The position numbers and the translations under genes were made by a program. A stretch of DNA of 64,000 nucleotides from a candidate division WOR-3 bacterium (lineage in GTDB: Bacteria > Hydrothermota > 32-111): NCBI GenBank assembly GCA_037481815.1, contig JBBFKX010000001.1, forward strand, positions 128,001 to 192,000, given 5' to 3'. Below, one piece after another: positions 1 to 64,000 of this stretch (position 1 is its first letter; every line of letters starts with the position of its first letter). The notes beneath the pieces were generated by a model, which did not search any database, had not been told where the DNA came from, and was given only the letters and a program-made list of their open reading frames with translations.

Positions 1-296
1 TTGATGTTTTCCATCACACATGTTTGAATAATGGAGAATCAATTTACGAGGGAATTAAAGAAGCGATAAAAACCTGGAAAAAGATAGATGGGGAACTCAT
101 CGTTGATTACAGTTCACAGGGGGAAAACAAAAAAAGATGCTCACATTCTTATGATATCGACGAGAACGATTTTAAAGAATTCCTTATTAAAACAAAAGGG
201 TTGGATTTTGATGTTATGCTTGAAATAAAAAATAAAGAAAAAAGCGTATTGAAGGCACAGAAAATTTTAAGAGAGGTAACTGATGGAAAGATTTGA
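1..296 (+). CDS. uvsE: UV-damage endonuclease, C-terminal part (5' truncated by window)
   Basis: Frame is open from the window start (DVFHHTC...). Motifs DYSSQ, SH and DFDVMLEIKNKEKS are typical of the UvsE C-terminus. Confidence 0.8.
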   Translation, partial: DVFHHTCLNNGESIYEGIKEAIKTWKKIDGELIVDYSSQGENKKRCSHSYDIDENDFKEFLIKTKGLDFDVMLEIKNKEKSVLKAQKILREVTDGKI

Positions 297-1206
297 TAGG
301 CCAAAAATTTTAGTAAGTAGATGTCTTGGGTTTGAACCTGTTAGGTGGAACGGAATAGTTATTCAAGATGATTTTATTAAAAAGTTAGCCAGATATGTAG
401 ATTTTGTAACTGTTTGTCCGGAGGTTGAAATCGGGCTTGGAGTTCCTCGAGATCCAATAAGAATAGTTAAAAAGGATAAATCTTACTTTTTGATACAACA
501 TAATACAGAAAAGGACATAACTGATAGAATGGAAAAATTTTCAAAACATTTTCTCAAAAATCAGATAGATTTTGATGGGGTGATTTTAAAGGAAAAATCA
601 CCTTCGTGTGGGATTAAAAATGTTAAAGTTTATAATAAGGATGGTAATGTTGTTGAAAATGGATCTGGATTCTTTGCAAAAAATGTTTTAGAATTGTATC
701 CAGATATTCCTTTAGAATCTGAAGGCCGATTGAAAAATATGTATTTAAAAGAAAATTTTCTAACAAAAATTTTTTTAATTTCAGGTTTCAGAAAACTCGA
801 AAAAAACATGAAAGAACTTATAAATTTTCATTCGAAAAACAAATATCTTTTTCTTGCATACAATCAAAGGATGTTAAGAGATTTAGGAAAAATAGTCGCA
901 AACCATGAAAATTATCTTATCGATACTGTTTTTTTACTTTATGAGCAGGTTTTGCTTTCTGGTTTAAAAATAAATTATAGAAGAACATCTTTTTATAACA
1001 CTTTTCTTCATATTCTTGGTTATTTTAAAGATAGAATTAAAAAGGATGAAAAGGATTTTATCCTCGAAAACCTTGATGAGTTTAAAAATGAAAAGTTGGA
1101 TTTAACAACGGTTTTAAAACTTTTACAGTCGTATGTAATAAGATTTGATATTGAGTATTTGAAAGGACAAACTATTTTTAAACCATTTCCAAAAAATTTG
1201 ATATAG
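283..1206 (+). CDS. DUF523 (TudS)-DUF1722 fusion, YbgA/RudS-like thiouridine desulfidase
   Basis: SRCLG, VCPEVEIGLGVPR and KSPSCG cysteine motifs; C-terminal FHSKNKY...HILGYFK...YLKGQTIF DUF1722-like region. Confidence 0.85.
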   Translation: MERFDRPKILVSRCLGFEPVRWNGIVIQDDFIKKLARYVDFVTVCPEVEIGLGVPRDPIRIVKKDKSYFLIQHNTEKDITDRMEKFSKHFLKNQIDFDGVILKEKSPSCGIKNVKVYNKDGNVVENGSGFFAKNVLELYPDIPLESEGRLKNMYLKENFLTKIFLISGFRKLEKNMKELINFHSKNKYLFLAYNQRMLRDLGKIVANHENYLIDTVFLLYEQVLLSGLKINYRRTSFYNTFLHILGYFKDRIKKDEKDFILENLDEFKNEKLDLTTVLKLLQSYVIRFDIEYLKGQTIFKPFPKNLI

Positions 1207-1215
1207 GAGCCGAAT

Positions 1216-2172
1216 ATGTGGTTTGCTATTTACCCTTCTTCAAAATTGAAAAATAAACCAGTTGGCATCAAAAGATGTGGATTTGAACTCGTACTTTGGA
1301 GAGATCAAACTAATAAAGTTTGTTGTATTGAGGACTTTTGTGTTCATAGAAAAGCGAGGTTGTCAAAGGGAAAAATCTTTAATGGAAAGTTGCAGTGTCC
1401 TTTTCATGGTTTTGAATATGAAGGAAATGGTTCAGTTAAAACGATACCTGCTTATGGAAGAAACTTTAAGGTTGGAAGAGAGTTTTATGTTAAAAATTAT
1501 ATTGTTGAAGAAAAGGAAAATTTTATTTGGCTATGGATTGGGAATGAAACACCAACAGATTCACCAAAATTTTTTGATGATATTGATACTGGATTTTCAT
1601 ATTCTGAATATGAAGAAGAATGGAGTGTTCCATTTACAAGATCTGTTGAAAACCAACTCGATGTTATGCATCTACCTTTTGTTCATCATAACACGATAGG
1701 AATGGGAGGTAAAACTGTTGTGAATGGTCCGGTTGTCAAATGGATAGATGAAAAAAAATTTTTTTTCTATGTGTTCAATGAGAAAGAAAATGGATTTGTT
1801 GCAAAAAAACCAGAAGAGTTAAAGATTGAAGATAGTTCAATATATCTGGAATTCATTTTCCCAAATGTATGGCAAAACCATATATCGAAAAAAGTCAGAG
1901 TCGTTGCTTTTTTTGCTCCAGTAGATAAAGAAAAAAGTGTTGTTTATTTAAGATTTTATATAAAACTGTTTCCTCTGTCCTTTCTTAACAGAATAGTTGC
2001 TGATTTAGGAATGATATTCAATAAGATAATTTTGCATCAGGATAGAAGAGTTGTTCTAACACAGAGAAAAGATATTTTTAACGACAAACTTGTTCAAGGT
2101 GATCTACCAATAATCGAGTTCAGGAAAAAACTTTTGCAAGTAAAAGAAAATGTAAAAGATTTTATTCCTTGA
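1216..2172 (+). CDS. Rieske non-heme iron oxygenase (VanA/KshA-like alpha subunit)
   Basis: Rieske motifs CVH...CPFHG; mononuclear iron motif ENQLDVMHLPFVH; C-terminal QD. Confidence 0.85.
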   Translation: MWFAIYPSSKLKNKPVGIKRCGFELVLWRDQTNKVCCIEDFCVHRKARLSKGKIFNGKLQCPFHGFEYEGNGSVKTIPAYGRNFKVGREFYVKNYIVEEKENFIWLWIGNETPTDSPKFFDDIDTGFSYSEYEEEWSVPFTRSVENQLDVMHLPFVHHNTIGMGGKTVVNGPVVKWIDEKKFFFYVFNEKENGFVAKKPEELKIEDSSIYLEFIFPNVWQNHISKKVRVVAFFAPVDKEKSVVYLRFYIKLFPLSFLNRIVADLGMIFNKIILHQDRRVVLTQRKDIFNDKLVQGDLPIIEFRKKLLQVKENVKDFIP

Positions 2173-2650
2173 TAAACTTTAAATCGTTTGGATTGCAATA
2201 AATTCTTTGAGAGTAGATACCTGTGTATAGATAATCTATAAATCCTTCCATAAGATCTGTTAAATAGTTTAGTTCACCAAATGTAGGATCATCATATTTA
2301 CTTAAATATATTCTTGTTCCATTGATTGTCCCGGTCAGATATATAGGTGATGGCTCAGGAACAATTCCTGTTTCGTCGACAAGAGGAGTAAATCCAGATC
2401 TTGTATATTTCCATTCTATATCAACTTCATTTGATGAATATGTTTGAGAAATTTTCATCTCAATATCCCAGTACTCGTATGCAACAAGTTCTAAAGTCCC
2501 TGTAAAATTGTTGTAGTCAGTTTCATAGTAAACTTTTACAGGGTATGTTGTTTTCCATGTTCCGACGATGTTTCTTACAGGTGAAAGAAGAGTACATGTT
2601 GAGAAAAATAAGGATAAAAATATTAATGAAATTTTGAAAAATTTTTTCAC
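2162..2650 (-). CDS. hypothetical lipoprotein
   Basis: GTG start with AGGAGGAG RBS; signal peptide with lipobox-like FSTC. Confidence 0.7.
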   Translation of the reverse strand: MKKFFKISLIFLSLFFSTCTLLSPVRNIVGTWKTTYPVKVYYETDYNNFTGTLELVAYEYWDIEMKISQTYSSNEVDIEWKYTRSGFTPLVDETGIVPEPSPIYLTGTINGTRIYLSKYDDPTFGELNYLTDLMEGFIDYLYTGIYSQRIYCNPNDLKFIKE

Positions 2651-2667
2651 TACTCCTCCTTTTTATC

Positions 2668-2695
2668 ATTTTAATCGAAATCGATTTTAAGTCAA
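2668..2695 (-). promoter_or_regulatory. putative sigma-70 promoter TTGACT-N16-TAAAAT
   Basis: Hexamers read directly upstream of the 2650 start. Confidence 0.55.
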
Positions 2696-2712
2696 TTTAT
2701 AATTTTTTTGTA

Positions 2713-2740
2713 TTGTAAAAAGGATAAAAAAAGGTAAAAT
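2713..2740 (+). promoter_or_regulatory. putative sigma-70 promoter TTGTAA-N16-TAAAAT (leaderless candidate)
   Basis: The -10 ends 6 nt before ATG 2747. Confidence 0.5.
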
Positions 2741-2746
2741 AATTTT

Positions 2747-3088
2747 ATGGAATTAAAATTTTTTGATCAACTCGATATTGGTATTACAGTATGTGATAGG
2801 GAAGGAACAATAATTTACATGAACGAGAAAGCAAAAAAAATTTTTCAGGATTATGGAGAAAATTTGATTGGGAAATCAGTGTTTGATTGTCATCCTGAAC
2901 CTGCAAGATCAAAATTGCAGGAGATGATGAGCAAACAGGAAAAGAATGTTTATACAATCGAAAAGAAAGGGATCAAAAAATTGATCTACCAAAGTCCTTT
3001 TTATATCGATGGGGAGTACTCCGGTTTTTATGAACTCTCGTTAGAGATTCCATTTGAGATGAAAAATTTTAAAAGAGATAAGGAGTGA
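2747..3088 (+). CDS. stand-alone PAS domain protein
   Basis: GITVCDREGTIIYMN...LIGKSVFDCHP PAS signature. Confidence 0.8.
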   Translation: MELKFFDQLDIGITVCDREGTIIYMNEKAKKIFQDYGENLIGKSVFDCHPEPARSKLQEMMSKQEKNVYTIEKKGIKKLIYQSPFYIDGEYSGFYELSLEIPFEMKNFKRDKE

Positions 3089-3522
3089 ATATGAAGAAAA
3101 AAAATAACAGTTTATTTTTCCTTGGATTAACAGGAGTAATAATCGTTGGTTCATTTTTTATTGCTGATCTTTTCAACACTTTTTTTGGAAACAAAAATAT
3201 CTATTGGACTGCAACGACGATGATGATGCCTTATGAAAAAAGCACAAACGATTTTGAAATTTTTATTAGAGGTGAACTTTTACAGAAAAGTATAACTGAG
3301 AATAAATTAGTTCTCTACGATAAAAATGAGACATTTACGAATGTTACACTTGACGATTTAAGTTACAGGTTGAACAACTATTATAAAGTGAAGTCGGCAA
3401 ATCTAACGAAACTAATCTTTACTTCATTTTTCTTTGGAGTTTTCGTTTCAATTTTTATAGTTTCTTTTTTTGTTCCTGCACCTCTTAAAGAGTCAGAAAA
3501 GGTTGAGCAAGAAAATAGATAA
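3085..3522 (+). CDS. hypothetical membrane protein (2 TM)
   Basis: N- and C-terminal hydrophobic segments; overlaps the upstream stop. Confidence 0.65.
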   Translation: MNMKKKNNSLFFLGLTGVIIVGSFFIADLFNTFFGNKNIYWTATTMMMPYEKSTNDFEIFIRGELLQKSITENKLVLYDKNETFTNVTLDDLSYRLNNYYKVKSANLTKLIFTSFFFGVFVSIFIVSFFVPAPLKESEKVEQENR

Positions 3523-3527
3523 TTTTA

Positions 3528-4910
3528 ATGGATTTTTTTAAGTTTAAAGTTTTTTTTGCAGATTTTGAAACACAAAATTTTTTAGTATTTTATCTTTTTT
3601 CAAAATACACTTTTAAACATTTTTCAAAGAGGGATATAGAAAATTACCAGAGAATTAAAAGAAATCTTGTTGTTGAGTATGCATTTAGAAAGTCAGAATT
3701 TTTCAACAAACTTTACAGTGGATATGATCTAAAAGATTTCAAAAAACTCCCGATAATAAATAAAAAGATTATGATGGATAATCTAACAGCATATAACACG
3801 CTCGGATTGAAGAAAGAAGAGATTATCAATTTTTGTTGTGAGGTTGAAAAAAGCAGGGATTTTTCAAGAAGGTTTAAAGGACTTAACATAGGAATGTCTT
3901 CAGGCACAAGTGGTAATAAAGGAGTTGAAATCGTTACTCCAAGAGAAGAAATGTATATGAAAGCAGCATTTTTAGCAAGATTCGATTTTCCAGAAAATCA
4001 AAAGATGAGAATCGCATTCATATTGAGGGTCAGTGCTCCGGCATTTAATTTTAACATTTTAGGACACTCTTTTAGTTATATCAGTCAACTTGATAGTATT
4101 GAAAATATCTGCAGAAAACTTGAAAATATAAACCCGAATATAATTTCAGCACCACCTTCGATGTTAAAACTAATCGCTAAACATGTTAAGAATGGCCTAT
4201 ACAAAATTAAACCGAAAAGAGTAATTTCTTATGCTGAAATACTTTATCCTGATGTAAAAATTTTTCTTAAAGAAGTTTTCAATTGCCCAATCCATGAAAT
4301 ATATAAAGCTACAGAAGGTCCTATTGGAATAACATGTGAGAAGGAAAATCTACATATAAATGAAGATCTTGTTTATGTTGAAACTTTAAACAAAGATTTC
4401 AGTGAAACTCCCGCAGGGCAACAATGTGAAAAACTTATTATCACAGATCTTCATAAAAGGGCACAGCCGATTATACGCTATAACCTTAACGATGTGATAA
4501 CGATAAGTCCAAAAAGATGTTCGTGCGGTTCGAATTTTAGGGTTATTGAAAGTATTGTTGGAAGAAACGATCATCTTTTTTATGGTGAAAAAAGCGATCG
4601 AGAAGGTTTACAGTTCATTTCACCGGATTACATTTCAAGAGCGATAATAACAAGTTCAGAAAAGATTGAGGAATATCAGGTATTTCAGAAAAATCCTAAA
4701 AAACTTTTTATCAAAATCGAATTAAAGGAAAACGAGAAAGATGAATCTTTTGAAAAAGAAAATTTGGTTATAAGTATAAAAAAGGTCTTCAAAGATTACG
4801 GATGTAAAGAACCTGAAATAGAAATATCTTTCGAAAATATAAGTGAAAATAGAAATTCTAATAAATTCATAAGAATGGTAAGAGAGTTTGAAGTGAAGGA
4901 GGATCTGTGA
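3528..4910 (+). CDS. PaaK/F390-synthetase-like adenylate-forming enzyme
   Basis: SSGTSG loop, YKATEG, IIRYNLND, CSCG, GRND motifs. Confidence 0.8.
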   Translation: MDFFKFKVFFADFETQNFLVFYLFSKYTFKHFSKRDIENYQRIKRNLVVEYAFRKSEFFNKLYSGYDLKDFKKLPIINKKIMMDNLTAYNTLGLKKEEIINFCCEVEKSRDFSRRFKGLNIGMSSGTSGNKGVEIVTPREEMYMKAAFLARFDFPENQKMRIAFILRVSAPAFNFNILGHSFSYISQLDSIENICRKLENINPNIISAPPSMLKLIAKHVKNGLYKIKPKRVISYAEILYPDVKIFLKEVFNCPIHEIYKATEGPIGITCEKENLHINEDLVYVETLNKDFSETPAGQQCEKLIITDLHKRAQPIIRYNLNDVITISPKRCSCGSNFRVIESIVGRNDHLFYGEKSDREGLQFISPDYISRAIITSSEKIEEYQVFQKNPKKLFIKIELKENEKDESFEKENLVISIKKVFKDYGCKEPEIEISFENISENRNSNKFIRMVREFEVKEDL

Positions 4911-6106
4911 AAGATAGGATTTTGACTTTGGATATCATAAGAGGTTTAGCGATGATCTTCATTATATTTTTTCATTGTTCAATATACAACTACGATAGAA
5001 TTCATATGATAGATTTTTCTAATCCACCAATCTTTATAGTTTTGATAAGTTTTATGGCGTTATGGGGAGGAATCTTTATCATTTATTCTTCGATTGTGAA
5101 CACTTTTGTGTTTTTAAAAAGGGAAGAAGAAGATGAAAATAAAAATATGGGGAAAATTTTACTTTTTTCATTTTTAATTTACATTATAGTACATTTTTAT
5201 TTGAACCTTGTTGCTGGTAGATGGAATGTTGATTTCGTAAACAATAAACCTGACCTTACTCTATATGCTGCTTTGTTAAGAAGTAGTATGGACCAGTTTC
5301 ATCCTTACAAAAAACTTTTTGATGGATCATCGATTTCGACTATTGCTTTTAATATCGTTTTACTTTCATTTTTACAAATTATGTTCAAAAAATTAAAATT
5401 CAAAAGGGATTTGATTTACAATTTTTTGTTCATTGCAGGTTTTTCGATAATTTTTTTATCTTTTATTAGAGTTGATATTTATAATTATTTTGATCTGCTG
5501 AAAGTGAATAAAGTTTTCTTCCCTGCAATCGTGTTAACATTTTTCATAGCAAACCCATATCCTTTGATAACCTATTTTTCATATGGATTGTTCGGAATGC
5601 TTATAGGTTATTTGATATTTGATAAAAGGGAAGATATTTTAAAAAAAGTTGTTTTACCGACATCTTTGTTTTTAATTCTTTATGGCTTCTATGGAATGTC
5701 GAAATTTCCTAAATCGATTTCAAAGCCGGATTTATTCTGGTACTTCAAAACAAATTTTGAACTTGGATTTTTTATGTTTAGTATAATTTTGATCTATCTT
5801 TTATTTGAGAGAAAGAAAAATGTTTTAAAAAACTTTTATTTAATATATAATTTCAGTAGGGTCAGTCTTTCAATATATATTATGGAAGTTTTGCTTTCAG
5901 AATTGTTTAGAAAAATTTATTTAAAGTTGAACCCGGGATGGAACCTTGATATGAACAAAACCTTTTTGTTCGGGTTTTTCAATGTCTTGTTGTGGATGTT
6001 AATTGTGAATTTCTGGAGTAAGATAAATTTTAAATACAGTTTTGAGTATTTCTGGGTAAAGTTTTTTAAAATATTGGAGAAGAGTTCCACAAAGTTGAAA
6101 ATTTAA
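4907..6106 (+). CDS. polytopic membrane acyltransferase-like protein (HGSNAT/DUF418-like)
   Basis: N-terminal RILTLDIIRGLAM..H, SLSIY and FEYFW motifs; about 10 TM segments. Confidence 0.65.
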   Translation: MKDRILTLDIIRGLAMIFIIFFHCSIYNYDRIHMIDFSNPPIFIVLISFMALWGGIFIIYSSIVNTFVFLKREEEDENKNMGKILLFSFLIYIIVHFYLNLVAGRWNVDFVNNKPDLTLYAALLRSSMDQFHPYKKLFDGSSISTIAFNIVLLSFLQIMFKKLKFKRDLIYNFLFIAGFSIIFLSFIRVDIYNYFDLLKVNKVFFPAIVLTFFIANPYPLITYFSYGLFGMLIGYLIFDKREDILKKVVLPTSLFLILYGFYGMSKFPKSISKPDLFWYFKTNFELGFFMFSIILIYLLFERKKNVLKNFYLIYNFSRVSLSIYIMEVLLSELFRKIYLKLNPGWNLDMNKTFLFGFFNVLLWMLIVNFWSKINFKYSFEYFWVKFFKILEKSSTKLKI

Positions 6107-6119
6107 AAGGAGATTTTTT

Positions 6120-7343
6120 ATGAAGAAGTTTTTTAATTTGATGATTTTTCTTCTTGTTATTTTATCTTTTTCTTGTGCGAAATCTGATAATGTAAAAAAG
6201 GTTGAAAATCAAGATAACACTTTTTCAAAAAATCTAAATTTTTACAATCTTTTTGGTTTTGAACTTTTGAACAGGTTGTATGATAAAGATGAAAATGTAG
6301 TTATATCTCCCTTCAGTATATCGAGTGCATTGGCAATAACATATGAAGGTGCAGGTGGAGAAACAGAAAAAGAGATAAAAAAGGTTTTTCATTTTCCTGA
6401 CAAGGAAGTTTTAAGGGGTATTTATTCAAAGGAGATCAGGTATTTTGATAAAGAATCAAAAGAGATTACTGTAAAGATATCGAATGGTTTATGGATGGAA
6501 AAGTCGTATAGTTTTAAGGATGAGTATCCAAAAACTGTAAAAGAAAACTATAAATCTTTTGCAGAAAAAGTTGATTTTGTAAATCAAACCGAAGAGTCAA
6601 GGTTAAAGATAAATAAATTTATAGAAGATTTTACCGAGCAAAAGATAAAAGATTTTTTACCAAAAGGGATAATCGATAAATCAACAACACTTGTTATAAC
6701 AAACGCAATATATTTCAACGCAATATGGAAAAAGCAATTTGAAAAGAAATATACCTTTGAAGAAGATTTTATTGTAGATGGGGATAAAAAAGTAAAATGT
6801 AAAATGATGTCAACAGATCTTGAACAACCTTTAAAATATTTTGAAAATGATAAATTTTTTATTGTTGAATTTCCCTATGCAGATACAAACTACTCTGCGA
6901 TATTTCTTGTTCCTTTTGATGGAATGAAAAGTATTTTCCCGCTTGATTATGTCGACTTAAAAAATTGTTTTGATTCAATGAGATTTGAAAAATTTGATAG
7001 AATATCTTTCCCAAAATTTAAACTTGAAAAAAAATATCTTCTTAACGATGTTTTGATCGAGATGGGGATGAAAAAATCCTTTACCCCTGAAGCCGATTTT
7101 TCATATATGACAGATTATAATGACCTTTACATAAGTAATGTTATACATCAATCTTTTTTGAAAGTTGATGAAGAAGGTAGTGAGGCAGCAGCAGCAACTG
7201 GTGTCATAATAGTTAAAGAAACAGCTGTTATTCAGAAGAGAATTTTAAAAATAAATAGACCATTTTTGTTTTTTATAGTTGAAAATCAAACAGGAGATAT
7301 TCTTTTTGTTGCGAAAATTGAAAATCCACATTTTGAAGAGTAA
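6120..7343 (+). CDS. serpin family lipoprotein
   Basis: ISPFSI, NAIYFNAIW, hinge VDEEGSEAAAAT and INRPFLF serpin signature; lipobox LSFSC. Confidence 0.92.
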   Translation: MKKFFNLMIFLLVILSFSCAKSDNVKKVENQDNTFSKNLNFYNLFGFELLNRLYDKDENVVISPFSISSALAITYEGAGGETEKEIKKVFHFPDKEVLRGIYSKEIRYFDKESKEITVKISNGLWMEKSYSFKDEYPKTVKENYKSFAEKVDFVNQTEESRLKINKFIEDFTEQKIKDFLPKGIIDKSTTLVITNAIYFNAIWKKQFEKKYTFEEDFIVDGDKKVKCKMMSTDLEQPLKYFENDKFFIVEFPYADTNYSAIFLVPFDGMKSIFPLDYVDLKNCFDSMRFEKFDRISFPKFKLEKKYLLNDVLIEMGMKKSFTPEADFSYMTDYNDLYISNVIHQSFLKVDEEGSEAAAATGVIIVKETAVIQKRILKINRPFLFFIVENQTGDILFVAKIENPHFEE

Positions 7344-7465
7344 TGTTTTTTGGACAGTGTATTGAAATAACAACTTAATTTTTTAAAGAAAAATTTTTAA
7401 ATATTTATTTTATTGGACTTAAAAATGGTATAAATTTTGATTATGATTTTTCAAAAGGAGTTTTT

Positions 7466-7945
7466 ATGGATGAAGTAAAAAAGGATATACAGGAACTCAT
7501 CCAGAAGGTTGAAGAGGAAGAAGATAAAAAGAAAAAAGAGGTAAAAACAAAAGATAAAAACATTGAAAAGGTCGCGAAAATAGTTACTTTTATTGTTATT
7601 TTTATCCTTTTTGTAGCATCGATATTTTTTAATATGAAAAAGTTTGAACAGATGAATAAACTTACTTTATCTGAGAGTGAAATAGAAGAGAACAAAAAGG
7701 TCTTTCTGTATCTTACGGTGATGAAGATAAAGAACTTTAAAGAACAGAATGGTTTTTTACCAGAAGATTTAAAAGATTTTGTGAATGAACAGGACTCTGT
7801 TGATTACAGTATTATGGATGATTCAATATTTGAACTTTCGATAAAACAAAATGGAAAGGTTATAATTTACAATTCAAAGGATGATCCCTTAACACTTCTT
7901 CCCGAGAAATTTAAAAATTTGATTTTAGAAGAGGAGGGAAAATGA
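7466..7945 (+). CDS. membrane-anchored pseudopilin-like hypothetical protein
   Basis: Single TM, followed later by a GspG-like FKEQNGFLPEDL segment; AAGGAG RBS. Confidence 0.55.
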   Translation: MDEVKKDIQELIQKVEEEEDKKKKEVKTKDKNIEKVAKIVTFIVIFILFVASIFFNMKKFEQMNKLTLSESEIEENKKVFLYLTVMKIKNFKEQNGFLPEDLKDFVNEQDSVDYSIMDDSIFELSIKQNGKVIIYNSKDDPLTLLPEKFKNLILEEEGK

Positions 7946-8406
7946 AGAAAGGATTTTCTTTGGTTGAGTTGATGGTTGTTATTTTGATTATATCAATAAT
8001 TGTTAATTTTGCACTTCCATCATTTTATGAAGCTAAAAAAACAGCAGAGGCAGCAAAAGTCATAACTGATTTTGAAGTTATTAGAGAAGCTGTTATCGCT
8101 TACTATGTTGATACTGGTAAATTCCCTCCTGATTATGGCCCTGGCACAGTACCAAAAGAATTAAAAAAATATTTACCAAAGGGATTTAAATTTAATTATA
8201 AACCACAAAAAGATATAAGGTATGACTGGGAAAATTGGATAGTCAACAATAAACCAAAACATCCAAAAACTGGAATACTCTATGGAATCTCTTTAACCAC
8301 AAAAGATAAAGCTCTTGTTAAAAAGGTTAAAGGTGTTTTTAAAGGTGCATTTCAGTACTCTTTAAATGATAATTATACTTTTGTTTTGGAGTATATCAAA
8401 AAGTAA
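7942..8406 (+). CDS. type IV pilin / T2SS pseudopilin (prepilin cleavage motif)
   Basis: MKKG|FSLVELMVV class III signal; YYVDTGKFP. Confidence 0.88.
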   Translation: MKKGFSLVELMVVILIISIIVNFALPSFYEAKKTAEAAKVITDFEVIREAVIAYYVDTGKFPPDYGPGTVPKELKKYLPKGFKFNYKPQKDIRYDWENWIVNNKPKHPKTGILYGISLTTKDKALVKKVKGVFKGAFQYSLNDNYTFVLEYIKK

Positions 8407-8550
8407 TCAAGAGAAAAACTTTTAGTAATTTCATTATTAACTTTGTGAATTACACCATTTTTAAAGGAAAGTATATTGTTGTAACTATTATAAATAATTA
8501 GATTTATAGAAAAATGTCAAAAAGTCAAGCACCGTCCCCGAAATTAATAA

Positions 8551-8578
8551 TTGACATTGAAAAAAACTGGAGTAAAAT
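8551..8578 (+). promoter_or_regulatory. putative sigma-70 promoter TTGACA-N16-TAAAAT (leaderless candidate)
   Basis: Consensus -35; the -10 ends 8 nt before ATG 8587. Confidence 0.55.
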
Positions 8579-8586
8579 TAAATAAA

Positions 8587-9126
8587 ATGAAAAAATTTAT
8601 TATAATTTTTTTAATTTTGTCTTTAACATCACTTTCAATCTATTCCCAAACAGAACAATCTGATAGTTTAAAATTCAAGGAAGAAAGATTAAACAAAAAA
8701 CCTTTCTGCTGTGTACAGGTTTCACCTCTGTCAAACAACCTCAACATAGCGAAAGACAATTTGGTTTTTGGTTGTTGTGTTGGATCACCTGTTACTGGTT
8801 CAATAGTGGTATCAATTGTTGGATTTGTTTTTGTTTTGGTTGTAGGAATATTTGAAGTAATTTTTACTTTAGGACAGAGTAAAACTATTATCAATTCTTT
8901 AGGTCAAATAGGTGTTCCAATTTTTATAACTCTTATTGCACTTTCAGGTTTACTCAGTTTATTCTCAATAATTTTTGTTCCGTATTATGATTATTCAGAT
9001 AAAGATATGAAAAAAACTTATAAAAATTTTATGGTTTTACTTGAAAGAGGAATCGGTTGCCTTGGTTCTGTAAGTGTTTCACTTATTTCAATCTATTTGA
9101 TTTTAAAAAATAATTCAACAGAATAA
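8587..9126 (+). CDS. hypothetical membrane protein with signal peptide
   Basis: MKKFIIIF signal peptide and about 3 TM; start moved from 8551 to ATG 8587. Confidence 0.6.
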   Translation: MKKFIIIFLILSLTSLSIYSQTEQSDSLKFKEERLNKKPFCCVQVSPLSNNLNIAKDNLVFGCCVGSPVTGSIVVSIVGFVFVLVVGIFEVIFTLGQSKTIINSLGQIGVPIFITLIALSGLLSLFSIIFVPYYDYSDKDMKKTYKNFMVLLERGIGCLGSVSVSLISIYLILKNNSTE

Positions 9127-9128
9127 AA

Positions 9129-9851
9129 ATGGTAGTAGTTAAAGTAGAAAATTTGAAAAAAAATTTTGGAAAAGTTCAGGCACTGAAAGGGATAAACTTC
9201 GAAGTTAATCAAGGTGAAATTTTTGGTTTGATAGGTCCAAACGGAGCAGGGAAATCTACATGTCTTAGAATACTTTCGACGATTCTGAGTAAAAGTGAAG
9301 GAAATGTAGAAATTTTTGGATACGATATCTCAAGAAAAATGGAAATAAAAAAGATAATCTCCTATCTGCCGGAAGATGCTGGTGCTTACAAAAACCTGAA
9401 AGGGATTGATTATTTAAAATTTTTTGTGAATTTTTTCAAAGATGGAAGAGATATCAAAAAAACTCTTGAATATGGAATTGAGATTTCATCTTTGAAAGAT
9501 AGGTTAAACGATAAGATTGATACCTATTCTAAGGGTATGATGAGAAAACTTTTGATAGCAAGAAGTTTGATGATCGAACCGAAACTTGCCATACTTGATG
9601 AACCGACTTCTGGACTTGATGTTATCAATGCAACCCAGATCAGAGATCTTATAAAACAAAAAGCAAAAGAGGGTACAACCTTTATAGTTTCATCTCACAA
9701 TATGCTTGAAGTCGATTATCTGTGTGATCGAATATCACTGATAAATGAGGGAATTATTGTTGAAAGTGGTAGTGTAAAAAAGTTAAAAGAGAAATACAGT
9801 GTTGAGAATATTGAAAAAATATTCGTTAAAGTTGTTGGAGAAAAAAAATGA
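9129..9851 (+). CDS. ABC-2 exporter ATP-binding protein (NatA-like)
   Basis: GPNGAGKS Walker A, YSKGM signature, ILDEPTSGLD. Confidence 0.92.
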   Translation: MVVVKVENLKKNFGKVQALKGINFEVNQGEIFGLIGPNGAGKSTCLRILSTILSKSEGNVEIFGYDISRKMEIKKIISYLPEDAGAYKNLKGIDYLKFFVNFFKDGRDIKKTLEYGIEISSLKDRLNDKIDTYSKGMMRKLLIARSLMIEPKLAILDEPTSGLDVINATQIRDLIKQKAKEGTTFIVSSHNMLEVDYLCDRISLINEGIIVESGSVKKLKEKYSVENIEKIFVKVVGEKK

Positions 9852-11101
9852 TTTTTAACATTATTAAAAAGGAAGTAAAAGAACTTTTAAATAGATCAAC
9901 AATAATTTCTCTTGTCTTTGTATCTTTTGTTTTAGGTTTTATAGGTAAATATGTTTCGAATGCTGAAAAAAATGTTGAGATAAGGTCTGCCAATATAGTA
10001 ATCGTTGATAAAGATTCAACAGAAATTTCAAAGAAATTTTCTGATCTGATTTTAAAATATTCGAAGAATGACTTTGAAGAAAAAATTTTTGAAGATAAAC
10101 TAAAAACACTCACAAAAGAAGGTGGATCTATAATCATTATACAAAAAGGTTTTCAAGATGAGATTTTGAAAGGGGGAAAAGGAGAAATAAAAGTAGAATA
10201 TTTTTTGAAAGGAACTGGACTTTTCGATTTTATGTCTTCAGATGTTATTGGAAACGCTCTTTTATATGCAAAAAATGAATTGACCAAATTTCTTCTTTTG
10301 AACAAAAGAATAAAGAATGAGAATATTCTTGATCCCATATCAGTCAAAGCACAGAGTATAAAGGTTAAAGAAAAAATTTTTCAAAATGTAGATCCTAAAA
10401 CCTTATACTCTTTTCTTGGGAATCAAACAAATTTTGTACCTGTTATAATCATGATGCTTCTTGTGATGTCGGGAGGAATGATAATATCATCGATGGGGAT
10501 GGAAAAAGAGAATAAAACCTTGGAAACTCTTCTTACGATGCCTGTTGAGAGAAGAGATATCGTTCTTGGAAAAATAATCGGTGGTGGAGTTGTTGGAATG
10601 ATAATGGCTTCGATATATATGGCAGGATTTTACAATTATATGAAAGGTTTTTCCGAAAATCTTTCATACATCCCCGATTTTAAAGTTTTTTATTTTTCAG
10701 ATTATATTTTGATAGGTCTTTCAATATTTTTATCATTGTTGTCTGGACTTTCAATGTGTTTATTGCTTGGTCTGTTTGCAAAAGATTACAAGTCGGCTCA
10801 GACATTGACAATGCCGGTGTCAATACTTGCAATAATACCTATGTTTTTAACGATGTTTAAAGATTTTGATACTTTATCTCTGCCTTTTAAAACAATAGTT
10901 TTTTTAATACCATTTTCACATCCGATGATGGCGATGAAACTTTTATTTTTTGATCAGTATAAAATGGTTTTTTACGGAATTTTATATAACCTTTTCTTTT
11001 TTATAATTCTGGTTATTATACTTGTTTATATCTTCAGTACTGACTATATAATTACAGGCAAAGAATTGGAGAGGTTTTTCAAAAGAAAAAAATCTCTTTA
11101 A
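9848..11101 (+). CDS. ABC-2 permease (NatB-like)
   Basis: EKENKTLETLLTMPV...GK motif; six TM segments. Confidence 0.88.
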   Translation: MIFNIIKKEVKELLNRSTIISLVFVSFVLGFIGKYVSNAEKNVEIRSANIVIVDKDSTEISKKFSDLILKYSKNDFEEKIFEDKLKTLTKEGGSIIIIQKGFQDEILKGGKGEIKVEYFLKGTGLFDFMSSDVIGNALLYAKNELTKFLLLNKRIKNENILDPISVKAQSIKVKEKIFQNVDPKTLYSFLGNQTNFVPVIIMMLLVMSGGMIISSMGMEKENKTLETLLTMPVERRDIVLGKIIGGGVVGMIMASIYMAGFYNYMKGFSENLSYIPDFKVFYFSDYILIGLSIFLSLLSGLSMCLLLGLFAKDYKSAQTLTMPVSILAIIPMFLTMFKDFDTLSLPFKTIVFLIPFSHPMMAMKLLFFDQYKMVFYGILYNLFFFIILVIILVYIFSTDYIITGKELERFFKRKKSL

Positions 11102-11102
11102 A

Positions 11103-11134
11103 TCAAAAAACCCCAAAAGTTTGGGGTTTTTTGA
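11103..11134. terminator. bidirectional intrinsic terminator
   Basis: Perfect hairpin TCAAAAAACCCCAA-AAGT-TTGGGGTTTTTTGA between convergent genes. Confidence 0.85.
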
Positions 11135-11166
11135 AAGGAGAGATGAGGTTTTATAAAGAGATGGTA

Positions 11167-11748
11167 TTATTTTAAAATAACAATTTTTTCTTTATAAATA
11201 TTTTTCCCACTCTTCAAGAGTATCAGATATTTCCCCGCTGGAAGAGAGGTTAAGTCACTTTTAATTATTTCACCGCTTAAATTATAAACTTCTATTTCAA
11301 ACTCCCCAGGATTTTTAAGATCTTTTGCCTTTGAAAAGGTTACAGGATTTTGAGGATTTACTGGATTTGGTGGAAGAATATTTTGCCTTCTCTTATCAGG
11401 AGATGATTTTAATTGTATTGAGTTTTCGTCATCAGGCAAAACTGGTTGTGGTGGAATAATATAGTTTCTGTGGTTGTCGGGAAGTGAATTTAATTGAGTT
11501 GAATTCTCCTCATCAGGAAGCACCGGTTGTGGGGGTATTATATAGTTTCTGTGTGTCTCAGGTAAAGAATAAAGTTGAGTTGAACTGTTGTCGTCAGGTA
11601 GAACCGGTTGAGGTGGAATTATATAATTTCTATGATTATCAGGTTGGGATTGAATATTATAATTAACAAATTCAGCATCATTTTTATCAGCCAAAAGAAC
11701 TATACTTGCAAGAAGTATCAAGAGTGAAACCGTTAAAAGTTTTTTCAT
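11167..11748 (-). CDS. secreted 27-aa tandem-repeat protein with T9SS type-A-like C-terminal domain
   Basis: Signal peptide; repeats containing HRNYIIPPQPVLPD; C-terminal IEVYNLSG...LPAGKYLI...KIVILK; AAAGGAGG RBS. Confidence 0.8.
   Translation of the reverse strand: MKKLLTVSLLILLASIVLLADKNDAEFVNYNIQSQPDNHRNYIIPPQPVLPDDNSSTQLYSLPETHRNYIIPPQPVLPDEENSTQLNSLPDNHRNYIIPPQPVLPDDENSIQLKSSPDKRRQNILPPNPVNPQNPVTFSKAKDLKNPGEFEIEVYNLSGEIIKSDLTSLPAGKYLILLKSGKNIYKEKIVILK
11353..11643 (-). repeat. 81-bp (27-codon) coding tandem repeat, 3 full copies plus 1 degenerate partial copy
   Basis: Units start at P36, P63, P90 and P117 of the protein; the DNA copies differ at synonymous sites. Confidence 0.9.
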
Positions 11749-11776
11749 AAAACCTCCTTTTTTTCTGTAATTATAC

Positions 11777-11792
11777 TCAATAATCGTGCCAA
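11777..11792 (-). promoter_or_regulatory. putative sigma-54 (-24/-12) promoter
   Basis: Minus strand reads TTGGCACGATTATTGA versus consensus TGGCAC-N5-TTGC (one mismatch at -12). Confidence 0.6.
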
Positions 11793-11843
11793 ACTTTAAG
11801 TTCCTCTGAAAACATAATTTGAAATTTTGTTAAAAGGTCAAAA

Positions 11844-11861
11844 TGTAAATTTTATTTTACA
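11844..11861. promoter_or_regulatory. palindromic TGTAAA-N6-TTTACA site (candidate enhancer-binding-protein UAS)
   Basis: TGTAAA-TTTTAT-TTTACA about 50-70 bp upstream of the -24 element; matches the TyrR/PhhR box consensus. Confidence 0.5.
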
Positions 11862-11894
11862 CCTGTCTTTATTTAAAACTTATTTTTTGACCTA

Positions 11895-11922
11895 TTGATT
11901 TTTTCAATTTATGTGGTATACT
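11895..11922 (+). promoter_or_regulatory. putative rpmB promoter TTGATT-N16-TATACT with extended -10
   Basis: TGGTATACT extended -10 upstream of rpmB. Confidence 0.55.
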
Positions 11923-11945
11923 TCACGAAAAAAAGGAGAAACTAA

Positions 11946-12137
11946 ATGGCTAATAGATGTGAAGTTTGCGGAAAAGGACCTCAGTTTGGCTCAAATATTT
12001 CACATGCACATAATGTGACAAAGAAAAAAAGGATGCCAAATTTAAGAAGAGTAAAAGCAAAAGTAGATAATAAAATTAAATATATCTATGTTTGCTCAAG
12101 ATGTCTCCGTTCAGGTTCAGTTCAAAAAGTTGTTTAA
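11946..12137 (+). CDS. rpmB: 50S ribosomal protein L28
   Basis: CEVCGKGPQFGSNISHAHN...PNL...CSRCLRSG. Confidence 0.96.
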   Translation: MANRCEVCGKGPQFGSNISHAHNVTKKKRMPNLRRVKAKVDNKIKYIYVCSRCLRSGSVQKVV

Positions 12138-12140
12138 CTA

Positions 12141-12169
12141 TTGACATCATAAAGTTATTCAATTATTAT
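12141..12169 (+). promoter_or_regulatory. putative sigma-70 promoter TTGACA-N17-TATTAT
   Basis: Hexamers upstream of the PorV-like gene. Confidence 0.45.
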
Positions 12170-12195
12170 CCTAATATAAAATATTAGGAGTTGAA

Positions 12196-13284
12196 ATGAA
12201 AAAAATTTTAATGTTTATACTTTTGCTCTTTACATATGTACTTATCTTTTCAACCGCCTCCCAGGCAGGTGCAGTTTTTCTACTGATTTATCCCGGTTCA
12301 AGAGCAGTTTCTCTGGGAAACTCTTATACTGCGTTATCAGATGATGCACTCGCAACCTATTACAACCCTGCAGGGATGGGTTTGCAGGAAAAGAAAGATA
12401 TAGTACTTATGCATTCTCCATGGCTTGTAGGCCTTGGAGATGATATGTATTATGAATTTCTTTCGGCTGTTATTCCGACAAATTATGGAGTTTGGGGTGG
12501 AAATGTTATCTATCTTACAACAGGTGAGATATCAGCAGAAGAAAATAATGACCCAACTGCCATATGGACTACTTTTGACTTAGCTTTATCTCTTTCATAT
12601 TCATACAAAATAAAAAATGATATCTCCTTGGGAGTAACAGGCAAATTCATCTATTCGTATCTTGCTCCTGATTGGGTTATTCAAAGATACATGGGAGAGG
12701 AGAGAGGAGGGCAGGGACAATCGGTTGCTCTGGATTTTGGTTTTTTAAAGAAATTTGGAACAAAAACATCACTTGGTATCTCCCTTTCAAATCTTGGACC
12801 TGGACTCAAATATCTTGCTGATGGCTCAGTAGATGATCTCCCAAGAACTCTTAGAATCGGGTTTGCTCAAACGATTATCGAGAATGAGTTGAACAAGTTA
12901 CTTTTCACAACAGATCTTACAAAGGTCATTGCAGGAATAAAACTCGATTCACTTTCAAAATCTGATTTTATTTTTGAACCATCAAAAATTCTCGATAAAT
13001 ATTATAACAATGTGGACCCTGTAACCGGCGATACCTTATATCTCTCAATGCTTGAAGCTGAATTTCTTGACACCTGGCTTGGGGCTGGAATTGAATATAT
13101 TTATTACAATCTTCTTTCTTTGAGGTTGGGATATTTCCTTGACTATTACGGGCAAAGGATGGGATTCACATTCGGTGGTGGTATTCAGGTAAAAAACAGT
13201 TTCAGACTTGATCTTGGTATAGATTCTGATATCTATTCTTTTCCAACTTCAAACTATAGAATCTCAATCGGTTTCAGGTGGTGA
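12196..13284 (+). CDS. PorV/PorQ-family outer-membrane beta-barrel
   Basis: FLLIYPGSRAVSLGNSYTALSDDALATYYNPAG N-terminal motif; C-terminal aromatic residue. Confidence 0.8.
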   Translation: MKKILMFILLLFTYVLIFSTASQAGAVFLLIYPGSRAVSLGNSYTALSDDALATYYNPAGMGLQEKKDIVLMHSPWLVGLGDDMYYEFLSAVIPTNYGVWGGNVIYLTTGEISAEENNDPTAIWTTFDLALSLSYSYKIKNDISLGVTGKFIYSYLAPDWVIQRYMGEERGGQGQSVALDFGFLKKFGTKTSLGISLSNLGPGLKYLADGSVDDLPRTLRIGFAQTIIENELNKLLFTTDLTKVIAGIKLDSLSKSDFIFEPSKILDKYYNNVDPVTGDTLYLSMLEAEFLDTWLGAGIEYIYYNLLSLRLGYFLDYYGQRMGFTFGGGIQVKNSFRLDLGIDSDIYSFPTSNYRISIGFRW

Positions 13285-14144
13285 AAACTACTCTCGATCT
13301 TATATTCAACATAGACAAAGAAGAGAATCTACCATCGTTTGAAATAGTCAAAAGATTCAGAAATATTTTCAAAGAAAAAAAAGTTGGTTTTCTTGGAACT
13401 CTCGATCCCTTTGCCTCAGGTGTTTTACCTCTTTTTTCAGGAAACTTCACAAAAATTATAAGATTTTTAGAAGATTGTGATAAAGTTTATGATGCTTTTA
13501 TTGAGTTCGGGATTTTAACAGACACTTTTGATATTACGGGAAAAATAGTTGAAAGAAAAAATCAAAAGATAAAAGTTGGGGAACAAAGTATAGAGGAAGT
13601 GATAAAAAAATTTTTTCTCGGTGAACGGTTACAAACGATTCCAACATTTTCGGCTGTTAAAATAAAAGGAGAAAGAGCGTATAAACTTGCAAGAAAAGGG
13701 ATAATGTTTGAAGAAAAAAGAAAAAAGGTTTTTATGAAAGATTTTAAAATAGTTTATTTTGATGGTAAAAATCTTAATATCCAGATTAAGGTCAAAAAAG
13801 GATTTTATGTCAGATCGTTTGCAAAAGAACTTGGAGAAAAACTTGATACATATGGAACCGTTGTAAAGTTGAGAAGATTGGAGAATGGATTTTTTAAAAT
13901 AGCGGATGCAAAAAAAATCGATGATGTAAAAGTCGAAGATTCAAAAAAACTGGAGGAAGTTGTAAAAGATATAATGGATACGCTCGAAGTAGATCATAAA
14001 GATTTTAATATTTTAAAAAATGGGAATTTTTTGAAGTTGAAAAATGGTTATGAAAAAAAATTACTTCTTGTAAAACATGAAAACAATTATATTGTAACTG
14101 AAAATAAGGATGGTTTTATCTATCCTAAAAGGTGTATAGTATGA
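13281..14144 (+). CDS. truB: tRNA pseudouridine(55) synthase
   Basis: GTLDPFASGVL, TDTFD, FSAVKIKGERAYKLARKG, GFYVRS; lies in the truB-ribF-rpsO-pnp context. Confidence 0.92.
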   Translation: MKTTLDLIFNIDKEENLPSFEIVKRFRNIFKEKKVGFLGTLDPFASGVLPLFSGNFTKIIRFLEDCDKVYDAFIEFGILTDTFDITGKIVERKNQKIKVGEQSIEEVIKKFFLGERLQTIPTFSAVKIKGERAYKLARKGIMFEEKRKKVFMKDFKIVYFDGKNLNIQIKVKKGFYVRSFAKELGEKLDTYGTVVKLRRLENGFFKIADAKKIDDVKVEDSKKLEEVVKDIMDTLEVDHKDFNILKNGNFLKLKNGYEKKLLLVKHENNYIVTENKDGFIYPKRCIV

Positions 14145-15079
14145 ACATATTTTATGGATTGAATAAAATCGATGATAGTTTGAAAGGAAAGGTTATAACT
14201 ATAGGTTCTTTCGATGGGATACATAGAGGACATAAGAAGGTTTTAGAAAGTTTATCTAAAATTTCAAAAAATGAAGGAAAGAAAAATCTTGTGATCACTT
14301 TTGAACCACATCCGAGAATGGTACTTGAAAATATAAAAGAAAATTTTCTTTTAACTACACTTGAAGACAAACTTTATATGTTTGAAACATCGAACCTTGT
14401 TGACAATCTTTTGATAATACCTTTTGATAAAAATTTTGCTCAGATTTCTGCTGATGATTTTGTTGAAAAAATAGTTATAAATCGTCTTGCACCTTCAACA
14501 TTTGTTGTCGGATACGATACACATTTTGGAAACAACAGAAAGGGAGATATAGTAAAGTTAAAATCAATCCTGATGAAAGAAAGAGTAAAGTTTGAGATAG
14601 TTGAACCTGAAGTTGAAGATGCGCAGATTATTTCGAGTTCGATAATCAGAAAATTTATAAAATTTGGAAACATTGAAGAAGCGAATAAATTTTTAGGTTA
14701 CAAATATTTTGTTAAAGGTGTTGTTGTTAGAGGAGAGGGAAGAGGTGCGATACTTGGATTTCCTACAGCAAATATCGAGTTCGATGAAAAGATCAAGATT
14801 ATGCCTCAAAATGGAGTTTACGCTGTAACAGTTATATATGAAGGGAAGAAATATAAAGGAATGATGAATGTTGGAAAGAGACCGACTTTTGATGAAAAAT
14901 TATCCCTTGAGGTTCACATACTCGATTTTAACGAAAACCTTTATAACAAAACTTTGAAAATACATTTTATAAAAAGGCTAAGAGACGAAGTTAAGTTTCC
15001 TACGGAAAACGAACTAATAGAACAGTTAAAAAAAGATAAAGAAGAGATAAAAAACTTAAAGGAGGAATTATGGCTTTAA
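14141..15079 (+). CDS. ribF: bifunctional riboflavin kinase/FAD synthetase
   Basis: [33 protein letters not shown]. Confidence 0.95.
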
Positions 15080-15339
15080 AAAAGGAAAAGAAAAAAGAGA
15101 TCATCGAAAAATTTGCAATCAAAGAGAATGATACTGGATCTCCAGAAGTTCAGATCGCACTTTTAACTGAAAGGATAAACCAGGTGACTGAACATCTGAA
15201 AAAATTCAAAAAGGATATCCATTCAAGAAGAGGTCTTCTTCTTATGGTTGGAAAAAGAAAAAGATTGTTAAACTATCTTATGCAAAAGGATTTTGAAAGG
15301 TATAAAAAGATAGTGAAAGAGTTAAATTTAAGAAAATAA
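15070..15339 (+). CDS. rpsO: 30S ribosomal protein S15
   Basis: [16 protein letters not shown]...HSRRGLL. Confidence 0.97.
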
Positions 15340-15351
15340 GAGGGGTAACTA

Positions 15352-17517
15352 ATGGAAGAAAAAAAAGTAAATGGGCCGTATGGTCGGTTCAATTTAGAGA
15401 TTTCAACAGGAAAACTTGCAAAACAGGCCAACGGTTCAGTGGTGGTAAAACTGAATGAAAACATACTTCTCGTAACAGCTGTTGCTTCAAAAACAAAAAA
15501 AGAGGGACAGGATTTTTTCCCTTTGACTGTTGATTATAGAGAGAAATATTTCGCAACTGGAAAAATTCCTGGAGGATTTTTCAAAAGGGAAGGAAAACCA
15601 CGAGACCGAGAGATCCTCGCAAGTAGATTGATCGATAGACCTATAAGGCCTCTTTTCCCTGATGATTTCATAAATGAAACACAGATAATCGCAACACTCT
15701 TTTCTGCTGACGGGAAAATCGATACCGATGTTTTGGGTGTAATCGGAGCATCAGCAGCACTTATGATTTCGGATATACCTTTCAATGGCCCTGTTGGAGC
15801 GTGCAGGGTTGCTCTTGTTGATGGACAACTTATAGATTCACCAACTTTTGATGAACTCGAAGATGCTGATCTTGAACTTGTCCTTGCTGGAACGGAAACA
15901 ACAGTTACAACTATTGAAGCATCGGCAAATGAGGTCTCAGAAGAGGATATGCTAAGGGCTATAGAATTTGGACATAACATAATCAGAGAATCTATAAAGA
16001 TCCAGAAACAACTCATAGAGCGGGTTGAAGTAAATAAGATGGAATATGAACCTTTCATCATCCCACAGGATTTAAAGGATAAAATAAAAGAAATAACGAC
16101 TGAAAGGCTGAAAATATTGAACAATATTTTTGAAAAACAGAAGAGAAATCAGGAGTTTGAAAAACTGATTAGAGAGGTTGTAGAAAATCTTAAAGAGCAA
16201 TATGAAGATTTTGTTAACCTTATCCCTTCTCTAATAGAAGATAATAGAAAGGAGATGATAAGGGAAAGAATCTTGAAGGAAGGAATTCGACTCGATGGAA
16301 GGAAAACAAAAGAGATTAGAAAAATAACATGTGAAGTTGGACTTATGCCAAGAACACATGGATCAGCACTTTTCACAAGAGGTGAAACACAGTCGCTCGC
16401 ATGTTTAACTCTTGGAACAGCATCTGATGAGCAGGTTATAGAAGATCTTGAGGGAGAATCAAAAAAATCTTTTATGTTACACTACAACTTCCCACCTTTT
16501 TCAGTTGGTGAAGTTTCACCTTTGAAAGGCCCTGGAAGAAGAGAGATAGGGCATGGATTCCTTGCGGAAAAATCTCTACAGGCGGTTATACCATCTGAAG
16601 AAATTTTCCCTTACACGATCAGAATCGTCTCTGAGATACTCGAATCAAATGGATCTTCAAGTATGGCTTCAGTGTGTTCAGGATCTCTTTCGTTGATGGA
16701 TGCAGGAGTCCCAATAAAATGCCATGTCGCAGGAATCGCTATGGGACTCATAGTTGAAGAAGGTTATGAACCGGTAATATTATCAGACATAATGGGTGAA
16801 GAGGATCATTATGGTGATATGGATTTCAAAGTTGCTGGAACGAGAGAAGGAATAACCGGTTTACAACTTGATACTAAGATTGAAGGTATAACCATAGATA
16901 TCCTGAGAAAAGGTTTCTATCAGGCGAAAGAGGGAAGAGAGCACATTCTCGATATAATGGAAAAAACGATCTCGAAACCAAGAGAACAGTTGTCACAGTA
17001 TGCTCCGAGATTGATCCAGTTTACAATCGATAAAGATAAGATAGGACTTGTTATTGGACCTGGTGGAAAGATGATAAGATCGATTATTGAAAAAACTGGA
17101 GTTAAAGTTGATATAGATGATACAGGAAAGGTCACGATCGCATCAACGGATCTTGCAAGTGGAGATGAAGCAAAAAGAATGATCGAATCACTTGTTAAAG
17201 ATATTGAGATGGGAGAAATCTATGAAGGTAAAGTAACCAAGATAACGAACTTTGGTGCTTTCATAGAACTTTTACCTGGAAAAGAAGCTTTGATGCATAT
17301 CTCTCAGTTTTCACACGAAAGAATAAATGATCTAAACGAGCATTTAAAAGTTGGTGATAAGGTCTCAGTTAAAGTTATAAATGTTGATGAAAATGGTAAA
17401 GTTAACGTTTCAAGAAAAGTTCTTATAGAAAACAAAAATCAGGATCAGAACAAAAATGAAGAGAGACATCATTACAGAAAGTTTGGAAGAAAGGATTATA
17501 GAAGAGATGGATCTTAA
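15352..17517 (+). CDS. pnp: polyribonucleotide nucleotidyltransferase
   Basis: FFPLTVDYRE, RREIGHG, SNGSSSMAS, GDMDFKVAG; KH and S1 domains. Confidence 0.97.
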   Translation: MEEKKVNGPYGRFNLEISTGKLAKQANGSVVVKLNENILLVTAVASKTKKEGQDFFPLTVDYREKYFATGKIPGGFFKREGKPRDREILASRLIDRPIRPLFPDDFINETQIIATLFSADGKIDTDVLGVIGASAALMISDIPFNGPVGACRVALVDGQLIDSPTFDELEDADLELVLAGTETTVTTIEASANEVSEEDMLRAIEFGHNIIRESIKIQKQLIERVEVNKMEYEPFIIPQDLKDKIKEITTERLKILNNIFEKQKRNQEFEKLIREVVENLKEQYEDFVNLIPSLIEDNRKEMIRERILKEGIRLDGRKTKEIRKITCEVGLMPRTHGSALFTRGETQSLACLTLGTASDEQVIEDLEGESKKSFMLHYNFPPFSVGEVSPLKGPGRREIGHGFLAEKSLQAVIPSEEIFPYTIRIVSEILESNGSSSMASVCSGSLSLMDAGVPIKCHVAGIAMGLIVEEGYEPVILSDIMGEEDHYGDMDFKVAGTREGITGLQLDTKIEGITIDILRKGFYQAKEGREHILDIMEKTISKPREQLSQYAPRLIQFTIDKDKIGLVIGPGGKMIRSIIEKTGVKVDIDDTGKVTIASTDLASGDEAKRMIESLVKDIEMGEIYEGKVTKITNFGAFIELLPGKEALMHISQFSHERINDLNEHLKVGDKVSVKVINVDENGKVNVSRKVLIENKNQDQNKNEERHHYRKFGRKDYRRDGS

Positions 17518-18760
17518 ACAGAATATATCAACTGAAAAATTGGAGAATGGAATCAGTTTTATCGGAGAACAGATCAAAATCTTCCATTCTCTAATTTTTG
17601 GTTATTATGTGAGAGTTGGATCAGATTATGAAAGCGAAAGATTGAATGGTATAAGCCATCTCACAGAACATTTGATTTTTAAAGGAACAAAAAAAAGGAA
17701 AGCAGATGAGATATCAAGGTTGATAGAACATTATGGTGGAACCATAAATGCTTACACTGCAAGGGATCACACATCGTTTTACTTTAAATGTTTACCTGAT
17801 AATTTTAAAAGGATTCTCCCGATTTTTCAGGAGATGCTTTTTGAACCGTTGATCCCTGAAGATGAACTTGAAAAGGAGAAAAATGTTGTTATAGAAGAGA
17901 TTAGATCAGCAGAAGATGATCCTGAGGATCTTGTATTTGAAAATTTGAATAGAATCGTGTTCAAAGGTTCCCCTTTTGAAAAGACAATACTTGGAAGTGA
18001 GGAGATAATAAAATCGATCACAAGAAATGATGTTTTGAATTTTATAGAAAAAAATTATATAGGTGAAAATTCCTTTTATTCCTATGTTGGCCCTTTGACT
18101 ACGAAAAACATCAAAGAATCTATCGACAAAAAGTATTTTCGAGATGGTGAGATAGTTGAAAAAAACAATATAAAAGTCAAAGATAATTTTTCACAAAAAA
18201 TTTATGTTTATAAAAATTCCTTACAACAATTTCATGTGGCGTTGGGTTTCAAAACCCAAAACTACTATTCCGATGAAAGATTCCCTCTGACAATACTCTC
18301 AGCCATTTTAGGTATAGGGATGTCATCAAGATTGTTTAAAAAACTAAGAGAAGAAAAAGGATTGGTATATACAGTTTATTCTTTTGTTGATATTTTTAAA
18401 GAAGCCGGGATGAGTGGAATCTATTTTGTCTGTTCTCCAGACAACTACAAAAAAACCATGGAAATTATCGAGAAAGAGATGTCAAATATAATCATCCATG
18501 GTGTTGAAAAAGATGAGATGGAGAAAGTGAAAAACCAGATTCTTGCGAACGTTGTGATGAGTTATGATTCACTATCTGGAAGGATGGGATTCAATGCAAA
18601 ATCTTTTTTGTATAAAAAAGGAATCGATAGTGTAAATTCAGTTATAAAAAAATTCAAAAGTGTAAGTTCAGATGATATTAAAGAAATTGCAAAAAAATAT
18701 TTCAAATTCGATAAGTTGAATATTTCGATAGTTGGAAATAAGAAAAATTTTAAAATATGA
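17507..18760 (+). CDS. M16 (pitrilysin-family) zinc peptidase
   Basis: HLTEH inverted zinc motif, NAYT, SSRLF; usual position after pnp; start placed at ATG 17507. Confidence 0.9.
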   Translation: MDLKQNISTEKLENGISFIGEQIKIFHSLIFGYYVRVGSDYESERLNGISHLTEHLIFKGTKKRKADEISRLIEHYGGTINAYTARDHTSFYFKCLPDNFKRILPIFQEMLFEPLIPEDELEKEKNVVIEEIRSAEDDPEDLVFENLNRIVFKGSPFEKTILGSEEIIKSITRNDVLNFIEKNYIGENSFYSYVGPLTTKNIKESIDKKYFRDGEIVEKNNIKVKDNFSQKIYVYKNSLQQFHVALGFKTQNYYSDERFPLTILSAILGIGMSSRLFKKLREEKGLVYTVYSFVDIFKEAGMSGIYFVCSPDNYKKTMEIIEKEMSNIIIHGVEKDEMEKVKNQILANVVMSYDSLSGRMGFNAKSFLYKKGIDSVNSVIKKFKSVSSDDIKEIAKKYFKFDKLNISIVGNKKNFKI

Positions 18761-19182
18761 TAGATATAAAAATTGAAATCACAGAAAATGGCTTTTTACC
18801 AAAATATATGACGGAAGGTTCTTCAGGTGCAGATTTATTTGCTTCTGAAGAAGTTTGTATAGAGCCTTTTGATGTTTCATTGATCCCAACCGGTATAAGA
18901 GTTGAAATACCTTCTGGTTATGAAATACAGATAAGACCGCGTAGTGGTTATTCTTTAAAAAATAAAATCTTGATTTTGAATTCCCCCGGTACAATAGATT
19001 CTGACTATAGAGGTGAAATTAAAATCATAATGTTCAACCTAAATAGAGAAAGGTTCTGTGTTAAAAAAGGAGAAAGGATCGCACAGATGGTTTTATCAAA
19101 AGTAGAAAAAGCAAATTTTATTGAAGGTAAGATTAACAGCACAAAAAGAGGGGATGGCGGATTTGGCCATACAGGACAATGA
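18757..19182 (+). CDS. dut: dUTP diphosphatase
   Basis: GADL, RPRSG, GTIDSDYRGEI, RGDGGFGHTG. Confidence 0.96.
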   Translation: MIDIKIEITENGFLPKYMTEGSSGADLFASEEVCIEPFDVSLIPTGIRVEIPSGYEIQIRPRSGYSLKNKILILNSPGTIDSDYRGEIKIIMFNLNRERFCVKKGERIAQMVLSKVEKANFIEGKINSTKRGDGGFGHTGQ

Positions 19183-20000
19183 TCACTTACTATTATTTCA
19201 GAGTTATGAGTATTTTTTTATATTTCGTTCCATATGAGGTTATAGATTTTTTTTCTTTTGTAATAGGGAATCTTATCTATTTTTCAAACAACTGGAGAGT
19301 TGAAAGTATCAAAAAAAATCTCAACAGGATAGGAATATTCGATTTCAACTTAAAAGAGATTTTTGTAAACATGGTTAGAAACCATTTTGATCTGTTAAAA
19401 TCCTATTATTTGAAACAGGAGTACCTTTTGAAAATAACAGATTTGAGTAATGTAGATCTTGTAAGATTAAAAAATGATAAATATATTTTAATAACAGCAC
19501 ATTATGGAAACTGGGAATTGGCAGGAATAATTTTTGGTTATCTTGTAAAAAATACTGTTTCGGTCGCTGAGTTAAAAGGAGTTGGAGAAAAGAGATACAA
19601 AGCTTTATTGAGATTTAGAAATTTAACCGGTATGAAAATATTTCCACTTGAAGATCCAAAGACGATAATAAAACTTGAAGAACATTTACAGAAAGGATAT
19701 ATACCAGTACTTCTGTTCGATAGAGATATTACAAAAACAGGAACTCTTTGTGATTTTGGTAATTCAAAGGTTTTTATTCCAAAAGGCCCTTTTTATTTTG
19801 GAAAAAAATTTTCAAAAGATATAATGTTTGGAACCTTTTTTTACATAAAAAATAGAAGATATAGATATTTCGCTTTAATAAAAGAAGTTGAAAGAGATGA
19901 GAATCTTAAAAGATACGCGGAAAATGGTTTAAAAGTTTTATTCGATGTGATCAAAAGAAAACCTGAAGAATGGTTCGCATTTTCAATGAGGTGGGAGTAA
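19179..20000 (+). CDS. LpxL/PatA-family lysophospholipid acyltransferase
   Basis: HYGNWELAG, DRD and PEEW motifs. Confidence 0.8.
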   Translation: MITYYYFRVMSIFLYFVPYEVIDFFSFVIGNLIYFSNNWRVESIKKNLNRIGIFDFNLKEIFVNMVRNHFDLLKSYYLKQEYLLKITDLSNVDLVRLKNDKYILITAHYGNWELAGIIFGYLVKNTVSVAELKGVGEKRYKALLRFRNLTGMKIFPLEDPKTIIKLEEHLQKGYIPVLLFDRDITKTGTLCDFGNSKVFIPKGPFYFGKKFSKDIMFGTFFYIKNRRYRYFALIKEVERDENLKRYAENGLKVLFDVIKRKPEEWFAFSMRWE

Positions 20001-20001
20001 T

Positions 20002-21174
20002 ATGACTGAAAGAAAAAAATTAAAAATTTTGATGGTTTCAGATATGTATTATCCTTTACCTGGTGGTATCTCAGAACATATCCATCATCTTTATATAGAA
20101 ATGAAGAGAAAAGGTCATACGGTTCATATTCTAACAGGTAATCCAATTTTGAAGTCGATAAAAAATGAAGGAAGCGATATAAAAAGAGTCGGATACTCGA
20201 TCTCAATTCCTGCTAACAAATCTTTTGCCCAGGTATCAATCGGAATAAAAATGATCTTTGATATTAAAAATCTACTTGAAAGGGAAAAGTATGACATTAT
20301 ACACATACATGGTGCATTAGCACCTACTTTACCGTTGATAACACTGTTTTTTTCAAATTCAACGAACATAATAACATTCCATGCTGCTTTTGATCGGTCT
20401 ATTGGTTATGAAGCGTTGAGATCACCTCTAAAAAAATTTTTTGAGAGATTGGATGGTGTCATCGCGGTGTCCGAGGAAGCGAAAAGATCGGTTTATAGAT
20501 ATTTCCCTGGAGAATACACTATTATTCCTAATGGTGTTGACCTCAAAAGATTTTCACCATCAAATCCAAAACTTGAAAACTATATTGATGGAAGGATAAA
20601 CATACTTTTCGTTGGAAGACAGGATCCAAGAAAGGGTATAAAGTTTCTTTACAAAGCGATGGATTATATCGTTGAAGAGATATCTGATGTTCGATTGATA
20701 GTTGTTGGAAAAGGTTTTTTGAAAAAATATTATGAGTTGTCGATCAGTGAAAAAGCGAAAGAGCATATTGTTTTTGAGGATTATGTTGATTGGTCTTTAC
20801 TCCCACTTTATTACAGTACCGCAAATGTGTTTGTTTCTCCAGCAACAGGTGGAGAAAGTTTTGGAATCGTTTTACTTGAAGCTATGGCATCCGGAACCCC
20901 TGTTGTGGCAAGTAATATAAGGGGATATAGGCAGGTGATAAAACACAGGTATAACGGTTTTCTCGTGAAACCAAAAGATCCAAAAGATCTGGCTGATGGA
21001 ATCATCGAAGTTCTGAAAAATCGAGAACTGAAAGAAAACTTGAAAAAAAATGGTCTGGAATTTGTGAAAAGATTTTCATGGGAAAATGTATCTAACGAAA
21101 TACTTGAATTCTATTATAAAAAAATCGAAGAAAAAAATAATCATAAAAAAGATCGTTTGAGAAGATGGTTTTAA
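20002..21174 (+). CDS. GT4 glycosyltransferase, PimA-like
   Basis: PGGISEH, IIPNGVD, GRQDPRKG, GGESFGIVLLEAMA. Confidence 0.85.
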   Translation: MTERKKLKILMVSDMYYPLPGGISEHIHHLYIEMKRKGHTVHILTGNPILKSIKNEGSDIKRVGYSISIPANKSFAQVSIGIKMIFDIKNLLEREKYDIIHIHGALAPTLPLITLFFSNSTNIITFHAAFDRSIGYEALRSPLKKFFERLDGVIAVSEEAKRSVYRYFPGEYTIIPNGVDLKRFSPSNPKLENYIDGRINILFVGRQDPRKGIKFLYKAMDYIVEEISDVRLIVVGKGFLKKYYELSISEKAKEHIVFEDYVDWSLLPLYYSTANVFVSPATGGESFGIVLLEAMASGTPVVASNIRGYRQVIKHRYNGFLVKPKDPKDLADGIIEVLKNRELKENLKKNGLEFVKRFSWENVSNEILEFYYKKIEEKNNHKKDRLRRWF

Positions 21175-22007
21175 AATATTTTTTGCCATTACTTTTTGTT
21201 GTTGTACTTTATCTTTATGGTTGGATTTATTGGTATTTCAGATTTTATAAGAAAAAAATATATGCAAGGAATATAATCTCCTTTCATAAAATTTCAAAAT
21301 ACCCAGAATTCGGTGGAACGACAAATATCGTTTTTCAGTTTGAAAACTATTTGAAATTTTTAAAAAAAAATGGTTTTAAAACAACAACGATAGATGATTT
21401 TTTAAATTCTGAAGATGAAAAAAAAATTTTAATCTTTTTTGACGATGCTTATGAAAATGTTTATAAATATGCTTTCCCTATCATGAAAAAATATTCTTAT
21501 ACAGGTGTGTTGTGTCCTGTAGCAGGATATATAGGTAAAAGAAATGTCTGGGATACAAAAACAGGGAAATTCCGACATATGGATTTTAAAATGTTGAAAG
21601 AGATGGAAGAGAGTGGTTTTGAAATAATTTCACATTCATATTCGCATAAAGATCTCAGAAAATTGAATCGTGAAAAATTGAAAATAGAGGTTGTGCGTTC
21701 AAAAGAGTTACTTGAAAAAATTCTCAAAAAAAATGTTGATTATTTCCTTTATCCGTTCGGATTAACAAATGAACGCGTGAAGAAAGAGGTTAAAGATGCT
21801 GGTTACAAAGGGGCTTTTACATCTTATACGGATAATGTTGGTTTTGATATTTTCGAAATTCCAAGGAATACTCTCTATGTTATTGATACGAACATTGCTC
21901 TAAAAATTTTACTCAATAAAAAGCCAGTTTTTCTGTTTGGACATTTTGATATGAAAGGAAGGATAACAAACTGGTTTGGGAGATTCTCTCCAGTTATAAA
22001 ATTATGA
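21165..22007 (+). CDS. polysaccharide deacetylase (CE4, IcaB-like)
   Basis: FDDAY, SHSYSH and YPFG motifs; N-terminal TM. Confidence 0.85.
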   Translation: MVLKYFLPLLFVVVLYLYGWIYWYFRFYKKKIYARNIISFHKISKYPEFGGTTNIVFQFENYLKFLKKNGFKTTTIDDFLNSEDEKKILIFFDDAYENVYKYAFPIMKKYSYTGVLCPVAGYIGKRNVWDTKTGKFRHMDFKMLKEMEESGFEIISHSYSHKDLRKLNREKLKIEVVRSKELLEKILKKNVDYFLYPFGLTNERVKKEVKDAGYKGAFTSYTDNVGFDIFEIPRNTLYVIDTNIALKILLNKKPVFLFGHFDMKGRITNWFGRFSPVIKL

Positions 22008-22936
22008 AAAAGAAAACTCTGTTTATCGACTATATCTTTCTTTTAAGACCAACGATTCAGGTTGCCCTGTGGACCTTCTATTTTATTGGAGTTTATCTTG
22101 GATATAAAGAAGGTGGGAATTTAAAGTTTTTTAATTTTGCTTTCGATTTCAAAATATATTATATTCTTTTAGCATATTCACTTTTGATGGGTGGTATATA
22201 TATTCTTAACCAGATCACAGATATAGAAACTGACAGGATGAACAAAAAACTTTTTCTTTTGCCGGAAGGTATTATAAGTGTGAAAAATGCATACACAACT
22301 TTTATATTTGTTGTTCTTGCTGGTTTTTTTATGATCTTTTTTAACTTTAGTATACAAAAAATAATTTTGAATCTATTCATAATCTCATTTATAATGGGTT
22401 ATCTTTATTCAGCAAAACCTTTTTATTTTAAAAGTAAACCTTTTCTTGACCTTTTCTCTAATGTTATAGGTTACGCTTTTATTGCATCACTGATCGGTTA
22501 TCTTTCGGTAAAAGATGGTTTTCCAGAATTGATAATTTTTTTACCTTATATGTTTTCGATGGCTGCTATTTTCATAAACACAACTATTCTTGATTATGAA
22601 GGGGATAGAAAGGTTGGATTAAAAACAACAGGAATCTTTTTAGGTATAAAAACTTCTCTATTCGTTTCAACAATTTTTATGATACTCGCTTTGATCTCGG
22701 GTATCTTCAATAAAGATGTTCTTGCGATCGTAACGACATCATACTCTCTTATTTTTTTCATAATCTCATCATTTTTCAGAAATGAAAAATATGTGAAATG
22801 GTCTGTTATGTTTACATCTCCTTTTGTTTCACTGATACTCGGTTTAATTTTCCCTTACTTTTTGTTACTCTGTGCATTTACACTTTTTCTTTCCCTTTTA
22901 TATTACAAGAAAAGGTTCAACTATAATATAGTATGA
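22004..22936 (+). CDS. UbiA-superfamily prenyltransferase
   Basis: NQITDIETDRMNK and DYEGDRKVG Asp-rich motifs; YS..PF.FK. Confidence 0.85.
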   Translation: MKKKTLFIDYIFLLRPTIQVALWTFYFIGVYLGYKEGGNLKFFNFAFDFKIYYILLAYSLLMGGIYILNQITDIETDRMNKKLFLLPEGIISVKNAYTTFIFVVLAGFFMIFFNFSIQKIILNLFIISFIMGYLYSAKPFYFKSKPFLDLFSNVIGYAFIASLIGYLSVKDGFPELIIFLPYMFSMAAIFINTTILDYEGDRKVGLKTTGIFLGIKTSLFVSTIFMILALISGIFNKDVLAIVTTSYSLIFFIISSFFRNEKYVKWSVMFTSPFVSLILGLIFPYFLLLCAFTLFLSLLYYKKRFNYNIV

Positions 22937-23901
22937 AAAAATTAATTCTTTTATCTGTTATAACAATTTTTTTTATTTGTTCTTACTCTTATCCTGTTTA
23001 TAAAGATGATGTTGATATTGTTATAGATTTTATATATAAACAAGATTACACGAAAGCATTTGAACATACAGAAAATATAAAAAATAAATATTCTCCGGTT
23101 CTATATTATTTTCTAAAATCTACGATATTATCAACCTATATGAGTGATTTTGAAACCGATTCATTATCTGAAATCCTGTTTTCAAGTTCTGATTCTGTTT
23201 TAAAATATGCTGATATGTTAAACTCGTATGATAACTTTTTTGTTGGTGGGATCTATCTATACAGGACTTACTTTTACCTGGATAGAGGTAATTATCCAAA
23301 AGTTATAAATACCGGTTTAACAGCGTTGAAATATTTTAACAGGTCAATTGAACTCGATCAAAAAATGTATGATAGTTATCTTGGGAAAGGCGTTGTGAGT
23401 TATTTCATAAACAAATTCAAAGACAAATTACCTTTTGTTTCTGGAAACGATGATGGTATAAAACTCATAAAATTTTCTGCTGATTCTGGAATTTTTGTTC
23501 AGTATCCAGCCTACAATGTACTCGCTATCCTATACCAGATGGATAAAAAATATAAAGAGGCGGAAAAGGTATGTGAACGGTTAAGAGATATCTACCCAGA
23601 AAACAGAATGTTTTTATTCACACACATAAAAATACTTCTTGAGCAGAAAAAATATGAGGATGTTCTTCCATTACTCGAAAAATTAAAAGAAAAAGTAGAA
23701 AATGAACAACCGAAAACTTATGTAAATCTATCTTTTGTTTACTACAATATGGCTCTTGTTCATTACGAATTAAAAGATTTTGAAAAAGCAAAACTTTATC
23801 TTAGAAAATTGAAAAAGGTCTATCTTTTAGCAGGTGATAACGGAAAAGTAAAAGAGTTTTATAAAAAAGGTGAAGTTTTAAAGAAAAAGTTAAATGAATA
23901 A
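22933..23901 (+). CDS. secreted TPR-like protein
   Basis: Signal peptide; helical TPR-like repeats (YYNMALVHYELKDFEKAK). Confidence 0.7.
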   Translation: MKKLILLSVITIFFICSYSYPVYKDDVDIVIDFIYKQDYTKAFEHTENIKNKYSPVLYYFLKSTILSTYMSDFETDSLSEILFSSSDSVLKYADMLNSYDNFFVGGIYLYRTYFYLDRGNYPKVINTGLTALKYFNRSIELDQKMYDSYLGKGVVSYFINKFKDKLPFVSGNDDGIKLIKFSADSGIFVQYPAYNVLAILYQMDKKYKEAEKVCERLRDIYPENRMFLFTHIKILLEQKKYEDVLPLLEKLKEKVENEQPKTYVNLSFVYYNMALVHYELKDFEKAKLYLRKLKKVYLLAGDNGKVKEFYKKGEVLKKKLNE

Positions 23902-25033
23902 AAAAAAAGTTCTGGTGATTTCTTATTATCTCTATCCTTTTTACAATTATGGTGGAGGAAGAAGGTTCTTTTCATTGTTGAAATTTTTTGATTCCAAAAA
24001 TGTGGATTATCTTGTTATAACATCATCTGAAAAAAACTTTTTCGATGGTAAAATTCTTTTTCTTAAAGATCCCTTTATTAAGGGGAAAAGAGTCGATCGT
24101 GGAAATGTTTTTTTAAGATCTGTTAATCCATTACCAGATTCGATGTTTTTATGGTCTTATGGAGTTTTCAAGTATATAAAGAAAAATAAAAAAATTTTTG
24201 ATAAAATAATAATTACAGCCCCACCTTTTTCTTTGCCTTTAATTTTATCTTTAGGTTTAAAAAAAGCGGATCTTGATAAATTCATTCTTGATGTTAGAGA
24301 TATATATTATGATGGAACTTTAAGGGATTATAAGGTTCCGTTTGTTAAAATTATCGATTACATTTTTGATAGAATCATATTTAAAAGATTTCGTAAAATC
24401 ACCACAAACATTCCAAGATATGTGAATCTGATAAAAAAAAGATATAATCTGAAAAGGGTTGATCTTGTTGTGAATTCTTTGGAAGATGAAGAACAGAAAG
24501 TTGAAAAGATAAATTTTAAAGAAAAAGTTGTACTCTATTCCGGTAAACTTGATAGGTTCAGATTTAATAAAGATTTTTTTGAAGTGTTCGAAAGAGTTTC
24601 TCCAGAAATTGATTTTAAAATCTTTGTTATTGGAAAAGTAGATGAAAAAATAAAAAATTACCTTGAGAAGAAAAGTTTTGTAAAACTGTTAGGGGAAATG
24701 GATTATGAGAAAACACAGAAGTATGTTTTTTCTTCAGATATTTTTCTTATTATGCATCCTTTCGATTTGAAAGATGGTCAGTCAATATTCTCTTCTAAAC
24801 TTCTTGATGGGATAAAATTCAAAAAAAAGATCCTTTATGTTGGCCCTGAAAATGATGTGTACCTTTTTGTTAAAAATAACAAAATTGGAGAAGTTGTTTC
24901 AAAATCAGAAGTTGGTGATCTGGAAAGAAAGTTGATGAGGTTGGTAAAAAATGAATATCATTATAACAACACTATCTCTGAACAATTTAAACAACCTTTC
25001 AAAAATAGCTATTTTACTGAGAATCTTTTTTAA
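23894..25033 (+). CDS. GT-B (GT4-like) glycosyltransferase
   Basis: VLVISY..P...GG.R, TAPPFS, DVRD, YSG, SSKL. Confidence 0.7.
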   Translation: MNKKKVLVISYYLYPFYNYGGGRRFFSLLKFFDSKNVDYLVITSSEKNFFDGKILFLKDPFIKGKRVDRGNVFLRSVNPLPDSMFLWSYGVFKYIKKNKKIFDKIIITAPPFSLPLILSLGLKKADLDKFILDVRDIYYDGTLRDYKVPFVKIIDYIFDRIIFKRFRKITTNIPRYVNLIKKRYNLKRVDLVVNSLEDEEQKVEKINFKEKVVLYSGKLDRFRFNKDFFEVFERVSPEIDFKIFVIGKVDEKIKNYLEKKSFVKLLGEMDYEKTQKYVFSSDIFLIMHPFDLKDGQSIFSSKLLDGIKFKKKILYVGPENDVYLFVKNNKIGEVVSKSEVGDLERKLMRLVKNEYHYNNTISEQFKQPFKNSYFTENLF

Positions 25034-25343
25034 TGCTATCGGGATGTGGTGCCTTAAAAATGAGTAATGAACTTTGTTTATCGGATGTGTTCTCTATCAA
25101 CATTCTGTCGTATAGATTTACATTGAACAATGTCCCTTCTTTTAAATATGATTTTATACCGTTTACAGTAATTTCAACCTCTCCCATTACAGGTATAATC
25201 GTGAGAAAAGAGTTCGCATTGTGTTCCTTAACAGATTGTTTTGGATTCAAAGCGATTTGAAGTAACATGCAGTAACCGTTTTCGAAAAGTTTTCTGTAAC
25301 CAAAATTTTCTTCCTGAAATGGAATATTTTCAAATATATTCAT
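25014..25343 (-). CDS. cupin-domain protein
   Basis: Small beta-barrel pattern ending KAPHP; GAGGAGG RBS. Confidence 0.7.
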   Translation of the reverse strand: MNIFENIPFQEENFGYRKLFENGYCMLLQIALNPKQSVKEHNANSFLTIIPVMGEVEITVNGIKSYLKEGTLFNVNLYDRMLIENTSDKQSSLLIFKAPHPDSIKKDSQ

Positions 25344-25404
25344 AAAACCTCCTCTTGCTTTACATTATTCTTTACTAAAGAAAAAATGTCAACATTATCA
25401 ATCC

Positions 25405-25432
25405 TTGAATATTTATTTTTCTATTGTATAAT
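25405..25432 (+). promoter_or_regulatory. putative promoter TTGAAT-N16-TATAAT (leaderless queH)
   Basis: The -10 ends 6 nt before ATG 25439 and there is no SD. Confidence 0.55.
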
Positions 25433-25438
25433 TAAAAT

Positions 25439-25993
25439 ATGGAATATTTAGTTTTACATACATGTTGTGCTCCCGATCTAACTTACTCATACGAGTTCTT
25501 TAGCAGAACTTATAATGTTTTGCCACTTTTTGTTAACGATAATATTGATACTTTTGATGAGTTTCGAAAAAGATATGGGGAGGTTTTAAAAGTTGCAAAA
25601 CATTATGGTTTTGAATGTAAAAATCTTGAATATGAGAATGAAATTTTTCTTAAAAATGTTGTTGGTCTTGAAGATGAACCAGAGATGGGAAGGCGATGTG
25701 AAGTATGTCATCTTTTGAATTTCAGAAAAACAGCTAAGTTCTGTAAAGAGAATGGATTTAAGATATTTTCTACAACTTTAACGATAAGTCCTCACAAGAG
25801 TGTTGATCTTATAAACAGTATCGGCGAAAGAGTTGCAAAAGAGTTTGGCATTGAATTTATTAAAGAGAATTTAAAAAAAAATGATGGATTTTTAAAATCA
25901 GTAAAAATCTCTAAGGAGTTGAACCTTTATAGACAGAATTATTGTGGATGTATCTTTTCAAGGGGGAAAAGTGGACAGAGAGATAAAGTTTAA
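25439..25993 (+). CDS. queH: epoxyqueuosine reductase QueH
   Basis: LHTCCAPD, RCEVC, TTLTISPHK, YRQNYCGCIFS. Confidence 0.9.
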   Translation: MEYLVLHTCCAPDLTYSYEFFSRTYNVLPLFVNDNIDTFDEFRKRYGEVLKVAKHYGFECKNLEYENEIFLKNVVGLEDEPEMGRRCEVCHLLNFRKTAKFCKENGFKIFSTTLTISPHKSVDLINSIGERVAKEFGIEFIKENLKKNDGFLKSVKISKELNLYRQNYCGCIFSRGKSGQRDKV

Positions 25994-26441
25994 AAAGTTT
26001 TTAAAAAAGATGGAGGATTGTGAAGGATGTCCGATGAGGAGTTATGGAGAACCGGTATTCTCAGGTAATATTTTACAGGAAATAATGATAATCGGTTATG
26101 AACCTGAAAGCCATAATTTCTCGATAGATTCAAAACTTGTTGCAAAAGCATCATCTCTACTCACTCTCTATGAAACGGAAGTGAAGTATGGAGCATATAT
26201 AACATATCTTTACAGATGTTCTCTTATAATCCATGGAGAACTTACAGATGAAGCAAAAAAAAGATGCAAAAGGTATCTTGAAGAAGAGTTTGAAATCGTC
26301 AAGCCCAAATATCTTATAATTTATGATGAGAGAGTTTTAAAAGAGTTGGTTGAAGATTATGAAATGATAATAAACAGTGAAGTACAGCCAGTTGAAAGTG
26401 AAGTTTTTGATAGAAAAGTAAAGATCTATTTCATCAGATGA
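25971..26441 (+). CDS. divergent uracil-DNA-glycosylase family 4-like protein
   Basis: CEGC...YRC...C.RYLEEE..IVKPK pattern; catalytic motif altered (GYEP). Confidence 0.5.
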   Translation: MDREIKFKKFLKKMEDCEGCPMRSYGEPVFSGNILQEIMIIGYEPESHNFSIDSKLVAKASSLLTLYETEVKYGAYITYLYRCSLIIHGELTDEAKKRCKRYLEEEFEIVKPKYLIIYDERVLKELVEDYEMIINSEVQPVESEVFDRKVKIYFIR

Positions 26442-27547
26442 AAAAAGTATTTTCTTTTGAAATTTTTGATTATAACCTTGAAAAGATAGAATCGAATTTA
26501 AAACAGGTTTTTAAAAGTTTGGAACTTTTAAAAAATTTTTCAGACGAAAAAAAAATAATTTTAAAACCAAATCTTTTAACAAAACCCAGTTCAAATCTTA
26601 ATATTATAACAACAAATCCAATCGTTGTTGAATCGGTTATAAGGATATTACTTGCAGAGGGTATTAAAAAAGAGAGAATATTTATTGCCGATGGGTCCTC
26701 TGCTATCCATAAGGATATGGACCCTATATTCAAAGAAACGGGATATATGGATCTTGCTGGAAGGTATGGGATAAACCTTGTGAATTTGAACAAAACAAAA
26801 TACATAATCAAAAACAGAATAAAAATAAGTGATTTTTTGGAAGATCAACCACATATAATCAACATAGCAAAATTGAAAACCCACATGCTGACGACCTTAA
26901 CATTATCAGTCAAAAACCTTTATGGTTTGATTCCGGGTGAGAGCAAACTCTATTATCATACAAAATATCCTGATGTGGAAAGTTTTTCAGAGTTCTTGAC
27001 AAAACTTTACATTACGATAAAACCTGATATCAACATCATCGACGGAATTACTGGTATGCAGGGGAATGGCCCTGGTGGAGGTGATTATGCTGCGACAGGA
27101 CTTTTGCTGGTATCAGAGGATGGGTTTGCACTCGATGATTTTGTTACTTCGCTTCTTGGTCTAAAAACCGATGATATACCATTTTTGAAGATCGCAAAGA
27201 ATACAGGTATTTACAATGGTGACTATCAGGTGATTGGGAATTATCATAAACTGAATATGAAGATGCCTGACAGAAACAATTTTAAAGTTTCGTTGAATTT
27301 TGCAAAGCAGAAGTTTGTAAAACATTTCACATCAAATTATCCATTCATCATAAGAGAAAAGTGTAAAAGATGTTTCAAATGTTATAAATCATGTCCTGCG
27401 GGTGCTATAAATATAGTTGAAGGATACCCTCATATAAGAGAAAGGTTATGTATAACCTGTTATTGTTGTGTTGAGGTCTGTCAATTTAAATCGATAAAAG
27501 TTAAGAAGAGTATCCTTGAGAATCTTTATGAAAAGTTTAAAAAATGA
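26438..27547 (+). CDS. DUF362 protein with C-terminal 2x[4Fe-4S] ferredoxin domain
   Basis: LKPNLL, TTNP, KLKTH, KNLYG, DGITGMQGNGP; two CxxCxxCxxxC motifs. Confidence 0.88.
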   Translation: MKKVFSFEIFDYNLEKIESNLKQVFKSLELLKNFSDEKKIILKPNLLTKPSSNLNIITTNPIVVESVIRILLAEGIKKERIFIADGSSAIHKDMDPIFKETGYMDLAGRYGINLVNLNKTKYIIKNRIKISDFLEDQPHIINIAKLKTHMLTTLTLSVKNLYGLIPGESKLYYHTKYPDVESFSEFLTKLYITIKPDINIIDGITGMQGNGPGGGDYAATGLLLVSEDGFALDDFVTSLLGLKTDDIPFLKIAKNTGIYNGDYQVIGNYHKLNMKMPDRNNFKVSLNFAKQKFVKHFTSNYPFIIREKCKRCFKCYKSCPAGAINIVEGYPHIRERLCITCYCCVEVCQFKSIKVKKSILENLYEKFKK

Positions 27548-28334
27548 TCCAGTTGTAAAAATTTCACTTTTTCTTTTAAAATATACGCCTTTGAAAATTT
27601 TGATAATAATATCAAAATTGATTTCTATATTGTTTTACAATTTTGGAATAAAAAGTAAAAAGAGAGTGAAAGAGAATTTGAAAAAGTATCGTATAAAATT
27701 TTCAATAAAGATATATTTCAACAATGCCTCTTTTATTGTAGAAAATCTTTACCTTATGTTTCATGATCCTGATGAAAGAAGATTTGAAATAGAAAATGAA
27801 GAAATACTAGAAAATTTAAAAAGAAAGAATCAAAAGATTTCCTTAATCTCGATTCATTATGGCAATTGGGAGGTGGCGGGACAATTGTTGCAGAGAAAAG
27901 GATACAATATCTCCATTGTTTATCAAAAAAGAGATGAATGGTTTTATAGTTATATCGATAGTATAAGAGTCAAATATGGAATAAAACTTATAGAAAAAAA
28001 TTCCCCAACATATGTTTATAAAAAGCATATAGATGAAGGTAGAATTCTGTCATTTATGATAGATCAGAGGTTGAACAATCTAACAACGAAAAAAATAAAT
28101 TTTCTTGGTATAGAACAGGAGTTGCCAACCGGATGGTTCAAAATCATTGAAAAGTTTGATTTATATCCTGTTTTGATGATCACAAGGTTTGAAAAAGGAA
28201 AGCATAGAGTTTATTTTTATGATGCATCAGGGTTAACACTTGAACAGATATATGAGTTTTTTGAAAATCAGATTAAAAAGGATATATTCCAGTATGATTT
28301 CTTCAGTAAAATATTTCAGGATCATAACTGTTAG
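27528..28334 (+). CDS. lipid A late acyltransferase-like (LpxL family)
   Basis: HYGNWEV and MIDQ motifs; lies upstream of the lpt genes. Confidence 0.75.
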   Translation: MKSLKNDPVVKISLFLLKYTPLKILIIISKLISILFYNFGIKSKKRVKENLKKYRIKFSIKIYFNNASFIVENLYLMFHDPDERRFEIENEEILENLKRKNQKISLISIHYGNWEVAGQLLQRKGYNISIVYQKRDEWFYSYIDSIRVKYGIKLIEKNSPTYVYKKHIDEGRILSFMIDQRLNNLTTKKINFLGIEQELPTGWFKIIEKFDLYPVLMITRFEKGKHRVYFYDASGLTLEQIYEFFENQIKKDIFQYDFFSKIFQDHNC

Positions 28335-28806
28335 TTTTTTTCTTCTTCTCACTTTTTGTGGAAAGGAGGATGTCCAAAGTATTGCAAGCGATCAGAAAAA
28401 TATCGTTATAGATTTTAAAACTGAATACTATGAGAATAATTTGAAAGTTTATTCATTAATATCAGACACGGGATACTATATCGATTCTTTAAAAATGTAT
28501 GTTCTAAAAAATGTTGAGTATACAAGAGAGGATGGAGAAAATGTAAAAATATTCGCTGATAGTTCGTATGTTTATGAAAAATCTATCGAATATTTTGGAA
28601 ATGTTAAAGTTTTATTTTCTGATTCTATGATTTTGTTAACAAAATTTCTTCATTATGGTATTGAATCAGATACCTTAAAAACAGAAGATTCTATAATGAT
28701 CGAGAAAAAGAATGATAAAATGTTAACAAAAGGTTTTGTGTGTTTTGACAATTTTAAAAAAGTGGTTTTTCTTTCTCCAGTTTTAATTTATGATGAAAAA
28801 AATTAA
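28294..28806 (+). CDS. lptC: LPS export protein LptC-like
   Basis: N-terminal anchor (LLTFCG), beta-jellyroll pattern GNVKV..SD...L.T..L; position before lptA/lptB. Confidence 0.65.
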   Translation: MISSVKYFRIITVSFFLLLTFCGKEDVQSIASDQKNIVIDFKTEYYENNLKVYSLISDTGYYIDSLKMYVLKNVEYTREDGENVKIFADSSYVYEKSIEYFGNVKVLFSDSMILLTKFLHYGIESDTLKTEDSIMIEKKNDKMLTKGFVCFDNFKKVVFLSPVLIYDEKN

Positions 28807-29701
28807 AATTTTTATCTTGATCCTGTTTTTATATTTCATTGAATATTTATACTCTTATACTCTTTATTCTGAAAAAGCATCGATAAATGGTGATACAATA
28901 TTTTTTTTCAAAAATGTTGATTTCAAATCAGATGAATATAATCTTATCACAGACTCATCTTACATTTTGAAAAAAGATTCCCTGATATATTTCCCTAAAA
29001 ATTTTCTTCTAAAAAGAGATGATTCTGTTAAAATAATAGCAAAATGGGGCGTTTACTTTATCAAAGAAAAGAGATTTCTGATAAATTTTCAAAAAACTGA
29101 AAAAGAAAACAGATTTTCAATTGAGAGTGAAACACTCAAAGTTTTTTTAAATGATTCATTGTTTGTTTTTACAGGTTATCCATTGTTTGAGAATGTTCAG
29201 GAAAATTTAAAAATTTCTGGTGATAGAATAGAATATTTCAAAAATACCGAAAAAACTTTTATTAAAGGTAATTCTATACTTCAAAAAAATGATTCTTCCT
29301 ATACCGTAAAATCTCAAAATATTGTTATAGATGATAGGGACTCCATAAACGTTTTTTCTTATGGTGTTGAGATATTCAACGATAGTTTTAAAATCAAATC
29401 TGACTCTGTTATATATGACAGGAAAAATTCTTTTTTTAAGACGATAAAAAGAGGAGAGATATTCTCAAACAGATCATTCTTTCAAGGTGATACTTTTGTT
29501 TTTTATTTTAAAAATGATAGTTTACACAGAATGGTTGGAAAAAATAATATTGTATTTGAAAATGAAGATGATAATATTATAAGAATAAAATGTGATTCTG
29601 TTGATGGATCTTTTAAATCTTCAAATGTTGAGCTTCTTAATTTCTTTATGATCAAGGAGAGTGAACTTTTGAAAAAGGAAAAAAATGATACTCAGATGTG
29701 A
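28790..29701 (+). CDS. LptA/OstA-like periplasmic beta-jellyroll protein
   Basis: Signal peptide; repeated I.(S/G)D beta motifs; lies between lptC and lptB. Confidence 0.65.
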   Translation: MMKKIKIFILILFLYFIEYLYSYTLYSEKASINGDTIFFFKNVDFKSDEYNLITDSSYILKKDSLIYFPKNFLLKRDDSVKIIAKWGVYFIKEKRFLINFQKTEKENRFSIESETLKVFLNDSLFVFTGYPLFENVQENLKISGDRIEYFKNTEKTFIKGNSILQKNDSSYTVKSQNIVIDDRDSINVFSYGVEIFNDSFKIKSDSVIYDRKNSFFKTIKRGEIFSNRSFFQGDTFVFYFKNDSLHRMVGKNNIVFENEDDNIIRIKCDSVDGSFKSSNVELLNFFMIKESELLKKEKNDTQM

Positions 29702-30404
29702 AAACCTTATAAAATATTATGGAAAAAGGAAAGTTGTTGATCATCTGTCTATTGAAGTTGAAAACGGGAAGATAATCGGACTTTTGGGACCAAATGGAGC
29801 TGGCAAAACAACAACTTTTTATATGATGGTTGGAGTAATTCCTGTATCATCAGGAAAAATTTTTCTTGATGAAAATGACATAACAGATCTTCCAATGTAT
29901 AAACGAGCAAGGCTGGGAATAGGATATCTTCCACAGGAGAGTTCGATCTTCAGACAACTGACTGTCAAAGAAAATCTTTTAGCGATACTTGAAATGTTGT
30001 TTTCTGATAGAGAAAAAAATGAGAAAAGGGCTGATGAACTACTTGAAAAATTTAAAGTTTCGCATTTAAAAGATCTCCCGGCGTACAAACTTTCTGGTGG
30101 AGAAAGAAGGAGGGTTGAAATCGCAAGGGCTTTGGCTTCAAATCCAAAATTTTTACTTCTTGATGAACCTTTTACTGGAATAGATCCAAAGGTCAAGGAA
30201 GAAATTCAAAATATGGTAATAGATCTTGCAAAAGAAGGTATCGGAATTTTGATAACCGATCATAATGTTAGGGAAACACTTGAAATAGTCGATGTAGCAC
30301 ATATAATATATGAAGGAAAGATACTGTTATCCGGAGATACTCACCAGTTGATCAACGATGAGAAGGCAAGAGAACTCTATCTCGGAGAAAAGTTCAGATT
30401 ATGA
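29685..30404 (+). CDS. lptB: LPS export ABC ATPase
   Basis: GPNGAGKTTTFYM, GYLPQESSIFR, LSGGERRRVEIARAL, TDHNVRETL. Confidence 0.95.
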   Translation: MILRCENLIKYYGKRKVVDHLSIEVENGKIIGLLGPNGAGKTTTFYMMVGVIPVSSGKIFLDENDITDLPMYKRARLGIGYLPQESSIFRQLTVKENLLAILEMLFSDREKNEKRADELLEKFKVSHLKDLPAYKLSGGERRRVEIARALASNPKFLLLDEPFTGIDPKVKEEIQNMVIDLAKEGIGILITDHNVRETLEIVDVAHIIYEGKILLSGDTHQLINDEKARELYLGEKFRL

Positions 30405-31804
30405 AACAGAAACTTGAGACCTCTTTAAGACAGGAAATAAAATTAACACCCCAGTTGTTAACTCTTGTAAAAATATTACAACTCCCTCTTCTTGAGTTGC
30501 AACAGGTTATAACAACCGAGATTGAACAGAACCCATTTTTGACAGATGATGTTCTTGAAGAAGAAGATGTTACATATGAGGAGGTTGAACCTGAACTACC
30601 TTTAAAGGATGAAATTGACTATGAATATTTTTTTCATGATGATTGGAAAAGGGCATCTTTACCTTCCGAAAGATATGATAGGGAAAGAGAGGAGTTTGAT
30701 CCGATAACAAATGTTGAAGAACCGGAAAGTTTACAGGATTACCTTTTGACACAATCACATATTTTTTTTGATGATCCAGATGAAATAAAAATCGCTGAAG
30801 AGATAACATTTTCTCTTTCAGATGATGGGCTTTTAGAAGTATCTTTATCCCAGATCGCAGAAAATATAAATATTCCCATTGAAAAAGTAGAATATGTCCA
30901 TTCAAAATACAAATTCTTTGATCCAGTTGGAATCGGTAGTAGAAGTGTTCAGGAGGTTCTTCTAACACAACTCGAAAATCAAAAAAAACAGGATACTCTC
31001 GAATATAAAATAATTAAAGATTTTTATGAAGAGTTTTTAACAAATAAACTTTACCTCATTGAAAACAAATTAAAAATCACAAGAAACAAACTTGAAAAAG
31101 TTCTTGAATCGATTAGAAGTTTGAATCCTAAACCAGCGAATGGAAGTTGGGGTAAAAGTTCAGATTACATTATTCCAGATGTTATAGTGGAACAGAGAGG
31201 AGAAGAACTCTTTGTGTCTTTAAATCTTCAATCTTTTCCCGAGGTTCATCTGAGTAAAAGTTATTTTGATATGTACAAAAATAATGAAAATCTTTCACAG
31301 GAAGAAAAAAAATTTCTAAAAAACAAATTCAACGCAGCGTTGTTTCTCCTTGAGGGTATATACAGAAGAAATAATACACTTTTAAAAATATCGGAAAGAA
31401 TAGTTCAGATTCAAAAGGACTTCTTCTTCAATGGTATTTCCTCTTTAAAACCACTCACTTTGAACGATATCTCAAGTTATATAGGAGTTCATGAAGCAAC
31501 GGTTTCAAGAGCTATAGAAAACAAATATATGGAAACGCCTGCGGGTATATTCCCGTTAAAATTTTTCTTCTCTAAAGGTGTTAAAAATACAACAGGTTTT
31601 GAAATTTCAAACAAAAAGATTATGAATATCATAAAAGAGGAGATAGAAAAGGAAGATCCAAACAATCCTTATTCAGATATAGAACTTGTAAAAATTCTTG
31701 AGGAAAAACATTCGATAAAGATTGCAAGAAGAACAGTTGCAAAATATAGAGAAAAATTAAATATTCTCCCTTCATCGAAAAGAAAAGGGATTCTCAGGAG
31801 GTAA
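30401..31804 (+). CDS. rpoN: RNA polymerase sigma-54 factor
   Basis: Gln/Leu-rich N-terminus, HEATVSRA, RpoN box ARRTVAKYRE. Confidence 0.95.
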   Translation: MKQKLETSLRQEIKLTPQLLTLVKILQLPLLELQQVITTEIEQNPFLTDDVLEEEDVTYEEVEPELPLKDEIDYEYFFHDDWKRASLPSERYDREREEFDPITNVEEPESLQDYLLTQSHIFFDDPDEIKIAEEITFSLSDDGLLEVSLSQIAENINIPIEKVEYVHSKYKFFDPVGIGSRSVQEVLLTQLENQKKQDTLEYKIIKDFYEEFLTNKLYLIENKLKITRNKLEKVLESIRSLNPKPANGSWGKSSDYIIPDVIVEQRGEELFVSLNLQSFPEVHLSKSYFDMYKNNENLSQEEKKFLKNKFNAALFLLEGIYRRNNTLLKISERIVQIQKDFFFNGISSLKPLTLNDISSYIGVHEATVSRAIENKYMETPAGIFPLKFFFSKGVKNTTGFEISNKKIMNIIKEEIEKEDPNNPYSDIELVKILEEKHSIKIARRTVAKYREKLNILPSSKRKGILRR

Positions 31805-31805
31805 G

Positions 31806-33779
31806 ATGAAATATCTATTTTTACTTTTTTCAACCATTTCACTCGTTATTTTCTCTTTTGGGCTAACAATTTATGATGTCCAATATACCGAAAACATTTC
31901 AGGAGCATCTCCATATTCCGGGCAAACTGTTACAATTTCAGGAATAGTCACAAGGGTTTTTGGAGTTAATGTGTATATTCAGGATGATACCTTACCATGG
32001 CATGGAATTCTTGTGTATAACCCTCCAACTCCGGTTGAAGTTGGAGATTCTATAAGTGTTACTGGACAGGTTGTAGAGTACAATGGAAAGACAGAGATTT
32101 CAAATCCAACAACTCTGACCGTTCTTGCAAAGGGAAAAACGATCCCGGGCCCTGTGAAACTCAAAACAGGTGAAGCAGGAAAGGAAAAATGGGAAGGAAT
32201 GTTTGTACAGTTAGATGACTGTTATGTGAGTCAGATAATAACAGCAAGAGAATGGCAAATCGATGATGGCACAGGTCCTTTAACCGTATATGAAGATCTA
32301 AACTATCCTGTAACAATTGAATCTCTAAACGATACTTTCATTTTTGTTCGAGGATGTATGGATGAATACAATGGTAAATTTGAGTTGAGACCGTACGGAA
32401 ACGATGATGTTTTAAAAACACTCGATGGAAGTGGAATTTTAAGTGTTAATCCGAAATTTTTTAACGATTCTTCATATAACGATATAAGGTTGGATCTTAT
32501 TCCTAATGTTGACACAATCTACGGAACGATAAAATATCTGAAAATTGTTTTAAACAAAAAGGTTGTTACAGATTCTATAAAACTTGTTTGTGATTCATCT
32601 TTAATTTCTTTTGATTCAACAAAAATAACTTACGATACAACTTCAAATACAACAACGATTAACATCAGCGATATTACTTTTAAAGATACTATCAAGGTAT
32701 ATGTCAAAGATTATTATTTCACAAATGCTGATACGGTAAAGATGTATACAGGTGTTTCTCAAACACAATTACTTCCCGTATCATCCTTTTTTGTTATGAA
32801 GAAAATCCCCTTTGCTGATGTTATGAAGATTTCTGATGTTCAGTCAACAAACGATGGATACAACTCAAAATATACTGGACAGGTTGTTTCAGTAAAAGGA
32901 ATCGTAACTGGATCTTCAAATATTTTTTCACCAACAGCCACTTCAACAGGTTTTTATATACAGGATCAAACTGGTGGTGTTAACATATATTCGTCTTCAG
33001 ATCCAGCAAATCAAAAATTTAAAGAGGGGATAGAGATAATCGTCAGAGGAACCGTTACGGAATACAATGGATTGACTGAAATCAAATATTCTTCTCCAGA
33101 TACTGATGTTTACATTATAAATGATACTCTAGCCATCGTTGAACCTGAAGAACTTTTGAATTCACAGGGGATTTCTGAAAATGTTGAAGGAAAACTTTTG
33201 AAGGTCAGATATGGAAAAATTTTAACATATCCTGTTGACGCAGGAACTGGAAAGAATTTCCAGGTTCAAAATGGATTTTCGGTTATAGATGTGAGAATCG
33301 GGCAATCAACGGGTCTTTATCTTGATAATATTATGAATTCGATAGTCCCGGGTAATATACTGGATGTCACAGGAATAGCAGGGCAGTATGACAACCAATC
33401 TCCTTATACTTCAGGTTATCAACTTCTTGTTCGAAAAAGGTCAGATATAAACATTTTAAGTTTACCTGAAGATTCTACCTTTACGGTCTCACTATTTCCT
33501 AATCCTTTCTCTCCAGATTATGGACAGGTGTTGAGAATCGATTTAAAAGGTTTGAACAGTGAAAGATTCACACTGAAAATATATGATATAAATGGAAAGC
33601 ATATAAAAACTATCGCTGAAAACCAGCCTGGTTCGAATATATATCTATGGGATGGAAAAGACAAAAATGGAGCAAAATGTAACATAGGGATATATATACT
33701 CAATGTGTCTAAAATCGATTCGAATGGTTATATTACAAGTATCACAAAACCAGTTGTTATTTCAACAAAATTAAAATAG
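31806..33779 (+). CDS. secreted multi-OB-fold (YhcR/ExeM N-terminal-like) protein with FlgD-Ig/T9SS-like CTD
   Basis: Signal peptide; two I.DVQ...S.Y.GQ.V.(I/V).GIVT...YIQD...G.V.EYNG.TEI units, each followed by a second OB-like unit; C-terminal FPNPFSP...IYDING...WDGKD.NG...GIY. Confidence 0.75.
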   Translation: MKYLFLLFSTISLVIFSFGLTIYDVQYTENISGASPYSGQTVTISGIVTRVFGVNVYIQDDTLPWHGILVYNPPTPVEVGDSISVTGQVVEYNGKTEISNPTTLTVLAKGKTIPGPVKLKTGEAGKEKWEGMFVQLDDCYVSQIITAREWQIDDGTGPLTVYEDLNYPVTIESLNDTFIFVRGCMDEYNGKFELRPYGNDDVLKTLDGSGILSVNPKFFNDSSYNDIRLDLIPNVDTIYGTIKYLKIVLNKKVVTDSIKLVCDSSLISFDSTKITYDTTSNTTTINISDITFKDTIKVYVKDYYFTNADTVKMYTGVSQTQLLPVSSFFVMKKIPFADVMKISDVQSTNDGYNSKYTGQVVSVKGIVTGSSNIFSPTATSTGFYIQDQTGGVNIYSSSDPANQKFKEGIEIIVRGTVTEYNGLTEIKYSSPDTDVYIINDTLAIVEPEELLNSQGISENVEGKLLKVRYGKILTYPVDAGTGKNFQVQNGFSVIDVRIGQSTGLYLDNIMNSIVPGNILDVTGIAGQYDNQSPYTSGYQLLVRKRSDINILSLPEDSTFTVSLFPNPFSPDYGQVLRIDLKGLNSERFTLKIYDINGKHIKTIAENQPGSNIYLWDGKDKNGAKCNIGIYILNVSKIDSNGYITSITKPVVISTKLK

Positions 33780-33791
33780 TTGAGGTAAAAA

Positions 33792-34670
33792 ATGAAGAAG
33801 ATAGTTTTAATTTTCATTATATCTTTTTTACTTTTCCTGAATTCTTTTGCTGTGTTTGATTACACCCCTGGAAATGTTCAATCAAAAAGTATGGCTTTTG
33901 CTACAACCGGAATGCTTGCAGGGATAGATAATATAACAGTTAACCCCGCATCGATTGTGGGTCTTGATAATTATCAGGTTTCGGTTTCATATGAAAACCT
34001 TTATAGGTTCATACACACAGCATCAATCTCTGGTGGTTACTATTCAAACTATGGTAATCTTGGATTAAAATATTCTGAACTTTTTGTTTTGGGAGATTAT
34101 TCAAATATGGATTCTATCATTTCTACAAACACAAGATTACAGACCGAACGAGTTGTTCAGTTAACTTATGGTTTAGATTTCAACGATATTGTAATGGTTG
34201 GAACAAATATTAACTTTCTTTTTGTTGACCAAAAGATGGAAGGAATCGATGACAACAACAACATATATTATACCGCTGATTTGGGTATAATAGGAAGGGT
34301 CTACGATAGGTGGTTTGTTGGTTTATCTGTTTCTAATCTAACCGATACATATATTGTTGGTTCTTTGAGTAATGAAAGGTACTATATATCAAGAAAGGTC
34401 TCGGGTGGTTTAACCTTCAAACCCTATGAGAGTTTAACAACCAATTTCGATGTTTCAAAAATAAGTGGTGAACCAACATCGTTTGGATTTTCTTTCAAGT
34501 CGCAAATCGTGAAAAATGTTTTTACAATATTCTCAGGTGTAAGAAATTATCCAGCAACCCTTGGTCTTGGATTTGAATTGAAGATTAAAAATATATCACT
34601 TGATTATGGATACACAACCGTGATAAACCTTCCTTCAAGAAACCATATTCAGTTATCCTATTCGTTTTAG
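33792..34670 (+). CDS. PorV/PorP-like outer-membrane beta-barrel
   Basis: SMAFATTG...NPAS N-terminal motif; amphipathic strands; ends HIQLSYSF. Confidence 0.7.
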   Translation: MKKIVLIFIISFLLFLNSFAVFDYTPGNVQSKSMAFATTGMLAGIDNITVNPASIVGLDNYQVSVSYENLYRFIHTASISGGYYSNYGNLGLKYSELFVLGDYSNMDSIISTNTRLQTERVVQLTYGLDFNDIVMVGTNINFLFVDQKMEGIDDNNNIYYTADLGIIGRVYDRWFVGLSVSNLTDTYIVGSLSNERYYISRKVSGGLTFKPYESLTTNFDVSKISGEPTSFGFSFKSQIVKNVFTIFSGVRNYPATLGLGFELKIKNISLDYGYTTVINLPSRNHIQLSYSF

Positions 34671-34679
34671 GAGATCGTT

Positions 34680-37100
34680 ATGAAAAGGATATACATTTTT
34701 CTTTTGATACTCACAATTTTTTCAATAAGTTTTTCACAGGAGAAAATCGATATAAACAATTCTGATTTAAGTGTACTCGACACACTTTTTTTACCTGATG
34801 AAGTCATAGAAAATATAAAATTGTATTTAAAAAAACATGGAGAGATAAAATCGATTTATGAACTTATTGAAATAGATGGTGTCGATTATGAAATATTTTC
34901 AATATTAAAGGATAAGTTTGAAATCAAACCTGATACAACTCTTGATTCAACTTCGATATACATTTTAAGGATGCAGGATAGATTGGCAAGCGAAGAGAAT
35001 CCATCAAGGGGCGCTATTGACCTATGGGAAAGGCTGCTCGTTGAAAAGATCAATATCAACAAAGCTGGATTTGAACAGATTTCACAGATATATGGAGTCA
35101 GATTGACTGATGTTGAAGCCATAATGCAGGGGAAAAAGACAAGGACTTACAGATATCCAAGCGATCTCAGACGAACACCGAATCTAACCTATTATGCTTA
35201 TTCAAATTTAAGGAACTATGTTTCCTTTAAAGATGAGAAGAAGAAATTTTTCGATCTTTCTGGATATATCAGGACAAAAGTTAGATATTCAAACGATGAC
35301 ACTTATGGTTACTCCTCTTTTTCCTCACTAGCAAACGAACTATCTTATAGATTAAAACAACTCGAGGTTATAAACCCTGATTCCTCTAATCTTAGAAATA
35401 CTCTTTTAAAAGCTGGTTATACTTCTGAGGAGGTCGATTCACTGAAAAGTAGAATCGAGAGAGAATATTCACAGGTAGTGAAAAGAAAAATAGGTGCAAA
35501 CCTTTACAACAAAGTGACATTCAATGTTGGTAACAACCTTTCTTTCGGAACGCTCTTTACAGATTATTCAATACTTGGACAAAAAGGTTTCAAAGGTTAT
35601 GTTCAGATAAGGGATATCCCATTCATAAAAAATCTAATATTTGGAAATTATCGAGTGACTTTAAATGAAGGATTGATTTTTGATAACACCGATGAAAAAA
35701 GTTCAAGAATTTATGATAGAAGTTCTGGACTTTTTGTCGATGTAAACGAATCTTTTGCAAACAATCTTTTGGGAGTTGCTGTTGAAGGCAATCTCAGCAG
35801 ATTGTATTATCTTTTATTTGTTTCAGATAAGAAAAGAGATGGTGTTTTAAACAGAGATTCAACTGTAAACCTTCCATTTTTAACGAAAACTTACATCGAT
35901 GAATTCACAGATGTTTACAGGGAAAAAACTTTTGGAGGAAAGGTTGCTTTCAATATTGGAGGGATTTTCAATCTCCCACTTGTTACACAGATAGGTGTTT
36001 CGGGTTTCAATTCGATCTTCGATAGGAATTTCGTTCAGGATAGTTTGACTCTCGATATTCCATTCGATAAAGATAACCTTAATATTCCTGTGTACACAAA
36101 AGAATTTTCAGGTGATCGGATGAATGTTTATGGGTTGAATTTTCAGACAGCATACAAAAATATTTTCCTACAGTGTGAAGTTGCAAAACAGGAAAAGAGT
36201 TATGCTTATGTTTTGAAAAGTGGCGTTGTTTACAATGACTTTTATTTTGTTGGACTTTTGAGAAGATATGATCTTGGATATACAAATTTCTATTCAAGAC
36301 CTTTCTATGAACAATCGAGGTATGATGATACAGAATTTGAAAAAACTTACAGATTGATAGACCCACTGTTCACATTCATACTCGATGATCCAAGGCCAAA
36401 ACCTGAAGAGGGAATATACCTTGAAACAAGATATCGAATCCTTTCGAACCTGACATTGAACTACACATATCTTGATATATGGAGAACCCTCGACTACAAC
36501 CTACTCAATTACAGATTTCAAACTGAACTTGAATTAAGGCCTGTTTATCCTTTGAGAATCAGGTTGAAACATAAGATTCAGGAAAAAAATATCTATAAAA
36601 GTATAGTTTCAACAAATTCTCTTACTAATGAAACAACCTTAAGAATATTCACAGTTCTTGATAACAGTGATTATCTGAATTTTGAAGCAAGGTATGGAAT
36701 GGTAAAACTCACAACAGGTGGTAACCTCGAAAACAATTTTATCGATGGCTCTTTTGTCAATGTTTCATATGAGAAAAAGTTTACCGATTTTCTATCTTTA
36801 CTTGGGGGGGTTGCTACATGGAATACTGATGGAATGAGTCAGTGGATCCTTGAGGATAATGGAATTGATTTTCTCTATGGAAAAGGGAACAAGATGTATT
36901 TAACTTTTGTTGATCGAATATCAGATATCCTTTCGATGAGGATGAAGTTGTCTTTGAAGAATCAGGAAACAACATTTTCAGGTATATCACTTTATAACAA
37001 CAAGTATCGTTACATTGATTCTGATTTTCAGGTAATTTCAGATTTTAACGATTATAAAAATCTTTTAGGTTTATCCTGTCAGATAGATATCAGATGGTAG
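34680..37100 (+). CDS. ComEA-like helix-hairpin-helix domains fused to a large outer-membrane beta-barrel
   Basis: KIDINNSD...ELIEIDGV and KININKA...IYGV HhH-like units; long beta-strand-rich C-terminus ending DIRW. Confidence 0.72.
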   Translation: MKRIYIFLLILTIFSISFSQEKIDINNSDLSVLDTLFLPDEVIENIKLYLKKHGEIKSIYELIEIDGVDYEIFSILKDKFEIKPDTTLDSTSIYILRMQDRLASEENPSRGAIDLWERLLVEKININKAGFEQISQIYGVRLTDVEAIMQGKKTRTYRYPSDLRRTPNLTYYAYSNLRNYVSFKDEKKKFFDLSGYIRTKVRYSNDDTYGYSSFSSLANELSYRLKQLEVINPDSSNLRNTLLKAGYTSEEVDSLKSRIEREYSQVVKRKIGANLYNKVTFNVGNNLSFGTLFTDYSILGQKGFKGYVQIRDIPFIKNLIFGNYRVTLNEGLIFDNTDEKSSRIYDRSSGLFVDVNESFANNLLGVAVEGNLSRLYYLLFVSDKKRDGVLNRDSTVNLPFLTKTYIDEFTDVYREKTFGGKVAFNIGGIFNLPLVTQIGVSGFNSIFDRNFVQDSLTLDIPFDKDNLNIPVYTKEFSGDRMNVYGLNFQTAYKNIFLQCEVAKQEKSYAYVLKSGVVYNDFYFVGLLRRYDLGYTNFYSRPFYEQSRYDDTEFEKTYRLIDPLFTFILDDPRPKPEEGIYLETRYRILSNLTLNYTYLDIWRTLDYNLLNYRFQTELELRPVYPLRIRLKHKIQEKNIYKSIVSTNSLTNETTLRIFTVLDNSDYLNFEARYGMVKLTTGGNLENNFIDGSFVNVSYEKKFTDFLSLLGGVATWNTDGMSQWILEDNGIDFLYGKGNKMYLTFVDRISDILSMRMKLSLKNQETTFSGISLYNNKYRYIDSDFQVISDFNDYKNLLGLSCQIDIRW

Positions 37101-37108
37101 GAGGAAAA

Positions 37109-38269
37109 ATGAAGAAGTTTTTTTATATTATTCTTATGAGTTTTTTCTGTGTTAATCTTTTTTCATATGTCTCTTTATACAATACTGGACTTGGAGATTT
37201 TAACACATCACTTTTCAGTAAAGGTGCAGCTCTTGGAAACAACGATTTTTTCTTCAATCCGCTATTGAATCCAACGGTGGAATGTAAAACCACAAACTAT
37301 TTGGTTTCAATCGGTTTTTATGGATTATCAACAAGGGAAACAAGATCAAAGTATATTTTTGATTCATACGAAAACAGTATCGCAAAAAAGAATGTTTACG
37401 ATAACACTTTTCTTTATGGTGAACCCGCTTACATTATGGGATATATGCCTTTATCAGATTTTGGTCTCTATTTAGGTTATGAAAATTACATAAACAACGA
37501 TTATACATACAGACAGATATACAGAAACGATAACTATGTTATACTTTACGATGAAAGTTATGTCAGAATTGGAAATGTGAACGCATACTTTCTGAGTTTG
37601 AATTACAGATTTTATGGATTCGCCATGGGAACAAATTTTTCAATAATGCAGGGAGATGGTTCATCCGATTACTCAAAACTTTTTGTAGATCCTTCTTTTA
37701 TTGATTCAACATCATCAACAAAAGAGAATTACTCTGGTATCAGAGGAAATATTGGAATTTCATACAATCATAAAGATAACTTCATCTTAACTTTTGTTTA
37801 CAACATCAGAACATACCTGACAGTCAACAGGGTGACCGATATCATCGCTTCCGATACGAACCTTTTGACTGAAACCGTCTACTATATAATCCCTGATATA
37901 TTCTCTTTTGGTCTGGAATACAGAGCAAAAAATGTTGCGCCGGCTACTTTCTATTATTCTCTGAGTTATGAAAGATGGAGTGAACTTAACGGTGATTTTA
38001 ACGATTACAACGATCTGATCAAGTACAATATCGGTGTTTTACATGAACTCAACAAAAACATTGATCTTATGTATGGTTTTATGTATGAACCGTACAGAAA
38101 GGATAACAGGCTGGTTGATATAGGTTTTGCAACCGGACTTACCTACAAATTGGGTATGACAGAGTTTTCTGTCGCTGTTAACTATAAGAATATCAACTAT
38201 GAAAGAGAAGAAGTTTATTATAACGATAGAGTTTTGAAATTCGTTGGTGATGTTTCAATCAAATTTTAG
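37109..38269 (+). CDS. outer-membrane beta-barrel (FadL/PorV-superfamily-like)
   Basis: Signal peptide; GLGD...ALG...NP motif; alternating aromatic strands; C-terminal F. Confidence 0.6.
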   Translation: MKKFFYIILMSFFCVNLFSYVSLYNTGLGDFNTSLFSKGAALGNNDFFFNPLLNPTVECKTTNYLVSIGFYGLSTRETRSKYIFDSYENSIAKKNVYDNTFLYGEPAYIMGYMPLSDFGLYLGYENYINNDYTYRQIYRNDNYVILYDESYVRIGNVNAYFLSLNYRFYGFAMGTNFSIMQGDGSSDYSKLFVDPSFIDSTSSTKENYSGIRGNIGISYNHKDNFILTFVYNIRTYLTVNRVTDIIASDTNLLTETVYYIIPDIFSFGLEYRAKNVAPATFYYSLSYERWSELNGDFNDYNDLIKYNIGVLHELNKNIDLMYGFMYEPYRKDNRLVDIGFATGLTYKLGMTEFSVAVNYKNINYEREEVYYNDRVLKFVGDVSIKF

Positions 38270-38276
38270 GAGAATT

Positions 38277-38852
38277 ATGAAAAAGATAATTTTTATTTTA
38301 TTACCTTTCATGATCTATTTAACAATCTTTTCACAGGAAGAGTTGAAACTTTTCCCTGTTGAAGGTGTGTTACCTATGAATGATAGGGACTATACAAAAA
38401 CTCTTGTAAAACTTTTTGACAGTTCAAAAAAAACAATACATGCTGTTATCTATCAGGTAGGTTACTATCCGGATTATCCTGAAGGTGAACCAACCGATAT
38501 CCAGAATGCTTTGATAAATGCAGTCAAAAGAGGTGTTAAGGTTGTGATAATCGTGGATCAATCCTCCTGGAATCCTTCTCTGTCAGTTAAAAATGATGAG
38601 TATTTAAAATATATGAGACAGTTTGGAATTGAAGTATACTTTGATATGCCCGATATAACAACACATGCAAAATTCGTTGTTGTAGATTCAACCATAACTG
38701 TAATCGGATCCACAAACTGGAGTTTTTATGCGCTTGCAAAAAACAATGAATGTGCGGTTGCTGTGAAATCAAAGGATATATCTTTAAAATATGAAGATTT
38801 TTTTGAAAAACTTTATCAGTTCAAATCTGATAGTTTAACGATAACACCTTAG
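38277..38852 (+). CDS. secreted PLD-family (Nuc-like) nuclease/phosphodiesterase, single HKD
   Basis: HAKFVVVD...GSTNWS..A..KNNE; signal peptide. Confidence 0.85.
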   Translation: MKKIIFILLPFMIYLTIFSQEELKLFPVEGVLPMNDRDYTKTLVKLFDSSKKTIHAVIYQVGYYPDYPEGEPTDIQNALINAVKRGVKVVIIVDQSSWNPSLSVKNDEYLKYMRQFGIEVYFDMPDITTHAKFVVVDSTITVIGSTNWSFYALAKNNECAVAVKSKDISLKYEDFFEKLYQFKSDSLTITP

Positions 38853-38860
38853 GAGTTCAT

Positions 38861-39427
38861 ATGAAGAAGTTAATATTTTTCTTATCGATATTCTCTTTTT
38901 ACCTGTTATTCTCTGATAGTTTAAATTTTCTCCCAGCAGAGGGTGCAATGACAATGAACAACAGGGAATATTCAAAAAATTTGTTAAAACTGATAAAAAG
39001 TTCAAAAAAGACGATTCATATAATGATGCTTGAAGGCGGTTATTATCCTGAAAGAAAGGAAGGTGTGAACCAGAAGATTTATGAATCTTTGTTTGATGCG
39101 GTTAAAAGGGGTGTTGATGTTAAGATTGTTCTTGATCAGTCAGGTTTCAATCCGAATCAGAGTATAAGGAACAAAGATCTTGGGGACTTCTTAAAAAGTG
39201 GTGGTGTAAAGGTTTTTTATGATGATCCTGAAGTGACACTACATACAAAAGCGATGGTAATAGATTCCATTTTTGTTATAGTTGGTTCAACAAACTGGAG
39301 TTATCATGCACTTGATAAAAACAATGAGGCATCAATCCTGATAAAATCGGATACACTGGCTCATATATATGAAAATTATTTTTCTAAAATACTTGAAAAT
39401 TCATCTGATAAAATAACAGTTTTTTAA
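38861..39427 (+). CDS. secreted PLD-family (Nuc-like) nuclease/phosphodiesterase, single HKD, paralog
   Basis: HTKAMVID...GSTNWS..A..KNNE; signal peptide. Confidence 0.85.
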   Translation: MKKLIFFLSIFSFYLLFSDSLNFLPAEGAMTMNNREYSKNLLKLIKSSKKTIHIMMLEGGYYPERKEGVNQKIYESLFDAVKRGVDVKIVLDQSGFNPNQSIRNKDLGDFLKSGGVKVFYDDPEVTLHTKAMVIDSIFVIVGSTNWSYHALDKNNEASILIKSDTLAHIYENYFSKILENSSDKITVF

Positions 39428-39436
39428 GAGGTAAAA

Positions 39437-40345
39437 ATGAAAAAAAATTGTTCCATTTTATTCATTTTTCTTTTCTTTTTATCAATTTTTTCAAAAGATA
39501 TCGTAATAATACATACAAACGATATAAGAAATGTTCTTGAAAGAAGGGAAGCAACTTTTATAAACCCTGATTTTCCGCCAGTTCTTGGAGGAATCTATTC
39601 ACTATCGACAGCTATCAAATATGAAAGAGAAAAAGCTCTTAAAGAGGGGGCTATATTTCTTCTTTTTGATTCTGGCAATTTTGTTTTTAAAACTGTTGAT
39701 AACGATTCTGTCGATTTCATTAAACCTGCTTTGTATTTTAACCACATGGGTTATGATATCGTGAATCTTGGAATTGATGAGATAATAGCAGGTCCAGAGT
39801 TCTTTTTAAATTCTGTAAAATTATTTAATCCAAAACTTATCTCCTCAAATTTAAAGATTCTGAATTCAGATTTACAGCCTGAACGTTATGTGATAATCGA
39901 AAGAGAAGGGGTCAGAATCGGTGTATTCGGTTTATTATCTGAATATGCTTTATTGAATCTGGATGAAGATGTTGCTGAAAATTATATCATAAATAAAGAG
40001 ATCGATGTTGCAAAAGAGATGGTCGATATATTGAAAAAAAATAGATGTTCAATTATAATTGGTTTAACATCGGTTGGTCTTGAACATGACAGAATAATTG
40101 CAGAAAATGTGGAAGGTATAGATATTATTTTTGGTGGATTCGATGGAGTAGGTTTAAGGAATGCTATCGAAACACCAAAAAATCATACGATCATAATGAA
40201 AGGATACGGAGAGTTATCAAGTTTTGATAAGTTGATTTTGAAAGTTGATGATTTTGGAAGGATAATAGATTATCGATCCGAAGTTGTTACTCTTTTTGAA
40301 GAGAGATATCCAGAGGATAAAGAACTTGAAAAAATTTTAAAATAG
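39437..40345 (+). CDS. 5'-nucleotidase-like metallophosphoesterase N-domain, degenerate active site
   Basis: IIHTND, LFDSG, MGYD, RIGVFGL and GIDIIFGG scaffold; His ligands absent. Confidence 0.7.
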   Translation: MKKNCSILFIFLFFLSIFSKDIVIIHTNDIRNVLERREATFINPDFPPVLGGIYSLSTAIKYEREKALKEGAIFLLFDSGNFVFKTVDNDSVDFIKPALYFNHMGYDIVNLGIDEIIAGPEFFLNSVKLFNPKLISSNLKILNSDLQPERYVIIEREGVRIGVFGLLSEYALLNLDEDVAENYIINKEIDVAKEMVDILKKNRCSIIIGLTSVGLEHDRIIAENVEGIDIIFGGFDGVGLRNAIETPKNHTIIMKGYGELSSFDKLILKVDDFGRIIDYRSEVVTLFEERYPEDKELEKILK

Positions 40346-40357
40346 AGTGGAGGTTTT

Positions 40358-41854
40358 ATGACTCAAAAATTTAAAAATTTTATCAACGGAGAATGGGTTG
40401 ATTCAGTTACAAAAGAAACTTTTGAAAGCAGGATGCCAGCTGATTGGAGTAAAGTTGTAGGTATATTCCCGAAGTCGAATAAAGAGGATGTTGATCTTGC
40501 TGTTAGGGCAGCGAAAGAGGCATTTAAGAGTTGGAGAAAAGTACCAGCAGCAAAAAGAGGTGAACTACTTGGTAAAGTTGGCGATATAATGGTTAAAAGA
40601 AAAGAGGAAATAGCGAAACTGATGACAGAAGAAATGGGAAAAATAATTAAAGAAGCAAGGGGTGATGTTCAGGAAGGTATAGATACTGCATACTATGCGT
40701 TTGGAGAAGGAAGAAGATTTTTTGGAAGAACCTCTCCATCTGAACTCCCAAACAAGGTCGCTATAACTTTTTTAAGGCCGATAGGAGTCGCAGGACTTAT
40801 AACACCATGGAATTTCCCGATAGCGATACCAACCTGGAAAATGTTCCCGGCATTACTTTCTGGAAACACTGTTGTTTTAAAACCAGCATCAGATACTCCT
40901 GCACTCGCAACAAAACTTGTTGAGATAATGGAAGAAGCTGGATTTCCAAAAGGTGTTGTGAATCTCGTTCATGGTCCAGGTGGTGCTGTTGGAAATGCGA
41001 TTCTTGAACATAAGGATATTGGAGTTGTCTCTTTTACTGGTTCTTCTGAAATTGGAAGACATATCGCATCAGTTTGTGGAAGAACCTTGAAAAGAGTTTC
41101 TCTTGAATTGGGTGGAAAGAATGCTCAGATAGTTATGGATGATGCTGACATCGATCTTGCTGTAGATGGTGTTCTGTTTGGTGCTTTTGGAACAGCGGGA
41201 CAGAGATGCACAGCAACATCAAGGTTGATACTGCATGAAAAGATCCATGATCTTTTTGTTGAGAAACTGGTTAAAAGAACTGAAGAGTTGAAATTAGGTT
41301 ATCCATGGGATGAAAGCATAGATGTAGGTCCGGTGATCAACGAGTCATCTATGAACAAAATATTAGAATATGTTAAAATCGGGAAAGACGAGGGTGCAAA
41401 ACTTGTAACAGGTGGTTATAGATATCAGGAAGGTGTATGTAAAAATGGATGGTTTATTAAACCAACGATTTTTGTTGATGTTAAACCAGGAATGAGAATT
41501 GAGCAGGAAGAGATTTTTGGACCTGTTCTTTCAGTTATCAAAGTAAAAAGTTTTGAGGAAGCGATAGATGTTCTCAACGATGTTGAGTATGGACTTTCAA
41601 GTTCAATCTATACCAAAAATGTAAACCTTGCATTCAAGGCGATAGAGGATATTGATACTGGAATAACTTATGTCAATGGCCCAACGATAGGAGCAGAATG
41701 TCATCTCCCATTTGGAGGTACAAAGAATACAGGAAACGGTCATAGAGAAGGTGGATGGACTGTTTATGAGATATTCACAGAACAAAAAACTGTATATATA
41801 GATTATTCCGGTAAATTGCAGAAAGCGCAAATAGATGTCAGTATAGAAAAATAA
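40358..41854 (+). CDS. NAD(P)-dependent aldehyde dehydrogenase
   Basis: TPWNFP, FTGS, LELGGKN, GQRCT, EEIFGPV. Confidence 0.95.
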   Translation: MTQKFKNFINGEWVDSVTKETFESRMPADWSKVVGIFPKSNKEDVDLAVRAAKEAFKSWRKVPAAKRGELLGKVGDIMVKRKEEIAKLMTEEMGKIIKEARGDVQEGIDTAYYAFGEGRRFFGRTSPSELPNKVAITFLRPIGVAGLITPWNFPIAIPTWKMFPALLSGNTVVLKPASDTPALATKLVEIMEEAGFPKGVVNLVHGPGGAVGNAILEHKDIGVVSFTGSSEIGRHIASVCGRTLKRVSLELGGKNAQIVMDDADIDLAVDGVLFGAFGTAGQRCTATSRLILHEKIHDLFVEKLVKRTEELKLGYPWDESIDVGPVINESSMNKILEYVKIGKDEGAKLVTGGYRYQEGVCKNGWFIKPTIFVDVKPGMRIEQEEIFGPVLSVIKVKSFEEAIDVLNDVEYGLSSSIYTKNVNLAFKAIEDIDTGITYVNGPTIGAECHLPFGGTKNTGNGHREGGWTVYEIFTEQKTVYIDYSGKLQKAQIDVSIEK

Positions 41855-41878
41855 AGGGGAATTTATTTCCCCTTTTTT
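41853..41878 (+). terminator. putative intrinsic terminator
   Basis: AAAGGGGAA-TTTAT-TTCCCCTTT followed by a T run. Confidence 0.65.
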
Positions 41879-41892
41879 GAAAAGGAGTTTTA

Positions 41893-42378
41893 ATGAAAAG
41901 GTTTTTTTATATTTCAATTTTAATTGTTTTATTTTTTACATCGTGTATGTTACTCCCTTTACCTCAGAGTGCTGAACTTGAGTTGAGTTATTCTCCAAAC
42001 CCAGTAACGGACGGAACGTACAGTGCAACAAATGGTTGGTCATTCTATGCTGATATTACCATAAAAGAAAACAACAATATTGGTGTTACACTCGGTAATT
42101 ACGGACCAGAAGGATGCTGTTGTTATGGACAACTCATAGTAAACGGTAATGTCGTTGAAACCTATTATTATGATGATGATGAAGTTAAGAGTTGGTTCGG
42201 TACTTTAAGGATAGATGGTGGAAGTTCTATTAAAGAAGATAATGCGCTTTTCACGACCGGAAACTATACCTCTTCAGAAATGGTTGAAACTTATTATGGC
42301 AAAGATGATAACGGTAACATAGTGAGTTGTACGAATACATTAGTATTGAATGCAACAAAAAAAATTAAAAAAATATGA
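41893..42378 (+). CDS. hypothetical lipoprotein
   Basis: Lipobox FTSC; AAGGAG RBS. Confidence 0.7.
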   Translation: MKRFFYISILIVLFFTSCMLLPLPQSAELELSYSPNPVTDGTYSATNGWSFYADITIKENNNIGVTLGNYGPEGCCCYGQLIVNGNVVETYYYDDDEVKSWFGTLRIDGGSSIKEDNALFTTGNYTSSEMVETYYGKDDNGNIVSCTNTLVLNATKKIKKI

Positions 42379-42893
42379 AATGCCCGTACTGTGGTTTTGA
42401 AGAAAATAGAGTTATAGATTCAAGAGCGAGTAAAGATGGCCAGAGTGTTAGAAGAAGAAGGGAATGTCTTCAATGTAAAAAAAGGTTTACAACATATGAG
42501 TATGTTGAAAAAACACCTTTACTCGTTATCAAAAGGGATGGCAGAAGAGAACCGTATGCAAGAGACAAACTGATAGAAGGTATCAGAACCGCCTGCAGGA
42601 AAAGGCCTGTTTCAAATGAAAGTATCAACAAAATAGTTGAAGATGTTGAAAGAAAACTCTTTGCAAAAGAATCTGAGGAGGTGGAATCAAAAATCATCGG
42701 AGAGATCGTTATGGAACAATTAAAGGAGATAGATGAGATCTCCTATGTCAGATTTGCTTCCGTCTACAGACAATTCAAAGATATGAACGAGTTTATAGAT
42801 GAGTTGAACTCGCTCTTAAACAAAGGAGACAAAAATGGTAATAAAAGAGACAAACATAAAAGAATTAAGGATGATATCAAAGGGAAAGGTTAG
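42375..42893 (+). CDS. nrdR: transcriptional repressor NrdR
   Basis: MKCPYC..VIDSR..RRRRECLQCKKRFTTYE; ATP cone; YVRFASVY. Confidence 0.96.
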   Translation: MKCPYCGFEENRVIDSRASKDGQSVRRRRECLQCKKRFTTYEYVEKTPLLVIKRDGRREPYARDKLIEGIRTACRKRPVSNESINKIVEDVERKLFAKESEEVESKIIGEIVMEQLKEIDEISYVRFASVYRQFKDMNEFIDELNSLLNKGDKNGNKRDKHKRIKDDIKGKG

Positions 42894-43719
42894 AGATATA
42901 TATGAGTTTGAAAATGATAAACTTCTTATTGTAACAACGGATAGAATATCAGCATTCGATTTTGTGCTTGAAAATGGAATTGAGGGAAAAGGAAAAGTTT
43001 TAAACAAACTATCGAAATTCTTTTTTGAACTCACAAAAAATATCGTTAAAAACCATTTTCTCTATGATGATTTTGATTCACTTCCAAAGGAACTAAAAAA
43101 GTATGAATACTTAAAAGATAGATTTATGATAGTCAGGAAAGCAAAACCGATTCCTTTTGAATGCATCGTGAGAGGTTATATAACTGGAAGCGCTTGGAGT
43201 GAATATGTTAAAACGCAAACTGTTGGAGGTAGTTTTATGAGGGGAGGATATTTTGAATCAGAAAAATTTGATGAACCTCTTTTTACTCCAACAACAAAAG
43301 CGGAAACAGGACACGATGAAAATGTTTCGTTTGAATATATGAGAGAAAAACTTGGCGATGAACTTGCAAAGAAGTTGAAAGATTTATCACTCCAACTTTA
43401 CAGATTTGGGTCAGAGTTCCTTTCAGAAAAAAATATCATTCTTGCTGATACAAAATTCGAATTTGGATTACTTGATGGTGAAGTGATTCTTATCGATGAA
43501 ATTTTTACTCCCGATTCTTCAAGATTCTGGTTAAAGGAAACATATGAGGTTGGAAAAAAGCAGGAACCTTTTGATAAACAACTCATCAGAAATTATCTTC
43601 TTTCAACCGATTGGGATCGAAAATCGCAACCTCCACAACTTTCAGATGAGATAGTCGAAAAAACTTCTGAAATATATAAAAAAATATACAATTTGATCAC
43701 AGATGAAAAAATATCCTGA
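42835..43719 (+). CDS. purC: SAICAR synthase
   Basis: GKVRDIY, DRISAFD, ECIVRGY, DTKFEFG, DEIFTPDSSRFW. Confidence 0.96.
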   Translation: MVIKETNIKELRMISKGKVRDIYEFENDKLLIVTTDRISAFDFVLENGIEGKGKVLNKLSKFFFELTKNIVKNHFLYDDFDSLPKELKKYEYLKDRFMIVRKAKPIPFECIVRGYITGSAWSEYVKTQTVGGSFMRGGYFESEKFDEPLFTPTTKAETGHDENVSFEYMREKLGDELAKKLKDLSLQLYRFGSEFLSEKNIILADTKFEFGLLDGEVILIDEIFTPDSSRFWLKETYEVGKKQEPFDKQLIRNYLLSTDWDRKSQPPQLSDEIVEKTSEIYKKIYNLITDEKIS

Positions 43720-46183
43720 TAGTTTGCTTAGAAAAGTCAAAAATCCAGTTCAGTATATAGGTAATGAGTTCAATTTGATAAAAAAGGATCCTGAAAAAAA
43801 AATAAGGATTTTACTTTCCTTTCCTGATCTATACTCAATAGGAATGTCCTCTCTCGGGCATCTTTTGAATTATTATTATTTCAACTCTTATGATGATGTT
43901 TACGCTGAAAGGGTATACGCTGTAGAAAAAGATATGGAAGAACTTTTGAGAGAAAAGCAAATCTCTCTTCTTTCGCTTGAAACGAAAACTCAGATAAAAG
44001 ATTTTGACCTTATCGGATTCACTGTTGAATATGAGTTAACATTCACAAATATTTTGCAGATCCTTGATCTTGGCAAAATCCCTTTATTCTCAAGAGATAG
44101 AGATGAAAGGTATCCTCTTATCATCGCTGGTGGAACTGTTACTTTTAACCCTCTTCCGATAAAAGATTTTGTTGATATTTTCTTTATTGGTGAAAGTGAA
44201 GAGATGGTTGAGGATATAATTTCAATAATGAGAAAATTAAAATGGGGGGAAATCACAAAGTATCAGGCATTACAACTTTTTGATCAACTCGATTACACAT
44301 ACATACCACAACTTTCAGGGAAAAATAAAGATGTTTTCCAAAGAATAGATGAAGGATTTTACGAAAGAAAAAATTTTACAAATCCGATAATCCCTATCGG
44401 TAAAACGGTTTATGAAAGGGATGTTGTCGAGATAAGCAGGGGCTGCACGAGAGGGTGTAGATTCTGTCAGGCAGGATACATCTATAGACCTGTAAGAGAA
44501 AAGAAAAAGGAACTCATTATCAGTGATTGCACGGAAATTGTAAAAAATTCCGGTTACGATGAGATAACACTTTTGTCTTTGTCCGCAACCGATTATAGAG
44601 AACTTTTTCCACTTTTAAAAAACTTAAACAAAAATCTTTCGAAAAACAAAGTATCTATTTCGCTTCCTTCTTTGAGGATCGGTGAAATCAAAAATGATCT
44701 TTTGAAAGAGATTTCGGATATAAGAAAATCTGGTTTAACAATAGCAGTTGAAACAGGTTCAGAAAGGTTAAAAAAGGTTATAAACAAAAACATATCTAAC
44801 GATGAAATCTTTGAGACGATAGAAAGAGGGAAAAATCTTGGTTGGAAACATATAAAACTTTATTTTATGGTTGGACTGCCTTATGAAAATGATAATGATA
44901 TTGAAGAAAGTGTGAATTTATTGAATGATCTTGGTAAAAGATTTAAAGAATTTGTTATAAATGTTTCAATATCTCCATTTGTTGCAAGACCCTTTACTCC
45001 GTTTCAATGGGTGAAACAGGATGATATAGAAACAACAAAAGAAAAAATTTCAAAAATTTTAAATGGAGTCAAATACAAAAATGTTCATATCACCTACAGG
45101 GATCCAGAGATCTCATTTCTTGAGGGGGTTTTTGCAAGAGGTGATGAAAAGTTAAACCCTCTTGTTTATGAAGCTTACAAAAAAGGTTGTCGTCTCGATG
45201 AATGGAGTGAATATTTTGATTTTAAAAAATGGTATGAAGCATCACAAAATGTTGGTATTGAAATGGGGAATTATTTAAGAGAAAGAATGATTGACGAAGA
45301 GTTACCATGGGATTTTATAAACTGTAAGGTTTCTAAAAGTTATCTTGAAAAAGAGTATCTTGCATCACAGAAAGAGATTTTTACAGAAGATTGTCGAAGG
45401 GATAAGTGTACAGGATGTGGAGCATGTAAAGGTGAAATCGCTGGTGAACTTATCGAAGAAAAATCTGAACAGTTTTCAAATGTCAACGATTTTATCAGAA
45501 GAAAACAGAAAAAATTGATAAACCCGTTGGTTAAGAAAACGAAACTTCTTTTACTTTATTCTGTTGATCCGGTGTTCCAATATGTATCACATCTTAACAT
45601 GATAAACATTTTAAATACTGGTTTTCGAAGATCAAAACTCCCATTTGTTTATACACAAGGGTTCAATCCAAGGATAAAGATGAATCTGGGTTATCCAAAA
45701 CCGGTTTTTGTTTATTCTCAGATGGAGATGGTTGAAGTTTATCTTGAAGGTTTGTTTGTTGATAATATTCTTGATGTTCTAAATAGATCTTTCCCTGATG
45801 GAATAAGATTTTTCTATGCAAAAGAACTATTGAATGAAAAGGATTCAGTGATCTCAAAAATCAACAGGAGTGTGATGGTTTTTGAACTGGATGTTCAACA
45901 GAAGAATATTGATTGTGTTAAAAGGTTTCTTGAAAGTGAACATTTCCCTGTAAAAAGAGTTATAAAAGAAAGAGAAGAAGAAGTTGATATCAGAAAATAT
46001 ATTGATATAATTGAAATAGGTAAAGGATTTATGAAGGTGGTTTTAATTTTGGGAAAGGAAGGGAACATAAAATTTGAAGAATTGTATAAAAAGGTTTTAT
46101 GTATTGATGAACTTAAGGATATAAATGTTTACAGAGAAAAATTTTTCATCTCTGAAAATGGAAAGATAATTGAGGTTAGATGA
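43703..46183 (+). CDS. TIGR03960-type radical SAM protein fused to TIGR03936/DUF2344-like domain
   Basis: FPDLYSIGMS, CTRGCRFC, KLYFMVGLP; C-terminal SHL...YTQGFNPR; upstream of rng. Confidence 0.88.
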   Translation: MKKYPDSLLRKVKNPVQYIGNEFNLIKKDPEKKIRILLSFPDLYSIGMSSLGHLLNYYYFNSYDDVYAERVYAVEKDMEELLREKQISLLSLETKTQIKDFDLIGFTVEYELTFTNILQILDLGKIPLFSRDRDERYPLIIAGGTVTFNPLPIKDFVDIFFIGESEEMVEDIISIMRKLKWGEITKYQALQLFDQLDYTYIPQLSGKNKDVFQRIDEGFYERKNFTNPIIPIGKTVYERDVVEISRGCTRGCRFCQAGYIYRPVREKKKELIISDCTEIVKNSGYDEITLLSLSATDYRELFPLLKNLNKNLSKNKVSISLPSLRIGEIKNDLLKEISDIRKSGLTIAVETGSERLKKVINKNISNDEIFETIERGKNLGWKHIKLYFMVGLPYENDNDIEESVNLLNDLGKRFKEFVINVSISPFVARPFTPFQWVKQDDIETTKEKISKILNGVKYKNVHITYRDPEISFLEGVFARGDEKLNPLVYEAYKKGCRLDEWSEYFDFKKWYEASQNVGIEMGNYLRERMIDEELPWDFINCKVSKSYLEKEYLASQKEIFTEDCRRDKCTGCGACKGEIAGELIEEKSEQFSNVNDFIRRKQKKLINPLVKKTKLLLLYSVDPVFQYVSHLNMINILNTGFRRSKLPFVYTQGFNPRIKMNLGYPKPVFVYSQMEMVEVYLEGLFVDNILDVLNRSFPDGIRFFYAKELLNEKDSVISKINRSVMVFELDVQQKNIDCVKRFLESEHFPVKRVIKEREEEVDIRKYIDIIEIGKGFMKVVLILGKEGNIKFEELYKKVLCIDELKDINVYREKFFISENGKIIEVR

Positions 46184-47670
46184 TGAATGAACTTTTTATT
46201 TCTAAAGTTGAAAATAGTATAATCATCGCGTTGAAAGAGGATTCAAAACTGGTTGAGATCAGTGTTGATGATACAACGAAAAGTTCACTAGTTGGAAATA
46301 TTTATAAAGCAAGGATCGAACATATTTCAGAAGGTATACAGGCAGCTTTTGTTGATATTGGAGAAAAAAAGAAAGCATTTCTTCCTTTGAATACTCCTGA
46401 TGGCAAAGTGAAATTTGAATATTTTGGTGAGATCGATGAGGATGTTGAAAATTTTATGGAAATAAAGGAGGGAGATGAGATCCTTGTACAGGTTGTGAGA
46501 GACGAGATAAACTCGAAAGGTGCAAAACTCTCATCTTACATTTCAATCGCTGGAAATTATCTGATTCTTGTCCCATTTGTCCATTTTATCGGAGTATCAA
46601 AACAGATAAAAGATAAAGAGTTCAAGTCATCGATAAAATCTTTCATATATTCTTTTTTACCTCAGGATATGGGAGTTATAGTGAGAACTGCTGCACTTGA
46701 TGCAAAACCCACGATTTTGAAAAAAGAATTTTTTGAACTTTTAAAAATATGGGATAAGATAGTAAAAAACATTGATAAGAAAAAATCTCCTACATTACTT
46801 TATAGGGAATCTTCTCTTGTGATAAAAACGATTAGAAATCTGATGAAAAGAAACCTTGATTCTATATATGTTGATTCCAGAGAGATTTTCAATGAAGTTA
46901 CAAATTATTTAACATTTATAAACCCTCTGTTGAAAAGTAAAGTTAATCTTTATAAATTTAAAATTCCAATGCTTTCTTACTTTGAGATTGATAAGGAAAT
47001 AGAGAAGATGACAAAACCTGAAGTTTATCTGAAAGGTGGTGTTTCCATAGTTATCGAAACTACTGAAGCTTTAACAGCAATAGATGTGAATTCAGGAAAA
47101 ATTTCAAAAAGTCGAGATGATAATAATCTAGTTAAAGATATCAACCTTATGGCAGCTGAAGAGATTGCAAGACAATTGAGGTTAAGAGATATAGGTGGTC
47201 TTATCGTTATAGATTTTATCGACATGGATGATGAACAGTCAAGGAAAGAAGTTTTCAATTATCTGAAAAAATGTTTAAAAAATGATCGTTCAACGACAAA
47301 GACCTTGAAACTTTCACAGTTTGGCCTGGTTGAAATGACGAGGAAAAAGATCGGGCCTTCAGTTACTATGAATTTTGTAGAGAAATGTCAATGTTGTGAT
47401 GGGAGAGGATATATTGCAAAACCAATATTTCTTGGCTTGAAACTTACAAGATGGATCAAAGAGAATATTAAAAACTATACAAACGATACTCTAATAATAA
47501 ACTGCAATAAAGAACTATCTGATGTCATTGAAAAGGATCTTTATAAATATTTTGAAAGTTTAATGAAAGATTATAAAGTTAATATTAAAATAGAAAAAAT
47601 CGATTCATTTAAAACAGGTTATGAGATATACTCGTTAAACAAACTTGAAAAAATCGCTTATGTGTTTTAA
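46180..47670 (+). CDS. rng: ribonuclease G/E family
   Basis: GNIYKA, AAFVDIG, TEALTAIDVNSG, RLRDIGGLIVIDFIDM. Confidence 0.92.
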   Translation: MMNELFISKVENSIIIALKEDSKLVEISVDDTTKSSLVGNIYKARIEHISEGIQAAFVDIGEKKKAFLPLNTPDGKVKFEYFGEIDEDVENFMEIKEGDEILVQVVRDEINSKGAKLSSYISIAGNYLILVPFVHFIGVSKQIKDKEFKSSIKSFIYSFLPQDMGVIVRTAALDAKPTILKKEFFELLKIWDKIVKNIDKKKSPTLLYRESSLVIKTIRNLMKRNLDSIYVDSREIFNEVTNYLTFINPLLKSKVNLYKFKIPMLSYFEIDKEIEKMTKPEVYLKGGVSIVIETTEALTAIDVNSGKISKSRDDNNLVKDINLMAAEEIARQLRLRDIGGLIVIDFIDMDDEQSRKEVFNYLKKCLKNDRSTTKTLKLSQFGLVEMTRKKIGPSVTMNFVEKCQCCDGRGYIAKPIFLGLKLTRWIKENIKNYTNDTLIINCNKELSDVIEKDLYKYFESLMKDYKVNIKIEKIDSFKTGYEIYSLNKLEKIAYVF

Positions 47671-48687
<1,017 letters not shown>

Positions 48688-48689
48688 TT

Positions 48690-49877
48690 ATGAGATTTAA
48701 AAAGGTTGATCAGTTGAATGTTAAAAACAAAAATGTTTTAATAAGAGTAGATTACAATGTTCCAATCGAAAATGGAAAGGTTCTTGAAAACAAAAGGATC
48801 GTGGAGAATTTGCCAACCCTGGAATATTTAATTGAAAATGGTGCAAAAATCATAATACTTTCTCACCTTGGCAGACCTAAAGGTTTTGATAAGCAATTTT
48901 CATTGTTGCCTGTTAAAGAAGAACTTGAAAAGTTGCTAAAAAGGGAAGTCCTCTTTGTTGATGATTTTCTTGTTGAAGGAGTAAAAGAAAAAATTGATTC
49001 TCTTCCCAATCCATCGGTGATCATGTTTGAAAATGTGAGGTTTTTCAAAGGAGAAAAGGATGGTGAAGAGAGTTATGTTAACAAACTTCTCTCTTTTGGA
49101 GATGTTTATGTTAACGATGGGTTTGCTGTTTCACACAGAAAAGAAGCATCCATATATCATCTTCCTTTAAAAATCAAAGATAGATGTGCAGGATTTTTGC
49201 TATCAAAAGAGATCGAAAATCTTTCAAAATTGAACGAAAACCCTTTAAAACCTTATGTTTTTGTTGTTGGTGGTTCAAAAGTTTCAACAAAACTGACAAT
49301 AATAGATAATATCATGAACAATGCATCGACTGTTATTATCGGAGGTGCTTTATCTTTTACATTTTTAAAATCACAGGGATTTTCTGTTGGGAAATCTCTT
49401 GTTGAAGATGACATGATCGATGAATGCAAAAAGATATTCAAAATCGCTAATGAAAAGATGGTCAACATCCTTTTACCACTCGATTTTGTTGTTGCAAAAA
49501 ATCTTGATGGAACAGGTAGAAGAGTTGAAAAGAGAGAATCGTTTGAAAACGATGATATCGGTCTTGACATTGGACCACTTTCGATAGAAATTTTTAAAGC
49601 TGCTTTAAAAGGTTCAAAAACCATCGTCTGGAATGGTCCGATGGGGTATTTTGAAAACAGTTTATTTGAGAAGGGAACACTTGAAATCGGTAAAGCGATA
49701 GCAGAGGAAACAGAAAAGGGATCCTTTACCGTTGCAGGTGGTGGTGACAGTTTACTCGCAATAGATAAACTAAACCTTTCCTCTTCTTTTTCATTTATTT
49801 CAACCGGTGGTGGAGCCATGCTTGAATTTTTAGGTGGTGTTGAGATGCCAGGGATAAAGGTTCTTCAGGAGGAATGA
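48690..49877 (+). CDS. pgk: phosphoglycerate kinase
   Basis: RVDYNVP, SHLGRP, WNGPMG, GGGDS, STGGGA; start ATG 48690 after GAGG. Confidence 0.96.
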   Translation: MRFKKVDQLNVKNKNVLIRVDYNVPIENGKVLENKRIVENLPTLEYLIENGAKIIILSHLGRPKGFDKQFSLLPVKEELEKLLKREVLFVDDFLVEGVKEKIDSLPNPSVIMFENVRFFKGEKDGEESYVNKLLSFGDVYVNDGFAVSHRKEASIYHLPLKIKDRCAGFLLSKEIENLSKLNENPLKPYVFVVGGSKVSTKLTIIDNIMNNASTVIIGGALSFTFLKSQGFSVGKSLVEDDMIDECKKIFKIANEKMVNILLPLDFVVAKNLDGTGRRVEKRESFENDDIGLDIGPLSIEIFKAALKGSKTIVWNGPMGYFENSLFEKGTLEIGKAIAEETEKGSFTVAGGGDSLLAIDKLNLSSSFSFISTGGGAMLEFLGGVEMPGIKVLQEE

Positions 49878-50629
49878 TGAGAAAAGTTTATGTTGCAGGC
49901 AACTGGAAAATGAACCTTGTTGATGATATAGAACCGATTAAAAAGATTTCAAATGAAGTTAAAAATGATATTGAAGTTATAGTTTTTCCGCCGTTCACTC
50001 ATCTATCAGCATACAGCAGTACTTTAAAAGGAAGTAAAGTCAAAATCGGTGCTCAGAATGTTTTTTATGAGGATAAAGGTGCATACACAGGGGAAATATC
50101 TTACAAGTTTATTGAAGAATTTGGATGCGATTATGTAATTTTAGGACATTCAGAGAGAAGAAATCTTTTTAAAGAAGATGACCAGATGATATCTTTGAAA
50201 TTGAAAAAAATACTCTCAACGAATATCAAACCGATACTCTGTGTTGGGGAAAAAGAAGATGAAAGAAGTTTGAACAAGCAAAAATTTGTTGTAGAAAATC
50301 AATTAAAAATCTGTCTTGGGGGTATTGAAAATAATTTCAAAAACATTATAATAGCGTATGAACCTGTGTGGGCTATAGGTACAGGTAAAAATGCTACACC
50401 ATTTGATGCACAGGAGATGCACTCTTTCATAAGAGAGCAACTTTCTTTTTTATTTGGAAAGAATATCTCCTGTGAAATTTCTATACTTTATGGTGGTAGT
50501 GTAACTGATGAGAATGTGAAAGATCTATTCAGAGAGGATGATGTTGATGGAGTCCTTGTTGGTGGGGCGTCTTTGAAAGGTGAAAAATTTGCAAGGATAA
50601 TTGAAACAGTTAATAAAAGTTTAATTTAG
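49874..50629 (+). CDS. tpiA: triosephosphate isomerase
   Basis: AGNWKMN, GHSERR, AYEPVWAIGTG, LVGGASL. Confidence 0.97.
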   Translation: MMRKVYVAGNWKMNLVDDIEPIKKISNEVKNDIEVIVFPPFTHLSAYSSTLKGSKVKIGAQNVFYEDKGAYTGEISYKFIEEFGCDYVILGHSERRNLFKEDDQMISLKLKKILSTNIKPILCVGEKEDERSLNKQKFVVENQLKICLGGIENNFKNIIIAYEPVWAIGTGKNATPFDAQEMHSFIREQLSFLFGKNISCEISILYGGSVTDENVKDLFREDDVDGVLVGGASLKGEKFARIIETVNKSLI

Positions 50630-50641
50630 GAGGTTGTTAAA

Positions 50642-51007
50642 TTGTTTACATTGATTTTAATAATCCATATTCTTGTATCAGTACTTTTGGTTGTTTTGAT
50701 TCTATTACAACAATCAAAAGGTGGAATGTCAGAAATGTTTGGTGGTTCTCAAGAAAATCTTTTATCCGGTTTAGGGGCTGAAAACTTTTTAACAAAAACA
50801 ACTGCAGTGCTTGCTGTTGTTTTTATGATAACAAGTTTTTCACTTGCGATTATGACAAGTAAAGCAAATAGAGCACAGTCGATAAAAATTGAAAACAAAA
50901 TCCCGGTTCAAAACGAAGTACCACAGAACGCTCCAGACCAGAATTTACCTGAGCAGAATCCATCTATACCTTTAAACAATTTACCTACAAACGAAGGAGG
51001 AAAATGA
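50642..51007 (+). CDS. secG: preprotein translocase subunit SecG
   Basis: TTG start with AGGAGG RBS; ILLQQSKGG..FGG..FLTKTT; follows tpiA. Confidence 0.92.
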   Translation: MFTLILIIHILVSVLLVVLILLQQSKGGMSEMFGGSQENLLSGLGAENFLTKTTAVLAVVFMITSFSLAIMTSKANRAQSIKIENKIPVQNEVPQNAPDQNLPEQNPSIPLNNLPTNEGGK

Positions 51008-51324
51008 TGTTTGCAATAGTGGAGATCAATGGATTTCAATACAAGGTCGAAGAAAATCAAACTATAAAATTGACAAAGGTTTCCGATTTTGAAAAAGGAA
51101 AGAAGATCGAAACAGATAAAGTCCTTTTTGTTCAAAACGATAAAGGATTCAATATTGGAAAACCTTATGTTAAAGGTGCAAAGGTTGTTTTAGAACTTAT
51201 AGATGAAGGTAAGGGTAAAAAAATAGAAGTTATGAAATTCAGAAGAAGATCAAACTATAAAAGGATAAAAGGGTACAGAGATATTTATACAATTGCGAAA
51301 ATAGAAAAAATAGTTACGCCCTGA
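51004..51324 (+). CDS. rplU: 50S ribosomal protein L21
   Basis: [26 protein letters not shown]. Confidence 0.93.
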
Positions 51325-51333
51325 GGAGGATTT

Positions 51334-51591
51334 ATGGCACACAAGAAAGGAGTAGGGTCATCGAGAAATGGAAGAGATTCGAACCCAAAATATCTAGGTG
51401 TGAAAAGGTCAGAAGGTGAATTTGTAAAAGCAGGAACTATACTTGTTAGACAAAAAGGAACAGTTTTTCATCCTGGAATGAATGTCGGGATGGGTTCTGA
51501 CAACACTCTTTTTGCGATGATAGATGGAGTGGTTAAATTTCAAAGATTTGGGAAATTCAGAAAAAAGGTTTTTGTTGAAGGGAAGGAATGA
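51334..51591 (+). CDS. rpmA: 50S ribosomal protein L27
   Basis: [16 protein letters not shown]. Confidence 0.97.
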
Positions 51592-52232
51592 TGAAGATTG
51601 TGTGGTATGGCCACGCATCATTTCAACTCAATATTGAAAACAAAAAAATAATTTTTGACCCGTATCAGAAAGATGGATACGGGTCTTCTTTTAGATACAA
51701 GGGAAATTTTGAGGATCCAGATATCGTTTTAATATCACATAATCATTCAGACCACAATTTCAGAGATTTTAAAAACAGCCCAAAAATAATTGACAGAGAA
51801 GGGACATACAACATAGACAATATGAAAATAGAAGGAATAAAAACTTTTCATGATCATGAGAAAGGGAAAAAAAGAGGAGAGAATATAGTTTTTGTGGTTC
51901 ATACAGAAAAAGGTAAAATAATACATTTTGGAGATATAGGACATATACCTTCTTCAGAAATTTTAAAAAAATTTTTGGACCCATACATAATAATGATTCC
52001 AGTCGGTGGATATTTTACTATAGATCATAAGGAAGCGAACGATATTATTGAAAATATATCACCACTTTATGTTTTCCCGATGCATTATAAGACAGAATTT
52101 GTTGATTTTCCGATAAGTCCGATCAACAGTTTCCTTGAGATCAATCAAAATTATAAGGTCAAAAGAAAAGATTATTTTGATGATTCTTCTGAAGAACTTG
52201 AAAATTCAATATATATTCTGAACATCTACTGA
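51588..52232 (+). CDS. MBL-fold metallo-hydrolase
   Basis: WYGHASF, SHNHSDH, HFGD, PMHY. Confidence 0.88.
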
Positions 52233-52250
52233 TTTTCTCCTGGAGGAAAA

Positions 52251-53297
52251 ATGAAACCATTCAATTTGAAATCGTTCTTCAATTCATTTATATCAAATGA
52301 TATCGCTATTGACCTTGGGACTGCATCGACATTGATCTACATGAAAAACGAAGGGATCGTTTTGAATGAGCCATCTGTTGTTGCGATAGATTTGAGAACG
52401 AACAAGCCACTTGCTGTTGGTTATCAGGCAAAAGAGATGCTTGGAAAAACTCCACAGGAGATAAAAGCTGTTAGACCGATGAAAGATGGTGTTATAGCAG
52501 ATTTTGAAGTTGTTGAAGAGATGTTAAGATATTTTATAACCAAAGTTGAAAAATCTAAAATAATTATAAGACCAAGAGTAATCGTTTGTGTTCCCTCAGG
52601 AATTACTGCTGTCGAGATGAGAGCTGTAAGGGACTCTGTCGAGCATTCTGGTGTAAGAGATGTTTTTTTGGTTTCTGAACCGGTTGCTGCAGCTGTTGGT
52701 GTCGGCCTTCCAGTCGATCAACCAAAAGGCAGCATGATAATCGATATCGGTGGAGGAACGAGTGAAATTGCTGTTATTGCTTTAAATGGTATAGTAACCA
52801 ACAACTCGATAAGAGTTGGTGGTGATGAGATGGATGAAGCGATAATACAGTATGTCAAAAAAAACTATAACCTTCTAATAGGTGAGCAAACAACTGAAAA
52901 GATAAAAACCACAATAGGTTCAGCATATAAACTTGAACAAGAACTCGAACTTGAAATAAAAGGTGTTGATCTTGTTGAAGGGATACCAAAGACGATAAAA
53001 TTAACCTCTGAGGAAATAAGAGATGCTTTAAAAGAGCCCGTATATATGATTGTTTCAGCGATCAAACAGGCGCTTGAAAAAACACCTCCAGAACTTGCTT
53101 CAGATATAATAGATCAGGGTATAGTTATGACTGGTGGTGGTTCACTTTTAAAAAATTTTGATAAACTTGTATCAAAAGAAACTGGTTTAAAGGTTACTAT
53201 TGCAGAAAATCCTATAGAATGTGTTGTAAGAGGTAGTGGAAAAATACTTGAAAATCTTTCTTTTTATGAGAAGATTATAATTCAAACTTCAAGATAA
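52251..53297 (+). CDS. mreB: rod shape-determining protein MreB
   Basis: DLGTA, RPMKDGVIADF, DIGGGT, TGGGSL. Confidence 0.96.
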   Translation: MKPFNLKSFFNSFISNDIAIDLGTASTLIYMKNEGIVLNEPSVVAIDLRTNKPLAVGYQAKEMLGKTPQEIKAVRPMKDGVIADFEVVEEMLRYFITKVEKSKIIIRPRVIVCVPSGITAVEMRAVRDSVEHSGVRDVFLVSEPVAAAVGVGLPVDQPKGSMIIDIGGGTSEIAVIALNGIVTNNSIRVGGDEMDEAIIQYVKKNYNLLIGEQTTEKIKTTIGSAYKLEQELELEIKGVDLVEGIPKTIKLTSEEIRDALKEPVYMIVSAIKQALEKTPPELASDIIDQGIVMTGGGSLLKNFDKLVSKETGLKVTIAENPIECVVRGSGKILENLSFYEKIIIQTSR

Positions 53298-53306
53298 TAT
53301 TATAAA

Positions 53307-54152
53307 ATGAGATCAAGACCCAAAATTTTGTTCTTTTCTCTTTTTTTTCTATCGATACTTTTTATGATTTTATCAAGCAAATTTACCTTCTATTCTTTTA
53401 AAAATCTTTTAATCTATCCAGTAAAACCTTTCAATTTTTTTGTTGACTTTATAGGTTTAACATTTCAGAACAGAAAAATTTTAAAAGATGATATGACAAC
53501 CATATTTCAAAAAAATCTTGAAATAAGTAGATTAAAATTTCTTGAATATGAAAATCAAAATCTTAGAAATCTTTTACAGATGAAAGATAGATTTAAACAT
53601 GAAGTTATTTTTTCAGAAGTGGTTTCACAGGAAAAATTTGCAGGAGAATTTTTAACTATAGATAAAGGAAGAGTTGATGGTGTTGAAGAAGGGATGCCTG
53701 TTCTTTCGAGTAAGGGGATTGTTGGAAAAGTTATATCGGTCGATAGATACAGTTCTTTCGTTGAGACATTCAACAATTCGAATTTTAAAGTTGGGGTGAT
53801 GGATAAGGAAAGAAAACTTTTTATGTTGTGTTACTTTTATAAAACTGGGCTTTTGAAAGTTGAAAATGTTCAATATGATAGCAAGTTAAAAATAGGCGAT
53901 TCTATTTTTACGAGTGGATTCGGGAAAATTTTCCCTGAAAATATACCTGTTGGAATAGTAGTGAAGATAGAATTTCTTGAAGATGGAGATTTTTTTTACG
54001 TTATAAAACCTTTCGAAAATATTTTATCTTTAAAAGAGGTCTTTCTTTTAAAAATGGATAAAGAATTTTATCGTAATCGATACGAGAAAACAAAAAAACA
54101 AGAGATAGCAAGATTGGGCTGGTTTACAATCTATAAAAGGGTTTTTGAATGA
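53307..54152 (+). CDS. mreC: rod shape-determining protein MreC
   Basis: ENQNLRNLL, IDKG..DGV..GMPV, TSG.G.IFP..IPVG. Confidence 0.9.
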   Translation: MRSRPKILFFSLFFLSILFMILSSKFTFYSFKNLLIYPVKPFNFFVDFIGLTFQNRKILKDDMTTIFQKNLEISRLKFLEYENQNLRNLLQMKDRFKHEVIFSEVVSQEKFAGEFLTIDKGRVDGVEEGMPVLSSKGIVGKVISVDRYSSFVETFNNSNFKVGVMDKERKLFMLCYFYKTGLLKVENVQYDSKLKIGDSIFTSGFGKIFPENIPVGIVVKIEFLEDGDFFYVIKPFENILSLKEVFLLKMDKEFYRNRYEKTKKQEIARLGWFTIYKRVFE

Positions 54153-54631
54153 GATATTTTTTTGTTATAATTTTATCTTTATTCTTTCTCTATTTTATTT
54201 CGACCGTTCCTCCATTTCTTTCAATAAAACATGTCATCCAACCTGATCTTATCATAATTCTTGTTGTATTTGTGTGTTTGAATTTCAACGAGATTTTTAA
54301 TTATATTTTTTCTTTTATAATCGGTTTTTTTTGTGATGCTTTAACTGGAACATTGTTTGGTTTTCATTCTTTTATTTTTCTATTTATATCTTATATCACA
54401 GCAAAGTTTGGTAATTTTTTCTACAAGGAAAGATTTTTAAACAGAATGTTACTTGTTCTGATTTCAGACCTTTTATACCGTTTTATACTCGTCATAATGA
54501 ATTTCAACGAATCAAAAAGTATAATTACAATTTTTATTTTTGTTTTTATAATACCAGTTTATACTGTTTTTATTTACACCATATTCCATATATTGAACAG
54601 GTTGTTAAAAAGAATATATGTTCAAAGATAG
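54149..54631 (+). CDS. mreD: rod shape-determining protein MreD
   Basis: PDL, GFFCD..G..FG motifs; operon position. Confidence 0.85.
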   Translation: MRYFFVIILSLFFLYFISTVPPFLSIKHVIQPDLIIILVVFVCLNFNEIFNYIFSFIIGFFCDALTGTLFGFHSFIFLFISYITAKFGNFFYKERFLNRMLLVLISDLLYRFILVIMNFNESKSIITIFIFVFIIPVYTVFIYTIFHILNRLLKRIYVQR

Positions 54632-56396
54632 GTTTTCAACCTTAATAATTCTGATTATATTTCTTTTTTTTATCCAATCGATCTTTATAATAAATTTACA
54701 GTTTTTTGAAAATCGTTATTATAAAACTCTTGCAGAAGGTAACAGTTATAAAAAGGTTATAATCCCAGCGGTAAGAGGAAATATTATAACATCCGATTCT
54801 GTAATAGTCGCAACTTCAAAAAAGTATTTTTCTCTTTTCTGTAATCTTGACAAATTGAATATTACTGCAGACAATATACTCGATATTTCAAAAATAATTG
54901 AAACTGATCCAGAAACTATAAATCAGATGATCGGTGATGCAAAAAGAAATCAGGAAAGAGAAATATGTCTTAAAAACAATCTCAACATAGAGGATGTTTC
55001 TTACATTGAAGAAAACCGGAACAAATTCCCGGAGTTTGATATAAGGTATCAACCTAAAAGATTTTATCCATACAATGAACTTTATTCACACATAATAGGA
55101 TATGTTGGTAAAATAACAGGTGATGAATTTCTCGAACTGAAAGTAAAGGGCTACAGTATATCAGATTTTATCGGGAAAACAGGAATAGAGAAAAGTTATG
55201 AAACTTATTTAAAAGGGAGAAACGGAATTAAATATTATGAAGTGGACATAACCGGAAACATCGTCAGAGAGGTTGAACAAAAAAATTCCTTGAAAAAACT
55301 GAATGGATATGATCTTTTTATAAGTATAGATCACAGATTGCAGAGTTATATTGATACATTGTTCAAAGATTTTCAAAGTGGAACAGCAATAGTTATCGAT
55401 GTTGAAAAAGGTGCGATTCTGTCAATGTATTCAAAACCATCTTTTGATCCTAATATTTTCATAACAGGGATAAGAAAGGATGTCTGGGAGTTTTTGAGAA
55501 ACAACAGATTGTCTCCTTTTTTGAACAGAGCAACCAACGGTTTGTATCCTCCAGGATCGGTTTTTAAGATCATCACATTTCTTGTTGGTCTTGAGGAAGA
55601 AAAGGTTGATTCAAACACTTTTTTTCAACCATGTTTTGGAAGTATAATGATATCAAACAGGATTTTTAAATGTTGGAATGTTCATAATGAACTCAACCTT
55701 TTTGATGCTTTCATAAATTCGTGTGATGTCTACTTCTATCAACTGGGGATGAAAGTTGGAGTTGATGAAATTTACAGAGGTGCAGGTGAAATTGGGTTTG
55801 GAGAACTTACTGGAATAGATATTTTTGAAGAGAGTAAAGGGATAATACCTGATTCAAAATTTTTGAACAAAAAATATGGTAAAAATGCATGGGGTTCAGG
55901 ACATGTGGCAAATATATCGATAGGGCAGGGAGATATACTCGTTACACCCATACAGGTAGCATCTCTTTTTCTATGTTTAGCAAACGATGGAAAAATCGTA
56001 CAACCACATGTGGTTGATTCTATAAAAACAAAAAATGGAGATCTTGTTTATAGATACAACAAAAAAGTTATGAGGGAAATAAAGTTTGAGAAAAAGTATC
56101 TTGAACTTTTAAAAAAAGCTTTATTCAATGTTGTGAATTCAGATAATGGTACTGGAATAGCAGCAAGAATAGATAAGAGTTTGGGCTATATAAGTGGTAA
56201 GACAGGAACAGCTGAAAACTCTTCAGGCGAACCACATGCCTGGTTTGGTTCTTTCTATACAGACAAAACTGGTAAAAACAGAATAGCGGTGGTTGTTGTT
56301 ATAGAAAATGGAGGGCATGGTGGTGATGACCCTGCAAAAATGACAAAGATGATAGTTGAAAGATACATAAGGATTACGAATGGATATGAAAAATAG
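54618..56396 (+). CDS. mrdA: penicillin-binding protein 2
   Basis: PPGSVFK, SCDVYFY, GKTGTAE. Confidence 0.93.
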   Translation: MFKDRFSTLIILIIFLFFIQSIFIINLQFFENRYYKTLAEGNSYKKVIIPAVRGNIITSDSVIVATSKKYFSLFCNLDKLNITADNILDISKIIETDPETINQMIGDAKRNQEREICLKNNLNIEDVSYIEENRNKFPEFDIRYQPKRFYPYNELYSHIIGYVGKITGDEFLELKVKGYSISDFIGKTGIEKSYETYLKGRNGIKYYEVDITGNIVREVEQKNSLKKLNGYDLFISIDHRLQSYIDTLFKDFQSGTAIVIDVEKGAILSMYSKPSFDPNIFITGIRKDVWEFLRNNRLSPFLNRATNGLYPPGSVFKIITFLVGLEEEKVDSNTFFQPCFGSIMISNRIFKCWNVHNELNLFDAFINSCDVYFYQLGMKVGVDEIYRGAGEIGFGELTGIDIFEESKGIIPDSKFLNKKYGKNAWGSGHVANISIGQGDILVTPIQVASLFLCLANDGKIVQPHVVDSIKTKNGDLVYRYNKKVMREIKFEKKYLELLKKALFNVVNSDNGTGIAARIDKSLGYISGKTGTAENSSGEPHAWFGSFYTDKTGKNRIAVVVVIENGGHGGDDPAKMTKMIVERYIRITNGYEK

Positions 56397-57582
56397 ATTT
56401 GATCCTTTCATTGTGTTTCCTTTGATTTTGCTTTCAATTTTTGGACTTCTGGTCTTATTTTCAGTAGTTTACACCGATAACATTATAATTTTTTATAGAC
56501 AACTGATATGGTTTTTTCTTTCTCTTATTCTTTTTATTGGAATCCAGTTTATTCCTATAAAAGTTTTTTATATAGGTTCTTATCTCTTGTATTTTTTTTC
56601 AACATTCCTTTTAGTTTTTTTGAAATTGATAAATAAAGCACCTGTTGAAAGATGGTTTGATTTTGGTATCGCATACATACAACCTTCAGAGTTCGCCAAG
56701 GTTTCTTTGATTCTGTCTTTACCGAAATTTTTGTTGTCAAGAAAGGAAAAAAAAGATAATTTTATAACTCTGCTTGTTTCATATATAATGGTGTTTATTC
56801 CATTTTTTCTTGTTTTTATTCAACCTGACCTCGGAACATCAGTGCTCTTTTTAATCATCTTTTTTTTGGTTTTATTCCTTAACGATGTAAAGTTGATCAA
56901 TCTTTTTATTCTTCTTACTCCAATTTTATCGATTGTTTTTTCCTTTTTCCCGGTCGTCTGGATTTTTTATATTTTTGTGATATCCTTTATACTCTATTTT
57001 GCAAAAGTTGATTTTATAAATCTTTTAAAAATTTTTTTTCTGAACATAATTTTTGGTGGAATTGCTCCTATCGTTTGGAATAGTTTAAGGGATTACCAGA
57101 AAAATAGATTTTTATCTTACCTGTCTCCCGAAAAAGATGTGCATGGTTATGGATGGAATCTTTTGCAATCAAAAATTGGTATCGGTTCAGGTGGAATTTT
57201 TGGAAAAGGATTTTTGAATGGTACTCAGAAAGGTTTAAATTTCGTCCCTCAACAGCACACAGATTTCATATTCTCTGCTATCGGTGAAGAGTTTGGTTTT
57301 TTTGGGTACCTTTTTATTTTGATTTTAATTTTTATCATAATCTTTCGGGTTTTTTTTGATATCAATAAAATAAAATCGAGATATACAAAACTTGTTGTTT
57401 CATCATTCACTTTCTTTATAGTGTTTGAATATATTGTAAATATCAGCATGTCGATCGGTCTGGTTCCAATAGTTGGTGTTCCTTTACCTCTGTTTTCTTA
57501 TGGAGGGTCGTCATATATAACAACCATGATCATGTTTGCGATAATAAATAGAGGGTTGAATGAAAAGGATAAATATTGGTAA
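56380..57582 (+). CDS. rodA: rod shape-determining protein RodA
   Basis: QPSEFAK, QPDLGT, HTDFIF, PLFSYGGS. Confidence 0.93.
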   Translation: MDMKNRFDPFIVFPLILLSIFGLLVLFSVVYTDNIIIFYRQLIWFFLSLILFIGIQFIPIKVFYIGSYLLYFFSTFLLVFLKLINKAPVERWFDFGIAYIQPSEFAKVSLILSLPKFLLSRKEKKDNFITLLVSYIMVFIPFFLVFIQPDLGTSVLFLIIFFLVLFLNDVKLINLFILLTPILSIVFSFFPVVWIFYIFVISFILYFAKVDFINLLKIFFLNIIFGGIAPIVWNSLRDYQKNRFLSYLSPEKDVHGYGWNLLQSKIGIGSGGIFGKGFLNGTQKGLNFVPQQHTDFIFSAIGEEFGFFGYLFILILIFIIIFRVFFDINKIKSRYTKLVVSSFTFFIVFEYIVNISMSIGLVPIVGVPLPLFSYGGSSYITTMIMFAIINRGLNEKDKYW

Positions 57583-58267
57583 CCCTTTAGAAATACTTTT
57601 TCCAGAAAACTGTATCGTTTGTAAAAGAGAAAGGTTTTTAAATGATATTCCAATATGTAAAAACTGTTATTTGAAATTAAAAAGAGTAGGAGGGAATCTC
57701 TGTTCAGTGTGTGGGATTAACATTGAAAAAGGTGAAATTTTATGTTCTAAATGTAAAGAGGGTAGATACTTTTTTGATTATGTTCGGTCTGTCTACTATT
57801 ATGATAATATCACTTCAACTATCATTAAGAATTTTAAATATAACAATATAAAGTCACTTGGTTCTTTTATTGCAAATTCCTTGTATCTGAAAATAGAAGA
57901 GGATTTGAATTTTCAAAATGTTGAATTCATAACATACATCCCGCAGAGTTTTTTGAAAAGTTATAACAGATATTTTAACCAATCACTTCTTATAGCAAGT
58001 GATCTTTCAGAACTTACAGGTATTCCGCTTGTTTGTGAAATAATAAAACAAAAAGAAACCATTATCAACCAGGCAATGTTACCTAAATTTTTAAGAGAAA
58101 AAAGAAGTAAAATGTTTTACCCGGAAAAAAAAGATTTCAAATGTTGTTCCATACTTCTGGTTGATGATGTTTTTACAACAGGAAAAACTTTATCTGAAGC
58201 AGCAAAAATTTTGAAAGAGTATTACTCAATTGAAAAAGTTTTCGGACTTACTTTCGCAAGATCCTGA
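57560..58267 (+). CDS. comF: ComF-family protein (zinc finger + PRTase)
   Basis: FP..C..C zinc-finger pairs, R.FNQS, LLVDDVFTTG. Confidence 0.88.
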   Translation: MKRINIGNPLEILFPENCIVCKRERFLNDIPICKNCYLKLKRVGGNLCSVCGINIEKGEILCSKCKEGRYFFDYVRSVYYYDNITSTIIKNFKYNNIKSLGSFIANSLYLKIEEDLNFQNVEFITYIPQSFLKSYNRYFNQSLLIASDLSELTGIPLVCEIIKQKETIINQAMLPKFLREKRSKMFYPEKKDFKCCSILLVDDVFTTGKTLSEAAKILKEYYSIEKVFGLTFARS

Positions 58268-58268
58268 A

Positions 58269-58352
58269 TGCCGAAGGCCGGAGTCGAACCGGCATGATGT
58301 TGCCATCATCGGTTTTTGAGACCGACGTGTCTACCAATTCCACCACTTCGGC
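58269..58352 (-). tRNA. tRNA-Leu(CAA)
   Basis: Minus strand GCCGAAGTGGTGGAATTGGTAGACACG...CTCAAAA anticodon loop, long variable arm, GGTTCGACTCC; CCA not encoded. Confidence 0.95.
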
Positions 58353-58361
58353 ATAGAAAGT

Positions 58362-58389
58362 ATCTTAACAAAAAAAATATTTTTGTCAA
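58362..58389 (-). promoter_or_regulatory. tRNA-Leu promoter TTGACA-N16-TAAGAT
   Basis: Hexamers end 9 nt upstream of the tRNA. Confidence 0.55.
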
Positions 58390-58401
58390 TATAAGATTAT
58401 G

Positions 58402-58429
58402 TTGAAATGATCTTACCTTATGATAAAAT
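58402..58429 (+). promoter_or_regulatory. putative promoter TTGAAA-N16-TAAAAT (extended TG)
   Basis: Divergent from the tRNA-Leu promoter. Confidence 0.5.
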
Positions 58430-58451
58430 TGAGCAAAAGGAGATGTGAAAA

Positions 58452-60047
58452 ATGGTGAAAAATATTTTTTGTTTATTTTGTTTATTTCTGTTTATTAACA
58501 TCTTTTCTTTTGAAAACCAGGTTTTCAATGTTCCTTCAGATAGTTTTAGAAATATATCAGAGGTTATAGATGTTGCTGTTAAACGAAATATAGATGATCT
58601 GAGAATCAACATAATGTCTGATCTTAAAGAGGATAGTATAGTGATAAAAGATCCAATAAAAAAGATCGTACTTTTTGGAATAAACACCCCATCAAACTGT
58701 GAACTCGATAAAACAGTAATTATAAACAGATCATCAAATGTATCGATTCAGATTGAAAATCTGAGTTTCAAAACATTTGTAAATGAAGGGAATATAGATT
58801 ATTTCTCGTTTTTTTTTAATATGTGTGAAAATCTTATAAACAATGGTATTGTAAAATTTTCTGATATTTTTGGATGTGAAATATCAAATTATTACAATTG
58901 GCTTTCAAACGGTTATCTCGCTGCTTCTCAGGGTAGAAATGTCGGTTCAAATTTTTGGGGTGTTAAATCTATCCTGTATGAAACTAAAGGAGACAGTTTT
59001 ATACTGTATGGGAATAAAAAACGAAACATTCTTTTATTGAAAGAAAAAGATGAAGTAAAAAATGTTTTACAGATGGATGGAGATATGATTATCAAGGACA
59101 GGATAATAGCAAAAAATTTTGTTGATTCGTCAGTATACGCTGCTTCCTTTCTTAACCTGAACGGAAGTATGAAGGTAAAAGGTGTTAGAGATTCACTTTT
59201 ATTTGATAAAGAGACAGGTTCTTTTCTGGTTTCAGGAAATCTCAATCTTGAAAAAGGGATAACATTTGGAAATAAAAGAAGTTTTACTTTTTCTGAGGAT
59301 GGTAGTTTTTCGTTTGTTTTAAATTTACGTGACACTTTATTTTTTAAGGACAACAGATTCGATTTGAAAAAATTTGATATTTTAAGTTCAAATATTTACA
59401 CGAAAAGTTTAACAAACTTTTCAGATCAACCTTTGATTTTTAGGTACAACAATGGAAAAAATCAATACATCAGATGGGGATTCACGAATCTTGATAATAC
59501 GGGAGATTTTTCTTTTTATGAAGACAGTTTGGGTAGTATCGTTTTCAAAAGAAATCTGATCGTTGATCCAGAAAGTAAATATAACGATGTTGATCTAAAC
59601 ACTCCAATAAAAGTGTTCAGTATCGAAGAAAAAAAAGTTGAAAAAAATTCTTTTAAAAATTTTAAGTTTAGCGATGTTATCTTAGAAAAAAATCCAGAAG
59701 TCATCAGGACTTCCGAAAATGGCGAAACCACTTTAATTTTTAAAAAGAGTGGTTTTTACAATATATCCTATAAGGTTAGTTTTGCATCTAAAAACGATAA
59801 GGGAACAAGTTTGTTTGTAAGAGTAAGATTGAATGGGAAAGAGATAACATATCTTAATACTGGTTATAGAGGAGTTTTAGAGAAAGAGAATTTTGAACTT
59901 TTGAGTGCATCCGCTATCGTGAAGGTAGAAAAAAATGATAGTTTAACCTTTGAATATTGTACATTCGACGATTCTCTGTATTTTGGAAATTTTGATATTT
60001 TTGAAGAAAAAGGAAGTGTATTCTTTTCGATAAACAAAATAAATTGA
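58452..60047 (+). CDS. secreted hypothetical protein with possible C-terminal C1q/BclA-C-like domain
   Basis: Signal peptide; beta-rich; C-terminal SGFYNISYKV...RLNG...SASAIVKVEKND. Confidence 0.55.
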   Translation: MVKNIFCLFCLFLFINIFSFENQVFNVPSDSFRNISEVIDVAVKRNIDDLRINIMSDLKEDSIVIKDPIKKIVLFGINTPSNCELDKTVIINRSSNVSIQIENLSFKTFVNEGNIDYFSFFFNMCENLINNGIVKFSDIFGCEISNYYNWLSNGYLAASQGRNVGSNFWGVKSILYETKGDSFILYGNKKRNILLLKEKDEVKNVLQMDGDMIIKDRIIAKNFVDSSVYAASFLNLNGSMKVKGVRDSLLFDKETGSFLVSGNLNLEKGITFGNKRSFTFSEDGSFSFVLNLRDTLFFKDNRFDLKKFDILSSNIYTKSLTNFSDQPLIFRYNNGKNQYIRWGFTNLDNTGDFSFYEDSLGSIVFKRNLIVDPESKYNDVDLNTPIKVFSIEEKKVEKNSFKNFKFSDVILEKNPEVIRTSENGETTLIFKKSGFYNISYKVSFASKNDKGTSLFVRVRLNGKEITYLNTGYRGVLEKENFELLSASAIVKVEKNDSLTFEYCTFDDSLYFGNFDIFEEKGSVFFSINKIN

Positions 60048-60049
60048 GA

Positions 60050-60077
60050 TTGTAAATAGAATAATTTATGATATAAT
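60050..60077 (+). promoter_or_regulatory. putative promoter TTGTAA-N16-TATAAT (extended TG)
   Basis: Upstream of the epimerase operon. Confidence 0.55.
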
Positions 60078-60099
60078 CTTTTTCTTAAAAGGAGAAGAA

Positions 60100-61029
60100 A
60101 TGGCGTTTATACTTGTTACAGGTGGTGCGGGTTTTATTGGTAGTAATCTTGTGAAAGCACTTCTTGAGGATAACAACAGAGTAAGAGTTCTTGATAATTT
60201 TTCTACAGGAAAGAGGGAGAATATACTTCCATTTATAGACAAAATTGATCTTGTTGAAGGTGATATAAGGAGTTATCACACTGTCCTGACTTCGCTTAAA
60301 GATATAGATTATGTGTTTCATCAGGCAGCTCTTCCTTCTGTTCCAAGATCGATAAATGATCCACTGACGACAAACGATGTTAACATTGTTGGAACTTTAA
60401 ATCTTCTTCAATGTAGTAAAGATATGAATATAAAAAGATTTATTTTCGCATCTTCATCTTCGATTTATGGTGATAACCCGGTAATTCCAAAGGTTGAAAC
60501 ACTTGAGCCGAAACCAAAATCACCTTATGCTTTAACAAAACTTGCTGGAGAGTACTATTCTTCAATATTTTATAAAATTTATGGATTGAGAACTATTTCA
60601 TTAAGATATTTCAACGTTTTTGGAGAAAATCAGGATCCGATGTCTTTGTATTCAGCTTTTATTCCAAAAGTTTTCTCTGCTGTAAAAAACAAAACATCCA
60701 TCACAATTTTTGGTGATGGAACACAAACGAGAGATTTTACCTATGTTTCAAATGTTGTTTATGCTAACATTCTTTCACTTAAAGCTCCCGAAGAGGCATT
60801 TGGAGAGGCATTCAATGTCGCATGTGGAGAACGAATATCTGTTAACGAGCTTGTTGATTATGTATCTTCAATAACAGGTTACAGAATCGAAAAAGTTTAT
60901 CTTCCGCCAAGGCCTGGAGATGTAAAGGATTCTCTTGCAGATATCGAAAAGATAAAAAAGATTCTTAAATATGATGTTCTTGTTCGAGTGAAAGAAGGTT
61001 TGAAAAAATCGATGCAATTTTATCTATGA
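60100..61029 (+). CDS. extended-SDR UDP-sugar 4-epimerase (WbpP-like)
   Basis: TGGAGFIGS, HQAALPSVPRS, YALTK, RYFNVFG. Confidence 0.88.
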   Translation: MAFILVTGGAGFIGSNLVKALLEDNNRVRVLDNFSTGKRENILPFIDKIDLVEGDIRSYHTVLTSLKDIDYVFHQAALPSVPRSINDPLTTNDVNIVGTLNLLQCSKDMNIKRFIFASSSSIYGDNPVIPKVETLEPKPKSPYALTKLAGEYYSSIFYKIYGLRTISLRYFNVFGENQDPMSLYSAFIPKVFSAVKNKTSITIFGDGTQTRDFTYVSNVVYANILSLKAPEEAFGEAFNVACGERISVNELVDYVSSITGYRIEKVYLPPRPGDVKDSLADIEKIKKILKYDVLVRVKEGLKKSMQFYL

Positions 61030-62102
61030 GAAAAACTGTTGATCTGATCATCGGTGCAAGACCAAATTTCATAAAAGTTGTAAAACTTAATAGAATATTG
61101 AGAAGCGATTTCAACGTTCGTCTAATCCATACAGGTCAGCATTACAGTAGGGAAATGTCCGATATTTTTTTTGAGGATCTTTCGATACCTAAACCTGAAT
61201 ATTTTTTGGGAGTTAAAAGTGGAACCCATGCCTATCAAACTTCAAAAATAATGATAGAGTATGAAAAGTTACTTTTGAAAAAAACTCCAGATTTGAGTGT
61301 TGTTTTTGGAGATGTGAATTCAACTATGGCTGCAACTTTAGCAGCGAAAAAACTTTATATAAAGGTTGCGCATGTCGAAGCGGGTTTGAGAAGTTTTGAT
61401 AAGAGTATGCCTGAGGAGATCAATAGGGTTGTAACCGATTCTTTATCAGATTTTCTTTTCGCTCCCTCCCTTGATGCTGTTGAAAACCTTTTAAATGAGG
61501 GGCGTCAAAAAAAAGAGATTTTTCTGGTTGGAAATATAATGATTGATACACTCGTTGAGAATATGGATAAAATAAAAAAGATTGATGTAGAAAAAGAGTT
61601 CTCTGTGAAAAATGGTAAATATTTGTATTGTACTTTACATAGACCTTCAAATGTTGATAACAGGGAAAGATTCGTAAAGATTTTAAAATTTATGAAAAGA
61701 TTATCAAAAACCTATCCAATAGTTTTCCCGCTTCATCCGAGAACCCGGAACATGATAGAAAAATTTGGTTTAAAAGAATATTTTCATGACAGAATAATTG
61801 TTGTAAAACCCGTGTCATATCTTAAATCTATCGCACTTGAAATGAACTCAAAGTTCGTTCTAACCGATTCGGGTGGAATTCAGGAAGAAACAACATATCT
61901 CAAAATTCCATGTTTTACGCTTAGAGAAAACACTGAAAGACCGGTTACTTTAAGTGAGGGGACAAACATGTTGGTTGAACCTGAAATTGAAAATGTTGAA
62001 AAAATTTTGAAATGTTCTGAAAAAGTCGAAGGGAAAAAGATAAAATATTGGGATGGTAAAACTTCTGAGAGGATAAAAAAAATTTTAGAAGAATCTTTGT
62101 AA
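61026..62102 (+). CDS. wecB: UDP-N-acetylglucosamine 2-epimerase (non-hydrolysing)
   Basis: GARPNFIK, HTGQHY, HVEAGLRS, TDSGGIQEE, TERP. Confidence 0.93.
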   Translation: MRKTVDLIIGARPNFIKVVKLNRILRSDFNVRLIHTGQHYSREMSDIFFEDLSIPKPEYFLGVKSGTHAYQTSKIMIEYEKLLLKKTPDLSVVFGDVNSTMAATLAAKKLYIKVAHVEAGLRSFDKSMPEEINRVVTDSLSDFLFAPSLDAVENLLNEGRQKKEIFLVGNIMIDTLVENMDKIKKIDVEKEFSVKNGKYLYCTLHRPSNVDNRERFVKILKFMKRLSKTYPIVFPLHPRTRNMIEKFGLKEYFHDRIIVVKPVSYLKSIALEMNSKFVLTDSGGIQEETTYLKIPCFTLRENTERPVTLSEGTNMLVEPEIENVEKILKCSEKVEGKKIKYWDGKTSERIKKILEESL

Positions 62103-62114
62103 AAAGGGGTTTTT

Positions 62115-62768
62115 ATGAAAAAGTTTTTTTTTCTCATAATAATTTTTCTATCAATTTTCAATGTTAGATTATTTTCTTCAAATCAACTCGCTGATCCTGT
62201 TCATACAGGGAATGTACATTTTCAGTACAACATTTCCTATGCTGGATATTTTTCTGAAGCGGATAAACTAGTTGCAGATTCTTTAGAAGAGAATAAGGGT
62301 TTTTGGGGTTTTTCATTCAATTATGGGCTCGCACCTCTTCTTGATTTGACATTGGGCTATCAAAATTCGTCGGCAGGATTTGGATTGAAATACTCTCCAG
62401 ATTTTAAAATGCCAGTCAGGCTCGCACTTGAAGGTGATCTTTATACAAATGTATCAAATGTTCTGGTTTATCCGATAGTTTCAGGAATATTGAGTTATCA
62501 TATAAATAAAAATATTACCTTCACAGGTGGTTTATCTACATACTTTCATTTTGAAGAAAAGATAAAGAATGAAATTTTTTTCACTCTTGATATTGAAAGG
62601 GGAGATCTGTTCAAACATAAAGTCCCTGACTTTTTTGTTAACATCTTCATTCCCAAATCGTTCCAGATCGATGTAACCTATCCGTTCTCGGATGTGGCGA
62701 AAAAACTCTATATTGGTTTTTCAATAAGACATGAGTTTGAGTTGAACATTAAAGAAGAAAGTATATAA
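62115..62768 (+). CDS. hypothetical exported (possibly outer-membrane) protein
   Basis: Signal peptide; beta-strand-rich. Confidence 0.6.
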   Translation: MKKFFFLIIIFLSIFNVRLFSSNQLADPVHTGNVHFQYNISYAGYFSEADKLVADSLEENKGFWGFSFNYGLAPLLDLTLGYQNSSAGFGLKYSPDFKMPVRLALEGDLYTNVSNVLVYPIVSGILSYHINKNITFTGGLSTYFHFEEKIKNEIFFTLDIERGDLFKHKVPDFFVNIFIPKSFQIDVTYPFSDVAKKLYIGFSIRHEFELNIKEESI

Positions 62769-62769
62769 T
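62742..62769 (+). promoter_or_regulatory. tRNA-Arg promoter TTGAAC-N16-TATAAT
   Basis: Hexamers end 12 nt upstream of the tRNA. Confidence 0.5.
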
Positions 62770-62781
62770 AATTTTACACCT

Positions 62782-62855
62782 GCGCCCGTAGCTCAACTGG
62801 ATAGAGCACTTGACTACGGATCAAGAGGTTGGGGGTTCGATTCCCTTCGGGCGCT
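62782..62855 (+). tRNA. tRNA-Arg(ACG)
   Basis: GCGCCCGTAGCTCAACTGGATAGAGCA-CTTGA-CTACGGA-TCAAG...GGTTCGATTCC...CGGGCGC; CCA not encoded. Confidence 0.95.
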
Positions 62856-62858
62856 CTC

Positions 62859-62886
62859 TTGAAAGTAAAAAACTATATGGTAAAAT
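62859..62886 (+). promoter_or_regulatory. putative promoter TTGAAA-N16-TAAAAT (extended TG)
   Basis: Upstream of ATG 62910. Confidence 0.5.
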
Positions 62887-62909
62887 AAAAAAATAAAAAG
62901 GTAGGTTTT

Positions 62910-64000
62910 ATGAGGGATTTTTCATCATATTTTAATAAAAGGGAAATCCTATACTTCAATTCAGCATCGTCAGGTATCCCTACAAAAAATGGTATTTTAA
63001 AAGCACATGAACTTCTTGATAAGATCTCAACAGAAGGAGATGTTTCTCTTGATACATATTTTTCCATTATTGAAAACTGTAGAAGGGAGATAGCAAAACT
63101 TGTTAATTGTAAACCTAACAATATTGGTTTGATTCCAAATACAACTTCCGCAGTTCACTTGATAAAAAATGGATTTTCGGAAATCAAGAAAATAATAGTA
63201 TATGGCAAAAATTTTCCGTGCACTCTGGTTCCTTTTCAAAAAGATGACAGATATTCAGTTGAAATAATTACGAAGAATCCTGATAATCTTGACAAAGAAC
63301 TTTCAAAATATAAAAAAACTTTGGTGTTTGTTGATCTTGTTGATTATTTGACCGGAGAGATTGTAGATCTTAACCTCCTTACTGAAATCGTTCATAACCG
63401 AAACTCTCTTCTGGCTGTTGATGCTATTCAGGGAGCTGGCTCTGTTGTGATAGATCTTTCCAAAACACCTGTTGATTTTCTATTCGCAGGTGCTTCAAAA
63501 TGGCTTCTTGGCCCACAGGGAATTGGTTTTATATATATTGATGAACAACATGTCGATAGAATCGTAAGAAGGAATTGTGGATGGTTATCTCTCGACTACA
63601 AAAATTTTGATTCGTTTGAGAATCTACCAGAATATCGTTTGAATGGATCTGGAGTAGAAAGTGGAACAAGAAATTTTTTTGGTATTCTTCTGATGGGAGA
63701 AAATTTAAAATTTTTGAACAGTGTTGGGATAGAAAATGTATACTCCCATAACATAGAAGGTATTAAACAAATAGGCAAAATACTTGAAAACTTTGGTTCT
63801 ATCTCGCAGAATATTATAGATATAAAAACACCGATACTTTCTTTTAAAACCAGAAATACGAAAAACTTTTATAACTATCTGATTGAGAAAAATGTGAAGG
63901 TTTCTTTCAGAGATGGAATGGTTCGATTCGCATTTCATATTTTCAACTATGAGGATGAAGTAAAAAGGTTAAAAGAGATTATAGATAAGTTTAATTTTTA
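62910..64000 (+). CDS. class V PLP-dependent aminotransferase / cysteine-desulfurase-like protein (runs to window edge; absent from the ORF track)
   Basis: Manual translation gives MRDFSSYF..YFNSASSG..NTT..VDAIQGAG..GASKWLLGPQGIG..ESGT..RFAFHIFN; the frame ends in a partial codon TA at 63999-64000. Confidence 0.85.
   Translation, partial: MRDFSSYFNKREILYFNSASSGIPTKNGILKAHELLDKISTEGDVSLDTYFSIIENCRREIAKLVNCKPNNIGLIPNTTSAVHLIKNGFSEIKKIIVYGKNFPCTLVPFQKDDRYSVEIITKNPDNLDKELSKYKKTLVFVDLVDYLTGEIVDLNLLTEIVHNRNSLLAVDAIQGAGSVVIDLSKTPVDFLFAGASKWLLGPQGIGFIYIDEQHVDRIVRRNCGWLSLDYKNFDSFENLPEYRLNGSGVESGTRNFFGILLMGENLKFLNSVGIENVYSHNIEGIKQIGKILENFGSISQNIIDIKTPILSFKTRNTKNFYNYLIEKNVKVSFRDGMVRFAFHIFNYEDEVKRLKEIIDKFNF

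Follow-up and report, generated by a model that had tools for sequence, protein, structure and literature searches.

A conserved, uncharacterized outer-membrane gene cassette of candidate bacterial phyla with a predicted role in scavenging extracellular nucleic acid

The closest described systems pair a surface protein that carries DUF5689/HIN-like OB folds with an outer-membrane barrel. DdbD, a DUF5689/HIN-like protein of the Bacteroidales ddbABCDEF locus, is needed for DNA depletion (PMC12478041), and in Riemerella anatipestifer (genes RA0C_RS04915, RS04920, and RS02645) the DUF5689 protein RA0C_RS04920, an adjacent outer-membrane barrel, and a helix-hairpin-helix (HhH) protein are each essential for transformation (PMC8459023), according to the accessible sections of the two reports. 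Set against those sections, the locus described here shares with these gene sets the surface OB protein beside a barrel, secreted or periplasmic nucleases within the locus, and a logic resembling that of a polysaccharide utilization locus; the HhH element that Riemerella also requires has its counterpart in modules fused to a barrel. As far as the same sections describe the two systems, it differs in that the putative channel is not a TonB-dependent transporter but a 24-strand barrel with fused HhH modules and no plug or receptor domain, in that the surface protein is predicted to be anchored by a type IX secretion system (T9SS) CTD in a PorV-like barrel rather than by a lipid, and in that the putative nucleases are PLD-type proteins and two extra PorV/FadL-like barrels are present.

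The locus belongs to an uncultured WOR-3/TA06 bacterium and was analyzed within a window of 64,000 nucleotides, to which all positions refer. Seven co-directional open reading frames (ORFs), here called P1 to P7, occupy positions 31806 to 40345 of the plus strand. Their tight spacing, already noted in an earlier sequence-only reading, was confirmed: the gaps to the preceding stop codon are 1, 12, 9, 8, 7, 8, and 9 bp from P1 to P7, and the next downstream gene follows P7 after 12 bp. For P4 and P5, these figures take ATG codons inside the longest ORFs as starts (37109 and 38277, respectively); the longest ORFs themselves, from 37094 and 38244, would run into the preceding gene. Signal peptides were called by inspection on all seven proteins, in agreement with that reading; after an initial M-K-K/R, each N terminus runs into a hydrophobic segment whose highest hydropathy over 12 residues is 2.4 to 3.4. 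The domain calls also stand after comparison with Pfam, NCBIfam, AlphaFold2 (AF2) models, and fold matches, and all seven genes show dN/dS values of 0.03 to 0.08.

The core P1-P2-P3-P4-P7 recurs in 50 of the 52 loci from other genomes that had enough flanking sequence, an arrangement that is therefore far beyond chance and that bears out the expectation of co-occurrence across phyla. Carriers include WOR-3/TA06, Fermentibacteria, Edwardsbacteria, and others. With denominators that vary per gene, P2 lies directly upstream of P3 in 64/66 loci and P4 downstream in 71/73, P1 accompanies P3 in 58/60, and a P7 homolog is present in 60/62. Because most of the 80 loci come from Fermentibacteria and are mutually related, these counts overstate independence. 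P3 itself was found in 30 of the 41 genomes of the phylum. Most cassettes (47/62) encode no recognizable nuclease, only a 5'-nucleotidase. A literature search found no paper on the P1-P7 cassette, which is conserved across several candidate phyla and uncharacterized.

P1 (31806 to 33779; 657 amino acids [aa]) is a secreted surface protein composed of OB folds and a T9SS-type CTD. In its AF2 model (pLDDT, 88.3), OB folds span residues ∼17 to 112, 113 to 207, 334 to 448, and 445 to 553, with an Ig-like insert (210 to 336) between the pairs, and are followed by a CTD (557 to 655) that matches those of PorU (Z score, 11.4) and PorZ (Z score, 10.2). The OB folds (Z scores, 11 to 12) form two HIN-like tandem pairs, the second of which corresponds to DUF5689; the best Foldseek match is the p204 HINab-dsDNA structure 5z7d (E value, 5e-8). 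Pfam detects FlgD_ig (30.3 bits) and OB (26.1 bits). The proposal of a surface DNA receptor is supported in that P1 is a member of the DUF5689/HIN-like OB family; among 33 relatives of P1 in its family, 26 match DUF5689, although P1 itself scores below the cutoff (20.6 versus 28.6 bits). Other proteins join OB modules like those of P1 to domains of the PLDc_2, Metallophos, LTD, or Endonuclease_1 type.

P2 (33792 to 34670; 292 aa) belongs with PorV and PorQ among the small FadL-like barrels of the outer membrane and ends in ...YSF. It is predicted to hold the CTD of P1: the complex prediction for P2 with P1 residues 555 to 657 scored 0.90, compared to 0.02 for the best of three controls. Of 157 solved complexes, 116 reached that mark, as did 2 of 215 mismatched pairs. 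At least 97% of the contacts agreed between runs, and the partner pLDDT was at least 87. This result may stem from resemblance to known PorV-CTD pairs; the genome encodes 6 PorV-like barrels and 44 CTD proteins. The T9SS attachment pairs PorV-PorU and PorQ-PorZ are the closest parallels (structures 6za2 and 5m11 were matched here): P2, too, is a small FadL-like barrel, and it is predicted to bind the retained CTD of a surface protein. Unlike these pairs, P2 falls far below the PorV_fam cutoff (38.4 versus 90 bits), and its gene lies beside both the presumed client and P3. The suggestion that P1 is displayed through its own barrel adaptor agrees with the complex score, but P2 is tied to P3 even without an adjacent P1, as in cassette family f8.

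P3 (34680 to 37100; 806 aa) consists of a signal peptide, two (HhH)2 modules (residues ∼22 to 82 and 122 to 182), and a barrel of ∼24 strands (193 to 806) with a helical insert (214 to 267), and ends in ...IRW (AF2 pLDDT, 85.4; pTM, 0.80; dN/dS, ∼0.03). The best fold matches of the barrel are the 24-strand pores PapC (Z score, 15.7) and FimD (Z score, 15.4); no usher match was found in Pfam, and no plug or TonB-receptor domain was found in Pfam, the AF2 model, or the fold matches. HHH_3 detects the modules jointly above its Pfam cutoff (36.5 bits over two stretches), whereas singly they score 23.7 and 22.2 against a cutoff of 27. Like ComEA, the modules, predicted to be periplasmic, retain the D-I-N-x-A cap motif; unlike ComEA (HHH_3, TIGR00426/TIGR01259), they are fused to a barrel, the GhG hairpin signature is absent from all four hairpins, and module 1 is acidic, with a net charge of −10 to +3 among 31 orthologs. 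A phmmer search found no solved ComEA, and a canonical ComEA is encoded separately in the same genome. The missing hairpin signature and the acidic module 1 weaken the case for the postulated HhH ratchet. P4 (37109 to 38269; 386 aa from ATG 37109) has no match in Pfam or NCBIfam. Profile comparison with the P2 family (hhalign probability, 96%; E value, 4.7e-9) and atlas neighbors that include Toluene_X/FadL clusters at 0.97 to 0.98 mark it as a second PorV/FadL-like outer-membrane barrel and a distant relative of P2.

P5 (38277 to 38852; 191 aa from ATG 38277, with the longest ORF starting at TTG 38244) and P6 (38861 to 39427; 188 aa) are paralogous secreted single-HKD PLD proteins (PLDc_2, 82.9 and 87.6 bits). 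The motif HxK..D..GSxN is unbroken in both, and HxK..D..GSTN is preserved in 17/17 orthologs. The best solved relative of P6 is the Nuc endonuclease 1byr (E value, 4.5e-8), followed by mitochondrial cardiolipin hydrolase (9lkx/4ggj) and then NucT (6ehi); the best NCBIfam matches of P5 are DrmC (55.1 bits) and NucT (53.8 bits), all under their cutoffs. Nuc of Salmonella typhimurium and NucT of Helicobacter pylori resemble P5 and P6 in length (∼170 to 190 aa), signal peptide, and single intact HKD motif, but P5 and P6 fall below every NCBIfam equivalog cutoff and occur as two paralogs, which suggests a heterodimer. By these relationships, P5 and P6 are probably nucleases, as had been claimed, rather than lipid enzymes. 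Two PLD copies occur in family f1 and one each in f4 and f6.

P7 (39437 to 40345; 302 aa) is a secreted, truncated relative of 5'-nucleotidase metallophosphatases. It lacks a Pfam Metallophos match but aligns to CD73 (E value, 3e-12) and is homologous to the N-terminal metallophosphatase domain of UshA/CD73-type enzymes, intact full-length homologs of which hold its cassette position in other lineages. Unlike them, P7 has no C-terminal substrate domain and has lost six of the seven metal or catalytic residues (DxH to DxR, GD to GN, GNH to GID, H to S, and GH to GF relative to CD73), all seven of which are present in 55 of 56 full-length homologs. With 1/7 key residues left and no C-terminal domain, P7 cannot dephosphorylate nucleotides here, contrary to the role first assigned to it. 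It is nevertheless under purifying selection despite the lost active site (pN, 0.126 versus pS, 0.668). PLD genes are confined to loci with such a dead P7 (12/12 loci).

Beside the cassette, most other lineages encode a UgpB-like ABC importer: an SBP gene lies directly upstream in 43/56 loci, and permeases and a UgpC-type ATPase adjoin it in several lineages. Among NCBIfam models, the importer parts are nearest UgpB/A/E/C, whereas the cassette-side SBP profile is closest to the Thermus thermophilus dinucleotide (U3G)-binding protein (7c0t/7c0f, 226 to 227 bits, versus 188.8 for UgpB). In this genome, by contrast, the predicted importer is encoded away from the cassette, and its SBP, considered by itself, matches UgpB (128) better than 7c0x (108). 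The genome also encodes T9SS parts (a SprA_N match and, above cutoff, 3 PorV_fam and 33 Por_Secre_tail matches), a secretin, type IV pilus-type ATPases, ComEA, ComEC, DprA, one TonB-dependent receptor, and ExbD. A system independent of pili and TonB had been proposed; the cluster indeed carries no such genes, but the genome does.

Taken together, the cluster is best read, with a probability of about 60%, as a lineage-specific form of a conserved cassette that scavenges extracellular nucleic acid. Computation establishes the domain and fold assignments, the synteny, the destruction of the active site in P7, and the intactness of the HKD motifs, and the docking of P1 in P2 is predicted in silico; the rest of the following route is proposed. 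P1 would be exported by the T9SS of the genome and kept on the surface by docking of its CTD in P2, in the manner of PorU-PorV and PorZ-PorQ. Its four OB folds would catch DNA or RNA outside the cell, and the 24-strand barrel of P3 would let fragments across the outer membrane. On the periplasmic side, the HhH modules of P3 may grip the entering strand or serve as a docking site for a partner protein; P4 may be a second PorV/FadL-like barrel in the same complex. In the periplasm, the Nuc-type PLDs P5 and P6 would cleave the nucleic acid. Most other lineages would finish the pathway with a working 5'-nucleotidase and a UgpB-like importer whose SBP is of the dinucleotide-binding-like kind; here, the nucleotidase has become a noncatalytic protein, P7, and the genes for the importer are found at another site. 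The DNA capture, import, and degradation system envisaged in the sequence-only reading is supported in part: the co-occurrence, the family of P1, its adaptor, and the PLDs hold up, whereas the P7 enzyme does not and the ratchet is weakened.

The same components could instead serve transformation of the Riemerella type, with P1 capturing double-stranded DNA, P3 bringing it into the periplasm, the fused HhH replacing a separate protein, and ComEC importing one strand for recombination. The PLD nuclease NucT aids transformation in H. pylori, which speaks for this possibility, as do the ComEC and DprA genes and the three Riemerella proteins found essential in the sections cited above. It is unlikely, however: competence genes are absent from all cassettes examined, this genome is already equipped with a secretin, pilus-type ATPases, and a canonical ComEA, and two PLD nucleases sit inside the cluster here. 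Moreover, the ancestral cassette has an active 5'-nucleotidase with a small-solute ABC importer alongside, an arrangement that points to breakdown for nutrition. Of the two, scavenging of nucleic acid as a nutrient is the preferred reading.

Scavenging of other phosphodiesters, such as phospholipid head groups or glycerophosphodiesters, would make P5 and P6 phospholipases, P2 and P4 lipid carriers, and the Ugp-like importer the route for the product. The PLD superfamily does include phospholipases and cardiolipin synthases (P6 scores 46.5 bits with the latter in NCBIfam), P4 has FadL-like neighbors, and the importer, including this genome's own SBP, leans toward Ugp. Such a function is quite unlikely given the OB/DUF5689/HIN-like P1, the HHH_3 modules of P3, the Nuc endonuclease as best solved PLD relative, the ∼38 bits by which the SBP profile favors the dinucleotide-binding protein, and the fact that most cassettes lack PLDs altogether but encode a 5'-nucleotidase with a nucleotide-binding C-terminal domain. 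Equally improbable is a T9SS-type surface display or envelope module with no nucleic acid role, in which the HhH modules dock proteins, the OB folds bind another polymer, and P3 is a structural or export barrel. The degenerate hairpins, the acidic module 1, the noncatalytic P7, the PorV-like P2 and P4, the PorU/PorZ-like CTD, the likeness of P3 to the protein-exporting pilus ushers, and the minimal P2-P3 pair that stands alone in f8 would all fit it; against it stand the steady link with a 5'-nucleotidase, PLD nucleases, and a dinucleotide-binding-like SBP, the nuclease fusions of P1-like modules, the SprA-like translocon already in the genome, and the missing usher match of P3. Finally, nrdR and purC lie downstream of the cluster, as had been pointed out, but as neighbors they are particular to this lineage.

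The cassette at positions 31806 to 40345 is read here as belonging among the DNA-utilization loci, built around an uncharacterized channel family. It lies in a 1.58-Mb genome of 20 contigs (G000; the window corresponds to C1:128001-192000) and consists of seven co-directional ORFs on the forward strand, P1 to P7. With internal ATG starts for P4 (37109) and P5 (38277), the gaps in front of P1 to P7, in that order, are 1, 12, 9, 8, 7, 8, and 9 bp, with 12 bp to the following gene. On inspection, all seven N termini show a hydrophobic segment preceded by a few basic residues, and the three barrels, P2, P3, and P4, end in F, W, and F, respectively. Genes for a lipid A acyltransferase and two OstA/LptA-like proteins, lptB, and rpoN lie upstream; an aldehyde dehydrogenase gene, a small ORF, nrdR, and purC lie downstream. 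The ORF positions, short gaps, signal-like N termini, and neighbors, including nrdR and purC, therefore bear out the seven-gene layout described in the sequence-only reading. The sole convincing terminator-like hairpin near the cluster (41856-41871, +) is located 3' of the aldehyde dehydrogenase gene; therefore, lptB, rpoN, the seven genes, and the aldehyde dehydrogenase gene may form one long transcription unit in the window's genus. These lptB, rpoN, and aldehyde dehydrogenase neighbors are not conserved outside the window's family (f1). A promoter scan of this AT-rich DNA was uninformative (91 sites versus 75.8 ± 9.2 in shuffled sequences).

A word-indexed search with P3 retrieved 77 relatives (E ≤ 0.001), and P3 was found in 30 of the 41 genomes of its phylum. 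Eighteen loci cut from phylum relatives were compared by tblastn. Loci of the window's family carry the complete P1-P7 set with the same flanks, and those of families f4 and f6 carry P1-P2-P3-P4-PLD-P7 with other flanks. Loci of f2 contain P1 to P4, up to the contig ends, and those of f5 contain P2-P3-P4-P7. For f8, tblastn detected P3 alone, and profile comparison found a P2 homolog directly upstream (probability 99.7%), the pair sitting among housekeeping genes. When one genome of each species was scanned, 122 relatives emerged; 80 loci were kept, and their ORFs were subjected to profile searches. These loci come from WOR-3/TA06, Fermentibacteria (Aegiribacteria, Sabulitectum, and Hyd24-12), Edwardsbacteria, Latescibacterota, and others. 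Among loci with enough flanking sequence, homologs were found for P2 in 64/66, P1 in 58/60, P4 in 71/73, and P7 in 60/62. All four accompany P3 in 50 of 52 loci, and the neighborhood conservation that the sequence-only reading had proposed as a check is thereby confirmed, in a set where most loci are from Fermentibacteria and thus kin. Clustered at 50% identity, the P3 family comprises 158 representative clusters (E ≤ 1e-30), a count that includes fragments and N-module-only proteins. Comparison with a same-genus relative gives dN/dS values of 0.03 to 0.08 for the seven genes (dS near saturation), which indicates purifying selection on every one of them.

P1 (657 aa) matches FlgD_ig, an OB-fold family, and DUF5689 in Pfam. 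The DUF5689 profile (PF18942) gives the window protein 20.6 bits, below the cut-off of 28.6, in an alignment that spans profile positions 3 to 217 of 217; 26 of the 33 members of the P1 family match this profile at E ≤ 0.001 (best, 1e-16). A further match is to the N-terminal part of the ExeM/NucH model, with 66 bits where the cut-off is 300. No match at E ≤ 0.01 was found among the sequences of solved structures. The AF2 model (pLDDT 88.3, pTM 0.63) consists of four OB folds, a central Ig-like domain, and a C-terminal domain (CTD). Its best Foldseek match is the p204 HINab-dsDNA complex (E 5e-8), a HIN-like fold, and VIA-align places the OB folds of aminoacyl-tRNA synthetases, RPA, and MCM on each of the four units with Z scores of 11 to 12. 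The CTD superimposes on those of PorU (Z 11.4, rmsd 2.6, 93 residues aligned) and PorZ (Z 10.2). P1 thus has the C-terminal sorting domain of type A cargo of the type IX secretion system (T9SS), with FlgD_ig at 30.3 bits (threshold, 27); the tail scores against Por_Secre_tail (18.3 bits) and TIGR04183 (20.1 bits) are both under the cut-off. The genome encodes an 1,816-aa ORF with a SprA_N match, 44 Por_Secre_tail matches (33 above the cut-off), and 6 PorV_fam matches, of which 3 are above the cut-off. One of these three lies in the window at 12265-13278 (+); it is a bona fide PorV-family gene (198 bits; cut-off, 90) and part of the T9SS equipment of this genome.

The barrel P2 scores 38.4 or 30.3 bits against the PorV/PorQ family (NF033709) and does not reach the cut-off of 90, which three other genes of the genome pass. 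P4 has no family match; it is related to P2 (hhalign probability 96%) and has FadL-like look-alikes. Complex prediction was run three times for P2 (residues 20 to 292) with the P1 CTD (residues 555 to 657), along with three controls. The pair scored 0.90 in all three runs, the best control scored 0.02, the runs shared at least 97% of their contacts, and partner pLDDT was at least 87; for comparison, 116 of 157 complexes of known structure attain this mark, against 2 of 215 mismatched pairs. PorV-type barrels hold T9SS C-terminal domains, and the score may therefore reflect that likeness. P2 is predicted to bind the P1 CTD, with a score that may stem from similarity to solved pairs and says nothing about specificity. 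A second, shorter P1-like gene (434 to 461 aa) follows the 5'-nucleotidase gene in four loci (L073, 13155-14495; L112, 13144-14490; L114, 13196-14581; L072, 4818-6122) and bears a FlgD_ig or CHU_C tail where scanned; these loci thereby have two CTD proteins for two PorV-like barrels.

The candidate channel P3 (806 aa) combines helix-hairpin-helix (HhH) modules with a large barrel. HHH_3 scores 36.5 bits over the whole protein, above the gathering score of 27, in two stretches that taken singly score 23.7 and 22.2 bits. In the AF2 model (pLDDT 85.4, pTM 0.80), the part from residue 193 onward forms about 24 strands that extend to the C terminus, the first of them followed by a helical insert. 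The closest folds are the 24-strand usher pores PapC (Z 15.7) and FimD (Z 15.4), followed by MtrB (Z 14.1); the PapC superposition covers only the barrel portion (rmsd 5.4, 359 residues aligned). P3 has no usher Pfam match, and the plug and the periplasmic N- and C-terminal domains of a chaperone-usher pore are not part of the superposition; that assignment was rejected, and the fold match is read as shared barrel size and strand number, not kinship. Foldseek returned only generic barrels (TM ≤ 0.34), and comparison of the N-terminal 171 residues with the sequences of solved structures gave nothing meaningful at E ≤ 1. That P3 is the T9SS translocon was set aside as the primary reading because the genome has the SprA-like ORF. 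Atlas look-alikes of the barrel, to be taken as leads only, are Bacteroidota clusters named "ComEA family" or "HhH domain" (529 to 594 aa; 0.95) and DUF6029 (0.93).

The HHH_3 hallmark of ComEA is a set of Gly-hydrophobic-Gly hairpins with a basic surface. Aligned with the canonical ComEA of this genome (a 117-aa ORF, 63.7 bits), the P3 modules keep the D-I-N-x-A cap, and the Gly-x-Gly signature is gone from all four hairpins. Module 1 is acidic, with a net charge of -7 in the window and -10 to +3 across 31 orthologs; module 2, at 0 to +7, is slightly basic. Given the lost signature and the acidic module 1, DNA binding by these modules stays putative. In P0275, P0282, P0290, P0292, and P0298, the tandem N-module (∼200 aa) occurs outside P3, either as a stand-alone protein of ∼200 to 230 aa or on proteins of ∼770 aa whose C-terminal part differs; one of the latter is labeled Caldisericota. 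A second, different "barrel-like plus ComEA" protein of the same genome is a 345-aa ORF on contig C2 near 396 kb (L034, 1465-2502, -), in which a beta-rich, aromatic N-terminal part of ∼270 aa precedes a canonical HHH_3 (47.5 bits) whose hairpins read GLG and GIG. The protein is reminiscent of RA0C_RS02645, the HhH protein of Riemerella, which has its HhH at residues 236 to 301 (PMC8459023).

P5 and P6 are single-HKD PLDc_2 proteins whose closest relatives are Nuc, NucT, DrmC, and Zucchini-type enzymes. As in Nuc and NucT, the motif HxK(x)4D(x)6GSxN occurs in a signal-peptide protein of ∼150 to 190 aa, and it is intact in 17 of 17 orthologs. Similarity to Nuc (1byr) has an E value of 4.5e-8, and the NucT models score below their cut-offs; by similarity to these relatives, P5 and P6 are putative nucleases rather than phospholipases. 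A PLD-OB fusion, P0180, was set aside, its PLD similarity to P6 being weak (E 3e-5).

P7 aligns with human CD73 (E 3e-12). The metallophosphatase motifs of 5'-nucleotidases are DxH, GD, GNH[DE], H, and GH; in P7, DxR, GN, GID, S, and GF replace the DxH, GD, GNH, H, and GH of CD73. At seven key sites, P7 reads D-R-N-I-D-S-F compared with D-H-D-N-H-H-H in 55 of 56 full-length homologs from the 80 loci. P7 also stops at residue 302, with no match to 5_nucleotid_C, a domain found in L018 and L019. Among 12 aligned orthologs of the phylum, two from f5 (507 and 530 aa) are full length, with every motif, Metallophos, and 5_nucleotid_C, unlike the ten short ones. Of 13 short homologs in the 80 loci, 12 keep at most one of the seven residues, and the thirteenth is a fragment of a split gene. 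To judge from these residues, P7 is no enzyme in this lineage, and a nucleotide-dephosphorylating role for the 5'-nucleotidase-like domain named in the sequence-only reading fails on the degenerate motifs and the missing C-terminal domain. Twelve of 62 loci carry PLD genes, in every case beside the short, dead P7 (12/12) and in none beside the full-length form (0/47), an association that may go back to a single evolutionary event.

A Pfam scan of the flanks of nine distant loci revealed a solute-binding protein (SBP) gene (SBP_bac_1/8) just before P1 and, in some of them, also two permeases and a MalK/UgpC-type ATPase. Of the 56 loci that have at least 1.6 kb of upstream sequence, 43 carry an SBP gene on the same strand no more than 300 bp upstream. 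For WOR-3 family f6 (L045 and L053), two permeases and an SBP directly follow P7. No linked importer gene was found in the f1 or f4 loci; the "MALK" matches 1.4 kb upstream in f1 are LptB. The importer parts are nearest to UgpB, UgpA, UgpE, and UgpC in NCBIfam, with UgpC alone above its cut-off. A profile of eight cassette SBPs scores best with 7c0t/7c0f (226 to 227 bits), and E. coli UgpB reaches 188.8 bits. In PMC12718374, 7C0F is a uridylyl-3'-5'-phosphoguanosine-binding protein (Supplementary Table S5) placed beside UgpB. Orthologs in the window's genome lie apart from the cassette (SBP on contig C2, permease on contig C3), and its SBP by itself scores slightly higher with UgpB.

The closest described systems are those of Bacteroidota. 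According to one report (PMC12478041), the products of ddbABCDEF in Bacteroides thetaiotaomicron include secreted nucleases, the TonB-dependent transporter DdbC, and DdbD, a DUF5689 protein modeled as a HIN-like DNA-binding lid of DdbC; deletion of the locus abolishes DNA depletion. For Riemerella anatipestifer, another report describes a DdbC homolog, a DdbD homolog, and an HhH protein as each essential for transformation (PMC8459023). In these systems, the TonB-dependent transporter (DdbC/RA0C_RS04915) adjoins the DUF5689 gene, whereas here a 24-strand barrel with an HhH N terminus is found instead. Plug, TonB_dep_Rec, and CarboxypepD_reg have no Pfam matches in P2, P3, or P4, none of which classifies as a TonB-dependent transporter. 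In receptor family and logic, the cassette resembles these systems, but the channel and the anchoring are replaced. A full-text literature search found no paper on an HhH-barrel fusion.

We favor, with a probability of roughly 60%, an envelope-spanning nucleic acid scavenging system, of which the window would hold a derived version that has putative PLD nucleases and a dead 5'-nucleotidase. One alternative is that the cassette is a transformation route, the process for which the Riemerella proteins are essential. The genome has ComEC, a secretin, the canonical ComEA, DprA, one TonB-dependent receptor, two ExbD genes, and six T2SSE-type ATPases above the cut-off; thus, the cluster is not the sole conceivable DNA route of this organism. 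The label "pilus- and TonB-independent" in the sequence-only reading describes the gene content of the cluster and, as a property, stays putative. Another alternative is the scavenging of phosphodiesters other than nucleic acid, to be weighed with the UgpB-like importer parts on one side and the dinucleotide-binding 7C0F on the other. A surface module unrelated to nucleic acid is the third; the altered hairpins of P3 would fit it.

A more specific and distinctly tentative proposal is that P3 forms the pore of a new outer-membrane nucleic acid translocon that would depend neither on a pilus and secretin nor on TonB. The 24-strand barrel would carry its own periplasmic, ComEA-derived tandem module. 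Two PorV-like barrels at its sides would keep OB-fold receptors, delivered by the T9SS, above the pore, and the pore would pass oligonucleotides on to nucleases in the periplasm and to an ABC importer of the dinucleotide type. Extracellular DNA in sediments is a large pool of P, N, and C. To our knowledge, experiments back only two outer-membrane routes for DNA, the competence machinery of pilus and secretin and the recently described TonB-dependent Ddb/Riemerella systems of Bacteroidota. The cassette combines a Ddb-type receptor with another, so far unstudied channel, to which HhH modules are fused, and with a predicted T9SS-based anchoring, and it is conserved in several candidate phyla. Should the cassette function in this way, it would be a third solution for moving nucleic acid across the outer membrane and a marker of DNA scavenging in metagenomes; the translocon, if real, would be a main route of extracellular DNA turnover in several uncultured phyla of sediments and anaerobic digesters. 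The dead 5'-nucleotidase kept under selection and the link to a dinucleotide-binding-type ABC importer offer entry points for biochemistry.

Several loci depart from the common arrangement. The P3 gene of L063 (7950-10447) is in three ORFs without cassette neighbors, all cassette genes of L102 are split, and an 816-aa ORF in L094 (6567-9017) covers the positions of P4 and the 5'-nucleotidase; these oddities may stem from decay, fusion, or misassembly. After the cassette, loci of WOR-3 family f5 and of the Edwardsbacteria/TA06 type carry a RecJ-like DHH/DHHA1 gene (L018, 4518-6170, -; L019, 13832-15463, +; L073, 15174-16841; L112, 15325-16872; L114, 15464-16951). The f5 copies (L018 and L019) have no signal peptide, and these genes were not counted as cassette parts. 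The records of L039 and L044 are titled "Acetofilamentum sp." and "uncultured Bacteroidales," and NCBI puts Acetofilamentum in Bacteroidaceae; the genomes are placed in the window's genus or family, and the labels look wrong.
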